Shown here piece by piece: positions 1 through 64,000 of a stretch of 64,000 nucleotides of DNA. The notes under the pieces are model-generated. The model was not told the DNA's origin and did not search any database. It saw only the letters and a program-made list of their open reading frames with translations. Each line of letters begins with the position of its first letter. Within the stretch, counting starts at the first letter, position 1. The position numbers and the translations under genes were made by a program. The DNA comes from Dimorphilus gyrociliatus (Eukaryota > Animalia > Annelida): NCBI GenBank assembly GCA_904063045.1, contig CAJFCJ010000001.1, positions 2,294,001 through 2,358,000 of the forward strand. The letters are read 5' to 3'.

Positions 1-3000
1 GCTCCTGTACCAAAAGCATCGATGAAGCTCATGCATCCTCCATGAAATGAAGCACTATCCATATCCAAATAGTCAACGCGGTTTATAAATTCTATCCAAT
101 TTAAATAATCTCGGATACTAATAGAATCCTTTAACCTTAAATCATCATTATTTTTTAACCACTCAACAAAATCTACCATGCTTTCAGCTTTTACATCTTT
201 TCTTTTTGAATTATGTTTAATAATGCCAACCAAGTCACTCTTACTAGTTTCGGAAAGGCACCATATTTCAGTAAACCTATTACGTAAAGCAGGAGATAGT
301 TCTTTTTTACCAAAATCACCTCCAGGATTCATTGTGGCTACTAATCGAAATTTATCATTAGCGAAAACCTCCTCGCCTCCTTTTTCCGCTAACACCAAGC
401 TACGATCCAATTCAAGAACAGAATTTAGCCGTTCGATTACTGAATCGTCAACCAATGAAACTTCATCAAGTAAAAATAACCCACCAGCTTTCATTGAATC
501 AACAAGAGGACCATCTACCCACTCAAAAAGTCTTTTATCGTTCTCAGACCTATTTCTAACTGGTCTTAAACTGCCGAGAATGTCTCCAACTTCGGTGTTA
601 CGATGACAAGAAATTGACCATAATTGAGCCCTTAGTTGATTGGCGAATAAATAAGATAATGTTGTTTTACCGCAACCAGTTTGTCCTACCAAAAGAACAG
701 GTTCGGAGAAAGTTATAGCTTCATTCAATAACACAGCCATTCTCCTAAGAGATTTTGTCCAAACCAAATGTTTAAAGTCTTCGGTAAAGTTGGAATTCAT
801 TAATTGGTGCATAATATTATTTGATTGCCTAGTACAAGTTTTTGAATTAACAGAAAATAGGTCACTTTCACAGATATTTGTCCTGGGAAATGCCTTTTCA
901 ATGATTTCCTTAACAACTACAGCCTCATCCTCGCATCGAACTCTACCAGCCAATAACATAAATCCCTGCTCTGCTAGAAATTGGTTCCAGTCTTTATTTT
1001 GGCCTTCAGTTAACCTATATCTATTAGCCCATCTAAATAGGTCTCGTAAAGTGATAAAACCTTCTTTGCCAACAAATACTCCGCTCTTTCTTCTGACTAG
1101 TTGCAAATTTTTCATAACCTTCACTAGTTTTTCAGCGTAAGACTGAGGAATCTTACAGCGTTTGTGAACTATTTGGACCAATTCCTTTTCAGGTAGTAAA
1201 TCAAAATGCAGTTCTATAAAACGATTTCGGAAGGCTCTAGATAATTCCTTTCTCCCTCCATAACTTGTACCAGCTGGGTTTTGAGTCGCAAATAACATAA
1301 ATTTTGGATCAGCTTTAACAACTTCACGAGTTTCAGTTATCAATAATTCTCGGTTATCATCTAAAACTCTGTTTAATGCCTCTAAAACGTCAGTTGGGGC
1401 AAGATTGAGTTCATCCAATATTATCCAATAGCCTTTTCTCATAGCTTGGACTAAAACTCCATCCTGATAAGTAAGGACTCCATCGCCATCAGTTGTATAA
1501 CAACCAATGTACTCCTGCATATCTGTATGTTCGTGATTGTTAATTCGAAGTACTGTATTTCCAGTTAAACGGGCTAAATATTTTATCAAGGATGTTTTAC
1601 CAACAGAAGTTTCGCCTTGAACCAATATAGGAAGAGAAGCCGACGCTGCTCTTGCCAAATTCTTTAAATTTAAATCAACAGTTTTAGTCATAACATAATC
1701 TTTCATTTCAAATTGTTCATCCTCCCCTTTCTTAATCCAATATCCTTTCACTGTAACATAATCCTTACCGAGCTGCAAAAATTTTCCTTTTCCTCCAAAA
1801 GCTTTTCTTATCTCTGATTCGACGTAATCTTCGGAATGTCGATTCAGACAGGTGAGGAAACTCAAACAAAAGGCTTCATAGAGACAGTAAGAAAAATTGA
1901 CACTCTTTTGTGAACGAGCATATCTTAAAGCTCTGCATAAAGTCCTCAAACTGTAATGTGGCTTTCTACCAGTACCATCCTCTAAATCAGTCTCTGATTT
2001 TTTCCTTAAGGTTTTATACAGATCAACAACAGTATTTATCAATTTCTTATTAACAGATAAGTCTTTTAAGTAAAAGTCAACAAGTTCTAATAATTCATTT
2101 CTTTCAACAAGTTCCTCCACGTAGAGTTCAGTAAATCTATTGCGAACGCCTACTGGTAAGTGACGTTTTCCTACATCTGTTGCAGGATTCATGCATGCAA
2201 ACAACCTAAACTCGGGATGTCTTTTAACAGGAACTTTATCTCCTTTCTCTAGTAATGTTAAAGAGCCATCAGGAGTTAATAAAGAAATTAAACCGTCTAA
2301 TGTATCGGGCGGTGCTAAATTTAATTCGTCAAGTAATATCCAATGCCCTTTTTTAACTGCCTCTACAAGTGATCCTTCAACAAATGAAAATGAGATTTGG
2401 CTTATTTGATTATGTACTTGATCAATTTCTTGTTTTAGGGCTAACCAATCATCTGTCTGATTAGGTTTCTTTATTGCAATATCACAAATTCGTTTCATTA
2501 CTTTTAGCAGCAATTTCCAGCGACCTTTCCTTAAGCAGTCGTTTATTTTTCCAATAAATTGGGTATTTTCTTTTTCATCAAACGATTTGCGAAATAACAC
2601 TTGAAATTTTTCTCTGATGGGATTAACTAAAACTTTCCCACCAACAGGCTTGTAGCCTCCAAGAAGATCAGTGCAATCAGTGTACTGATTCATATTTATT
2701 ACAGTAAGGCACTTTCCTAAATTAGAAGCTAAATACTGAACAGCGCTGGTTTTTCCCGTTCCTGTTTCACCAACAAGTAGTGTGGCTTCGTTGTTAAGAA
2801 CGCAAGCAGCCAAGTTCTCAACTAAATTTGCGGCTTGTCGTGTATTTGTCCATTCATAAAGACTATCGTCTCCAAACTTTTTCAATGTTATTCTTCCAGC
2901 AGTAAAATTCTCATCCATCCACTTAATTTCTGCTCGATAGGCAGACATGAGATGTTCACATTGAGCAGGATTTACATTTAACAAAGAACCTATATGTGTT

Positions 3001-4942
3001 AATGTGCTCAATCTTTTTGATTTGGACGGTGAGGAAAGAACAAAAACTTCGGCAGCTTCTTGAAGAACTTCAGATAATGTCTTAGCATTTAAAAGATCAT
3101 CTTTGATGTATCTATTAATTCTATTGCAAAATTTAGTTATGTCTCTTAGTGATGAAGGCCTTAGAGTATTAGAAACTTCAAATATATCCAATATTTTTTC
3201 TGTAATTGACGATAAATTTGGATATTTCTCATTCAGCATCAAACTCATTTCAATCCTATCTAAATCTGGCATATCGAACGTATTCCATTTTTGATTTTGC
3301 AAAAGAAAGCTCCCGAAAGACTTTCTAGTAGCAAAGAGTCTGAATTCGGAATGGGTACGAACATTATTCCGATGACCAGGTATTGTTAGACATGAATTAT
3401 TTAATAGGGGGGCTAAAAGGGATACGACATCATCAGATGCTTTATCAATATCTTCTAAAAGTAGCCAATGACCCTTGAGAACCGCGGTTGTGAGAGTTCC
3501 GTCAACCCATTCAAACTGACCTGGAATAGGTGTGCAACGGTAGGTTCCTAATAAACTTTTGCTGTCAGTTTGTTCTGAGAGTTGAATGGTAAGAAAATGG
3601 GGAGCTGTACTCCGATTAGTTAGTGAAGCAATATATTTAATGAGAGAAGTTTTTCCTGAACCATTAGAACCTGTCAAAATATCGTATTAAGAACAATATA
3701 AAGCCTTAAAAATATTAACAAACCTTTAATGAGGCTCGCTTTACCCTCGGCAATAGATAAGGCAATCAAATGGCATACTTTGCGGATCGATGGTGTAAGA
3801 ATAAAAGGGTTCTCTACTTTAGAGTTATTTTCACTTAGTTTTGAAGTCAAGAAAACATCATCAACAGTAGGTAGCATGAATAGTTCACGGAAGAGGGTTG
3901 GATCAAGAGATGACCCCTTAATAATTTGGGACCCTTTCTTAGATCTTAACGAGGGAATTCGTAAATGATTGAGTGTTTTAACTATATTTTCTATTTTACC
4001 TGCTAATGCATTCTATTAATGGCTGCGGCTCCAAATACGTCGACCAAAGAGAAAATCTAACCTCAGATGAGATTTGAAAAACATCACATAAGATTTCGCA
4101 CGCCAAACTGCAGATAAATAAGAAATAATTATTTAATTAATACTTTTTCAGAATATTTGTATTAATATACCATCGAATATTACGATTCGAATCTCCAAAA
4201 AATTTAATAAATTGACTCCAATCCCATTCATTACGGAATAATATGGGCTCAGCCCTTACAAATATTAATAAAGCTTTCAAACGTTCCTCCAAAGAAGGCC
4301 TATTCATTTTTTTTCGTTTTTTCTCTGGCTCATCAGTAGTAGACGAGTAAAACGGTTTATTTTTTAAAATGTAACTTGTAGCTAATCTGAAATATATTTC
4401 AAAATTCGGTAATAATTATATTTTTTAATTTTTATCTATCTTACTACAACAATCAACTTAACATGCTAGAATTACGCAATCGTTCAAGTATCAATTTTAT
4501 ACTTTTTCGATGGAGTAACAAGGTATTTTAATTAAATATTTACTTCTAAGAATACAATTATTTTAGCTTATACATACTTCGAGAGGTCTGGTCTCAATTC
4601 CACAATTTTGGATAAAACAACGCATTTTGTTTGAAATTCAGCATGAGATACAGTGATATCAAAATTTCTACTTAACAACTCTGGTATCAAATTTGAACAA
4701 TTTAGGACAAGATCATAATAACAATCTATCTTCAAAACTGATTCACTCAATGCTTGTAAGATTTTATTATAATCACGTTTAGTTTTTTTCTGAAAAATGA
4801 ATGAACGATAATATATGCTTATTGTAAAATTTAATTTTAATACCTTTGTTTCTAAATTTGATTTAAGAATATCCTTCAAGCAAACATTTTTACTGCATAA
4901 TAAATCCAATGATGTTTCCAGTTTCTGAATATCCTCAGTCAT
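1..4942 (-). CDS. MDN1: Midasin (AAA ATPase, 60S biogenesis), 5' part; exons approx. 4942-4844, 4789-4578, 4386-4171, 4107-4000, 3944-3724, 3670-<1
   Basis: Reverse-strand translation shows successive AAA Walker A motifs GSNGSGKT, GETGTGKT, GETSVGKT and GQTGCGKT, with midasin-type segments (GQFEWVDGTL, WLLLEDID, WILLDELN, WIILDELNLAP). The N-terminal region has CVVLSKIV and EWDWSQF. GT-AG introns keep the frame. The 3670-1 frame is open to the window edge, so the ORF track omits it. Confidence 0.93.
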
Positions 4943-5547
4943 TTTGCATTTATCTCTAAATGCAGGACTGTCACGTGTTTCTTTTTCGACCGTTTTATCG
5001 CTCAAAACGAAATAGTCCTCAAATCAGATAGCCTTCATTTGAAGTTAGATGGCGCAAGCAACTTAGTAATTCTTTTTTACAGATAATGTCACTTAGAATG
5101 CGTATTTTTATTACAGGATAGTAACACTATTGATGAAAACTAGAATATTTTATTGTATGCTACATTTTAGACTTTATATGTAATGTTGTCTTCATATCCC
5201 AATTCAAATATAAACTTTATTATCCGTCTAATAGTTTTATAATTACTTTAGAGTTTAATACTAAATTGAGCACTGGTAAATACTTCAACGCATTTTTGTA
5301 CACAAAAGAAGTTGACTAGCAAGAACACAGTGGGATACTCTAACAAGTTTTGGTCAATATTTTAGCTATATGTCAACAGAATACATATATAGATATATAT
5401 AAATTTTAAAAATGAGCTTGTAAATTTAGCTTATTATTAATTAGATGTAATAATACTTTAAGTTTTCAATTTTTATATAAAAATATCTTATCATAGTGAA
5501 AAACTTTCATATATTGGCGCTTTAAAGAGTGAATGGTTACCAGTTTA

Positions 5548-5583
5548 TGACGTCATCATGGCGACGCTGTTTATCATAGCAAC
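5548..5583. promoter_or_regulatory. CRE (TGACGTCA) plus two RFX X-box-like motifs upstream of RSPH4/6
   Basis: TGACGTCA at 5548-5555, GTCATCATGGCGAC at 5552-5565 and GTTTATCATAGCAAC at 5569-5583. They lie just upstream of a probable 5'UTR intron (5641-5695) of a motile-cilia gene. X-boxes are the known RFX sites of ciliary genes. Confidence 0.5.
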
Positions 5584-5715
5584 TAGAGGCGCTTAACAAT
5601 CAACAGAAGATTCTTTAAATCTAAGAGAAATCTTTAACAGGTAATTACTATTTTCAGACTATTCGAACAGTTTTAAAGGTAAAAATATTTTCTAGAAATA
5701 CGTGATACTTCGACC

Positions 5716-7921
5716 ATGTCGGAATCAGAAGTTGCCATAGATCCGGCCGCAGAACCAACTGAAACTCTGCCAACTGAAGGAACAGAAGAAAAAGTGGAGG
5801 AAGAAAGAAAGTCTGTTGAACCTCCCAGCTCTGAGAGAAACTCTGCTGCGGCTAGAAGTCAAAAGAGCTTATCAAGAAAATCTAGTTCTATTAGAAATGA
5901 AACACCTTTAACATCGACCGAACAAGATTTTATTAATGCCAAGAGCTTCTTGTTATCAACGAGCACGTCCTCTGGAGACAATTTGTAAGTATTGAAAAGA
6001 GAATGTGTAAGAAAGACTCCGCACTTTTCATACTTTGTTAATGTAATTAGGTTTTTATCCCACCTCTCTTTTAAAGAATTTGTGTTTTATGTTAGTAAGT
6101 AATAGGCTTCGCCGTGATTAATTAGTTAAGGCGAAGTAAGATCAACCGTGCTAAATTTCCCTTAAAAGGCAATTATTTGTCGATTTTTAATTCTTTACAT
6201 GCTTTTCACTGGTGGTATTAACTGGTTTGTGCCACTGCCCTAATAACATTAATTTCAAAGAAAAATTTGATACTAAAAGGTACAAAATTTTCGTACACAG
6301 GTATGATCATCTCGTGAGAGTATTAACAAGAATATTTGACGAAAGACCGCAAAATGCAGTAGACATTTTTGAATCTTTATCACACGATGAAAAAAAGAAA
6401 AAATTCCAAGGAGAATTTTCCACTGTACACAACAAATATGAAAAAACAACAGAAGTTTCCCTTGCAGAAATTCAAGAGAAACTCTTTGCAAGAGGCGACG
6501 CAGATGACGAGGACATTGTTCCAGAAGATGATGTTGACAGTCCTCTACCTAATCTTATGGAACTTGCTTATTTCTTTGAGCAAGGAGGAATTGGATTGTC
6601 AAGGGAAGAGATGATTCGCATATGGTTAGCTATGAAAGATCTTGTAGACACTCATCCATTGGAGCATGTTAGATTTTGGGGAAAAGTTTTCGGTGTGGAG
6701 CAAAACTATATTATTGCAGAAGCGGAATACAGAGAAACTGAGGAGCCAGAAGAAGAAGAGGAAGCTGAGGAAGACGAGAAAGATGAACTAGCCGAAAAAG
6801 ATGAAGATGGCGAGGAAGAAGGTTGGTTTACTTTATTGATTTAATTTAAAAAATACCAATTTACATGTAAGTATCCTCTGAAAGTCATATCTCTCTACTT
6901 TTTGTTACAGAAGTGGAAGAAGATGACACTCCCAAGCCTGATTACAAACCTCCTTTGGATCCTCCCAAAGAAGAAAACCGCACAGGCTGTAATAAGAAAA
7001 CCTACTTTGTTTGCAATGATCCAGGAAAGCCATGGATTAAATTACCATCTGTAACTCCAATGCAAATTCAAATCAGTAGACAAATTAAGAAATTTTTCAC
7101 TGGCCGTCTGGATGCTCCTGTTATTTCTTTTCCACCATTTCCTGGTAACGAATCGAATTATCTTAGAGCCCAAATTGCGAGAATTTCTGCCGGCACCCAT
7201 ATTTCTCCTTTAAATTTTTATACCTTTGATGAAGAGGAGGAAACAGAAAGTGATGACGGAGGCAGAGATAACTTCATGAAAAACGAAGAATTTGAAGGAG
7301 TTCCCGTTAGAGAACTGATTGATCCCACGTTAGCCAATTGGGTTCATCATGTTCAACATATATTGCCACAAGGTAGAACGAAGTGGTGGAATCCTAACCA
7401 AAAGGGAGATGATTCATTTGAGGATGAAGACGAAGAAGAAGAACGAGAGGAGCCAGATGAGCCTCAGCCTGAAGTTGGGCTTCCCCTGCTCACGCCATTG
7501 TCTGAAGACATTGACGTTGACGGAGTTCCTCCATGGACAGCCAAACTGTCTTCAACTTTGGTTCCCCAGCACGCTGTTGCTATTATGAGATCAAATCTTT
7601 GGCCTGGAGCTTATGCATTCGCATCAGATCGTAAATTCGAGAATGTTTATATTGGTCTTGGACATAAATATTCAGCAGAGAATTATAGCCCACCACCTCC
7701 TCCAGTAATTCAGGACGAATTCCCTCCAGGAGAAGCCATAACGGAGAAAGATGATCCAACACCTGAGGAAGAGGTGATTAAAATTTAATAATTCCTTGGT
7801 AGTATTCCATTAACAAATGATTGTTTTTCACATATAGGCCGCATTAAGAAACGCTCAGGAGGAAGAGGCTGAAGAAGAAGAAGCTATTGAAGAAGGCGAA
7901 GAAGAAGATGAAGACGATTAA
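5716..7921 (+). CDS. RSPH4A: Radial spoke head protein 4/6 family; exons 5716-5984, 6301-6821, 6911-7773, 7838-7921
   Basis: Family motifs [70 protein letters not shown] and FENVYIG, plus acidic tracts. Splice phases are consistent. Confidence 0.93.
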
Positions 7922-8744
7922 ATAAAACATTATACTTATAAATAAATATATTTGATATGTAAATGTAAACATAGTTATTTATAAGGAATATAAAGCAATA
8001 TTTGTGATGTGTTACAGGACCAACTTTAAATACAAGTAAAGATTATTATTTTTGACAAAATTTTGAACATTGATCATTGTTACAACTTTTTAATGCAATG
8101 GTCATGAATTTTAAATCAAAAAGTGTTTTTCTAGATATGAAAATTTTTAAACACTTAATGTAGGTGCGGAGCTTCTGCCCCACTAAATTCACACCATATC
8201 CGGTTCAGGAGACATTACTCAATTTACTTAAGTTCATCTGCACTAATTGTCAAAAAGAGTCTAATTTGGTAAGAAATACAGCTATTATGACACCTTAAGT
8301 GTAAAATGTGTAGGCGAAGCAATTGAACCAAAATTTTAGAAACTTAAAACCATAATAGATATATTTTGGGCGTTTGCATTTACGTTTCTTTTGTCTTGAC
8401 CTCATTTTGGAAGAAATTTACTTTTCACAAAGTTATTTCTTCACGTGCTTAAGTCTTACAAAATTTTATTATTGTGATAACATATGGTTCAACATGAAGA
8501 ATTTAGCTATTGATTTGACAGTAATATCGCAAAAATGTAAAAAGGCAGTTTTCATTAACAATACTTATAACACTTAATCTTGAGTATATATGATATAGTG
8601 AGTCATACAAAGATACTTAAAGCTCTTGTTAAAAAACTTTTCCTCAAAAAAAACTAGGGGGTTAGTTTGTACACTTTTATAAATTTCATTCATTCAGATT
8701 TTTATAATCATTTTTGATATTTATGTATCTTCGAAATAGTAAAA

Positions 8745-9623
8745 ATGTTTGGAGGTAGACGTCAACAAAATGATGAGGATCACAAAACTGTTATACAACC
8801 AAATACTAAAACACCTACGGATAAGACGAACAGGTCGTTCAAACCTTACAACTTTCAAGCTAGGCCGTTCTACGAAAATTATAAGAAATCTCAGCCGGAC
8901 TACGTTTGTATTATTATATATTGCAGTGAAATCTTGAATTAATCTCACGTTTTAATAGAAACCGGAGAAGTTCGACACTAACACTAACTTTTTATCAAAT
9001 GATAAATTTATTGAAATGTCATTGGCCATACCAAAGTTGGAAGAAAACTGCAGTGGTGAACGAGGACCTCGGTACAGCGGTCCTGCCTCAAATGAAAAAA
9101 CAATAAGTCAAAATCTGTTTGGTTTAGATAAAAGCGACATAGAAGCTCCGGAGGATCTGGAGCAAACAGCTGAGGGTCAGTCAATGATGCGCGAAATCGG
9201 TTTAACTGATGCTCATGCTGCCATTAACCCCGGAAACTGGTTTACTTCGGACATGAAGAAGCTTGAGCGTAGAATTCAGTATGCCAGTCAAATGGGATGG
9301 ATGCTAGTATCATTCGAGCGAAGTGCTCTTGCTAAATTACAACATGAACGAAATATCCAATCAAGGAAGGAAATTGGAGCGTCAGAAAAAGTGGAAGAAA
9401 TTGAAAGTAGACTCTCGAAACTCGAGAGAAACGTTAGTAAATATTTATATATTTCTATATACAAACGTTATCATTCAAGTATATTATTTAAAATAATTGA
9501 TTCATTAAGAATTATATATGTTTTTATTTACAAATATGCTTTTTTTTATATCTTCAGTGGAAACCTCCTCCAAGAAATATTGAACGTGCAGGAAAGAATT
9601 TGTTCAGATTTCGCTTTCGATAA
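8745..9623 (+). CDS. Uncharacterised spliced gene (~230 aa); exons 8745-8903, 8959-9432, 9558-9623
   Basis: A long open frame (8959-9432) joins by phase-0 GT-AG introns (55 and 125 nt) to an upstream ATG exon and a terminal exon WKPPPRNIERAGKNLFRFRFR*. A predicted coiled-coil segment reads EKVEEIESRLSKLERN. No family recognised. Confidence 0.55.
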
Positions 9624-9692
9624 AGAGGTCCAAAATATTCTTGAAAGAATGTATTACCTATTTGATGGATCGTTTTGTTTGTTAAGTGTAAA

Positions 9693-10532
9693 TTAAGATT
9701 CTTCCACCGCCATAAGGCCTACAAAGTCTTTGTATTGTACTGTTCCTTTATCCGGATCCTGAGCTGCGGAAAGCATTTCTTCCATTTCGTCTTGAGTAAA
9801 AGGTTCACCTATATAAGACAATTGTTTAAAGCCTTTGGTAATATATATATCTATATATTAGTATATACAAATATATATATACATGTATATATAAGTGGGT
9901 GCCTGCAAAAGACTTGTTCATTCTAAGAATATACTCTGTCATGTAAACATTTTTTTGTAAATTATCACCTTCTTTCATCATGTACTTTTGCAACTCGTCA
10001 CTAGTCAAAAACCCCTGGTTCTCAGTGTCCAAAGTTTGGAAAGCTTTTAATAAAATATCTTCTGGTTGAGGCTTGTAGCGTCGATCCATTAAAATAGTGG
10101 TCATCACGGGCAGAAATTTTTCAAATTTTACATAGCCCGTAGGTTCATCTTCTTCCATCTAAGTATTTAAAAGTCACTTTTTTGAAAACTATTGATTAGA
10201 ATTTTATGCGAGGCATACTTCTGTTAATATATCATGAAGTTCTGCTTCTGTTGGACAACAATTTAATGACCTGACGATAGTTCCTACTTCTCTGAAATTC
10301 AAATTTCTCCAATTGTTTTCTTAATTTGTAAAATATATACAAACCGAACATCCACCGTTTTATTATTTTCATGATCAAATATATCAAATGCTTTAGTTAT
10401 TCTCCCTTGTATTTCGGCTATGATGGCCTCGGCTTTATCCTTCTTTTCTCCAGTGTCAGACTCTCGCCTCTCTTCAGTCGACATGCTTCCTATGTCGCTA
10501 TGGGATATAATATGGTTCGTGCTCCCTTCCAC
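9693..10532 (-). CDS. EFCAB2: EF-hand calcium-binding protein 2 / dynein regulatory complex subunit 8; exons 10532(or 10484)-10345, 10291-10219, 10158-9969, 9808-9693
   Basis: Sequence AFDIFDHENNKTVDVREVGTIVRSLNCCPTEAELHDIL, MEEDEPTGYVKFEKFLPVM, GEPFTQDEMEEMLSAA. Canonical splice sites are in phase. Confidence 0.9.
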
Positions 10533-10787
10533 AAATTATTTAAGCTATGATTTATGGAACTCGTACCCTAATATATTTCGTCCAATCAGAGATCGGATTG
10601 CAAAAGAATTTAAAACACTTTTAACCAATCAAGTGATAGGTCTTATCCGGCAATCCGGTCTGCATTTGTGAAGTCGCCATCTTGAAATTTGTTACTGACG
10701 CCGATTTGCCGTTGTGTATTCTCTAATTACGCCACATTCGTATCGATCCCTTACGAATCGGTACTAGGATAAATAGCGCTTTGAAAG
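10533..10787. promoter_or_regulatory. Bidirectional promoter between EFCAB2 and hnRNP U
   Basis: About 255 bp separates the head-to-head start codons. The interval has CCAAT motifs (near 10582 and 10625) and a YY1-type CGCCATCTT at 10675-10683. Confidence 0.55.
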
Positions 10788-13700
10788 ATGAGCGAAATTA
10801 ATCCTAAGAATTTAAAAGTAGCTGAGCTAAGAGATGAACTTAAAGCTCGTGGTTTACAAACTGTAGGAAAGAAAGATGTGCTAGTAAAACGCTTAGAAGC
10901 TGCTCTTGCTGGAGAAGAGCCGCCTCCTCAGAGTAAGTTTACACAGTAGTTTAAGGCTACTCTAATTTTTGCATTATTTTCAAGCTACTAGCGACTTAGA
11001 CGCAAGTCAAACTGAAGAGGAGACGAGTCTCAGTGAGGAAAAGGCTACCGAAGATTCAAAATGTCCTGAACCAGAAACTAAAGATATACCTGAACAAGAA
11101 TCTGAAAAAGTAGAGGCAGATCAAAGCGGAGATAACACAAAATCAGAAAGTGTACCTGAAGAAGAAGAAGCACCCCAGGCACCAGAACCAGAGCCTGAAG
11201 TTCAAGTTGTTAAAATTTTATGCTTTTGTTTATTAATCCAATCTTGTTAACTGCAAGTTGCAAAATAAGTAATGATTTTTACCTTTAAACAGCCTGAGCC
11301 TGAAGTAACTGAACAAAATGGAGAAGACCATATGGAAACAAATGAAGTTGATGACAAGCCAGAAGACGAAAAGGAAGAAAAGGATGAAGATCAACCTGAA
11401 GATGATCAGAACAAAAACGAAGGTAATGACGAGATTGCTGAATTTCAAGTTATGGATCAAGTTGGAGAAGACGATGCTACTGAGGTTGATCAACATAAAA
11501 GAGGAGAAAAAAGAAAACGATCTAGGTCTAGATCAAGATCCAGGGAAAAACATAGGTATTTAAAATGAAGTTAGCTTAATAAAATTTGAAATTTAATTCA
11601 AACATTTAGGGATCGACATCATCGAAGATCTCCAACGCCAAAAGTTGAAATGGAATCTGACGAGTGGCTACAAGCCGAGAACTGTCAGTTAGATAGATAT
11701 AATTGCGATTTGAACATTCGGATAAGCGAAAATGGGTTACGAGGAACTCCAATATCCGTTGAAGGTTTTGCACTTATGTGGGCTGGTGTTAGGGGAACAT
11801 ATGGGGTTAATAAAGGCAAAATTTGCTATCAAGTCAAAATTCTGGATAATCTGGATGTTAAGCACATAACTGATGAAGAAAACAAGCATATCGTTAGAGT
11901 TGGTTGGTCGACTGATTCATGTTCTCTACAATTGGGCGAAGAAGAGGCATCTTATGGTTATGATGGAACAGCTAAGAAATGCGAAGATTGTAAATTTCAT
12001 GATTTTGGTCATAATTTTGGCAAGGATGATGTCATCACTACATATATTGACTTTGATGTGTCACCACCAACGATTTCATATGCCAAGAATGGCGATGATT
12101 TAGGAATAGCCTTTGAGGTGGACGCAAAAATACTAGAAAAGGAGTCTTTCTTTCCTCACATTCTGTCAAAAAATTGTGAATTTGAAGTTAATTTTGGTGA
12201 AATTGACGATCCTTGGTTTCCTGTTAAAGAAGGCTTTACGTTAATAACCAAATTGGATAGAGAAAATCTTGTTAGAGGCTCACTGCCGCCGGAAAATAAA
12301 GAAAATTGCGAAATGATGATGATGTGTGGCTTACCCGGTTCAGGAAAAACAGTCTGGGCAAAAAATTATGCGTCCGAGAACAAAGATAAAAAATATAATT
12401 TACTCGGTACTCATACAATAATAGATAAAATGAAAGTCATGGGACTTTCAAGGAAACAAAATTACACTGGTCGATGGGATACTTTAATAGACAAGTCAAC
12501 AAAATGCTTGAACAGATTATTGGAAATTGCCGCTAGAAAAAAGAGGAACTACATTCTTGATCAGGTATGATTTTCGTAGCTTAATAGGTTAAGTTTTGTG
12601 TTTTTTTTTTAAAATCGAAATGGACAAGGTAAGAGTAGGATTTATTTTGGGTATAATTTTGTTATACTTATATATTCAGAATGATAAAATTTAAGACTAA
12701 CAGCAATTTAATTTCTGTACAATCGTTCATATAAGTATAACGAGATTTTGCATAACGGGAGGGATATAATATCAATTGCTGAGGTGGGGCGTTGTATGAG
12801 TGAGAAAAGGTGAGTGTTTCTTTCTGCAAAATAAGCAATGAGATTGTTTTCGGCGATAGCTGTTTTCGATTTACTGATTGTAACGGATTTCCTAGATATC
12901 CTTATGCATTCACGCACGCACATATTTATCAAGCCCTCTCTCTACTTCTAAAGTACGAGTTTATGAATAGACGATGGAATGATATTATATCTAACCGCCC
13001 TTGAAAGGCATTCGTTTCAGCCTATGTCTAATGAAGATAAACAAACAGATATTTGACAAGACAAGATCATCAAGTCAAGCATGCTATTAATAATGACATA
13101 TTTCAAGCCAGTAGTTACAGATGGATTGACAAACGAATATGGATTGGAGGACTGTTATTACAATCTTGATATTAATTACGGAGTCATTGGATAATGGACC
13201 TAGTGGTAACGATATTAAAAGACATGTAAAACATTAAAATTTTTTTTATTGACGCCGAGAAATTTGCATTCATAAACACATACACAAAGGATATCTGAGA
13301 TATTTCGTTGTAGCAATTGGTTGAATTGCAAACTGTCTAAATCCGAAAACTGAAGAGAGAGGGTTTATAGCTCGCGAAGCGCCACGACACGTTTTTGGCC
13401 TATAAAAATCGAGCCTAGAACTCAAGACAAACAAACACACGCGTTGTTCGACCAAATCCAGTCAAACTAAATTTGTTGCACAAAACCTCCTTAATAGACG
13501 AATGTATACGCGTCGGCTCGTAAGCGCAAAATGAGGCCTTTCGAAGGATTTCAACGTAAAGCGATTGTGGTTGTTCCAACTGATGAGGATTTTAAGAGTC
13601 GTTGCGAAAAACGCGATAAGGAGGAGAATAAAGAGATACCAGATTCGGCAGTTTTAGAGATGAAAGGTATGTGCTGCGAATGAATACATTGATGAAAATG

Positions 13701-14533
13701 AGAATGAGTGCTTGTTTTTTTCTGGTGGCGGTGTAATTTGCAATTCAACAAAAGGGTTATTTAAATATAAAAATTTTTTCAGCCAATTTCAGTCTGCCAC
13801 AAGATGGCGATTTATTTGAAGAAATTCAATTCGTGGAATTAAATAGAGAAGACGCTCAAAAGTTAATCGACAGGTATAACAAAGAAGCCAAGAGTCAACT
13901 ACCGCCTCCTGATAGTAGACGCTTTAGATCCCGTGACAATAGACGCGACAACCGATCTGGTAATTTATTTTAATATGTGTCATTAATTATTGCTGACATT
14001 GTTTGTTCTCGAATTCCAGGAAGAGATCGTCGTGATTATAATAGAAGAGACTTCAATCGTCAGAATAGAGATCGTTATAGAAATTTCGATAGAAGAGGTA
14101 GAGATGATAGACGAGGAGGTAATTAATTGTTAACTTTTGTTGATTTTGCTTGACCTGCAAATTGTTAATGTCAACAGGCTATCGAGGAGGAGGTGGTTAC
14201 GGTGGTGGCGGAGGAGGTCGTGGTGGTTGGGGATCTCAAGGAGGATGGGGAGGAGGCGGAGGTGGTGGCAGCGGCGGAGGTAGTGGAGGCTGGCAAAGCG
14301 GAGGCTATGGAGGAGGTTCTCATTGGGGTGGGGGAGGTCCACAACCTGGAAACTGGGGAAACCAATGGGGTCCTAACCCTCAGGGCAGCTGGAGTCACCA
14401 AGGAGGAAATTGGGGTAGCAGCGGCGGTAGTGGAGGCGGCGGTGGAGGAGGAGGCCAATGGAATCAAGGTGGATGGAACCAGGGTAGAGGAGGCTGGAGC
14501 GGCCAAGGCAACTGGCGCGACGGTCGCCGTTAA
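10788..14533 (+). CDS. HNRNPU: Heterogeneous nuclear ribonucleoprotein U / U-like (SAP-SPRY-AAA-RGG); exons 10788-10932, 10985-~11200, 11293-11555, 11610-12564, 13498-13666, 13783-13959, 14020-14118, 14178-14533
   Basis: SAP domain [15 protein letters not shown]; SPRY domain ([15 protein letters not shown]); P-loop [11 protein letters not shown]; RNYILDQ|TNVY spliced across the long intron; Gly/Trp/Gln-rich RGG-type tail. The donor of exon 2 is uncertain. Confidence 0.92.
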
Positions 14534-15267
14534 ACGCTTGTCGGACAATTTGTTTCGTTTTTGTACGCGTTTGAGCTGAGAGGCTTATATTTTTTATTAT
14601 ACTGTTGTGACCCCTGTACATACTTAGGTCTCTGCATGCCTTTGATTTAGTTATATATATATATATATAGTCCGTCTAGGAGTGAGTAAATATGGAAAGT
14701 GAAGAAAGGAAACAAACTGGAATGTTTTAAAGGAAGTTTTTAGTGCATATTACGTGTTTCTATACAAAATATAGCGTTTTATATTATCTGTAGCCGAAAC
14801 CAGCTGGAGGTGAAACATGCACAATTAGTTGTGTTATTTCTTCATTTTCGTTACTTATTCTTTGACTTTGATTTTGATGTATGTTTGCTTTTTTTCAACA
14901 AGATGTCTTGTTTAAATTAACATTAGGAACAGATCTCAAACGCCAGTTTGTCAGTTCATAAAAAATTTCCCTTCCATTGATAGGGAATTATTTATCAAGT
15001 TATACAAAAGTATCATATACTTTGTATATATATATATATCAATTGAGAGAGAGAGAGAGAGCTAAAAATAACTAACTACTTTTTTGATTGTTTCCAAGTC
15101 AAAGTCTAGTAGTAAAGGAAAATTTTGTGTTATTTTCTCATTGAGAATATATAACAGTAAATATTACCTTATGAGGATTTCAATATATTAACTCTTAACA
15201 AAATTTTTGATAAAAGATTAAATTTATTAAACGAGAATGTTAATTTTTATGATATTTAAACTCTGTC

Positions 15268-15555
15268 CTACTTGATTCTTGAACCACTCCAATTGTTCGA
15301 ATTATCACTAACCGTGTAGAAGAATCTTTCGGAACATTTGTCCGGACCGTAGTCGATTAAAACTCTCCTAGTTCTGTTACATTCCTCGCAACATGTTTTC
15401 ATATCGTACTTTCTTCGACCATAGGTTTGAACGCAATCGAAACATCCGAGTACGCAAGTCCACTCTGCTTTATCAGGACTGCAAAAATGCTGCTCTGCTG
15501 TAGCGAATAAAAGAAAGAGCAAGAAGCAGCATACAATGACTGTTCGAACATTCAT
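15268..15555 (-). CDS. Secreted cysteine-rich peptide, eclosion-hormone-like
   Basis: A hydrophobic signal peptide (about residues 1-20) is followed by C-x3-C-x2-C-x13-C-x3-C-x14-C, close to the eclosion hormone spacing, plus two extra Cys. Confidence 0.7.
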   Translation of the reverse strand: MNVRTVIVCCFLLFLLFATAEQHFCSPDKAEWTCVLGCFDCVQTYGRRKYDMKTCCEECNRTRRVLIDYGPDKCSERFFYTVSDNSNNWSGSRIK

Positions 15556-17195
15556 AGTTGAATGAAGTCACTTAGGGGCGTCTCCAACGACTTTTACTTA
15601 GGCTCATTTCAAATTCTCCTTTTAAGAACTTTTTCTCTGAGGAAAATTAGTTTTAGGCCTAATATGGAAGATATTTTTATAAAAGATAATTGAAATTTAA
15701 CCATAAAAAAGACTTTTTAGCTTTAATAATAAACCAATTTACTACATTTGATATATCGTTGATCGAAGTGCCCCTTTACCTGCATTTAAAGCATGAAAAA
15801 ACAGGTTTTTATTTCAGCATTTAAAAGTCAGCAGCAGCTAGTTGAAATAATGCTTATGGGATACTTAAGAAAGTTATTAATTTTCTCATTATCCCCATAG
15901 AAATTAAAAAAAAGTGTACTCAGCTCGTGGTGCCCCCTCTATGGCATTTATAAACTGTTTAGTATCATCGTCCACCTATCGTCAACAATTATAAACGAAA
16001 AGGAAAAAAAATTGGTTTAAAATTCTCTTTTAGGAAGCTAATGCCTTTTTTTTTATTTTCAATAACCAGAAGTATTTTTTATAGTAGTAACGATTCCCTC
16101 AAAAGCATCTTCGTATACTGATATAATACAATCTAAATGTTCTTGCAATGTGAAACTCAACAAGTTCTCAAGTTTTATTAAAAACTTTAATGCGCCTTTT
16201 AACATTTTTGTTAAGAAACATAAAATTTATTTATTTACTTTTAATTGTAAAAGAAATGATATTATTTCTATAAATTCCTCTGGCAAAGCTTATTTTATTG
16301 CACAAAGAAAGGTATTGAAAGGGGAATAGATAGATGGATAGATAGATAGAGAGAAAGAGAGAGTGAGAGAGAGAGAGAGAGAGAGAAAGTTTGGGTAGCA
16401 AACAGCAAAAAAGAAAGAACTATACAGTATGATATAATTACAAAAAATGGTTTGTTTTTTTTTAAATCGTCTTATTTTCTTATTTAGGTTTTATTCCGTT
16501 ATTCTTGTTTTTGTTTAGGCAGTTTATTCGCGTTTGAGACATAATGAAAATATAAGATTCCAAACTTTTTTCCTTTTCCCACCCATTCTCTACCTCCTAA
16601 GCTACTTTACACAATAGCCTAAGCACCCTAATAGCTCTAATTAGGAGCTACATATACAATTTTAGCGTGTCCATTAGTCACGTAATAGGCCTAGCCATTA
16701 AGTAGTCTCTTCTCATATCCAACCACCCTTTAGTATAAAAGTCCCTTTAATAAGGTAATATGAAAGAAATAAATTTATGAAACTTAATAATAATTAATAC
16801 TGTTATTGTAGAACATAAAGAATTGCTTTAGAGGCAAGAGAAGAAGTCTCTTAGGAAGGTTGATTGTTTGTTACAAACACTTCAAATAAATCCATTTACT
16901 ATCATATAAAATACTCAATCTTACGGATTTTACGGTTTACAATTCAATTACGCAATATTTAAAAGTTGGTTTTTATTATTTCATAGGCCAACATTAGTGG
17001 TTCTGTGGTGTTAGAACGTTTTGGCTGCAGATGCTTCTGTAAAATCTCTATACACAGATTTGCTGGATATGCTTAGGCAAACAGTTGAACTAAGTTGAAC
17101 TAGTAAGAGGATTCGAAAAGCGAGATTGTTTAAATGAAAACAGGAAAAGAGGAATAAAAAAGGAAAAAGTTCGATATATACATATATATATACTG

Positions 17196-17241
<46 letters not shown>

Positions 17242-17312
17242 TCAGGGAGGGAGAGAGAGCAACAGCGCCGTTAACTATAGACGCAAAGTAGACGCAGCAG
17301 CGTCATTCTACC

Positions 17313-19235
17313 ATGAAGATTCAAGTTTCTCTCGTTATTTCTTTAGTCTACTTTCTTAGGACTACTATGGAATGCCGGGTAGAATCCATAAAGGTGAGTT
17401 GGTCGTTATAATTAAAGTCTTCATTTCTTGTTCAGTTAATCAAGATATTAAATAATAATCAATAAAATACGTTTACAAATTTCCCTGTGTTTTTTTCGTT
17501 GTTGATAAAAGAACAAGGGCATATTGCCTAGGTAGGCCTTTGCGTTTCAAATCATACAACAAAGTCCGACGTTACCTTTGTTGTAACGCGTTTACACACG
17601 CGATGTTCCATACGTTTAGAAGTAAAAAACGTCGGTTTTTTTTTAAATTATGTCCTTAACGTTGATTGATAGTTAATTTTACAAGGTAGAGCGTTCTTGA
17701 TCGTACGATAGTAATAAGATATAGAATATTTTAGTTATTTCAAATATTAAATAAGACGAATGGGAGATGTTATTTTTTTTACATGAATAACAGAACAAAT
17801 ATATATATATATATAATTTATTAAAGAAAGTATTGAGATAGAAAAGGAAAGGATGAAAGATGGAGATGATACACAGATAAATATGTTAAAAAAAGCTTAC
17901 AGTGAAAAGAATTTTAACCAAAATACGATTAAATATTATATGTAATTCTTTGAAACCATTATTTATTTATATATTTCGGACAAAAAGAACTTATTTCTCA
18001 ATTAATCATATTTTTTATTTTTAATCCTAAACTTCTCTTTCGCTCTCTCTCTCTCTCTCTTACTCTGTCTCGCATGGTACTTTGTGACTTTTTTAAGTAC
18101 CTTTATTTTATTAAAATTTCTTTTTTTAGCCTTATTAATGTTGTAGTATCAAGCTATATATCAACCTTCTTTTTGACGCCTAAGTTTATAATATTACACC
18201 TAATATACAATTTAAAAATATAACAAATTAAAAAATAAGAGACGCCTGTTTATAAAGAACAGAGAAACGCCTATCTGGTTTTCTTTCTCTTTTTTATGTA
18301 GCTATACTTTGTTCTGTATTGTTAGTCCTCTTTATAACCAATAAAGTCTGCCACAAAAAGATAAGAATTGCTAAAAAATAAGATTAAGATAATAAATATT
18401 GTTTTTTTGCATAAAAACAATATTTATAAGTAAATAGAATTTATTGATGTTATATTAATATATATTTATATATATATTAATATATAAAGAAGGTAAACTA
18501 CTTAATCTGTTAGAATTTTTTTTGCAAAGGTGTAACCATAGCGATCTAACCAATTTCTGGATTTAACTAAAACGATTAGGTATTAGCATGGGCATTTATC
18601 TGGCAGAATAAAATGAGGTTCATAAAAAAAAGTAGAGAAAAGATAACAGAGAAATGAGAGAGAGAGAGAGAGAGAGGAGAGGGAGAAAGACAAAGAAGAC
18701 CAAAGGAAGGAGACAGGAAGAGCAGAAGATTTATATTTGAATTATTTTAAAATAAAAGAATAAAAAGCACAGAAAACTAAATAAAATAAATTGTGTCTGT
18801 AATAATAAAAAATGGGAAAATACGCTGCCCTAGACATTTAAAAATACTCTATGCCTTTTCAAATTCTTTCAAGATAAATCTTTCTCTCTCTCCCTTTCGT
18901 TCCATTCTTTACTCTTTCTCTCTTGTATTCATTCTCTATAACGTTTTATTTTCATTTGAAAGGTTTTTAATTCGTTTATTTCATCTTTGATTAAAGGAAA
19001 ATAGTATCATTTATTGATTTTTCTTTAAACTCTCATTTATATGATTTAATTCTTAATAAGAATTAATTGATTAAGTTTTTATTAGGAGAGTTTAGTATAG
19101 CAAAGAGTTTTTCATCTTAATCAAAAAATAACATTGTCTAGATTGTAAAAGAACGAATCTTTTTACGTAAAAATTTATAATTGAGGGCGTAATGGTTTAG
19201 AAAAAATAAATAACACGGGAAAATTCATAAAGAAC

Positions 19236-19267
<32 letters not shown>

Positions 19268-22065
19268 CGGGGAAGTGGGAGGGATGAAGAGATTTTGTCA
19301 ATGATTAAATAGACTTTTATAAAAAAATTGACATATCGTAAATACTGTATAATATATATTAAACAATTGCAATAAACCAACTTATTAGCTTAGTTAATAA
19401 CTTTGTTATATATTTTTTAAGTAGGTTGAATGAAAAATAAACTATAGAGATGATTATGTAATGACTTTTAACTGTGGATCCTATTTTGTTTTTACGCAAT
19501 AGGATATTTCTTTATTTCGTGTAAAGAAGATCGCTATTTAATTATAGATAAAGGTAAAATCTATGTCCAAAAGAATAGTCGATATTCGTTGTAAAAAATT
19601 AAATAGTATATAAAAGAAAAGACTAGGAAGAGTATCATGGAATTAAATTATGTGATTCTGTAATAAAAATAAGCATGGGAATTGTGTGGAACACCGGAAG
19701 CCGCTTATAGAAATCACATTGGGAATTAAATATTGATCACAATAACTAAATTGTCATAAAAAGAGGCCTCTGTTGAGTTTTAAGAGAAATGACTATTAAT
19801 TTATTAAATATTTCTTTCTAATCACTTTTTCCACCAGATCAAGCGATCAAATGAATTATTCATCATTTGTTAGAGTTTCTAGGAATAATTATCCAATTAC
19901 ATCTCTATAATCCATACCAAGGATTCCCTCTCTTTCCATCATTCTTCTATCTTGATTATAGTAGATTACAATAGTAATCAGAATATAAAAATGATAAACT
20001 TTTTTTCATAAATATCGTGAGTTTTATAATAAAATAATCATTATCTACCTTTTATACAACACCCACATCGGTTTTAGAATGGCTGGGCTGGGTATTGCAT
20101 AATTAAATAAAATGTGTCTGGTGAACTTTCATACAAGATAAAAAAGGTAGACGGGATTTGTTTTAGCCTTAAAAGTTTACATTGATAAATCAAAATGACG
20201 AGAATAACTAACTCTCGTCGGATAGACAACGCTTAAGCTTAGCTTCTTTCGTTTCTCTCTGTCTCGATCTTCATCTCTTACTCAAACTATCCTTTTGCTT
20301 CATCCCTATATCTTTCTCTATTCCTCCCTCTCTCTTTTTTTTGCCATTGACTTAGAATATCAATTCCGACGAGAGGATTCCAATTCAATAGAAGAAAAAA
20401 GAAGCATTTCTAATAAGAATACTAATTAGGTAACCTTCTGAAAAGTAGAAAGAGGGTAGTAGGCCTAGTTTCAGAAGTAATATATATATAATAATCTTAC
20501 GTCTATCTCTGTTTGATTTATTCAATGCATAGTTCTATAGACAAACTAGAAGTAAGAAGGCGAATATCTATTCAATTTGTAGTGGTGTGTGAAGATAAAC
20601 CTTGGTGAATATTTATTAAGGTTTTATCAGGGATTTGGTAGGAAGGTTGTGGGTTAGTAGCAAAGACTTCGTAATTGATAGGACCACCTATCCTTCTCTC
20701 CAGACATTGCTATTTTTTTGAGTTAAACATCACTCAATAAGGAGAAAAACCTATACAGCTTCGATGCATAAATGAATCTCTTCATTAAGGTAATGAATAT
20801 TCATAAACACAAACCAGGATATTCCAAACTTGATACTCTATTCACAAACAGATTCACTTAGATACTTATTAAGAAAATACTTAATTAGATTTGATTTTTT
20901 TTACCATGGCCAAAAAGAAGGTCAGAAGTTTGCTTTGACTGTTTCCCCCAGAGGATTAAAATGAGAGGGCTACCAAATCAAATATAGATGTTGATTTTTA
21001 ACCCTTAGAAAAATGATATTGCAAATTATTAACTTACGAAAATAGCTTAAAATAATAAATTTAATAGAATAGAATAAAGTTTTTATACTAAAATATAATT
21101 AAACGAACAAAGCATTACGCGACTATAAAATATGTAGAATGTTGTATATCTTATAAACAATGTATAAATAGTTCTTCTTTGTTTCAGATAGAAAAAGCCC
21201 GCCTTCCCAAACTATCGAAATTAGTGGAAAAGAGACGAGTGAGATCAAGATTCGATTTTCTTCAGATATTCTTTACTGATAGGGAAATAGAAAATATACA
21301 GAATAGTTGGACGAATGAGGAGATTGAAGACATTAGAATGTGGAATGTATATGATAACATGAAAAAACATTGCAGAAAGCCCGTTCCAACTCTAATCAAA
21401 ACGAATAAATTGATAAAAACTAGAGAACATATAGGAAAAGAGGCCTTTCCTCAGTATATCATCCTTCAAAGATGTCACTATAACCAATCAGAAGCTTGCT
21501 GTAAAAAAGGCCAATTCTTGGTGCCAGTAAAAACCAATACAATCACTAAACGCTTCATGGTTTGTCACCTAGTTTATTTTTTTTTTTAAGAGAGAAACTT
21601 TATAAAAGCTGCGTAATTCGTCAGATGATTTAGAAGAAAATTAGCAATTTTCTCGGCGAATACGCATAGCTTTAGACATTTCTCTCTTTTCCTTTTCTCT
21701 TTAAAACGTACCTTTGTCTTGAAATTTGGGTTAATAAATATGTTATTTTTTTCAAAATTCACTACAGTTAGTGCAGTTTAAAGTCAAGGTAAACGGAACA
21801 ATGCCCTTTTTTACGCAAGACTCGGTAAAGAAGATCCAATACCGTAGATTTCAATTAACTGACGAAATAAGCTGTCGATGCTCGAAAAAGTAACGCTTTT
21901 TCCTCTTAATATCTTTATTTTAGTTATATATGAATTTTAAGCGAAATATCTATACGCTTTTTATAATTATTACCTGTTTTAATTATTTCCAGAGGAAGAA
22001 ATCGAACTATGAACCGTCAGAGGAAACGCTGCAGGAAAAAGTCTAATGGACGTATAACTTGCTAA
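17313..22065 (+). CDS. PDGF/VEGF-related factor (PVF-like), ~215 aa; exons 17313-17393, 21188-21559, 21768-21889, 21993-22065
   Basis: A signal-peptide exon ends AAG|GTGAGT. The domain shows CRKPVPTL...FPQYIILQRC...ACC...VP...SCRC. There is a furin-like KRRVRSR site and a basic tail. All splice phases (0,0,2) match. Confidence 0.75.
19239..19266. repeat. (GA)n microsatellite in PVF intron 1
   Basis: Direct AG/GA run. Similar runs occur near 16360, 17220, 18660, 37820, 41230 and 43380. Confidence 0.9.
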
Positions 22066-23162
22066 AATAACACCGATAAAATGGATACTTATAAAGATAA
22101 AGATATAAATAACAATATTACTAATACGTATATAATAAGAAGAATAAAAAAGATGATAATGGAGTTTTCTTTCTATTTCATTATCATTTGTAGTCTTCTT
22201 TGTCTTCCTCTCTCTTAGAAAGAAAAATGGAAGGAAAGTTATTTTTCCGGACAAGAGATTTGGAAAAACAAATAGACAAGTACTTGATCAATTGAATCTT
22301 ATTTTTTATGTATTGTATATACAGTAGAATCTCAATATACAGTATATATATATATATATTTGTTAGTCTATTTAATCTAAAATATTAAAATATTGAATAT
22401 TTATTAAGTAAATACTCTTTCTGATACGAATAAATTGGTCTATGGATTGTAAATTATTGTTTGTGATATTATTGTTTTCAGCTGTTGAAACACTAATTGT
22501 GTAATTTAAATGTTTGAAATTGTAACCGACAGATGGAGTTTCTTCTTACTTGATATCAACATATTTTTGTTGGAATAGTATTCATCAATGGTAAACATTT
22601 CGACTAACCAATTGATAATTAGTTATAGTTTCAATAATAAAAAAGACAGTATTTAGTTAGTAATGTAATTTTGTTTGTTAATAGAAGGGAATAAACTGTT
22701 CCCCGTTCCCTCCCCCTCAATCATTATCTGCCATCTATCGTTTAATAGTAATTGTTAACTTTGTGAAAATGTGAATATTGGAAATGGTTTATAAATAAAC
22801 AGGTAAAGAATGAAGATAATTTATAAGTTAACTGTTATAAATATACAGTATATATAGATTTATCAATTCGTGTGCATTGTATTGTTATTATTTTATAAAT
22901 TGTAACCAAGAGATTAAATAACTTAACAAAAAATTCAGCCTAACCATTTTATCACATCATGAACATTTGAAAGTGAACATTATTCTTTTTTTTTTTATCA
23001 TTTCTTATTAATTGAGTTAGAAAATATGACTAGGTAGATAATACAGATGTTTATCTATTATTGTTTTGTTGCTGCTGTTGTTGAAGCAATTTCTTTTTTT
23101 GTATAGAAAAAGGGATGGAAGAGGTGAGAAAAAAAAAACAAATAAATAAATAAATGCACAAA

Positions 23163-24101
23163 CTAACTAGAATACTGATGAATATCTGGCTTAGTTTTAA
23201 TCTTTTGAGTACCAACATTACCAACTCTCATTGTAGTTAAACTATCTAGTTGGCCATGATCGTCTAAATAAGCTGCTAGTAAACCTTGTCGAATTTCAGT
23301 GCTTTCCTGTACCGGTTGGGAGCAGGTTGTTGTGTCGATATTTTCTGTAGATTTTTTTAAAAAGTCACCCCTTTCACCTTCGTAGTATTTGTCACCATAG
23401 CGATTTCTCAAGTCTTTGTAAACGTCTTCCCATTCAGAACTATTAGAATTTACAGATCCTTCTCTCGATTTCGGTTTAGATACTGTAAACGCTTCTGACT
23501 TTGGCTTTCTCGTACAAGTCATTTGCAACCATTTATCGCAAGTCACCAAATCTCCAACGTTTTCTTGCCTTGCTCGTAAGATGTCAGTTAATGAGAAAAT
23601 ATCTTTTCCAGTCTGTTCAATGAGATTATTTATTGCATTAAATTCTAAGGATAGTACCAATGCATCAAAAGCAACTTCAGCAATATCTTCGGTTAAGGGC
23701 CTATAGTCTAAAACTAGCATATTATGGTCTATTCCTTTTTTATAGCCCATTCTTTTAAAAAATTCTTCCCAGCAATCACCAATTACAGATACAATATTGA
23801 GTTGAAAGAAACCGTTATAAATTTTTATCTCCTCGAAATCGCGAAAGCTTGGACGTTGTAACAATCTAATGGCGTATTGCTCTATATAAGAAAGAGCCTT
23901 TTCAACTTTGGTTGGTGACAATTTGCTATTAAATTCCAACTGTCTGAATACGTCCAGAGAAAATCGACTTAGGCGACCACTTAAGATGGTAGTCCGAGCA
24001 AATTGCTTATAATTTCTTATTAAAATTTCCCGATAGTTTGTCTGATATTGAGAAGAATCGCCACAAACGTAATCAATATACTTCGCTTTGATTACATTCA
24101 T
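23163..24101 (-). CDS. SPATA2: SPATA2-like PUB-domain protein (CYLD adaptor family)
   Basis: PUB-like motifs IEQYAIRLLQRP..F..IKIYNGFF, FKRMGY and VAFDALV. Single coding exon of 312 aa. Confidence 0.72.
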   Translation of the reverse strand: MNVIKAKYIDYVCGDSSQYQTNYREILIRNYKQFARTTILSGRLSRFSLDVFRQLEFNSKLSPTKVEKALSYIEQYAIRLLQRPSFRDFEEIKIYNGFFQLNIVSVIGDCWEEFFKRMGYKKGIDHNMLVLDYRPLTEDIAEVAFDALVLSLEFNAINNLIEQTGKDIFSLTDILRARQENVGDLVTCDKWLQMTCTRKPKSEAFTVSKPKSREGSVNSNSSEWEDVYKDLRNRYGDKYYEGERGDFLKKSTENIDTTTCSQPVQESTEIRQGLLAAYLDDHGQLDSLTTMRVGNVGTQKIKTKPDIHQYSS

Positions 24102-25138
24102 CTTTACCGATTGCCTTAAAATAGATGGGCTTTTCCTAAAAAAAATCAGTTCAAATGTTTATGTAGACGCCATGTTGTCACGTGATATTTATGTTCTAAT
24201 GTGGTTTTTATTCAGTATATCTTGGTAAACGTCAAAATTTAGTCAGGTTTTCCGCCTTTAATAAATTGCATATATATAAAATTTGTATATATATTTATAC
24301 ACGAAAAGAGAGGAAATTAATTAAAATTCCCCCTTTGTAAGGCCTCCATTTAATTTATTACTATAAAAAATAATTTTATAAAAAGAGAGGGATATATGAA
24401 GAAAAGAGTAAACAAAAGCCTCTCTGATAAAAGTTTTTAATGATGTGAGAAGAGAGAAAGAGAGTATTAAATTTAGAATTTATTTTAGACACTATACATA
24501 AATTTTGTTTAAAAGAGAGATAAATGCATATAAAGTACGTATTACGGTGGGTTGTAACTCGTGGGACAGCGAGAGAATATACTTGATGGAAATCTAAAGT
24601 CACTACTAATCAACATTTCATTAGTAGGAAAAAAATGGTTAGCTTGCTAATAGTAAGCAAACTTATTAAGCATCAGAATGACACGACAGACGAAGTTAAT
24701 TTCTAAATCAATAATTTGGCAACTAAACTAATAGTTATTGGAAAAGAAATATGCTTTCCTTTATTTCTACAAGCCAAGAAACTATTCCAACTAGTTTTTC
24801 AAACTAAGAGAGTAGCATCAGAAAAGACTGGAGGCGCTTCTTGCAAAATCAATCAGGAGTAATATATACATGTATATATATATACATTTGGCTCGATGTT
24901 TAACGTCTTCGTTGTTTGTAAAACTATAAAAATCTACTGTTGTCATGCATAGAAAGACAAACTACTGTACATACTAACAAAAACTGTAATTGCTCTGTTT
25001 CATGACGAGGTTTTCAAAATGTATTTGTTTTCTGTCTAACTTGTTTTTATATCATGCATCAACACGAACAAGAAAATGCTAGCCAAGGATAAAAAAAATT
25101 AGAACATGCATTATTTTCGTTAACTGTAATTCTTTTCT

Positions 25139-28100
25139 TCATGGGATCGCCTCGTTAAGGAACTTGAAAACGTCTACCAGCTCCTGTAAAAGTGATATAT
25201 GTAAGTATGTATATTATTTATAATTATTTAGGTATTTTCCCTTCATAGCTCGTCATTGCTATAATTTTTTAACGTTAGCAAAAATTCTATTTTTACACGT
25301 ACTATATTTATTTTGAAGACGACACTAGCAGTGACGTATTTACCTAAATATTTCATTTCTGTTATTTCTACTCTCCCTCAAAGGACTTTACCTTAAAGTG
25401 TTCGTTCTTGGAGGTTTAGAGATACACTATTTGCCAAATAATTCAGTTTTATAGATTTTATTATTTTAGTAATGGGGAATAAATGTTTGTGTTAAGAAAG
25501 AGAACGTAGTGCTTTTTTTTCGGTATTATAAGTTATTAAAAAAATTCTATGGCTTAAAAAGGAAAGAAACAATTCCTTCGTATAGTCAAAAGAATTATTT
25601 CTTTTTTAGTTCAACATATTCTTTATCATTTAGTTTTTATAAACTGAAATCTATAGATATTACATAATAGGTGTAAGAAAAATAGGTGAAAGAAAAATAA
25701 TTAGCTCCATATAAGGTAGGAGTAATATAGTAGGAATGTGTAATTATTCGAACAGAAAATAGAAAGGAGGAGAAAAAATTCATTATATCTGATGAAGATT
25801 TTTTTCTTTCATTAGAAGGTTAATTACGTCACTAAAACAACTGCTTTACGTATTGCTAATAAACTAAAATATTTGATTCCTTTAGCTATGTAAGCTGCTA
25901 GAGAAGAATGTGAAAAAAGGAGGCTAATAATAAGCCGATAAAGCTAGAGGCGTAGGAAATTTTTTCATCCGTTAAATCAGATTCTGTTTGTTACAAATTA
26001 GCAGTCTATGGTATATAAGGGAAAACCGTAATAAGATGTTTATGACTTTAGACCTCTTCACCCTATCCCAATTAAAGTAAAAATACATGTTGAATTATGT
26101 AATATGAGGATCTTTAAATACAAAAAATTGAAAGATGTTTTCCGAAGGCTCCATTCAGAATTTACATAAAGTAATCATCTATACGTTAGTGAAACTATTT
26201 TGGTATTCATGACGCAATAAGGCCGATAGCAATTTTCGACGATGAAAATTGATAATATCAATAAGGTAACTTATACACAAGCGAAGGTATAAATTACTTG
26301 AAAGGATAAAATGCATTTCAGATTATAAACAGAAGCTCTGTAAATACAGTATGTACAGTACTCATAGTGGAAATTATACGTGAATTTAGTTTTTATTTAA
26401 TAGTAGAAAATGATTAAAGTAAGACTTTTTTTTCTATATTTAGCCGCAAAAGTGTTAATATTCACTATAGCCATTACTGAATCTCTATAAAATAGGCACT
26501 ATAAAATATCCGGTTAACTAAAGTGTAAGTAAATGAATATGAATTTGGACATCTGCAGGGGCTATATTATTCAAAGTGAAAAGAAAAAAACCCTTTCTAG
26601 AGACTTTTTTTGTGTTTGGCCAAAATTAGTTACACTAGCGTCAAAAAAATTCTCTTGTATAATTGTGTAAAACGTACTCAAGTGATTATTAATTGCTGTT
26701 AAAACAGTTGCCTTTTTGTTTGTTTTGCAATTTTAGTTAAAGAGAGCTTTTTAGCTAAAAGAGAAGTCTGGCTGTTTTCAACTGAATAAAGCCATCATAA
26801 TAGGATTAACAGTCGAGTTAATGCATTAAGAGAAAGGAAGAAATATATACAAACCTCATCACAGGAACTGTGCGCAAGGTTTTCATATTGCTTAAACGTG
26901 AAGTTGGGACAATTAGCTTTCAATATTTCTGAGGTTCTTACACCTATAAAAAATTGTACAACTGGATCCACTTGGCCATGACATTGCAAAATTTTTAGAG
27001 CTTTGTTTTCACTTTGGTTTATTAGTTCAGGAAGGGTCTTATGAGAAGGCATCCAAGTTGACAAGGCCAAAAGACCTCCTAATTTAGATCCGCCAGAAGT
27101 GAAGGCTGTATATAAGGCTACAGCTCCTCCCTGTGAGAAACCGCCGATAACTATACGACTTCTTGGTATGCCTCGCTTTTCCTCATCAGATATTAACTGG
27201 GCTAACTTCTGAGCAGATTGTTTTACGCCTTGTTCATCCTCAGGCGAATCTGGCGCCAAACCGTATATATCGAACCATGAGGGCATCGGCATACCTCCAT
27301 TTAGAGTAACAGGGGCTATAGGTGCCGTTGGGAAAACGTAACGAACGTGCGGTTTCTTCTTCATGCGAAATAGTTGAGACCAGCCTTCTCTATTTGAGAG
27401 AAAAAAAATCGTATTTAGAAGTTAGGATTTCCAATAAATTAAAACCAGACATTCACATAAAGCACGGTATTGGTTAGTTCTTTATCAATAATAATGGACC
27501 CTTTTAAAGCTTTCTTGTGCAGGGACTATATCTTAATCAGACAGCCTAGAAAGGTTTTAATAAGAGTAAATGAAAGAAACCCGGTGAATTTACATGCAGT
27601 CAGAAGTATCTTCTTAAGAAAATTCGTTTGTAGTAAAAATCTGATTACGAATTTTAATTAATCATAACGTTTTATTAATATGTACGATTTCCCAATATTT
27701 TCCCTCTTTTTAAATCAATGGCAAGCACATTGCAAGCATTTGTTATAACCAAAAGAGTGATAAAAAAAATAGACTTTTCTGTTTTTTTATACAAATATAT
27801 GACAGTAGAGAAAATGGAAGAAAATTTTTAAGAAAAACATTGACACTTTGACAAGCTTTCACTATCTCGACATATTTGCTGTCTATATTTATCATTCATA
27901 AAATACTTATCGGCATCGTAATTTTACTGTTTGCAGAAATATAAGTATTTCATAACGCCAAACTAGAGGCGTTTAAATACCTATTATTACGCTTATACCT
28001 GCATATTATTTTTCTGTTTGCATTAATGGAAAACGAATAATATGTTAGAGTGAAATGATACAAATTTTCTGGACTGAAAATTTACGAACATTATAGTGCA

Positions 28101-31100
28101 GAGAAACATTTTCAATTAGCCTCACCCCTCTTTAAGGTTTAAAGCGTTGATAAAACGTTGTTTTGTCTGATATTTTTAGCTTGATTCTTTCAAGCATGAT
28201 ATACCAACTTAAAATTACTCCTGTTATATTTATTAGCCAAGAATTTTATTGTTTTGTATAAAATAGAAAGTGAAATTTAAAAAATATTAAAATCAATGTG
28301 GTATTATTATATTATTATTTATCAAGCTATTTCTTAATTATACTAGAAAATTCTATATCTCTTCTATAGACAGTATCACTATGGTACATAAAAAAATTAG
28401 CATCAATTTTACTTGAGGAATTATTTTAATGAAACATTTTATTTTGGAATGATTCAATTAATACGAGTGCAGTATAAATTTAAGGCCACGCTTAGTACAT
28501 CGTTAATCACAGTTAAATTGAGCTAATCTATTCGTAGTTTCTATATTCTGTTAAATTAATTTTTTCAGTTAACAGTTTTATGCTTTTACCGGTAAATTTC
28601 AGAGAATTATAGTGTTTTCCCCAGAAAAGAAATGATACAAGTCGATATTTTAGGCAAAGAAAAAAAAAGCTAGGAAAATCGTTAATTAGCTGTTAGAAAA
28701 TGGAAAAAAAAGACGAACAAAACGCTTTCTCGGGTAGGGGATATAACTCTTTCCTGAAAGGTAAAATTGGTTAGAAAGGAGGATGTATTAGAAAAAGTAT
28801 AAGTTTATATTGAGCCTAAAATGTCAGAATTAAGATGAAAGGGTACTTTTTATTTCATATATTGCACGCAAACATCGCGTAATCAGCGAATTTAGGTTAG
28901 ACTGTTTGCAACAGTGATAATTTAAAAAAAATTGTTTATTTTTTATAATAAATTTACTGTATTAAATACCAGGTTAATGAATTTAATAGTTCTATTTATA
29001 CACTATTGTACGTATTTAAAATTATTAATTATTCCAGTATTATATATAGTATTTAGTATTCTAGAAAATTACGAATATAATTAATATACCTGGTTACAAA
29101 AATATATTTAAAAAAGAAATTGAATAATCGATAGTTTTAGAAATTACAAAGACTGCGTTTGTTTTATTATTCCTACTCCAAGGTTGTCTGAGAAAGAGTT
29201 AAGCAGATAAAAACTATTTTTTAAACTGATATTGCACCTAAAAATATCGCATTTTACGATGAATTGTTACAATAATTAAAAAGAAAATAGAGACGAATGA
29301 GATATATATATATATATATATATATGTACTGCATATATACAGTATATAAATTTATATATATACTATATAAAAGAAAGAAAAAATATAATGAAACAGCAGT
29401 AGTACTGTTCCTCTCAGTATATTTTATTGGTTTTTCTCTGTTTTTTTCAGTTACCAATATATCTACACACTTCATTTAAAAGAATAATGCTGAAAATATT
29501 CACTTATTTCTTTCCTCTTTGGAAGTATAACAAAACGCAATCAACTTGGGAAAAATGGAAGAGAATATTTCTTTTTCCCTCTTAGTGTCGAAAGTATATT
29601 TAAACAATAAACGTTAATGTGATTAATTTGCTGTATTTATTCAGTTTCCTTAGGTTGTCTATTCGATTTGATAGATTTATAAAAATTCGTTATACAAAGA
29701 AAAAACATAATAAATAATTTATCTTATGATTTATTATTATTATTATTGTTTTCGCTTTTAGGATAAATTTAATTGATATTTTTTCTCCTACTTCAAAAAT
29801 ATAAAGGAAGTTATAAACAAATGGAAAATTCTGAGCATAAAACGTATAAAAAATATTAAACAATTCCAATCGGAGAATACAACGCATAAACATTTCGATG
29901 GCCTATGAAAGATGTGAGTTACTTATACAGTACTTACATTTTTTAATCAAGATGAGAGGTGTTACATTAACATAGAGAATTTGCGTATTTGTCAATACCC
30001 CTTTTAAATAATATAATAATTTATTGTAATTTAAACACTAAATGATCTTAGTAAATAGAGATTTTTAGATTTCTTCCATCCTACACGATTTCTTTGTGAG
30101 ACATATATGCTGTGATGGCCAAAACCGCGGATCAAATTATTGTTATTTTAGAGGATGCGACAGCTAATGTCGTTCATTCTTTAGGCATGATACCTTGAAG
30201 TATATCTGATAAATTACGGTAATTTGTGTAACGATTCGTAATAATGCAAAGGATAGATAAAAAACGGATATTTCGGATATTTTATCATAAGTAAAACATA
30301 GAACATTTACTGAAGTTTCCAAGAGAAATTATAGAATATCTAAAAATCGAATAGGTAAAGCTTTTAAGTAATTTCTTAGCAGAATTAGAGCGAAATAGGA
30401 GATAGAAACGTTAATCGACTTATAAGACCGCTATACATGACACAACGTGGATATATATCTCAATAAACCTATTAATAAATTTCACACCATTGTACTCTAT
30501 TGACTCTTGGTTTTATAACGGCTACAAGTAACAACCCTTAGATACGGAGGAGTAACGATTTTTTTTTCATATAAGGCGGCGTTTGACCAAGTGAGAAGAA
30601 TTAATAATTGATCAACTAGATAAAAATGAACGTATGTTATGAGCTATGAAATCTTTCCAATTGGGAACAAAAATTATTTCAGTTTAGTCTTACTAATCTG
30701 TACATTGACTGTTAAATGACAGCAAGATCTAATAAACATTACAAACGATTAGCGTCTGAGTTAATGAAATAGTTTAACAAGATTTGACAGTGGTAATTAG
30801 TTAGGTAAGATGCATTTACATATTTCAAGGTGACTGATTATATATATATATGAATAAACAATAGAAAGGAATAGTTTGATTAATAGTACAACGTTATCTT
30901 TCTTAATTCTTATCGTTTATATTAAGGTTTATCTTTTAATGTATAGATACAAATAGCTACTTACCCAGTATCACCCAAACCATGAAGAAAGATTAGCTGT
31001 TCGAATAAGAATGTTATTAGTGTTAAAGACACTAATTTAATAAGAAAAAGTAAAGTAGAAACATACAGAAGCTGTGTGCTGACCACTCGGTTCCACGATG

Positions 31101-31384
31101 TAAGTGGACATATTTTTCGAGGACGAACTTAGTCCCATAAAACGTCCAAAACCTGTTAGCAGAAAACATAGAAAGATACAATATATGTTCATTTTTATCG
31201 ATAAATAAAAAAAATCTCCAAAATCAATGAGGTAATAGGTTTGAGAAAAATATTTTTACGTCAAAGAACCTCACGAAATTTGGATTGATAATTGTCGCAT
31301 TTTCAAGCTTTTCAATTGCATATTTATTATCTTACCCGTTGAATATAAGAGCGTTCTATAGGAACGATTTACAGTTTTTAACAT
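25139..31384 (-). CDS. LYPLA1: Acyl-protein thioesterase / lysophospholipase; exons 31384-31336, 31152-31067, 30996-30965, 27389-26855, 25183-25139
   Basis: LIFLHGLGDTG micro-exon, catalytic GGFSQGG, CHGQVDPVV (Asp), HSSCDE (His), and final exon ELVDVFKFLNEAIP*. Splice phases match. LYPLA1 and LYPLA2 cannot be distinguished here. Confidence 0.88.
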
Positions 31385-32082
31385 ACAATAGACGGCTAAG
31401 CGTTCGCCTTTTGCGACGTTATCTTGGGTAAAGATGTAGAATGTCGATATAGGTAGGTCTAAAATTAACACGGAAGAACACTTTAACAAAAAACACTGTT
31501 TATTGGGGTGTTACTAACTCAATGTGTAATATTTTGAAAAATTGTGAATATAATTTAAAATTGACGTCTTATTTTATACAATAAACAATTTATTTATAAA
31601 TCAATAAAAGCATATAAAACGTTTAAATAAAACAAAATAAAGAAAAGCGCCTTAGCTCTGTTCTCAAAATGTCTGTTGGAAGTAGAAACAAAACATGCAA
31701 ACGCCTCGAATAAAAAAGCTATAACGTTTATAATAGATTCTATAAATATCATTTAAAATCTAAATAATAAAAAAGAGGACAAAAATATAAAAAGAAAAAG
31801 GAGGGAAAGAGGAAGGAAGGAAAGACATTCTACTTTCTCTCGTTTCTGTCTAAGTTTATTAAACTAAATAAACGTACAAACTATGTTTAAAGGAGCTGTT
31901 TAAAACATGAAACCTTTTAAGATGTTTAGAAATTTTCTTTTTATTTCAGACCTTCAAATATTATCATTATATATATATACTGTATACCATATATTTTATT
32001 ACATAGAGGATTAAATAAATCAATTAGCTAATGTAAACAATTTTTAAATAAGCTCATAGTTAACTATAAATTATATTATATT

Positions 32083-32084
<2 letters not shown>

Positions 32085-32120
<36 letters not shown>
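32085..32120. repeat. (TA)n microsatellite
   Basis: Uninterrupted TA dinucleotide run of about 18 units. Confidence 0.9.
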
Positions 32121-32124
<4 letters not shown>

Positions 32125-34946
32125 TATATGTATAATTTATATAAAGTATATATATATATATATATATGGTAACAATGTATATATATTTTAACAATAAACT
32201 CTAATACTACAAAAGATTAATTATAGGTTATTGTTTGTTAAGGGGCTATTGTCTAATAGCTAGTAACTTTGAGTAGAGATATTAGCAATACTTTAAACAG
32301 TAGCTGACAAACTATTGATTTTTTTTATTTTTGTATGAAAAAAAAATTCCATAGAATAAATATTAACACGCAGAATGTCAATAAATCGCATATATACACA
32401 ATATATATTCTATACAGTATAAAGTATATACATATACTGTATATAATAATAATAATAATAATAATAATAGATTGGACCTTTGCCTAACTTTTCTTGAGAA
32501 TTTTTTCTTTTACTATTTTATTTGTCATCAACTAGAAATAAATATACTGTATACACAATATACAGTATATATATATATATATATATATACATATATATTA
32601 GTGCATTATAATTAAAGGGAAACAGTATCATATATAATCTCTTATTATTACTTCATTTATTTGATTTTCTTTTAAAAAGAAATAACCGGATATGTATACA
32701 TATACATTTGTGTATAATAGAATTTCTTTCTATGTTTTAAGTATATATTATGTATCTAGTTGTATATTTTATGAATAGAAGATATCCTCCTTCTTATTCT
32801 CTTCCTTTTTTGAAATTTACTTGAAATATTCAAACATCTTTTAACACATTGTTTAAGCCTATTATTAAGAATTTATTTCTATTATAATGTAAAAATAAAA
32901 AAATGTGTGCTATTAAATATAATTATTATAAATACTGTATATTTCAAGTATTATAAAGAAGAAATAATAACAAATATATTAAACTTATAACAGTATGTGC
33001 TTAGATAACAAGGGAAATAAAAACTTACTTGCTACGAACGTCGAAAGACAAACTAGATAGTAGAATGTTCTGCATTCTCAAAGCTCTCTAAAAAATCGAT
33101 CATCTATTTATAATTATTAGTATTCTTATTCATTATTCATGAAAAAATTCGAATGGTTTCTATCTTATTTCTATTATTTTTTTTAACCATTTTTTTTATA
33201 GATAAGTAAAGAAAAAGATCCAGTTTTAATTGATTCTAAAGCAAATATTTAAAAGGAATGAGTAGATCATTTTGACCAGTTATGCATATTGGCTTTATTT
33301 TCAATTCTTAATATGCTAAGCTAAATATACTTTAAATTTTTTGTCAGCATCCTATAGTTTATTCATTTTGTCTTTATCAATGCAATTGAACTAAGTAAAC
33401 TAATTTACATAAGAGACGATTAGGCTGTAGATAGCGAAGAGAAGAGAATTGAACTACTTAGTCATAATTTAACAGTAATCAATCTCTTTACTTGTTATTC
33501 ATTTTTTATTACTTATTAATTTCCTTATATCTAAAAAATAATTTGTAATTTACGAATAAATTTTATGAATATTCATTAAAATCATTTTTATTCTATATTT
33601 TCTTTATGAGTTGAAAGAGTTATTGATGATAATCTTGCCTTATTATAACCTAGTGTCAATTTAAAATATTTGAAAAACACCGTAAGGCAGAACTTTTCTT
33701 TCTTTTCTTTTTCTTTCTCTTTCTACCTCTCTCTCTTTCTCTCTCTCTATCCCTCTCAAAGTCAGATTAATTATCTTTAAAATAATATCGGAAGAAGGAG
33801 TGGTAATTCCTTTTCCCATTTTTCCCCATTATTTCTTAGGTTTAACTTTCCATAAATAAAAACTTTTAATTAAAAGAAACAAATTGATTACTGGTTTTTT
33901 TTTTCATCCAGCAATCCCATCCAATTTCTCTCTTCAACTCACCCACTCATTCGCTTGCTCTCTATGTCTCTCTTGCGCACACGCAACCTTTCCCCCTTTC
34001 TTTCCTATGCACTGCAACTAACTATCAACAAGCTTTTAGATAATAATTCCAAATTTATTTTTATACGGAAAACTTTTTAAAGATATTCTATTACATCTAT
34101 AATTTTTTGGCGGAAAACCAATTCTACAAGACAGCTTCTTCATCTGAATGCTAATTACAAATTTGTACATGACTAGAATATAATGTATAAATCAATTAAT
34201 CATTAATTAATCGATTTTTTAATATTGTTAACCATAATGTGTATTTGATTAAACAAGAGTAAAAACAACAGTAATAAAACATCGTTGAAAAGAGCTTGCT
34301 TTATCGAATAGAGAGGAAGAGCCTAGTTGTTCAATTAAGAAATTTTGTAAATATTTTGATTATTTAGAATCAATAGGAGGATGGAGAATTAAAAATGAAT
34401 AAGTAAGAAAATTATAAAGAGACATCTATCGATTATGTATGACAATTTATTTACAAGAAAAGTCAATGTACACTTAAGTTCTTTCCTATCGTATTTTTGA
34501 AATTATTCCTCATTAACTAATAAACTATTCAAATGAAGCTAAATAGAATTTTTCGTAAACATTTATCTATTCAAATCTAATTTATTGAAGATAAAGGGGT
34601 AATAAAAAGATCTTTGTAGGTTTATATTAATTCTTTGATAGATATTGTTCAAACAATCATAAACTTTAAACATTCTTTGATGTAAAAATATGAACATATA
34701 TACTTATTAATAATGAATAGACATACATATCTAAAGAAAATTTTTTTTATATCTCGTGCTATTGAAGTCTCCTCCCTCAGTTGTTAGTCAGTGTACCTCT
34801 CTTTTTAATAAAGAAATAAAAAAAAAGGCCTATTATCAATACAGAAGGTTCATATGTCTTTAACCGCCATGTTGAGTATTAAGGCTGAACGTAGACGAAT
34901 AACATGTTAAGAAGAAGGAGGAAAATTTGAATATGACAATCTACAA

Positions 34947-37435
34947 ATGTATCGTGCTTCAAGAGATAAATTCTTTCTTTCCTTTGGAATATTTGTCGGA
35001 TATCTAATCGGTGTCTTTATTCTCAATTTGTTTTGTACATTAAATTTCAAGACAAAGACAGTTCCAATTAAGCATGAACCTCTTAAACTGCCAAAACCAA
35101 ATAGAAAAACTTTATATGTTGGAGTTATGACAGCTGAAAAATTCTTAAATAATAGAGCAACATCTTGTAATTCGACATGGGCGAATCATTCAAAGGTAGG
35201 AAGATCATGAAAAGAAAATTCTATAAACCAGTCTATTATAAATATATAAATTTTATACGCACAATTTTTAAATATCTAAAAATTCTCTATTATGAATAGG
35301 TGGAAATTGAATTCTATTCTCAGGGAGGCTCAATCAAATCTCATGGATTATCTATTGTAAATCTAAAGGGAGTTAATGATAGCGATTATCCACCGCAAAG
35401 GAAAAGTTTTAGGATGCTTCAACACATATGTCGAAAGAAAATTAATGATTTTGATTGGTTTTTAAGAGCAGACGACGACGCCTTTTTTCAAATAGATAAA
35501 TTGTTATTATTTATAAATTCGTTGGATTCAGAACGTTTGGTTAGAATGTATTTTCTATTGAACGCTTTTGTCGCTATAACAATTGATATTAATAAAACAG
35601 ATATATTTAGGTCAGCCTGGATTGGGTACTGCAAAAAAAAAAGATAAATTAAATCTCGGCAACAGAGCCTATTGTATGGGTGGTCCCGGTGTCTTTTTTT
35701 CTAGGGCTCTACTACGTCAGATATGCCCTTACTTACAACTATGCCTTGAAGAAGTACAATCTGAACACGAGGATGTTGAAGTTGGTAGATGCGTGACAAG
35801 AGTTGCTAATGTTGAATGCTCACAAGCGAATGAAATGAGACAATTGTTTTATTTCAACTATTTTGAGAGATCTGGATCGTTTACTGACAATTTAGATAAT
35901 CATAAAAAGCATATTCTACCTTCCCTTTCGCTCCATCCAATTAAAAATTCAAGCTACATGTATAGAATGCATAATTTTCTTTTAGCGGAGAAAAGTCTAC
36001 AAATTCGCCATAAAATTCATAAATTGAAGGAAGAACTTAAAGGTAAATTAACATTTAGGTTAACTAGTTTAATATAATTAAAACTATATAGATGATTTAA
36101 ATGATGAATTGAAAAAGCCATTAATATGGACATCGTTCGACCATAGGACATTAACAACTACTAAACATAAAACACCTAAAAGAGGTGTACCTGTTTCTTG
36201 GAATTCAACAACAACAGAAGTATTAAGACAAGTATTTCAAATATTAAATGCAAATTCGTCAAGAAGATTATTCGAAGCTGAACTGATAAAATTAAGAAAT
36301 AGCTATATAAGAATTCATCATAAAAGAATTGATTATAGACTATTTATTTATTATAAAATATTACAAACTGGTAAATATATTAAAAGTAAGAATTTGGCAT
36401 TAAACTTTAAAAGAGATTTACATGATTTGGAATTCAAAGAGATTAGTAAAGAAAAACAACTATACAACTTTAATCAAATGATTAAATTATCCTTAAAAAA
36501 GTTGAAAGATCGTTTCACGAATATTATTAGTTTTAATAATAAGATTCAATTGATCAATTGCAGGAGAAAGGATAAAACTATAAATATTATACTTCCATTG
36601 GCTGGGAGATTTAAAATATTTCAAAGATTTATGACAGATCTATCTAAAAAAGTACTGATTTGTAAAGAAGAGATTTCATTAACTGTTATTTATCCAAAAA
36701 TGCAATACGATAAAGACAATTCAACAGATAAAGTTGTTCAATTAATTAACGACTATCAAACTGTATTTAATCATCATACTTTACGAGGTGTTTTAATTAA
36801 TTGATTAAGTATTTAACCTTTATTTAAGTATTTAAATTTCCTTTTGTTTTTTTTTCTTTCAAGTTATTCTTGTAGATAGAACGTTCAATCGTGCTTTTTA
36901 CCTGCAAACTGGTGCTGATATTATGAGTAAAAATGATTTTATGTGTTTTATGGACGTTGATTTGGTATTTGACGATAGTACTTTATGGCGTTTCTCACAG
37001 AATTCTAGGAGAAAAGAACCGTATTTTCCAATATTTTTTGCCGAATATAAGAAAAAGAAACCAACACCGGATAATGGCTATTGGAGAGATTCTAGTTTTG
37101 GTATGCTGTGTACATATAAAGAAGATTTTGATAATGTTGGGGGATTCAATCTTAGCATTGTTGATTGGGGAAAGGAAGATATAGATTTATACGATAGATT
37201 TGTAAAAGCAAACTATCAAACAATGAGATCTATTGATCCGGAATTGAAGCATATATTTCATCCTATAAAATGTGATATTGCGAATACTGAACAGAGAAAT
37301 ATGTGCTTAAAAGTCAAAGTTGAAACGATAACATCAACTCAACAATTGGCAAAGACAATTCTAACCGAATATGAAATTTATAATAGAATGACTAAAATTC
37401 ATACTTTATACAATACATCAACTCCAATGACCTAA
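34947..37435 (+). CDS. CHSY1: Chondroitin sulfate synthase; exons 34947-35195, 35300-35539, 35601-36042, 36092-36787, 36864-37435
   Basis: N-terminal TM anchor, LYVGVMTA, DYPPQRKSF, DWFLRADDD, YLGQPG, YCMGGPG, HEDVEVGRC, INIILPLAGR, FMDVDLVF and WGKEDIDLY. Confidence 0.88.
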
Positions 37436-39629
37436 TTAAATTAGATGCTTTATTATCATATTTTTTTCTATTTTGCATACTTTGGGATCTGAAGCTATTA
37501 GTTTTGTAAGATAATGTTAAAGCAAATTATAAATGAAATTATCAATGTAAGATGTTAACTAACAATTGATATCCTTAGATAGCCAGTAGTGAATATATTA
37601 TTGTAATTTCATTTGTAATATTCATTATATATCTACTGTATATTAACAACTTTTATGATACTTTCCAAGATATTTTTATCCTGAATCTCTCTATTTATTC
37701 AGTTGGAGAAGATTCCTGAAGACCATTGTAAAATAAAGAAAAGAGGAATTCTCCGTTTTCGGAATACTGTTTTGAATATTAAAGAGACAGATAGATAAAT
37801 AAATAAGGAGCGAGAGAGAGACAGAGAGAGAAAGAGAGAGAGAGAGAACGAAACGGAGTTAAGGATTATAAAATAAAGAGAGTTTTACGACTTGTAAATA
37901 TTATCTTAATAATAAACTTAATTGAAAAGAAAAAAGGAGTATGAAGCACTACAAGAGGAAAGTAACGTTTAAATCTACAAAATATTAATTATTTATTAGT
38001 ACTCCTGTAATTAGATGGTATGGGGTTTCTTTCCTTTGTTTAGCGGATGAGTAGAGAGCCTTGTAGAAAGATTAGAGAAAATATAAAATATGAACAAAAA
38101 ATCGTAGATTAAGGAAAATACCAGATAATCTGTAAAAATCTCAGATTTTAAACGGGTAAAAGAAAGATGACAGGAAAGATACTCTGATTTCAAATGGAAA
38201 GAGAATTCCCTCTAGTAAGGTCAATTGTCATGAGCAAGCGAAACTTGCTCAACGGGGAAGAGTTTCTATCCCTACTATCTATTTATAGTTAAACAGCTGT
38301 AGGAGGTGAAAAATGTCGGAATTTCTTCAAAGTCTGATCACGAATGAGGAATTATCATATAGAGGAAAATTTTACTGTAAATCAATTATTATACAAAAAG
38401 AAAAATCTAGAACACTGAATAATTTCTCTTGCTAAGAATTTGTACAGCAAAATAGAAAGATAGATGAAAAAGGATATTAAAGATAAAACCATTCGGAAGC
38501 AAATAAAATCTAAGACGATAAAACCTAGTAACTGTTAGCTTAGATTGGGGTATAGTTTTGCAAAAGTTGGGGAAATTAAAGATGCAAAATCAATTAAGAA
38601 GGAGCAGTCTTTTTATTTACGAGAAAATAATATTTCTTTCTTTTCAAGATCACAAATCAATTAAAACGTTACGAAGTCATTTTTAACTTAATTGATATTA
38701 ACGAACAGATCATGGATAAAATACTAGAGTGTTCCCCTTTACTAGTTCCACCTTTAAAGGTAAGAAGCAAACGCTTTTAGAGATGCTATTGGCAAAAATA
38801 TAATTTTATACTTGAAGAAGCCACACACAGAACGAATGATCATTAGACAGGGGAACATCGTCTAATTTTTCGTATGCCATTCCTAAACCTCATATTAGGG
38901 GAAAGCCTTAAGCGACAAATCGATCGTTCATCTCCGATAATTTCCACGCTATTTCCGGCGCAACTAGACAAGCCAACTGGTTGCATCGCCATCATGCATA
39001 TCATAACCTAATGGCGTCTGATTTATCGATGATGGGCAAGTTGTGTAGATATTTAGGGATTAGAATAAATCAAATCATTAAACTTAATATCGTACTTTTT
39101 CCATTATGTAAATTATTTGTTATTAATAATAAATTGAAGAATTTGTCCAATTATTAAGTGAACTAATCAATCGTTACTAATTCAATTATGGTTCTTTAAG
39201 CAATTAATAATTCAATATTATTTTTAACGTAAATTAATCTGCTTTGAAAAAAAGCCTCAAGTTAAGTTACTATTTTGATTAAACAATGAAAGAATAAATG
39301 TTATTACGCATTTATTAACCTTTTTTCTTTTATTTCTACTTTATTGTCTTTTTCCTCTTTAGATTACAAATAAACTAAAAAGAGAATTAACATTTCCAAA
39401 TGAAATCTTTAAAATATAATTTTCTTCATTTCTCTTCCTCCCTCCTACTCTTTATACCTTCCTCTATCTCTTTACCTTCCTGCCTTTCTCCCCCTTTCTC
39501 ACTTTGAAATCTTGTTTTTACTCTCTACCTATAAAATTCAAGATGTTCTCGACATTTTCCAAAATACTTCAATTTATTATTATTTACTACTATTCCATCT
39601 CGTTCCTTATTCGTATATTATAATTACAA

Positions 39630-39669
<40 letters not shown>

Positions 39670-41370
39670 CGCTTATATCTTTATGGCATATTCTTTATCT
39701 GATAAGAAAATAAGATGTTATAGAGGATTCGAGAATGGCAGTACGGAAGGTAAATAAAGAGATGGATGGTTGGAGAAAGAGAGGAACGAAAATGGTTGAG
39801 GAAGAAAGAGATGATAACTGATATTTATTATCTGTTTAATGCGAAAGAAAAAACTTTAATCAATTTATTTTTGTCTTATTTCACTTTATTTTGTAATTTA
39901 GAAAAGTGTTGCTATTTTCTTCAGTTTGTTCTTTTCGTATATATGAAACCACTTCGTGTTGTATTTTGGTGTTGTTTTAGCGTTTCTTTTAATATTTTCT
40001 TTGTGTATTAAAAATCTGATTTGGGGAGGATATTTTATATTAAATAATATTAAATCTATTTATCTTTTCTTTTTAACAGGAAATGCTCACTCTCTTTCTT
40101 TCTTTCTCTTGATAATCATACCTAAGCGCCATCTATTGTATTTTTTGATATATTTTGCAATCACTTTATCATTTCCCCCCCTCCCCTCCCCCCTTTCTAC
40201 TCACTCTCCCTCTCTCTGTCTCAAAATACCTGCCCTCTCCCCCTTCCATCACTCTTCCTCTCAATCTAATTAAGGACAGAAGTTTAGACGTTGAAAGACA
40301 AAAAAAATTATTGATATATCGACTTTTTGAAATAAATTAATTATAATCGATTGTAAGTTGTTATTTATTAAAATATAGACAGTTCTTTAGAATTGTCTTT
40401 TGAAAAACAATAAAATAAATTTGTTAATGTACTCCCATTAGCTAATCTAATAAAATAGCACAAATCACTATGATACAACTAACAGCCATCAAAAATTTGA
40501 ATACGAAAGCAATTAGCTTGTACGGTCTATTATTATTAAAATAAATATTTAAATTGAAAAAATTGCAGTAGATGGCCACTGCAATTATATATATCACGTA
40601 TTTTTTTATAAGAATCCGCAAAGAGATAAGAGTGTTATATATGAAGGAGAAAGAAGAAAAAGTATTATAACTTTAGTGCAAGAAGAAGAGAAAAAAGAAG
40701 AAGAAAACATAAGAGGAATTGGGAAATTTTCTTCACAAATCCAATTATCTTTGATATATATTTTTCTCTCTTCTTTCTATTTATCTTTTTACTCTGCATA
40801 ACGTAATATACCAGCATTAAATTTATAGATATGGTGACCCTACAATAAATCTATTTAAAATGATTTAGCATTTAAGAAAAAAATAAGGGGCAGAGACTTT
40901 TCAATAGAGTCGTTTAGTTCCTTCTCTGCTTTCTTTCTATGCTTGTATTGACTAAAATATATAAAAGTTTAGGTAAAGTAATTAATGGAGAGAGAGATCA
41001 ATTAACGAAGAGCCTCTCTTCTTTGGTTTAATTATCAAAGAGAAAGAAAGAAAAAAGTTGTAATCATAAAACGAATATTTCTTTTTTTAATTTTAGAATT
41101 AAATGCTTTACGATAAATTTATTGTTACTTTAAATACAATTGTTTTAATCAGGGTCAAGGTTAACGGATGAATATTTAATAATCATACAATAAAACTTAA
41201 TAATAAAACGGGGGTACTATGGGGAGGAGAGAGAGAGAGAGAGAGACGGGAACAAGAGGGAGTGTTTTTTTGTTTGTTTTGAATAGACACAAAAGAACTA
41301 CCAGTATTTATCAAGTATAGAAAAACCATTCAATTAAGAATGATTTTCTATTTAATATTGTTTTGATCAA

Positions 41371-42378
41371 TTAAATGTGTTTTTTTAGTTTAATGGATTT
41401 AAATAACTCGAAAAGCTCCTGTCGAAAATGTTTGCCCGAAATACAATAAAATATAAAATTTAGACCATGATTCAATGATTTACAGTTGTCGCATAGCACT
41501 GAAATCATTATATCTGTCCAAGATCCAATAACCTTTTGAAATACTAATGTAAGGGTTAATTGCGTTGGGAATGTAAAGATAAAGTATGCCATACTTAAAA
41601 CACATAGAATTATTGCAAGGTTGGTGTTTGTCTTAAAATTTTGCAGTTTAGAACCTTCGCTAAGATTTCCTCGAATCTTTGCGTATCTTCTAAGAAGAAC
41701 AATAATTGAAGTGTTAAACACAATTAAACATGTCCAAGGTACAATACTTATTATAGCCAAATCAGAATATGAGTAATCTGCCATAATCTTTTGAAATGAA
41801 GGCTTTATAAGGCACAGTTTCCATTGAACTGGAGAAATTTGGGCACCATTAATACCTACAGTCGTTGGAACGCTATATATTGCGGAGATCGATAATATTA
41901 GTAGAAGGGATATCCAAAATGCTCTATTCGTGTTGAAGGTTTTAATTTTTGTCGGATATGCAATGCATATGAATCTGTCAAATGTAACTGCAACCATTAA
42001 GTAAGCTGACCAAAAACCAGCAAGATAGATGAATATGTAACGTGCCTTGCAGAAAACCCTATATAATATAGCATTACTGACTTTATCGTAGTAAAAAGGC
42101 AAGATACCATCGATTATAATGCCAATAAGGGCAATGGAATCTGTAATGCTTAATGCAGCTAGGTATTTATACATCATTGTACACCTAAGCTTCTTTCTTA
42201 TGCAAACGAAAAATACTAAAAGATTTAGGTTCAAGCCCAATATACTAATTGGAAAACCAATTGTTGTATAAGCCCAATTGATAAGCCATAAAACGTTCTC
42301 TTCAGGTAAGAAATTAGCAAAAGGATGTAAAATGATAGTTTTATTTGAATGAAATAAAGTTTCGTTATAATCCTCCAT
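41371..42378 (-). CDS. Class A GPCR, FMRFamide/peptide-receptor-like orphan (intronless, 335 aa)
   Basis: Seven hydrophobic segments, YLAALSITD (TM2), AVTFDRFICIAYP (TM3), NHGLNFIFYCISG (TM7). Confidence 0.85.
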   Translation of the reverse strand: MEDYNETLFHSNKTIILHPFANFLPEENVLWLINWAYTTIGFPISILGLNLNLLVFFVCIRKKLRCTMMYKYLAALSITDSIALIGIIIDGILPFYYDKVSNAILYRVFCKARYIFIYLAGFWSAYLMVAVTFDRFICIAYPTKIKTFNTNRAFWISLLLILSISAIYSVPTTVGINGAQISPVQWKLCLIKPSFQKIMADYSYSDLAIISIVPWTCLIVFNTSIIVLLRRYAKIRGNLSEGSKLQNFKTNTNLAIILCVLSMAYFIFTFPTQLTLTLVFQKVIGSWTDIMISVLCDNCKSLNHGLNFIFYCISGKHFRQELFELFKSIKLKKHI

Positions 42379-43597
42379 TAACAGATTAATTCAATAGTTA
42401 CCGCTATACTGTGCTAATAGGAAACATTTCTATCCAAAGACGCTTATATATTATTAATTATAGACATTTTGGAGTACTAAGCAGTTCAGTTGGTTAATAT
42501 ATTGTTCTATGTTACAATAGACACCAAATGCCTAGTTCAAAATACACATGTCAAGTAAAAGAAAAATGTTACGCTTGTCAATTAAACAAACTATGATCTT
42601 GCCTTTTGATAAGAGCCTAATTAGTACTCAGTGTACAGTCTTTTTAAGTTTTTACATACAATTAGTCATTTCAGAGAAATTCTTTCTACAGTACAGTAGT
42701 AAACTTTATCCGTTGTACTCTATATAGGCTTTTATGATGCATATAACTTACTAAAATCAATATTGACCGTTTGGTGGCGCTCTTAACAAAAGAACAGTGC
42801 AGACAACAGATCCCTGGACCAAATCGGTTTCTCTTCCTCACCCGGCAACCAAACAAGAATACTTTTTTTACTGAAGTTTAATTAACCTCCTCTTCTATAC
42901 TTGTATATTATAGCAGAATAAATGAAGATAATTGCATTCGCCAAAGGGATAATTAAGAGATGGAAAATTCTGAATAGGTATAGTATTGAGTATATTTAAG
43001 GGCCATAAGTAACGAAACTATTCCTTAATCGATCATTAATTTTAATTATCTAGGTTTATAAGATATCGTTGTTAAATTGTAAAGAGACGCTTTAGAATGA
43101 TTTGTATTTTATAAAAAAGAAAGCTAGCTAACAGGACGAATGAAAGAGTATTGAAAGCTTTAGAATATTTATACGTAAAATCCAGTAACGTTCTATTTAT
43201 AGAGATATTTCTTTCATAATAATAATAATAATAATAAGAAAAGGGGTCTATATTTTACCTTTTAAAAAATAGCCAGCTATTTATATACAATTCATTCAAT
43301 AATTTGCCTATATAATTTAGTCTTTTTGAGGTTTTCCTATCTGCATTAACTTAGAAAGACTTTGAATGGACAACGAAGAGAGAGAGAGAGAGAGAGAGAG
43401 CGGGAGGGGACGGGGGCTATTTTAATAACGCTAATGGATTAATACACTTGTTCTTGGGTAAAGACTCTTCCATATACTGTAGTATTAATAAATCACATAT
43501 ACGTTCAATGAATAACAAAGAAAGTATTTCAATAAGTAAAGTTTCTTATATGTTTATACTTTGCTTTATTTTGTCATTTACAGAAATATATGTAAAT

Positions 43598-44751
43598 ATG
43601 ACACTTTTGACAGGTGACTCCAATAATAATCCAGTTATGCTTACTAATAACGCCAATCAAGCACATGACGACGGTGGCTTAATAGTTTTGGACAAGTTGA
43701 CATCGGTAATAGGAACTAAAAGGAGAAAAATGCACGAATGCGCCTTCTGCTTGTATAGAACGCCGAAAAAAAATGATCTGCAAAGGCATACAATGGCTGT
43801 GCATTTTGCAGAGAAATCATTCAAATGCGATACCTGCAATGTGTGTTATACTTAGACAACTCTTAAATAATATTCTTTATTTGATTTTATCTATTTCTTT
43901 TTTGTATATTATAGAAAGGTTTCTCTTGGAAGAGAGATTTAAAGCGTCATATATCCGATGTTCACCTTAAACTAAAACCTTTTACTTGTGATAAATGTGG
44001 TGTAAGTTGATCAATAATTTAATCCACTTGGTAAAGTAATTAATCTTGCTTTCACTCTTCACCCTAAACAGAAAAGCTTTGCTCAAAAATCCAAGTTAAA
44101 GGCTCATATTTCAAGTTTTCACGAAGGGAATCGTCCTTACAAATGTGAAACATGTAATGTAAGAAATTTTCAACTTTAACTTCTTGCCTACTTATTCCCT
44201 TCATTCCTTGTAAAGAAAACTATTTAATCAACATAAATATAACCTCCTTTAGAATAGTAGATGGCACTAGTATAATTGCTGATCACAAAGATTTAAGAAA
44301 ATTTAAATAAATAAAATCTTTGCAGATAGCATTCTCTTTGAAAAAAGATCTAAATCGTCATATTTCTGGAGTTCATATGAACATAAGACCATTCAAGTGT
44401 GACGTTTGTCAGGTTTGTATCCAAAGTTCACTTTTAAATATTAATTATAGCGTTACTTTTCTATATACATATAAAAAAAAACAGAAGTCATTCGGTCGAA
44501 AGATTCATCTTGAACGCCATACATCCAGTATTCATCTCAATAGAAGACCATTCAAATGCGAACTTTGCGGTGTAAGTTAATTGATTTTCTTTAGTAATCT
44601 CCCGTTAACGTTTTAACAAGGTTAACTTTAGGTGAAGAAACACCTTATTTGCAGATAATAAATCTATCTTTGTGTTTTTTTTTAACAGAGATGCTTCGCT
44701 CAAAAATATCATTTAAAAAGTCATACATCTCGTGTACATTTAAAGAGTTAA
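43598..44751 (+). CDS. C2H2 zinc-finger protein, 6 fingers; exons 43598-43840, 43915-44001, 44072-44158, 44326-44412, 44485-44571, 44689-44751
   Basis: Six C-x2-C...F...L..H-x4-H fingers with KPF/RPY/RPF linkers assemble through phase-0 GT-AG introns. Confidence 0.88.
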
Positions 44752-45887
44752 TTGCCATAGACTCTTCAACGATAATCAACTTTATCTTCCCTCTCTTCTT
44801 AAAATTATAACTAGAATGGAAAAATGTTTCATAGACAAAATCATTAAGATACTTTTGATAAATCTGCAGAACAATAGAAGGATAATACTGATAATGAATT
44901 AGTATCATTTTTATTCATTCCTTATTAAAGCAAAATAACATATGTAACATAAAATTCATTTGTTTTGTTCTCTAACGAAAATCGATTTAATGCAGATTGC
45001 CTCATTTTTCCTTTTTAATTGAAATAAACAAGCAAATACAGATTTTATTAAGGTTTTTCCTTAATTATTCATAAATTTCTATGATTTATTATTGAATAAA
45101 TTGTCGTTTTTGTTAAGATAATCTTTGGAAATTTTGTGTTCATAAACAAATAAACAGTATTTTACAATATACAGTATATATATAATCTTGTATTAATAAT
45201 ACTATGTAATTGTTAAAAATTAAGTAAAAATTATATACAGTGTTACAAAAGCGTTAAAAACTCAATGCAATCTGTAAGTTTGCTGGTGTAAATACACTTA
45301 CCAGATTAATCTGGAACGGGGTATCAGTCATTTTTTTCAATGATGTTGAAAGCAACGAACGGTTCAAGGTCATGGATGGTAAATTTAAGTCGCACAGAAT
45401 TTTTATATTATTATATCTATTGTTATTCTTATTATTTTAAAGGAAATTATTACAAAAGTAATCAAAAGTAAATTATTTATCAATTTTTTAGAATAAATTA
45501 AAGACTGACATTGAAAATTAACATTGGCAATGGAGTTGAAAATTTTTCCATGGAACAACAGCAGATGAATTGTTATTCAGGTTAACGACCTAACAAAAAG
45601 GTACTCTCCTGAAATAATAGAGAGGAATATCCTATTTAACTAATATCTTAGTATTCTAACTAAATTTGTAATAATTATATTTACATATTATAATATATTC
45701 AGTATAACAATAATTTGTTTTTTATCAACATCGTTATGTCTATCTCATATAACTTGTTACCAACTTTAATAAGCTATTGTAATTAACGAACAGTTTAAAA
45801 CTTTCAGCATGATTCAACAAAAAATTAGCTATTTAATCAGGGAAGGGTAACACACAAATATCAAACAACTTTGGACACACGGCAACT

Positions 45888-47353
45888 ATGGTTAACGATA
45901 AAGGAGAAAAGAGTGTATTTTACTTATCTTCACATTCCCAGTCCGAAAAAATGATGGATAAAGAAAATTTAACTGATGAAAGTGTAAAATTTGAAAAAAA
46001 TCCTATCCAAGAACCAAAAACTCTTAAAAAAGAGGAATTAAAGATTTGGAAATTCCATCCTATAGTCATATTGATTTCAGCTACTATTATCGAATCTATA
46101 AGTTCCTGCATGTTCTCTGCTTATGGTATTCTAATGCTAGCTATTGTTGACGCTACTGGAGAGAGAACTGGCTATATATCTTGGTTTGGGGGTATAGCGG
46201 GTTTTTCAATGGGGGTTTCTTCAGTATTAGTTGGAACTCTAATCGAGGTGCTGGGTTGCAGAGTTGTTATTGCTATTGGCGCATTAATATTCGTTGCTGG
46301 ACATGTCTTTTGCGCTTTTACTAGCAATACACTGATGCTCATAATTGTACTAGGCTTAAGTCAAGGACTAGGAACTTCTTGCTTATATATCACACCTTAC
46401 GTCATAGTAGCCCAGTGGTTTGATAGAAAGAGATCTGTTGCCTTGTCAGTTGTCTCTTTTGGTATGGGATTCGGTATGTTAGCTTGGAGCCCTATAGCCG
46501 CTTTTTTCATAGATATGTACTTCTGGAGAGGTGCACTATTAATTATTGCAGGGATTTTTTTGAATGGTATGGTTTTAGGACTCTTGCTCATTCAACCTCC
46601 AAGTACAAAGCCCAAAAAGATGTTGGATGCGAAACAGGGTTTCATTAAATTGTTTGATAGGAGATTGCTGAGAAATAAAGAATTTATTTTCGTAATGTTT
46701 GCCTTTTTGTTTGTATTTTTTGGACATAATTCTATATACGCATTCTTACCCAAAAGAACTGCTGATTTTGGAACATCTAGAGTTCAAGCATCCCTTACAA
46801 TTACTTTTGCTAATATTGTATCGTGTATTTGTAGATTGTTGATAGGTTTTTTGACAGAACTAAAATACTTTGACAAAATGGTCATGTTTATATTATCGAT
46901 ATTTGTGGCCGGTGTATCAACCATAATGACCATATTTGTTGAAAATTTCATAGGGATTTCACTATATGCTGCAGGATTTGGATGTGCTACAGGTATTCTT
47001 CTCCAGATACATATATTTTGTCAACTAACTTAATTATTTACCAACCATCCTTCTTTGCAGGAGTTTATATTGCTATGAATATTCCAGTTTTAATAAAATT
47101 ATGCGGAACGGAATTTGTTTCCCAAACAACCGGATGGAATATGTTTATTGCGGGTCTTGCATTAACAACCGCAAGAACAATAAGTGGTTGGATGTACGAC
47201 ATAACAAATGATTCCTCAGTATGTTTCGTATTGGCTGGATGTACACTAATATTCGGAAGTATTTTGCTATCTATTGTATGGATTAATCGGAGATTTTTTA
47301 AAGAGAAGAAAGAACTTATTATATCTTCTACAGTCGTCTCGAAGATAATTTAA
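45888..47353 (+). CDS. MFS monocarboxylate-transporter-like (SLC16) paralog 1; intron 46993-47060
   Basis: Twelve-TM MFS pattern with QWFDRKRSVAL, YFWRGALLI and GWMYDIT motifs. Confidence 0.88.
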
Positions 47354-47809
47354 TGCACTTAAAGTACAATTCTTATTGTCTTTTTCTCTCGTTCAATCTC
47401 TTATACTCTAGGGAAAAGATTTCCTTTTATATTTCTTACCCTATTTATCATGTGCATATCAATAACTTTTTCTATCAAAGAAATCTATTTATTTCTCTAT
47501 TCTGAGTTAAAAGTTTATCTTCCAAGTTGGTGTTTTTTAATAAATTTCAGTTTCCAATTGTTCAATATTCGTTTCTTCTTTTTGAAATTAATTATTCAAA
47601 TATCATTCGTCGGTGTTAGAAAATTTTTATACCGCATTAAAAAGAGAGATAGAAATTTTAAAGCAATTTATATGTAATACTACAAGGATTTTTATTGATA
47701 GTTACTAGATATTTGCATAATTTATGAATACTTCCGCTTGTTGAAGGTTCAATATGAAGGACATTCAGATAAATATATTTGACTGTAGAGAAGCAAAGAT
47801 ATTTTTGAG

Positions 47810-49186
47810 ATGAGTAGTAAAGTTTTTGTTTTAAGTAAGGATAATGGAATGAAAATACCTGAAGACAAATTAATTAGAGTAGATGAAAATGTTAAGAGGT
47901 ACGCTTATGTAATTCTTGTATTATCGTTTACCTTACAAGCCCTGAGTGGTTGTATGTTTTCGACTTATGGTGTCCTATTGGTTAATATTGCGGACTCAAC
48001 CGAAGTCAATACTGGTTTTATTTCTTGGTTTGGAGGCATAGCTAGTCTTAGCTTAGGTTTATCATCAGTGTCTACTGGGATTATGATTGATCTTTTCGGT
48101 AGTAAAATAACAGTGTTCATTGGAGCTATAATTTTCCTTTTGGGACATGTTGTTTGTGCGTTTGTTAATAATTTGTATGTTGTGATTATTATCCTAGGTC
48201 TTAGCCAAGGATACGGAACGTCTGCATTTCAGGTTACTTCTTTCATAATAACAACAAGATGGTTTACTAAGAGAAGATCATTTGCACTATCATTCCTTGC
48301 CGGAGGTTTGGGATTGGGTATGCTCTCATGGGGCCCATTAGCTGCCTATCTTGCAGATATATACGGCTGGAGGGGAACTTTACTCTTACTTGGTGCTATA
48401 TTTTCAAATGGTGCTTTTTTGGCTATGTTATTAAAAGAACCAAGGGAAACGCTTAAAACCAATGCGCTTAGTATAAAACAAACAATCTTGAAGCTCTTCA
48501 ATAAAGAACTAACTAGAAGTCTTCTGTTTTTTACGTATATTTCAGTTATAGGTTTTGTTCATTTTAGCTACAACGTTCTTATTGCATTATTACCAAGAAA
48601 GATTGTTGACATGGGTGGTTCGAATCTATTAGGCGGTTTAATGATAACTATAGTAACCGGATCATCGACAGTTTTAAGATTTATTGTTGGAGTGTGTGCG
48701 GACAAACCTTATTTTAATACCCTATTTATATATCTAACATCAGTACTTGTTGCTGGAATATCATCAATTTGTACAATGTTTATACCGAATGTATTTGGTT
48801 TTATAGTTTTTGCTGTTATTTTTGGTTCATCATCCGGTAAAATTCAATATTTCTTAATTCCGCTAAAAGGTTATAAGTTTATTAATAATTTATTTTTTTT
48901 ATTAGGTATATTCATTGCTTTAAATATTCCATTACCCATACAAATATTCGGTGTAAAATGGGTGTCGCATGTTACGTCATGGAATATACTTGTTATTGGA
49001 CTCTTCTCATCAGTTTCACGAACGTTAAGTGGCCGTATATACGACTTAACAAATAATGCTACTATATGTTTTGTATTTAGTGGATTTGTACAAATTGTTG
49101 CTGCTGTCTTAATACTTATAGTAATTATATTAATTAGAAAGAAAAAAAATATGAATAACGTTATTAATGACAGGCCTTTAGAATGA
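47810..49186 (+). CDS. SLC16-like paralog 2; probable in-frame intron 48837-48905
   Basis: RWFTKRRSFAL, YGWRGTLL and GRIYDLT motifs. A GT-AG intron sits at the same codon position as in paralog 1. Confidence 0.88.
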   Translation: MSSKVFVLSKDNGMKIPEDKLIRVDENVKRYAYVILVLSFTLQALSGCMFSTYGVLLVNIADSTEVNTGFISWFGGIASLSLGLSSVSTGIMIDLFGSKITVFIGAIIFLLGHVVCAFVNNLYVVIIILGLSQGYGTSAFQVTSFIITTRWFTKRRSFALSFLAGGLGLGMLSWGPLAAYLADIYGWRGTLLLLGAIFSNGAFLAMLLKEPRETLKTNALSIKQTILKLFNKELTRSLLFFTYISVIGFVHFSYNVLIALLPRKIVDMGGSNLLGGLMITIVTGSSTVLRFIVGVCADKPYFNTLFIYLTSVLVAGISSICTMFIPNVFGFIVFAVIFGSSSGKIQYFLIPLKGYKFINNLFFLLGIFIALNIPLPIQIFGVKWVSHVTSWNILVIGLFSSVSRTLSGRIYDLTNNATICFVFSGFVQIVAAVLILIVIILIRKKKNMNNVINDRPLE

Positions 49187-49598
49187 TATCAGTATTAAAG
49201 AGCAAAATATTATATATTCTTCGATTAATAAATTATACTAAAATTGTACGAAAAACCTGTCACTTGGCCGGATAAAATGTTAATAATTTGTAAATTTTAC
49301 GTAATTTAAATCAAACAATTAGAATTTGATGGAGTATCTAAATATTAACTTTCAAACATTGGGTAATTTATATTATTTAAAGATTAAATTATGTTAACAA
49401 GTAGGTATCTTGATAAAAAAGGAAATTGATATAAAAAGATTAATCATTTAAGACTCTGTAGTCGAACTGAAAAAATTGATTACAATTAGAAATTTAAAGA
49501 GTACTTTGGATTATTTTTTTTTAGAGATAAGGAGATAGAATAATAAAAAAAGTTAAATTAAAAAACTGGTGGAAAAGGTGGAAAAGAGGATAAAAATT

Positions 49599-50981
49599 AT
49601 GGAAAATGGTAAATCTGAAGAGTGCAATGTTGAAATAATTTCAACAAATATTAAAGTAAATGGCGAAAGTGATAAAGTATTTAAAGCTACTGAATTGAAT
49701 GCTGCTAAAATTTGTTGTGAACGAAAGGAAACTGCTAAATTAAATGGACTAAGAAGTAGTAAATATCGATATGTTATACTTATTAGTTCAACTTTAATAC
49801 AAGGACTTAGTGCGTGTCTTTTTTCTTGCTATGGAATATTATTAATGGCTATTGTTGAAGCTACTGGACAATCGAATGCCCTCGTATCATGGTTTGGTGG
49901 TTTATGGTCACTATTACTTGGATTTTCTTCACTCTTTATAGGACCTCTTGCCGTTTATTATGGAAGTCGGAAAGTTGTTATGTTTGGTTCTTTAGTCTCT
50001 GCTGCTGGATTTGTAATGAGCGCCTTTGCCCCCAATATGCTAATAGTAGTAATTGGAATGGGAGCTTTTCAAGGAATTGGGACGAGTTGCTATCAGATAG
50101 CACCGTTTCTTATCACTTCTAAGTGGTTTGTAGAAAGGCGAGGGGGAGCTTTATCATTTCTTTCCTTTGGAGTTGGAATAGGAATGTTACTTTGGAGTCC
50201 TCTTATCGCACTTCTTATCGAAGCCTATACGTGGAGGGGTGCTCTTCTCCTGATGGGAGCTATCTATCTCAACGGTTTAGTATTAGGTTTGCTCCTAATC
50301 GAACCGACTAATGACAAAGAGACAGCTCCGTTGTCTTTAATAAAAGCCATAGGTAGAAATCTTGATAAAAAACTTGTACGGACAAAAAATTTCTTTATTT
50401 ATTTGTCCGGTACGAGCTTGCTCTATTTCGGGCATATGATGGTTTTGGCATATTTACCCAGGAAGATCGTTGAAATTGGCAGAAGTCGTGTGGAAGGTTC
50501 ATTAATGGTGACTGTCACTAGCGCTGTTTCGTGTTTAATAAGATTGGTTATAGGAGCAATTGCGCACAAAAAATATTTCAAACAGGGCATAATATACTCA
50601 CTAAGTTCAATTATGGCTGGCATTGGTTCTTTTCTTACCTTAAGCTCAGACTCCCTTGGCTTTTACTATGCATATTCAGCGATATTCGGATTGACCTCAG
50701 GATGTTACGTTGCCCTAACGGTACCCACCGCAGTTGAAGTATTTGAAGTAAAGTACTTGGCTAATATAACTGCTTGGTCACTATTGCTTGCTGGAGTATT
50801 TATGATGGGTTCAACGACAATTGGTGGTTGGTTATACGATTTAACAGGAAATGCAACGTATAATTTCTTACTTGGCGGAGTAGCTATGTTCATAGCTGGC
50901 TTATTCATCGTGCTGTTAATGTCAAATCTAAAGAAAAAAAAGAAAGAGAGAAGAGCTTCAATTACTCTGACAACAAAATGA
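49599..50981 (+). CDS. SLC16-like paralog 3 (intronless CDS)
   Basis: KWFVERRGGAL, YTWRGALL and GWLYDLTG motifs. First ATG is at 49599. Confidence 0.88.
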   Translation: MENGKSEECNVEIISTNIKVNGESDKVFKATELNAAKICCERKETAKLNGLRSSKYRYVILISSTLIQGLSACLFSCYGILLMAIVEATGQSNALVSWFGGLWSLLLGFSSLFIGPLAVYYGSRKVVMFGSLVSAAGFVMSAFAPNMLIVVIGMGAFQGIGTSCYQIAPFLITSKWFVERRGGALSFLSFGVGIGMLLWSPLIALLIEAYTWRGALLLMGAIYLNGLVLGLLLIEPTNDKETAPLSLIKAIGRNLDKKLVRTKNFFIYLSGTSLLYFGHMMVLAYLPRKIVEIGRSRVEGSLMVTVTSAVSCLIRLVIGAIAHKKYFKQGIIYSLSSIMAGIGSFLTLSSDSLGFYYAYSAIFGLTSGCYVALTVPTAVEVFEVKYLANITAWSLLLAGVFMMGSTTIGGWLYDLTGNATYNFLLGGVAMFIAGLFIVLLMSNLKKKKKERRASITLTTK

Positions 50982-51553
50982 AATCTCCTCTTAGAGCAAT
51001 CGATAACATTTTTCATAAGCAATAGTTTAGAATAAAATACTGCAAACTTAAAAAAAGATGAGAAATATAATGAGATGATATAAAAATATTTAAAATTAAC
51101 TCTCTAATGAGTAAAGAAGCTAATTGTAAGAATTTTGTACAAGAAAGCAAGAAAAAGAATTATTTTTTTCTTTTACTTTTGTCTTCCTTTTTTTGTCTTC
51201 TTTGAATAAAAAATTCTGCTCTGTCAATAATGGCAAACACGTAGATATATATGAATTTACTTAGATCTTAGAGTATTGTATTGTATCAATACTTTTTAGT
51301 TCCCATATATTACATATAAAAGAGAAAGACTTATCTTATTAAATCAGATAATCATGTATAATTTATGAGTCATCATTCTCACCTCATGATTAATTCAACA
51401 TCTTTTTCATTATTATGTATTCAGTATGTATGTAGTATATACACATTTAATTATATGAATATGTATAACTATAAAATTTTTATATATGTATGAGATGGTT
51501 GCTTTTTCTACCACTGATAACTTACTTAGAAAAGGCTAGTATATTATAAAAAC

Positions 51554-52483
51554 ATGAGTAACAACATCACTCTTAAGAGTAAGTATAATTTAAAAAACTT
51601 TATATTTTATGGAAAATATGAAGAGTATCCTTGGAAAAAATATGGAGTCATTAGTTTGATATTTTTTGAAATTGGACTTATTCTTCTTTTCAATATGATA
51701 TTGTTACTATTTATTAAAAAATCAGTGGAGTTACGGGAGCATATCTACTATTTATTAGCAAATTTAAGCTTTTGTGATATTCTTATATCTATTAGTGGTA
51801 TTTGCTTTCCAGCATCTGTTTTTGAAAAATTACATCCAAAGATTTGTTTGCCATGTGCTTGCGTACAAACTTTATCTGTTTCAGAGTCAATAATTACTTT
51901 TAACGTAATAGCAATCTATTTCTTTATTCATATAAAATATCCCTTGAAATTCAATCAAATTGTTACAAGTAAATTTATCTTATTCTTTATGATCGGATCT
52001 TGGAGTATCTGTATTATTTTAGTTGGGGCATTTTCTATACAATTTAGAAATTATATGGAGCTATCAACTATATGTCTAGGATCTACCGGCTATGTACCTC
52101 ACTCAATTTTTAAAGTCTTTAGCCTAGTGCTTATTCTGTCTATGTATGTGATAAATGTTATGATATTTAGCTACATTATATATATTGTTAATAAACAAAG
52201 AAGATCTATAAGGGCGCATACGGACAATGAAAAATTGAATAAGAATTATTTTGAATTATTCAAAGTTTTATTAAAAATGTTTGGTTCATCTTTACTACTA
52301 CCTCTACCCTATTTTATATTCACTAATAGGAACAGCGAAAAGGATCATATAGAAACTTGGGAGTACTTTTACTTCGACATTTGTGCATGTCTATTGTTGC
52401 TTAATTCCGTTTTAAATCCCGTGTTTTTCTTCTCAAGACATGGTGGATTTAAAGTTGTATTTAAAAAAGTACTTGTTAATTAA
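51554..52483 (+). CDS. Divergent class A GPCR (orphan, 309 aa, intronless)
   Basis: Seven hydrophobic segments, LANLSFCD (TM2), IHIKYPLKF after TM3, NSVLNPVFF (TM7). Confidence 0.8.
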   Translation: MSNNITLKSKYNLKNFIFYGKYEEYPWKKYGVISLIFFEIGLILLFNMILLLFIKKSVELREHIYYLLANLSFCDILISISGICFPASVFEKLHPKICLPCACVQTLSVSESIITFNVIAIYFFIHIKYPLKFNQIVTSKFILFFMIGSWSICIILVGAFSIQFRNYMELSTICLGSTGYVPHSIFKVFSLVLILSMYVINVMIFSYIIYIVNKQRRSIRAHTDNEKLNKNYFELFKVLLKMFGSSLLLPLPYFIFTNRNSEKDHIETWEYFYFDICACLLLLNSVLNPVFFFSRHGGFKVVFKKVLVN

Positions 52484-55085
52484 CGCACGATAATTATTTC
52501 TATTACGTTTTCTCTCTCTTTCTCTCCTTTTCTCTCTCTATCTCATTATCAATTTCTTTATTTGCATTGCTAATATAAATCGGTGTAGCAAAACAAGCTT
52601 ATAGTATGTAGTTTCGCAACTTTCCTTACAGATATATTTCTTATTATGCATTTTCAGTTAATATATGAATATAGGCCTTTCCTCCTCCCATATAGAAATA
52701 TGGGTAAACAATTTGGTACCCAGTTATTGTTTCTCACAGAAACAACTTTCTTCTTAAAGTATTGAATAACTCTTCTATTTAGAGTCTACTTTTGGAAGAG
52801 ATCCTATCTATCTTATCTATCATTCTTTCTTTTTTTCTTATACATCCTCTTTAAAATCGAATGGTAGGGAAAGAAAAAAAATTTAGACAAGGGATCAATG
52901 AATTCTTTATTCCTAAATAATTAAATAATAATCTAAAGTAATTGAAATTATAAAGAGAAAGAGAAAGAAACTTGAACAAAATTACATTTGACATAGAAAG
53001 AGTAGAGTAATTATTTTGTTAATTCATTCATCATATACAATTTCATGAATATTTATTATTTAATTATTTTTAGGCGTCAGCTTTAATTACTAAATTAATA
53101 CTTTATTAAATTTTTCATAATTCAAAATTAGCATGTAAAAGACAGTTATACTTTAGTTTATTCTTACAACTATAGAGATAGTAAAACGTTTCTCTCTAAA
53201 CTCAACCTTTGCAGAGTGAATTAGAATAAAAACAACAATAGTTTGATAATGGTATATGAATATTTTATGCGAAATATAAATATATGTATCTTACATAACC
53301 TTGTGAAAAGTATAACTTTTGTAAATCACATGTACTGTATGTATAACAAACAAATGCACTATAAACTTATCAACGCCATCTTGTGTTTATTCGGGTTATG
53401 ATTTTATAAGGAACTTTATTCATCTATAAACTAATTCTTTCAAGCTTTATTAGGCAATCAAACACCAATAAAATGTAATATTAAATGTAGAATGTTGTAT
53501 TTGTAAGGAAAACAAGTTACACTATTGAGAGATGACTTATTAATGAGGAATTTTGTGAAGAGATTGCATGATTGATGAATTTTTGGCGATTGGAAAAAAG
53601 GACAAGATTTATTTATTGTAGAAAAAGGCGAAGGCTAATCATAATAAATATGAATAAATTATATGAAATATCACATTTATATTGGAAAAGTTGCCGGAAA
53701 TTATCAAAATTAATAAAGATAACCGGCGTCAAAAGTCTAAAAAGGTAACTAAATGTTTAAAAATATTGTATTATTTATAGTATTTAAGTGTACCAAAACT
53801 TTAACAGATGTATTTAAAGCAGTACATTTGCACGAAAGAAATATTTTTGACTATATGGAAGTTCTCATCAATTTAAAAATCGATCTCAAGAAGGAATTAA
53901 ACTGTAATTTAAACTATGCGAGAAATTGAGTTGAATGATTAAATTCTTTCTCAGTTTGTGTTTATATCGATATCCCATAGAAATAAACTGAAAGGACGAA
54001 AGTAATTTATAAGGTGGAGTCTAATTATAAACAAATGAGTTGTCTTATAAATAGAAAAAACTGACAATTCTATTACGGCTTATCAGAAACTGTTAAATAA
54101 TTAATATGGAAAGGTTAACGGACAGCTAATTTATTATTAGCATTATTCAATTCTAAATATAGATTTTTAGGTTTTTCAGTATATATTGTATATAAAAGTT
54201 TATCAAAGAATATTATAATACTTTCTCTATAGAGTAATATATAAATTTTAAATACACTACCATCTGTCTCTAACAATTTTTACATCATCAATACCAAATA
54301 CCTACCTATTATATTCTGTAACGAACTTGTAGATAAAGAGAGAAATTGTACAAGTTACAAGTTTGTAACTGTTTACCTTTGCCGCAGGTGGTAATACACC
54401 CTTTGATTAGACCTTTATTTTATATCTGAAATAATCAATGAAAGATACACACGAACGTTTAGTATTATTGTCTGTTTTATGTTTTTTTTTGGCTTCTTCT
54501 AAAGATAATCATTTCTTATTTTCTTTTCTTGATTATCGCAGAAGTTTTATAGGAAAGTTAATCAATAAATACCAAGAAGTTACGAGTCTATTGAGCATTA
54601 TTTAATATTCATTATATAAGAAATATACTATATATATATTTATACATAGTCTATAAACACTCTATCGTACAGTCTATATAGAATTAATAAGCCATTAAAG
54701 CGATTTCTTAAAGATAATGATAATTGGAGACTAAGAAAGATAGACTAAGAAAGATATTAGTAAATAACAAAAATTGCCTAAAATACTATATTAATTAACT
54801 AGATGAATATTGAAAATAGAAGTTAATTGTAGTTAGAACTTACTTCTTTCAGATTTTCTTATTGTTTTATCTATATTTTTTGGCTATTTTGGATATTTTG
54901 TTTCTCATTTATTTTGTACTTGTTTTTTGGTTATCAACATCAAGAAAATTCCAGTCAATATACGAATTTAATGGCGTAATAAGCGTTTTCATAAATAATT
55001 GAACAGCATAAAATAAAGGAACTAAGAAAAATCGTCTCTTTCATGTCTCCTTTTTTGTCCATTTCGATAAAGCATAAATTCTTTT

Positions 55086-55337
55086 CTATCTCTTCTTCTT
55101 TACCGAACCCATAGAGAATTGTCTTGTTAACATTGAACCACCTGATTTATTAGAACCGGTTGAATCGTGAGTTGGGGAAGGGGGTCTTGCCCAGGCGGGA
55201 GGAGAGAATGGAGGCGGTGGAGCATTTTGATCCTTTTTGTCTCTTCTAATACTTCTTTGAGACATATTTCTTTTCTTTACTCCTGTTTGGACATTTGATC
55301 CTGGTGAGTCGAAACAAACGCTCAGCAACTTTCCCAT
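55086..55337 (-). CDS. Candidate 83-aa microprotein (or first exon) with MGxxxS-x-C N-terminus and proline-rich segment
   Basis: Higher-GC island in AT-rich DNA, good Kozak context (AGAATGG), MGKLLSVC start, PPPPFSPP segment and KKKR end. No family recognised. Confidence 0.5.
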   Translation of the reverse strand: MGKLLSVCFDSPGSNVQTGVKKRNMSQRSIRRDKKDQNAPPPPFSPPAWARPPSPTHDSTGSNKSGGSMLTRQFSMGSVKKKR

Positions 55338-56967
55338 TCTGTCGAATGACGCCTATAGGCGTTCACTAAATTATTGAAGAGGACGAACGTCGCTTATTGG
55401 TTGAATCGGCCCTGTAGTGGGGCTATTAAATGATTAAAGAGTTTTGAGGTGGTCGATTTTTCACATGATCTAGATTTATCTTTGATGTTGATCAAGGGCA
55501 TGAAAATTCTTGTTATCTAACTGTTTTGCTTGGATTATTTCATAAAAAAATACAGGTAAACAGAAGAAAGAAAAGAAACTGATTAGTTTGTCATTTATTC
55601 CGTATCGAATAATATTATTCGATTTGTATTTACTTATTCATATAACAAATGAACATTTCAAACTCTATATGACTGTTATGAATTGCCTTTTTACTCATCA
55701 TAGAAAATAGAGATTTTATAAATAGGTTGTTTATATAACTTACCAGTTTTTTGACAAAAACACAAATTATGACAAAAGTACGGTATTATTAATTTTAAAT
55801 ATTAGAAGTTAGTAGTAATAATAATTAATAGAACTAATCAACTTTTATACTCTTAATATATAAAAAGAGACAAAGGTAATAAAGGAAAAAACTTACGAAA
55901 AAAACTTAAATACGCCTAGTCTTCAATAAAATTATTTAATTTCTATTTTTTATTGTTTTTTTAAAAAAAAAATTCATAAATCAAACAAATAAACTTATGT
56001 TTAATAATTTTAATGTAAGTAAGTAACTTTTAAAAACTGATATTGCCTTGTAAATAATTTAATAACTTTGTCTAAAAGAGAACAAAGTATGTAAGTATTA
56101 ACATTTGAATTTGAGCAGATAAGTACATTCTCTTCGGACTTCTTTGACATCGCTCCTTACGAAATGAATTTAGCGAAGAGGAGAGTTTTTTTTCTATTGC
56201 TATTACAAGGAAATAAATACTTAAAAATAGTTCTCATATATAATTCATTATATTTGAAATAAATAGAATACACGGAATAAGCTTCTTGACCTCACCACTC
56301 CCCTCCTTCCCCAATCATGATATAATTTTGATATATAGTATATATATATATACATATATGTGTCATACGTTCTTAACGCTCCTCTGTCCTATATTTCGGC
56401 TAGCTATATAATCGTATTCAGCGCATAAATCATTCGATTTAAGCCTATGTAAATCACGTGATTCGGCCTAAACAATATTCGTCAAACGAAGCGAACTTTG
56501 TTATTCGCGATAACATACAGTCTTCAAAAAGGCAGAATTTTGTTTAGTTTGAACTTTGTAACTTAGAATTGGTGCGAATTCGTATCAGAACCTTAATTTG
56601 TATGGGATGAGCGGTAATAATTTATTAAATATAACGTTTAAACGTTAACAATTTAATAAGATCATTTATGTATTTAATTAAATGTCTTCTTTCGTTTTTT
56701 TTGTGTTATTATTATCTTTTCTATCTCTATATAATTTTCTATATATTGCGTATTTTTTTCTCTTTCTCCTTTCTAGTATTATTTCTAGAGAAATGTATAT
56801 AAATAATAGATTATTGTATGACATATCTTCTGTTATATATCGTGAATTTTACACATGAATGTCTATGTTAAATCTACATATTTAATAATAAGATATACTG
56901 TAGATATATCTATATATACGTTACCAAACTCATTCTATCTGCTATTGTTTTTCTCTCAACATTATAG

Positions 56968-59900
56968 ACAACGAAAATCAACCTTGTCAAATATGTGTCG
57001 ACGTCGGTTCTGGTTATCACTATGGTGTATGGAGTTGTGAAGGATGTAAGGCGTTTTTTAAACGTTCAATGCAGGGTACGTAATAGATTTATGATTATTA
57101 ATAAAAACATCATCAATATATATATATGATTCCTTTTCACTTTGGCGTTAACGAATAATATTCGAAGTCAATGTAAATGAATCGTATAAAAGGAATATAT
57201 ATATATTTATATATTAACCTCTCATAAATTGCTCTGTAATTAATACTTTAAAATCCTTTTATTAATCATCTAATTGGCAAAAAAACAATATATCTATATA
57301 TATTCCATATTTTCTACTCTATTTACCATTTTTCTTTGGAAAGAAAAGTAATCATGATGTTTATACAATCTACACATGTGTTCTTCTATTTATCATATTA
57401 TTTTATAGAAAAAAAGAAAAGCATAAAAAATAACCAAAAATTATCATTACTAAGATAGCAATGTAAATATTCTTAATTTATACATGTGTTTATAAACAAA
57501 TTTTAATACTTTAATCGAAATTATATAACCAAATATAATTCAATATTAATTTTCGTATTTAATTACGAAAATAATTATACATTTATAAAAATATTTTTTT
57601 TTATAAAATATTTTTGTTCCTTTTAAAGGAAAAATATTTAGTTTTGCTCAAAAGACCATAAATACTCAATTAGTTAGTTCTACATAAAAAAAATTCCTAA
57701 GAGTATTATTCAAATTTGACCTAATTTCATAGATATAGATGTGTACATATACTAAATATTATACCTATAATATTGAAGACTAAGCTTTTTTATTACAAAT
57801 TAGCCTATGAAAACCTCCTTAATTATTCGTAATTAGTTTAAAAAAAGGAAAGAATATCAACCTAACAAGTTATATAGGACCAATTGATAATAATTTTGAT
57901 ATTTTAATATAATACTCTATATAAAGAATTGATTGATTTAGACAGTACTTAGATGGTTAAATCTCTTTAGTAATTTCCTATCTAAAGTAGAAAATATAAT
58001 TGTTTAGTTATTCTAATCCTATTTCCTCTTATTAGCAAGACAAAAAATAGAGAAACCTGTTAAATCTCAACAAATAACGAAAAAAAAGTTTCTAATATAG
58101 GCCAAATTTCATTGACGTAGAGCTATAGTAATCACGTGAGTGATTTTTTTTGTCTGGCAAAAAAAAAAGAAATCCATGTAGGACACATTGATCAAGTTTG
58201 TTAAGAAAGTTGAGAAATTCTGTACAGTATAAGTGTTTCGAGAGTAGCGAACAGAAAGAGATAAAATCTCTAATACAAAGCGTGTTTTAAATTAAAGAAA
58301 TAATGAAACTCCGTTAGATATAGGCAATCTACAATATGAATACATGTGCAAAAGCTTTTGTCGCTCCATCCTCTTATCTTCTATCAGAACGATAAGATAT
58401 TTCAAGAACTCCCTATCTCTTAAGGAGATATTTTTTCTGAATCGGAAACTTTTTTTTTTGTTTTTTAGATATCTTATTTAATTGGTTTTTTCTTATATAG
58501 GATCTCACGATTATGTTTGCCCTGCGACAAACAATTGCACCATTGATAGGAATAGACGAAAGAGCTGTCAAGCTTGTCGATTTAGTAAATGCGTTGTTCT
58601 CGGTATGGCCGATCATTATACAAAGAAAGAAAGGAGGAGGAGGAGAAAGAAACGTAAACCAAATGAAGAAGAACCGACCGTTAGTAAAGTTAAAAAAGAA
58701 GAAGCCGACACACCTTTAAACAGCGTTAAAACTATTCTAGCAAGGGATGAAGAAGGTATTTATTCAGAACAGTGAAGATATCTGTTTTTCCCTTTATTTT
58801 GAATTCTAATCAAATAATTAGAAAATTTTGCCTATAAAAAATATTTACAAAGAAAGAAAGAAAGCATACCCCCCCTATTCCATTGAGTGACATTTTTATT
58901 GACGGAATTATTAAAGTTCTTAAATGTTATAGCTATTCTAAGAAAGGTTTCAAGGGCTTTCTTTTTTTAAAATAGTTCTACAAATGTTCAATAAAGCAAA
59001 ACAGATCTAACCGCAAAAGAATTTCAGTTGTAGTAAAGAAGGACAAAGGGAGAGAACAAAGGAGAGATTTACGAAGCTAAAATTTCCTAGTATAATTCAA
59101 TTTTTATTTAGGTTATGATACTAAAGTCGTAGGTTTTATTAACATAAATTATTTTATCTAATGGATTTTTACTACTACTTTGGCAAATATCTTGGGCGTT
59201 AATTAATCATAGCCCCTTTCCTCTTAAAAAAAAAAAAGAAAATAGAATTCGAAAAGGTTGCAATAAAGAGGAAAGATCGGTAAGGGAAAATAGGTAAATG
59301 TCACCTTTGTACACTGACGACAGATGTAAAAAAAGTAATGCGTGCTTTTTATAGTCGACCTTGATTATTTAATGATAAGATAATAATAAAAAAAAAAACG
59401 AAAGAGAGAAGGAAAAAACTAATATTTATGAAATTTGCGTTTCCTTATAGTAAAGAATGAGTTTATTATTCTTCTTTTCTCTTTTATTATTATTATTATC
59501 ATTATAATCAAACATTAACGAATTAAGTAGCTTTATTTTGAACGAAACGTATCTTGTTCAAGGTTTTTCTTTTTTTTTCTCCTTTTTTGGGAATTAGCTT
59601 TCCTTTTGATGTTAACCTCTGGACGAATAGAGAAATAATTAATAAATAATTAGATTATAGAGAGTTTACTGGATGAAAAACTTTGTAACTAGTTTTATTA
59701 TTATTGTTATTATTATTATTATTAGAATAATGTATAGTAAAAGTTGTAGTATTAACGATATAGTCAATATAATATATCGTTTGTTTATGTTTGTTAATTC
59801 AAATATGTATAGTTTATATTATTAAATATTTAAGTAGTATTTTTTAAGGGAGTTGAATGATTAATAAAATTTATTAACAAATGCTTTTTTTAATGTTTTA

Positions 59901-60942
59901 CAGCTGCTAATTTCCTGGACATGCTAATTTCTATCGAACCACCTGCAAGGATGACTGAACACGATTATTCGCAGCCAACGACTGATACAGGACTAATTGC
60001 TTCTATGATTCGATTAGCGGATAAACAATTGATGGATACAATTCAATGGGCCAAAAGAATACCAGGTTATAGAAAATTGGCATTAAATGATCAGATAAAG
60101 TTACTAGATTCAGCTTGGTTAGATATACTCATCTGCGGTGTTGCTTTCAAGTCAATGGGTGTTAGCAAAAATATATTAATAATGGCGGATGATTTCCATT
60201 GGTCAAGACCTCAGGCTGATATATCAGGTGCAGGAATAGCACACGAACACATGAGAAGACTCTCAAGGAGGTATAAGACTTAACCTTTTCAATATTTGTC
60301 ATGTTTTTAATTAATTAGTTTCAATTCGAAAGGTTTGCCGATGTGGGCATTACAAAGGAGGAGAATGTTCTTTTGAGGACGATGTTTTTGTTAAATGCTG
60401 ATGCCGAAGGCTTAGAATGTGCCGAACAAGTCAGAGAAATGCACAATCTTATAATTGAAGCTCTAAAAGTAGCTACAAGACGGTCGGAGAGAACAAGAGA
60501 ACATCAGGATGATAAATACAGAAACTATATTGAGAATAGGGTTTCTCATATTTTACTCTTACTGCCACACGTCAAAAATTGCGCCAACAATTGTATGGCT
60601 CATCTTTTTGACGCTAAATACGAAGGGAAAATGCCAACTTGTGAACTCATTGAGGACATACTTCATATCCGTCTTAGACCAACAGCTACGGCCACAGCTC
60701 AGGACCAAAGTGGTCTTGCAGGAATAGCAGCTGTTCAAGGATTTGTTGGGCGAGGATATCCAGGTTTACCATTAATGACGTCGACAGCTAGCGTTCAAGC
60801 GGCATCATTGGATCTCCTAAACTCGGCTAATATATCAGCGGGTGATATTATGAATGCAAATATAAGTGCAGTTATAACTCGACAGATGGCGCCCGAGAAT
60901 ATAGCTCAAGCGCAACAGAGTTTTGGCTGGCCTAATTGTTAA
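56968..60942 (+). CDS. ESR: Estrogen-receptor-type nuclear receptor (NR3A); exons 56968-57075, 58501-58755, 59904-60270, 60333-60942; possible start mini-exon 56607-56613
   Basis: The [29 protein letters not shown]|[26 protein letters not shown] has ER-specific features ([10 protein letters not shown], TIDxNRRKS) rather than ERR features (GVAS, CEACKA, RT). The LBD signature is [14 protein letters not shown]. Confidence 0.88.
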
Positions 60943-61384
60943 ATTTAATCATTAATTAATAATAATAATAATAAAAAGGGAAAATACTAACAAAAAAAAA
61001 GTAAAAAAGCAAAACCTCAAAACTAGCAAAACAGAAATTATGAAAATTGAATGGGCTACGTTAGAAAAATTGAAAAGAAACGATCAATTTTTCACTTTTT
61101 GTTTCCTTTAAGTCAACTATGGTTTGTTGTTCCTCTCTTTTTGGTTTCTTTGACTTATGGTGCTGTTAAAGAGTAGAAGGACTTTTACACAATTTTCAAA
61201 TTGTCTGGTTAACATACGCCTTTTCCTAAGAACTTTTTATGAATTATTTTTATTTATTTATTGGACAAACGATGAAAACCAGACGAAAATATTTTTGCAT
61301 GAGAAGATTATTAAGAAATTTTCTATTTTTTTCACATATATATATATATATATAGATATAGATATATATTTAATTGTTTGAATT

Positions 61385-61388
<4 letters not shown>

Positions 61389-61423
<35 letters not shown>
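61389..61423. repeat. (TC)n microsatellite, probably in the ER 3'UTR
   Basis: Uninterrupted TC run. Confidence 0.9.
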
Positions 61424-61426
<3 letters not shown>

Positions 61427-64000
61427 CGCTGTCTTTCCCTTTGCACTCCTATCTATATTTTCTATTTACCACTCCTCCTCTACTGTTGGAAGGTAATGTT
61501 TACAGCTAAGAAAAAGAGATATTTGTAAGTTAAATGTGTAACTCTAATTTCGGCTATTTGAGTCATGGAATTAATTTATTGTATCAGTATAATGTTACAT
61601 CTACAAGTATATAAATATACTTATGTTTATATTCTATATAGTTGCTTAAAAACGATATATACAATAATAGATATATCTGTTTTTAAATAGACAATCATTC
61701 AATTATTTATTAAAGGTATTACTATATATTTAATTCAAGATGAAAGAAAAAAAGCATAAACCTATAATCAACCTTAAATAGTTAATTATGTTCGTTTAAA
61801 AAAATTCTTATTGAATGATAAAGGAAAACAGAATTTTTGTTATTTTATACACATATATATATAACAAATTAAATAAACCCAACTAATTCAGTATTTTCAT
61901 TACTTTTTAGTAAGCAACTACGCATATTGTACATATATAAACTAGTATGCTAGCTTTTAAGACCGTATTATATGCAGTACTTAAATTTAAAAATCAGGTG
62001 ATTTTATTTTTTTCTCATTATCTTCGATGATCATACGATGCAAAAATTTTTAGAGTAAATATTAGCTTATGAATATTCAAAATTGTACAGGCCAGTTTTT
62101 TTCTTATATTATTCATGGAAAGAAATTAGCGCAATATGAAATGATAAATAAAATTAATAGAATGACATATATTACATATGTAAAATTGGGAATAAACACT
62201 ATTTAATCCTTTCTATTTATATAAATCAACTACGTAAATTTATCAAAACTATTTAAAAAAAATCTCTCTTTGACATTCATAGAATTCCATTATAAATAAA
62301 ATAAAAACAACAAAGTACTATCTAGATTAACAATATTCAAGATCTTTCAATGTCCTTTTCTATATAAATAGAATTGAACTATTTTCATTTCTACTGTCAA
62401 ACTTTAAATGGGAAAATAAAGATGTAATTGCGGAGAAATTGATTACTATTTCAATAGTTAGTGTTGTCTGGAGATTGTTAGTTCGTTAACCTTTCACTGA
62501 AATTATTCTTTAAGATATATCAACTTGACCTAATATACTGTACTACAGTTTCTACTTTTGAAGGTTAATAAGCTGCTAGTCTAGCGCCACCTATTAATAC
62601 ATAAGAATAGTTTGATAATGATAAAGAGTAATTTTTCCTGGATTTATTGATAGCATATCTAAAAGTAAAGCCGATAGTGTAACCTGGTTTAAAAATAGTT
62701 AATAGTTAATATTAGTGGAAAAATGAAATAGAACAAACAGATAATTACCATCATTCACTAACATTGTATATTTATAATAAAGTGTTACCTTCATCCTTTC
62801 ATCATCTAAAATTAAAGTTATTTCCAACCTATTTACTATGGAAGAAGTATAAGATAATGCAGTTGTTTCTGCTATTTATTCAAATACAATTAATGGAAAG
62901 AAAGATAGAGCAAGTAATAAATGTGCATGTTTCTGAAAGAGAAAGCATAAAAGATAATTTCTTCTTTTCTTTTCCAGGTATTATTCCTCTATAAAATATA
63001 AATTAATTAATAAATAAACTAAAAAGTCATATTGTTTTTACCGTTATTTCTTTTGATTATATATTGATAACTGATATGCTGTTGTATTGTTTTCTTTTTT
63101 TTATAACTGTACAAACTCCATTAGCCGAATTCTTTATCACTTGGATATCGGTTACAAAACTTTGAAATGGATTATTGTACAAAGTTTAATGTATATTATA
63201 AAAAATAAAAGATATTAACCTAGCTTCTTCATTAATTAAGGTTTTATTTCTTTTTTTTTATTGAAATCTTATCTTCTATGTTTTCGTTCAATTATATTCA
63301 AATTGGAAATACTTATGCCATTATCTTATTATCTAATAGAAAACTCCCCTGTCTCCTAGACCTTGGATCTTGTTAATAAAAATTTATGGACTTTTCAATA
63401 TTTACTAGAAATATTTTCAAGGATAAAAAGACGCGGAAATGTTGTTTGTTTATAATTTTGAAATGAGATGAAAGATTTGATAAAACAAAGAAAGAAAGCA
63501 GTTCGGGAATAAAAATTGAATCCTTTTCTTTCAAATCTTCAATTTACTTGATTCATTGATTGTACAGTAATTCCATAGAACTATATTGAAAGTTCTCTCT
63601 CTCTCTCTGTATAACATACATTACTTTGATGATCATCTTCTCCCTAGGATAACGATATTCTATATTAAATGCTGCTTATATTCTTTCTTTACCTAATCAT
63701 GAAATTATGATATTTTAAACTTAATCGATGCTAAAATGTTTATTTGCTAATAAAAAAACCCAGTTAAATAGTTAAATATTCATATTGAAGTTATAACACT
63801 TAACATCTCTTTATTATTAATAAGCTTTTCCTATCCAAACAAAACTTCATACCTTGTAAAAAGCTGCATATTTTCCACTGACAGATATATAGGACACTGC
63901 AAATTCATCCTTTTTTTTATAAGATGACACGGATTGAACACAGTCTGCAATATACAACTTTTTTCTCGTTGTTTCTTTTAATATCTCTTGATGTTGCATA

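Follow-up and report, generated by a model that had tools for sequence, protein, structure and literature searches.

The receptor gene and its transcript

A nuclear receptor gene of five exons lies on the forward strand of the DNA analysed here, a window of 64,000 nucleotides from the annelid Dimorphilus gyrociliatus, whose genome is AT-rich (30% GC). It extends from 56607 to 60942 of the window, and its coding sequence of 1347 nt is translated into 448 amino acids (Table 1). The exons were assigned from the reading frames together with the splice sites, and their phases are consistent. The interval 59904-60942, in which the initial annotation described the ligand pocket of a receptor, comprises exactly the last two coding exons. 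No in-frame ATG lies between the start codon and an in-frame stop codon further upstream (TAA at 56559-61), and no further coding exons were found in the two long introns or upstream of the gene. The start region, 56602-56613, reads ATGGGATGAGCG; here an upstream ORF of two codons (ATG GGA TGA) runs into the main ATG.

Table 1. Features of the D. gyrociliatus receptor gene, with positions in the window and residue numbers of human ERalpha
Feature	Position	Strand	Remarks
Exon 1, coding part	56607..56613	+	ATG AGC G; donor GT at 56614-5
Exon 2	56968..57075	+	First zinc finger; Pfam zf-C4 9.8e-15; P-box CEGCKA at 57036-57053
Exon 3	58501..58755	+	Second zinc finger and basic hinge; Pfam zf-C4 1.1e-10
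Exon 4	59904..60270	+	LBD helices 1 to 7, including helix 3 (LADKQL) and helix 5; Pfam Hormone_recep 5.2e-11
Gln at position E353	60026..60028	+	CAA; from alignment
Leu at position L387	60128..60130	+	CTC; second switch site, unchanged
Lys at position R394	60149..60151	+	AAG; from alignment
Exon 5	60333..60942	+	LBD helices 8 to 12; F domain of about 90 amino acids; stop TAA at 60940-2
His at position H524	60601..60603	+	CAT (CMAHLF); from alignment
AF-2 core LIEDIL (human LLLEML)	60646..60663	+	From alignment; helix 231-241 of the model

All four introns are of the GT..AG type, and each of them is supported by RNA. In public, independent RNA data from 2017 (run X2), a spliced contig of 1764 nt was found that matches the gene with 0 mismatches and crosses three GT..AG introns. 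It is the deepest contig between 55400 and 61300, the part of the window that was compared with the runs, and it continues into the 3' UTR as far as 61300 or more. The joint between exons 1 and 2, 56612(+1) to 56967(+1), GT..AG, has a depth of 686 in the same run, and a spliced RNA contig connects 57074/5 with 58500/1. The splice joints of exon 3 are backed by both run X2 and run X7, a marine metatranscriptome in which one contig crosses the 58755|59904 junction. Exon 4 follows an acceptor AG at 59902-3, and the intron that separates it from exon 5 (60271-60332) has a length of 62 nt. Because the mismatch-free spliced contig covers the codons of the ligand clamp discussed below, these codons are not an assembly error.

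The receptor gene is expressed outside the laboratory by a close strain or sibling species. In coral and marine metatranscriptomes (runs X6 and X7), contigs of the gene with 1-5% differences were found at 58673-60889; on the last exon, contigs of two metatranscriptomes differ by 1-2%. The codon for the clamp Gln is not included in any of them, one ending at 60019. In a DNA run of the same organism (X8, compared with 55400-61300), C>T and G>A changes occur at hundreds of sites, with little else. The pattern resembles that of a bisulfite-converted library. The run covers the introns and flanks, but the LBD exons hardly.

By a word-based protein search, the product was identified as DgyrCDS614 of D. 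gyrociliatus. The public model of this protein (P0001) has 412 amino acids, starts at the ATG at 57069-71 (the Met of SMQG) and is without the first zinc finger. It should gain both this finger and the true start at 56607, giving 448 rather than 412 residues.

Several other genes are present in the window. At 45888-50981 the forward strand carries three Major Facilitator Superfamily genes in tandem (Pfam MFS_1, 1e-30 to 4e-38); the second and third are single ORFs, while the first extends, through an overlapping ORF, to 47353. Next comes a rhodopsin-type GPCR gene without introns (51554-52483; 7tm_1, 8e-16), which lies just upstream of the receptor gene. Between the two, an ORF of 83 amino acids (MGKLLSV...) was noted on the minus strand at 55086-55337, with a local GC peak of 0.44 and a proline-rich middle. 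It has no Pfam match and may be a small gene.

Domain architecture and predicted fold

The product has the composition of a nuclear receptor superfamily protein, since Pfam zf-C4 is found on both DNA-binding domain (DBD) exons and Hormone_recep on both ligand-binding domain (LBD) exons; exon 5 carries the C-terminal half of the latter and has PDB matches to ERR and ER. In the DBD, all eight zinc-finger cysteines are present, the second finger reads CPATNNC, and a TIDRNRRK motif is found. A DRNRRK-type motif, such as Dimorphilus has, was reported for some annelid NR3D receptors (PMC10484738). The identity of the DBD to those of the Owenia, Perinereis, Ptychodera and Priapulus ERs is 71-77%. The initial annotation, which had described this DBD as ER-type, is borne out by the P-box and by the phylogeny presented below. 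Only about 8 amino acids precede the first DBD cysteine, compared with 69 to >500 in the other ER-type proteins examined. AF-1 has no room, because the A/B domain is almost absent.

The LBD was modelled by AlphaFold from an alignment of 44 rows, with a pLDDT of 92.9, a pTM of 0.90 and a terminal helix; it should be noted that AlphaFold tends to give the active conformation irrespective of the ligand state. The top Foldseek matches of the model are agonist-bound ERbeta and ERalpha, the oyster ER and ERRgamma, with TM values of 0.85-0.94. In the AF-2 region Asp replaces the acidic clamp residue E542, and Lys362 is retained; judged from these residues, the coactivator surface looks usable.

Phylogenetic position

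In an exhaustive, profile-free comparison of exon 4 with 1.84 billion representative proteins, only the protein itself was found below 1e-30. The next match was at 1e-18, and no match had more than 40% identity. The identity of the LBD to any relative is only 26-34%, and the receptor is very divergent. The RXR-rooted trees comprise one quick tree, with 86 rows, and careful trees with 47 and 49 rows. The annelids were represented by Perinereis, Owenia and three contigs (P0002, P0005 and P0006); a word-based protein search with the LBD of the Perinereis ER returned the query alone.

In all of the trees, the Dimorphilus protein groups with the Perinereis aibuhitensis ER and the three contigs (support 99/95 and 97/94 in the careful trees). 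This group is nested in a clade of protostome ERs together with the Owenia ER, four mollusc ERs and a Priapulus ER-like protein, with support of 96/85 and 94/84 in the careful trees. Protostome ERs have been named NR3D by some authors (PMC5375646; PMC10484738). The terminal branch of Dimorphilus, 1.28-1.29 changes per column, is about four times the median of 0.30-0.34. A clade of Dimorphilus with the ketosteroid receptors (NR3C) was rejected by the AU test (p=0.022). Given this rejection and the placement among the protostome ERs, the Dimorphilus protein is therefore an annelid ER orthologue. A position outside NR3A, which the initial annotation had named as an outcome that would speak against its reading, was not obtained.

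Two other assignments were considered and rejected. For membership in NR3C the Gln of the clamp alone matches, while the P-box is CEGCKA and not CGSCKV, position 394 is Lys, position 387 is Leu, and the AU test is unfavourable. An NR3B (ERR) assignment was prompted by exon 5, for which the PDB score of ERR1 is slightly above that of ER. It was ruled out by the P-box, which is not CEACKA, and by the ERR rows, which form a separate clade at 95/93. In all, the receptor is an intact, expressed ER orthologue with an ER-type DBD and a folded LBD that includes the coactivator helix.

The ligand clamp

The best match of exon 4 among all PDB chains is the LBD of human ERalpha (phmmer, E=4e-19), and phmmer pairs LADKQL with the human LADREL, and AFKSM with VWRSM. 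Therefore, the Gln occupies the position of E353 and the Lys that of R394. The initial annotation had read both residues in the same way, and its reading agrees with this alignment as well as with the RNA contig. It had also given Leu at L387 and His at H524. Both are confirmed by a broader alignment that takes its numbering from a human-type ERalpha row. Consequently, where the estrogen-contact triad of human ERalpha is Glu353/Arg394/His524, Dimorphilus has Gln/Lys/His. This triad marks estrogen recognition, not gene orthology.

How exceptional this clamp is can be seen when the rows are sorted by their P-boxes, that is, CEGCKA for ER, CEACKA for ERR, CGSCKV for ketosteroid receptors, plus the RXR type. 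Among all sequences fetched, Glu/Arg is found in the 82 other scored CEGCKA rows, i.e., in all except those of Dimorphilus and the hemichordates. The ERR rows are nearly all Glu/Arg, while the ketosteroid receptors and the RXR rows have Gln/Arg at the 353/394 positions of the alignment. RXR binds a carboxylate at its Gln/Arg positions. In the sampled ER and ERR sequences, the Glu/Arg clamp hardly varies. All other sampled protostome ER-type sequences have it, Perinereis and Owenia included, in keeping with the contrast that the initial annotation drew with other annelid ERs. It had also considered that the Gln might prove common in estrogen-activated invertebrate ERs, but among the invertebrate ERs sampled it is not. 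Beyond that annotation, the change in the clamp is a pair, and Gln/Lys also differs from the Gln/Arg of the ketosteroid receptors. The ERs of Perinereis and Owenia share with Dimorphilus the annelid-containing clade (97-99), the CEGCKA P-box, the CPATNxC finger and His524. However, they have Glu353/Arg394, Phe404 and an A/B domain of 69 to >500 amino acids, in contrast to Gln/Lys, Met404 and about 8 amino acids in Dimorphilus.

The two sites of the ancestral specificity switch, Glu41Gln and Leu75Met, are taken here to correspond to human positions 353 and 387. In AncSR1/AncSR2, two substitutions suffice to exchange specificity for estrogens and for non-aromatized steroids (PMC6095102, which summarises Harms et al. 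2013), and E353Q and L387M are among the mutations of human ER that lower the affinity for estradiol (bioRxiv 10.1101/2025.10.28.685021). With Gln at the first site and Leu retained at the second, one of the two switch states stands on an ER DBD in Dimorphilus, as was proposed initially. The NR3C receptors (AR, PR, GR and MR) and AncSR2 likewise carry Gln at the clamp position of helix 3. They differ from Dimorphilus in their CGSCKV P-box, in Arg394, and in Met387 (Ser in one MR-like row).

Another ER with a changed clamp is that of amphioxus (Branchiostoma floridae), in which Cys replaces Arg394, Glu353 is retained and estradiol is not bound (PMC2529310). There, one residue of the triad is replaced, whereas in Dimorphilus both clamp residues are changed, and conservatively. 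The ESR1 of Branchiostoma lanceolatum (P0098) has Arg at 394 and a P-box CEGCKS in our alignment; the disagreement with the Cys reported for B. floridae reflects either a difference between the two species or a local misalignment, the branch being very long.

The same pair in acorn worms

The only other ER-type rows initially found with Gln/Lys were two isoforms of one Ptychodera flava gene. A search with the Ptychodera protein then retrieved ER-like receptors of Glandiceps talaboti and Saccoglossus kowalevskii, and all three acorn worms (P0046, P0224 and P0225) read LADRQL and CYKSM, that is, Gln/Lys. The three hemichordate proteins form a clade with support of 100/100, outside the protostome ERs. 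A grouping of Dimorphilus with the hemichordates was rejected by the AU test, with p=0.0021 for Ptychodera alone and p=0.009 for all three. Therefore, the Gln/Lys pair arose at least twice. Like Dimorphilus, the hemichordate receptors (Ptychodera flava XP_070578779) have an ER-type DBD, Gln353/Lys394 and Ala528. However, they keep Phe404 and have Gln at 524, where Dimorphilus has Met404 and His524, and they are not its close kin.

Both changes, E to Q and R to K, are conservative and need a single nucleotide each, so a chance recurrence of the pair is not very improbable. On the other hand, that Gln/Lys is kept across the sampled enteropneusts argues for a functional state and not only for decay. 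Our literature search found no paper on the ligand of the hemichordate ER-like receptors, nor any on the Dimorphilus receptor. The hemichordate Gln/Lys exception to the Glu/Arg clamp is new.

The lining of the pocket

Besides the clamp, we compared the 21 positions that we take, after structures of the 1ERE type, to line the estradiol pocket of human ERalpha. The residues of Dimorphilus are identical to the human ones at 7/21 positions, compared with 11/21 in Owenia and 11/21 in Perinereis. His524, Leu387, Leu384, Trp383, Ala350 and Leu349 are retained. Notable among the changes are F404M, M388I, L391V, G521C and M528A, together with M421A, I424A and F425H in helix 7, whose alignment (positions 421-428) is the least certain part. 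Phe at 404 occurs without exception in the remaining ER-type rows and in the aligned ketosteroid receptors. The summed side-chain volume of the lining, a crude sum of side-chain sizes rather than a measured cavity, is 217 cubic angstroms below that of human ERalpha, the lowest of all ER-type rows, whereas the mollusc ERs are 14-130 cubic angstroms above it.

The mollusc ERs offer an instructive comparison, especially that of Crassostrea gigas (PDB 4N1Y), likewise an ER orthologue of a protostome that has moved away from sensing estrogens, and among the top structural matches of the Dimorphilus model (TM up to 0.94). They keep the Glu/Arg clamp and fill the pocket by W415, F/Y at 524, F525 and F536. 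In the oyster ER, four substitutions were identified at these sites; two of them were enough for constitutive activity, and the remaining ones filled the cavity (PMC3886901). Dimorphilus is the opposite, with a changed clamp and a slimmer lining, and has A415, H524, L525 and T536 at these sites. Judged by its residues, the whole pocket has been remodelled (14/21 differ, with less side-chain bulk) but not filled.

Possible ligands and alternative explanations

We prefer the reading that the receptor has been re-tuned to another ligand, to which we would give a probability of roughly 45%, over the reading that it has become an orphan. The suggestion of the initial annotation, that it may bind a non-aromatic steroid or be ligand-independent, seems plausible, and the parallel in the hemichordates lends it weight. 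The changed Gln/Lys clamp and the remodelled pocket would have abolished classical high-affinity recognition of estradiol, and the receptor is probably not a classical high-affinity estradiol sensor. With the acidic partner removed, an unpaired Lys would be placed beside the Gln. Such an arrangement would favour a hydrogen-bond acceptor, for example a 3-oxo group, or an anionic head group. The ligand would most likely be small and lipophilic: not a phenol, but either an acidic lipid or a steroid or sterol with a 3-oxo group. That the receptor still takes a ligand is suggested because hydrogen bonding is kept in the clamp and His524, the cavity is not filled, and the pair is conserved in the acorn worms. 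We infer that it binds palindromes of the ERE type as a dimer, with its output through AF-2. However, the long branch and the low identity of the LBD would also fit relaxed constraint in an orphan receptor, and Met at the otherwise invariant F404 is not easily reconciled with re-tuning. In addition, the ketosteroid receptors pair their Gln with Arg and with Met387 (Ser in the MR-like row), and Dimorphilus matches neither.

A second explanation is, in our view, possible though less likely than the first. An estrogen-like signal may have been abandoned in a miniaturised lineage, after which the pocket drifted, and the protein may now be a ligand-independent orphan that activates or represses constitutively at ERE-like sites. 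Gln/Lys would then represent the most conservative decay of the clamp. Such a history would fit the long terminal branch, the 7/21 conserved pocket residues with Met at 404 and Ala at several positions, and the loss of the A/B domain. It would also fit Tyr537, which is Cys in Dimorphilus and also in the Owenia ER. A change of Tyr537 to Cys activates human ERalpha without ligand. Moreover, the mollusc ERs demonstrate that ER orthologues can turn ligand-independent (PMC3886901). However, the known constitutive route fills the cavity, while the lining in Dimorphilus is the least bulky of the ER-type rows and has 0/4 of the mollusc residues. Hydrogen-bonding side chains, rather than hydrophobic ones, are retained in the clamp and at His524, and the conservation of Gln/Lys across three enteropneust genera argues for a working state.

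Could the receptor still be activated by estrogens? It is orthologous to annelid ERs, of which those of Platynereis and Capitella are described in the literature, and it retains six residues of the human pocket, from His524 to Leu349. Annelid ER LBDs have been reported to be activatable by estrogens (PMC3886901), and according to Fig. S8 of another paper (PMC3499368) two of them were assayed for activation beside human ERalpha. Since Gln and Lys can each hydrogen-bond a hydroxyl, the pair might still clamp the phenolic hydroxyl, less firmly but well enough. We consider this distinctly unlikely. E353Q is listed among the mutations that lower the affinity of human ER for estradiol (bioRxiv 10.1101/2025.10.28.685021), the loss of Arg394 accompanies the lost estradiol binding of the amphioxus ER (PMC2529310), and the residues that pack around the steroid, F404, M421, I424, F425 and M528, are all changed. 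Finally, a decaying gene, or an artefact of assembly or annotation without function, as the shortened public model lacking the first zinc finger and the very divergent sequence might suggest, is highly improbable in view of the 448 open codons, the eight zinc-finger cysteines, the correctly spliced RNA at the highest contig depth on the stretch, the confident fold prediction and the 71-77% identity of the DBD to those of other invertebrate ERs.

If the preferred reading, a receptor re-tuned to another ligand, is extended to the acorn worms, Gln353/Lys394 would be a recurrent, working alternative clamp, re-tuning an ER so that it takes, in place of phenolic estrogens, a ligand whose head group is 3-oxo or acidic. 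This extension is speculative, and we hold it to be rather doubtful. If it is true, the acorn worms and Dimorphilus would each have repeated in nature, on an ER DBD, the first step of the historical switch from estrogens to ketosteroids.

Implications

Gln at the position of E353 is one of the two substitutions credited with the conversion of an estrogen receptor to a ketosteroid receptor. A natural ER orthologue that carries it allows the repeatability and contingency of this switch to be tested, in a species with a compact genome that can be cultured in the laboratory. The Gln/Lys pair of the hemichordates is a second system for such tests, independently derived and conserved. For ecotoxicology, an estrogen response should not be assumed phylum-wide for annelid ERs when the risk of endocrine disruptors is extrapolated.
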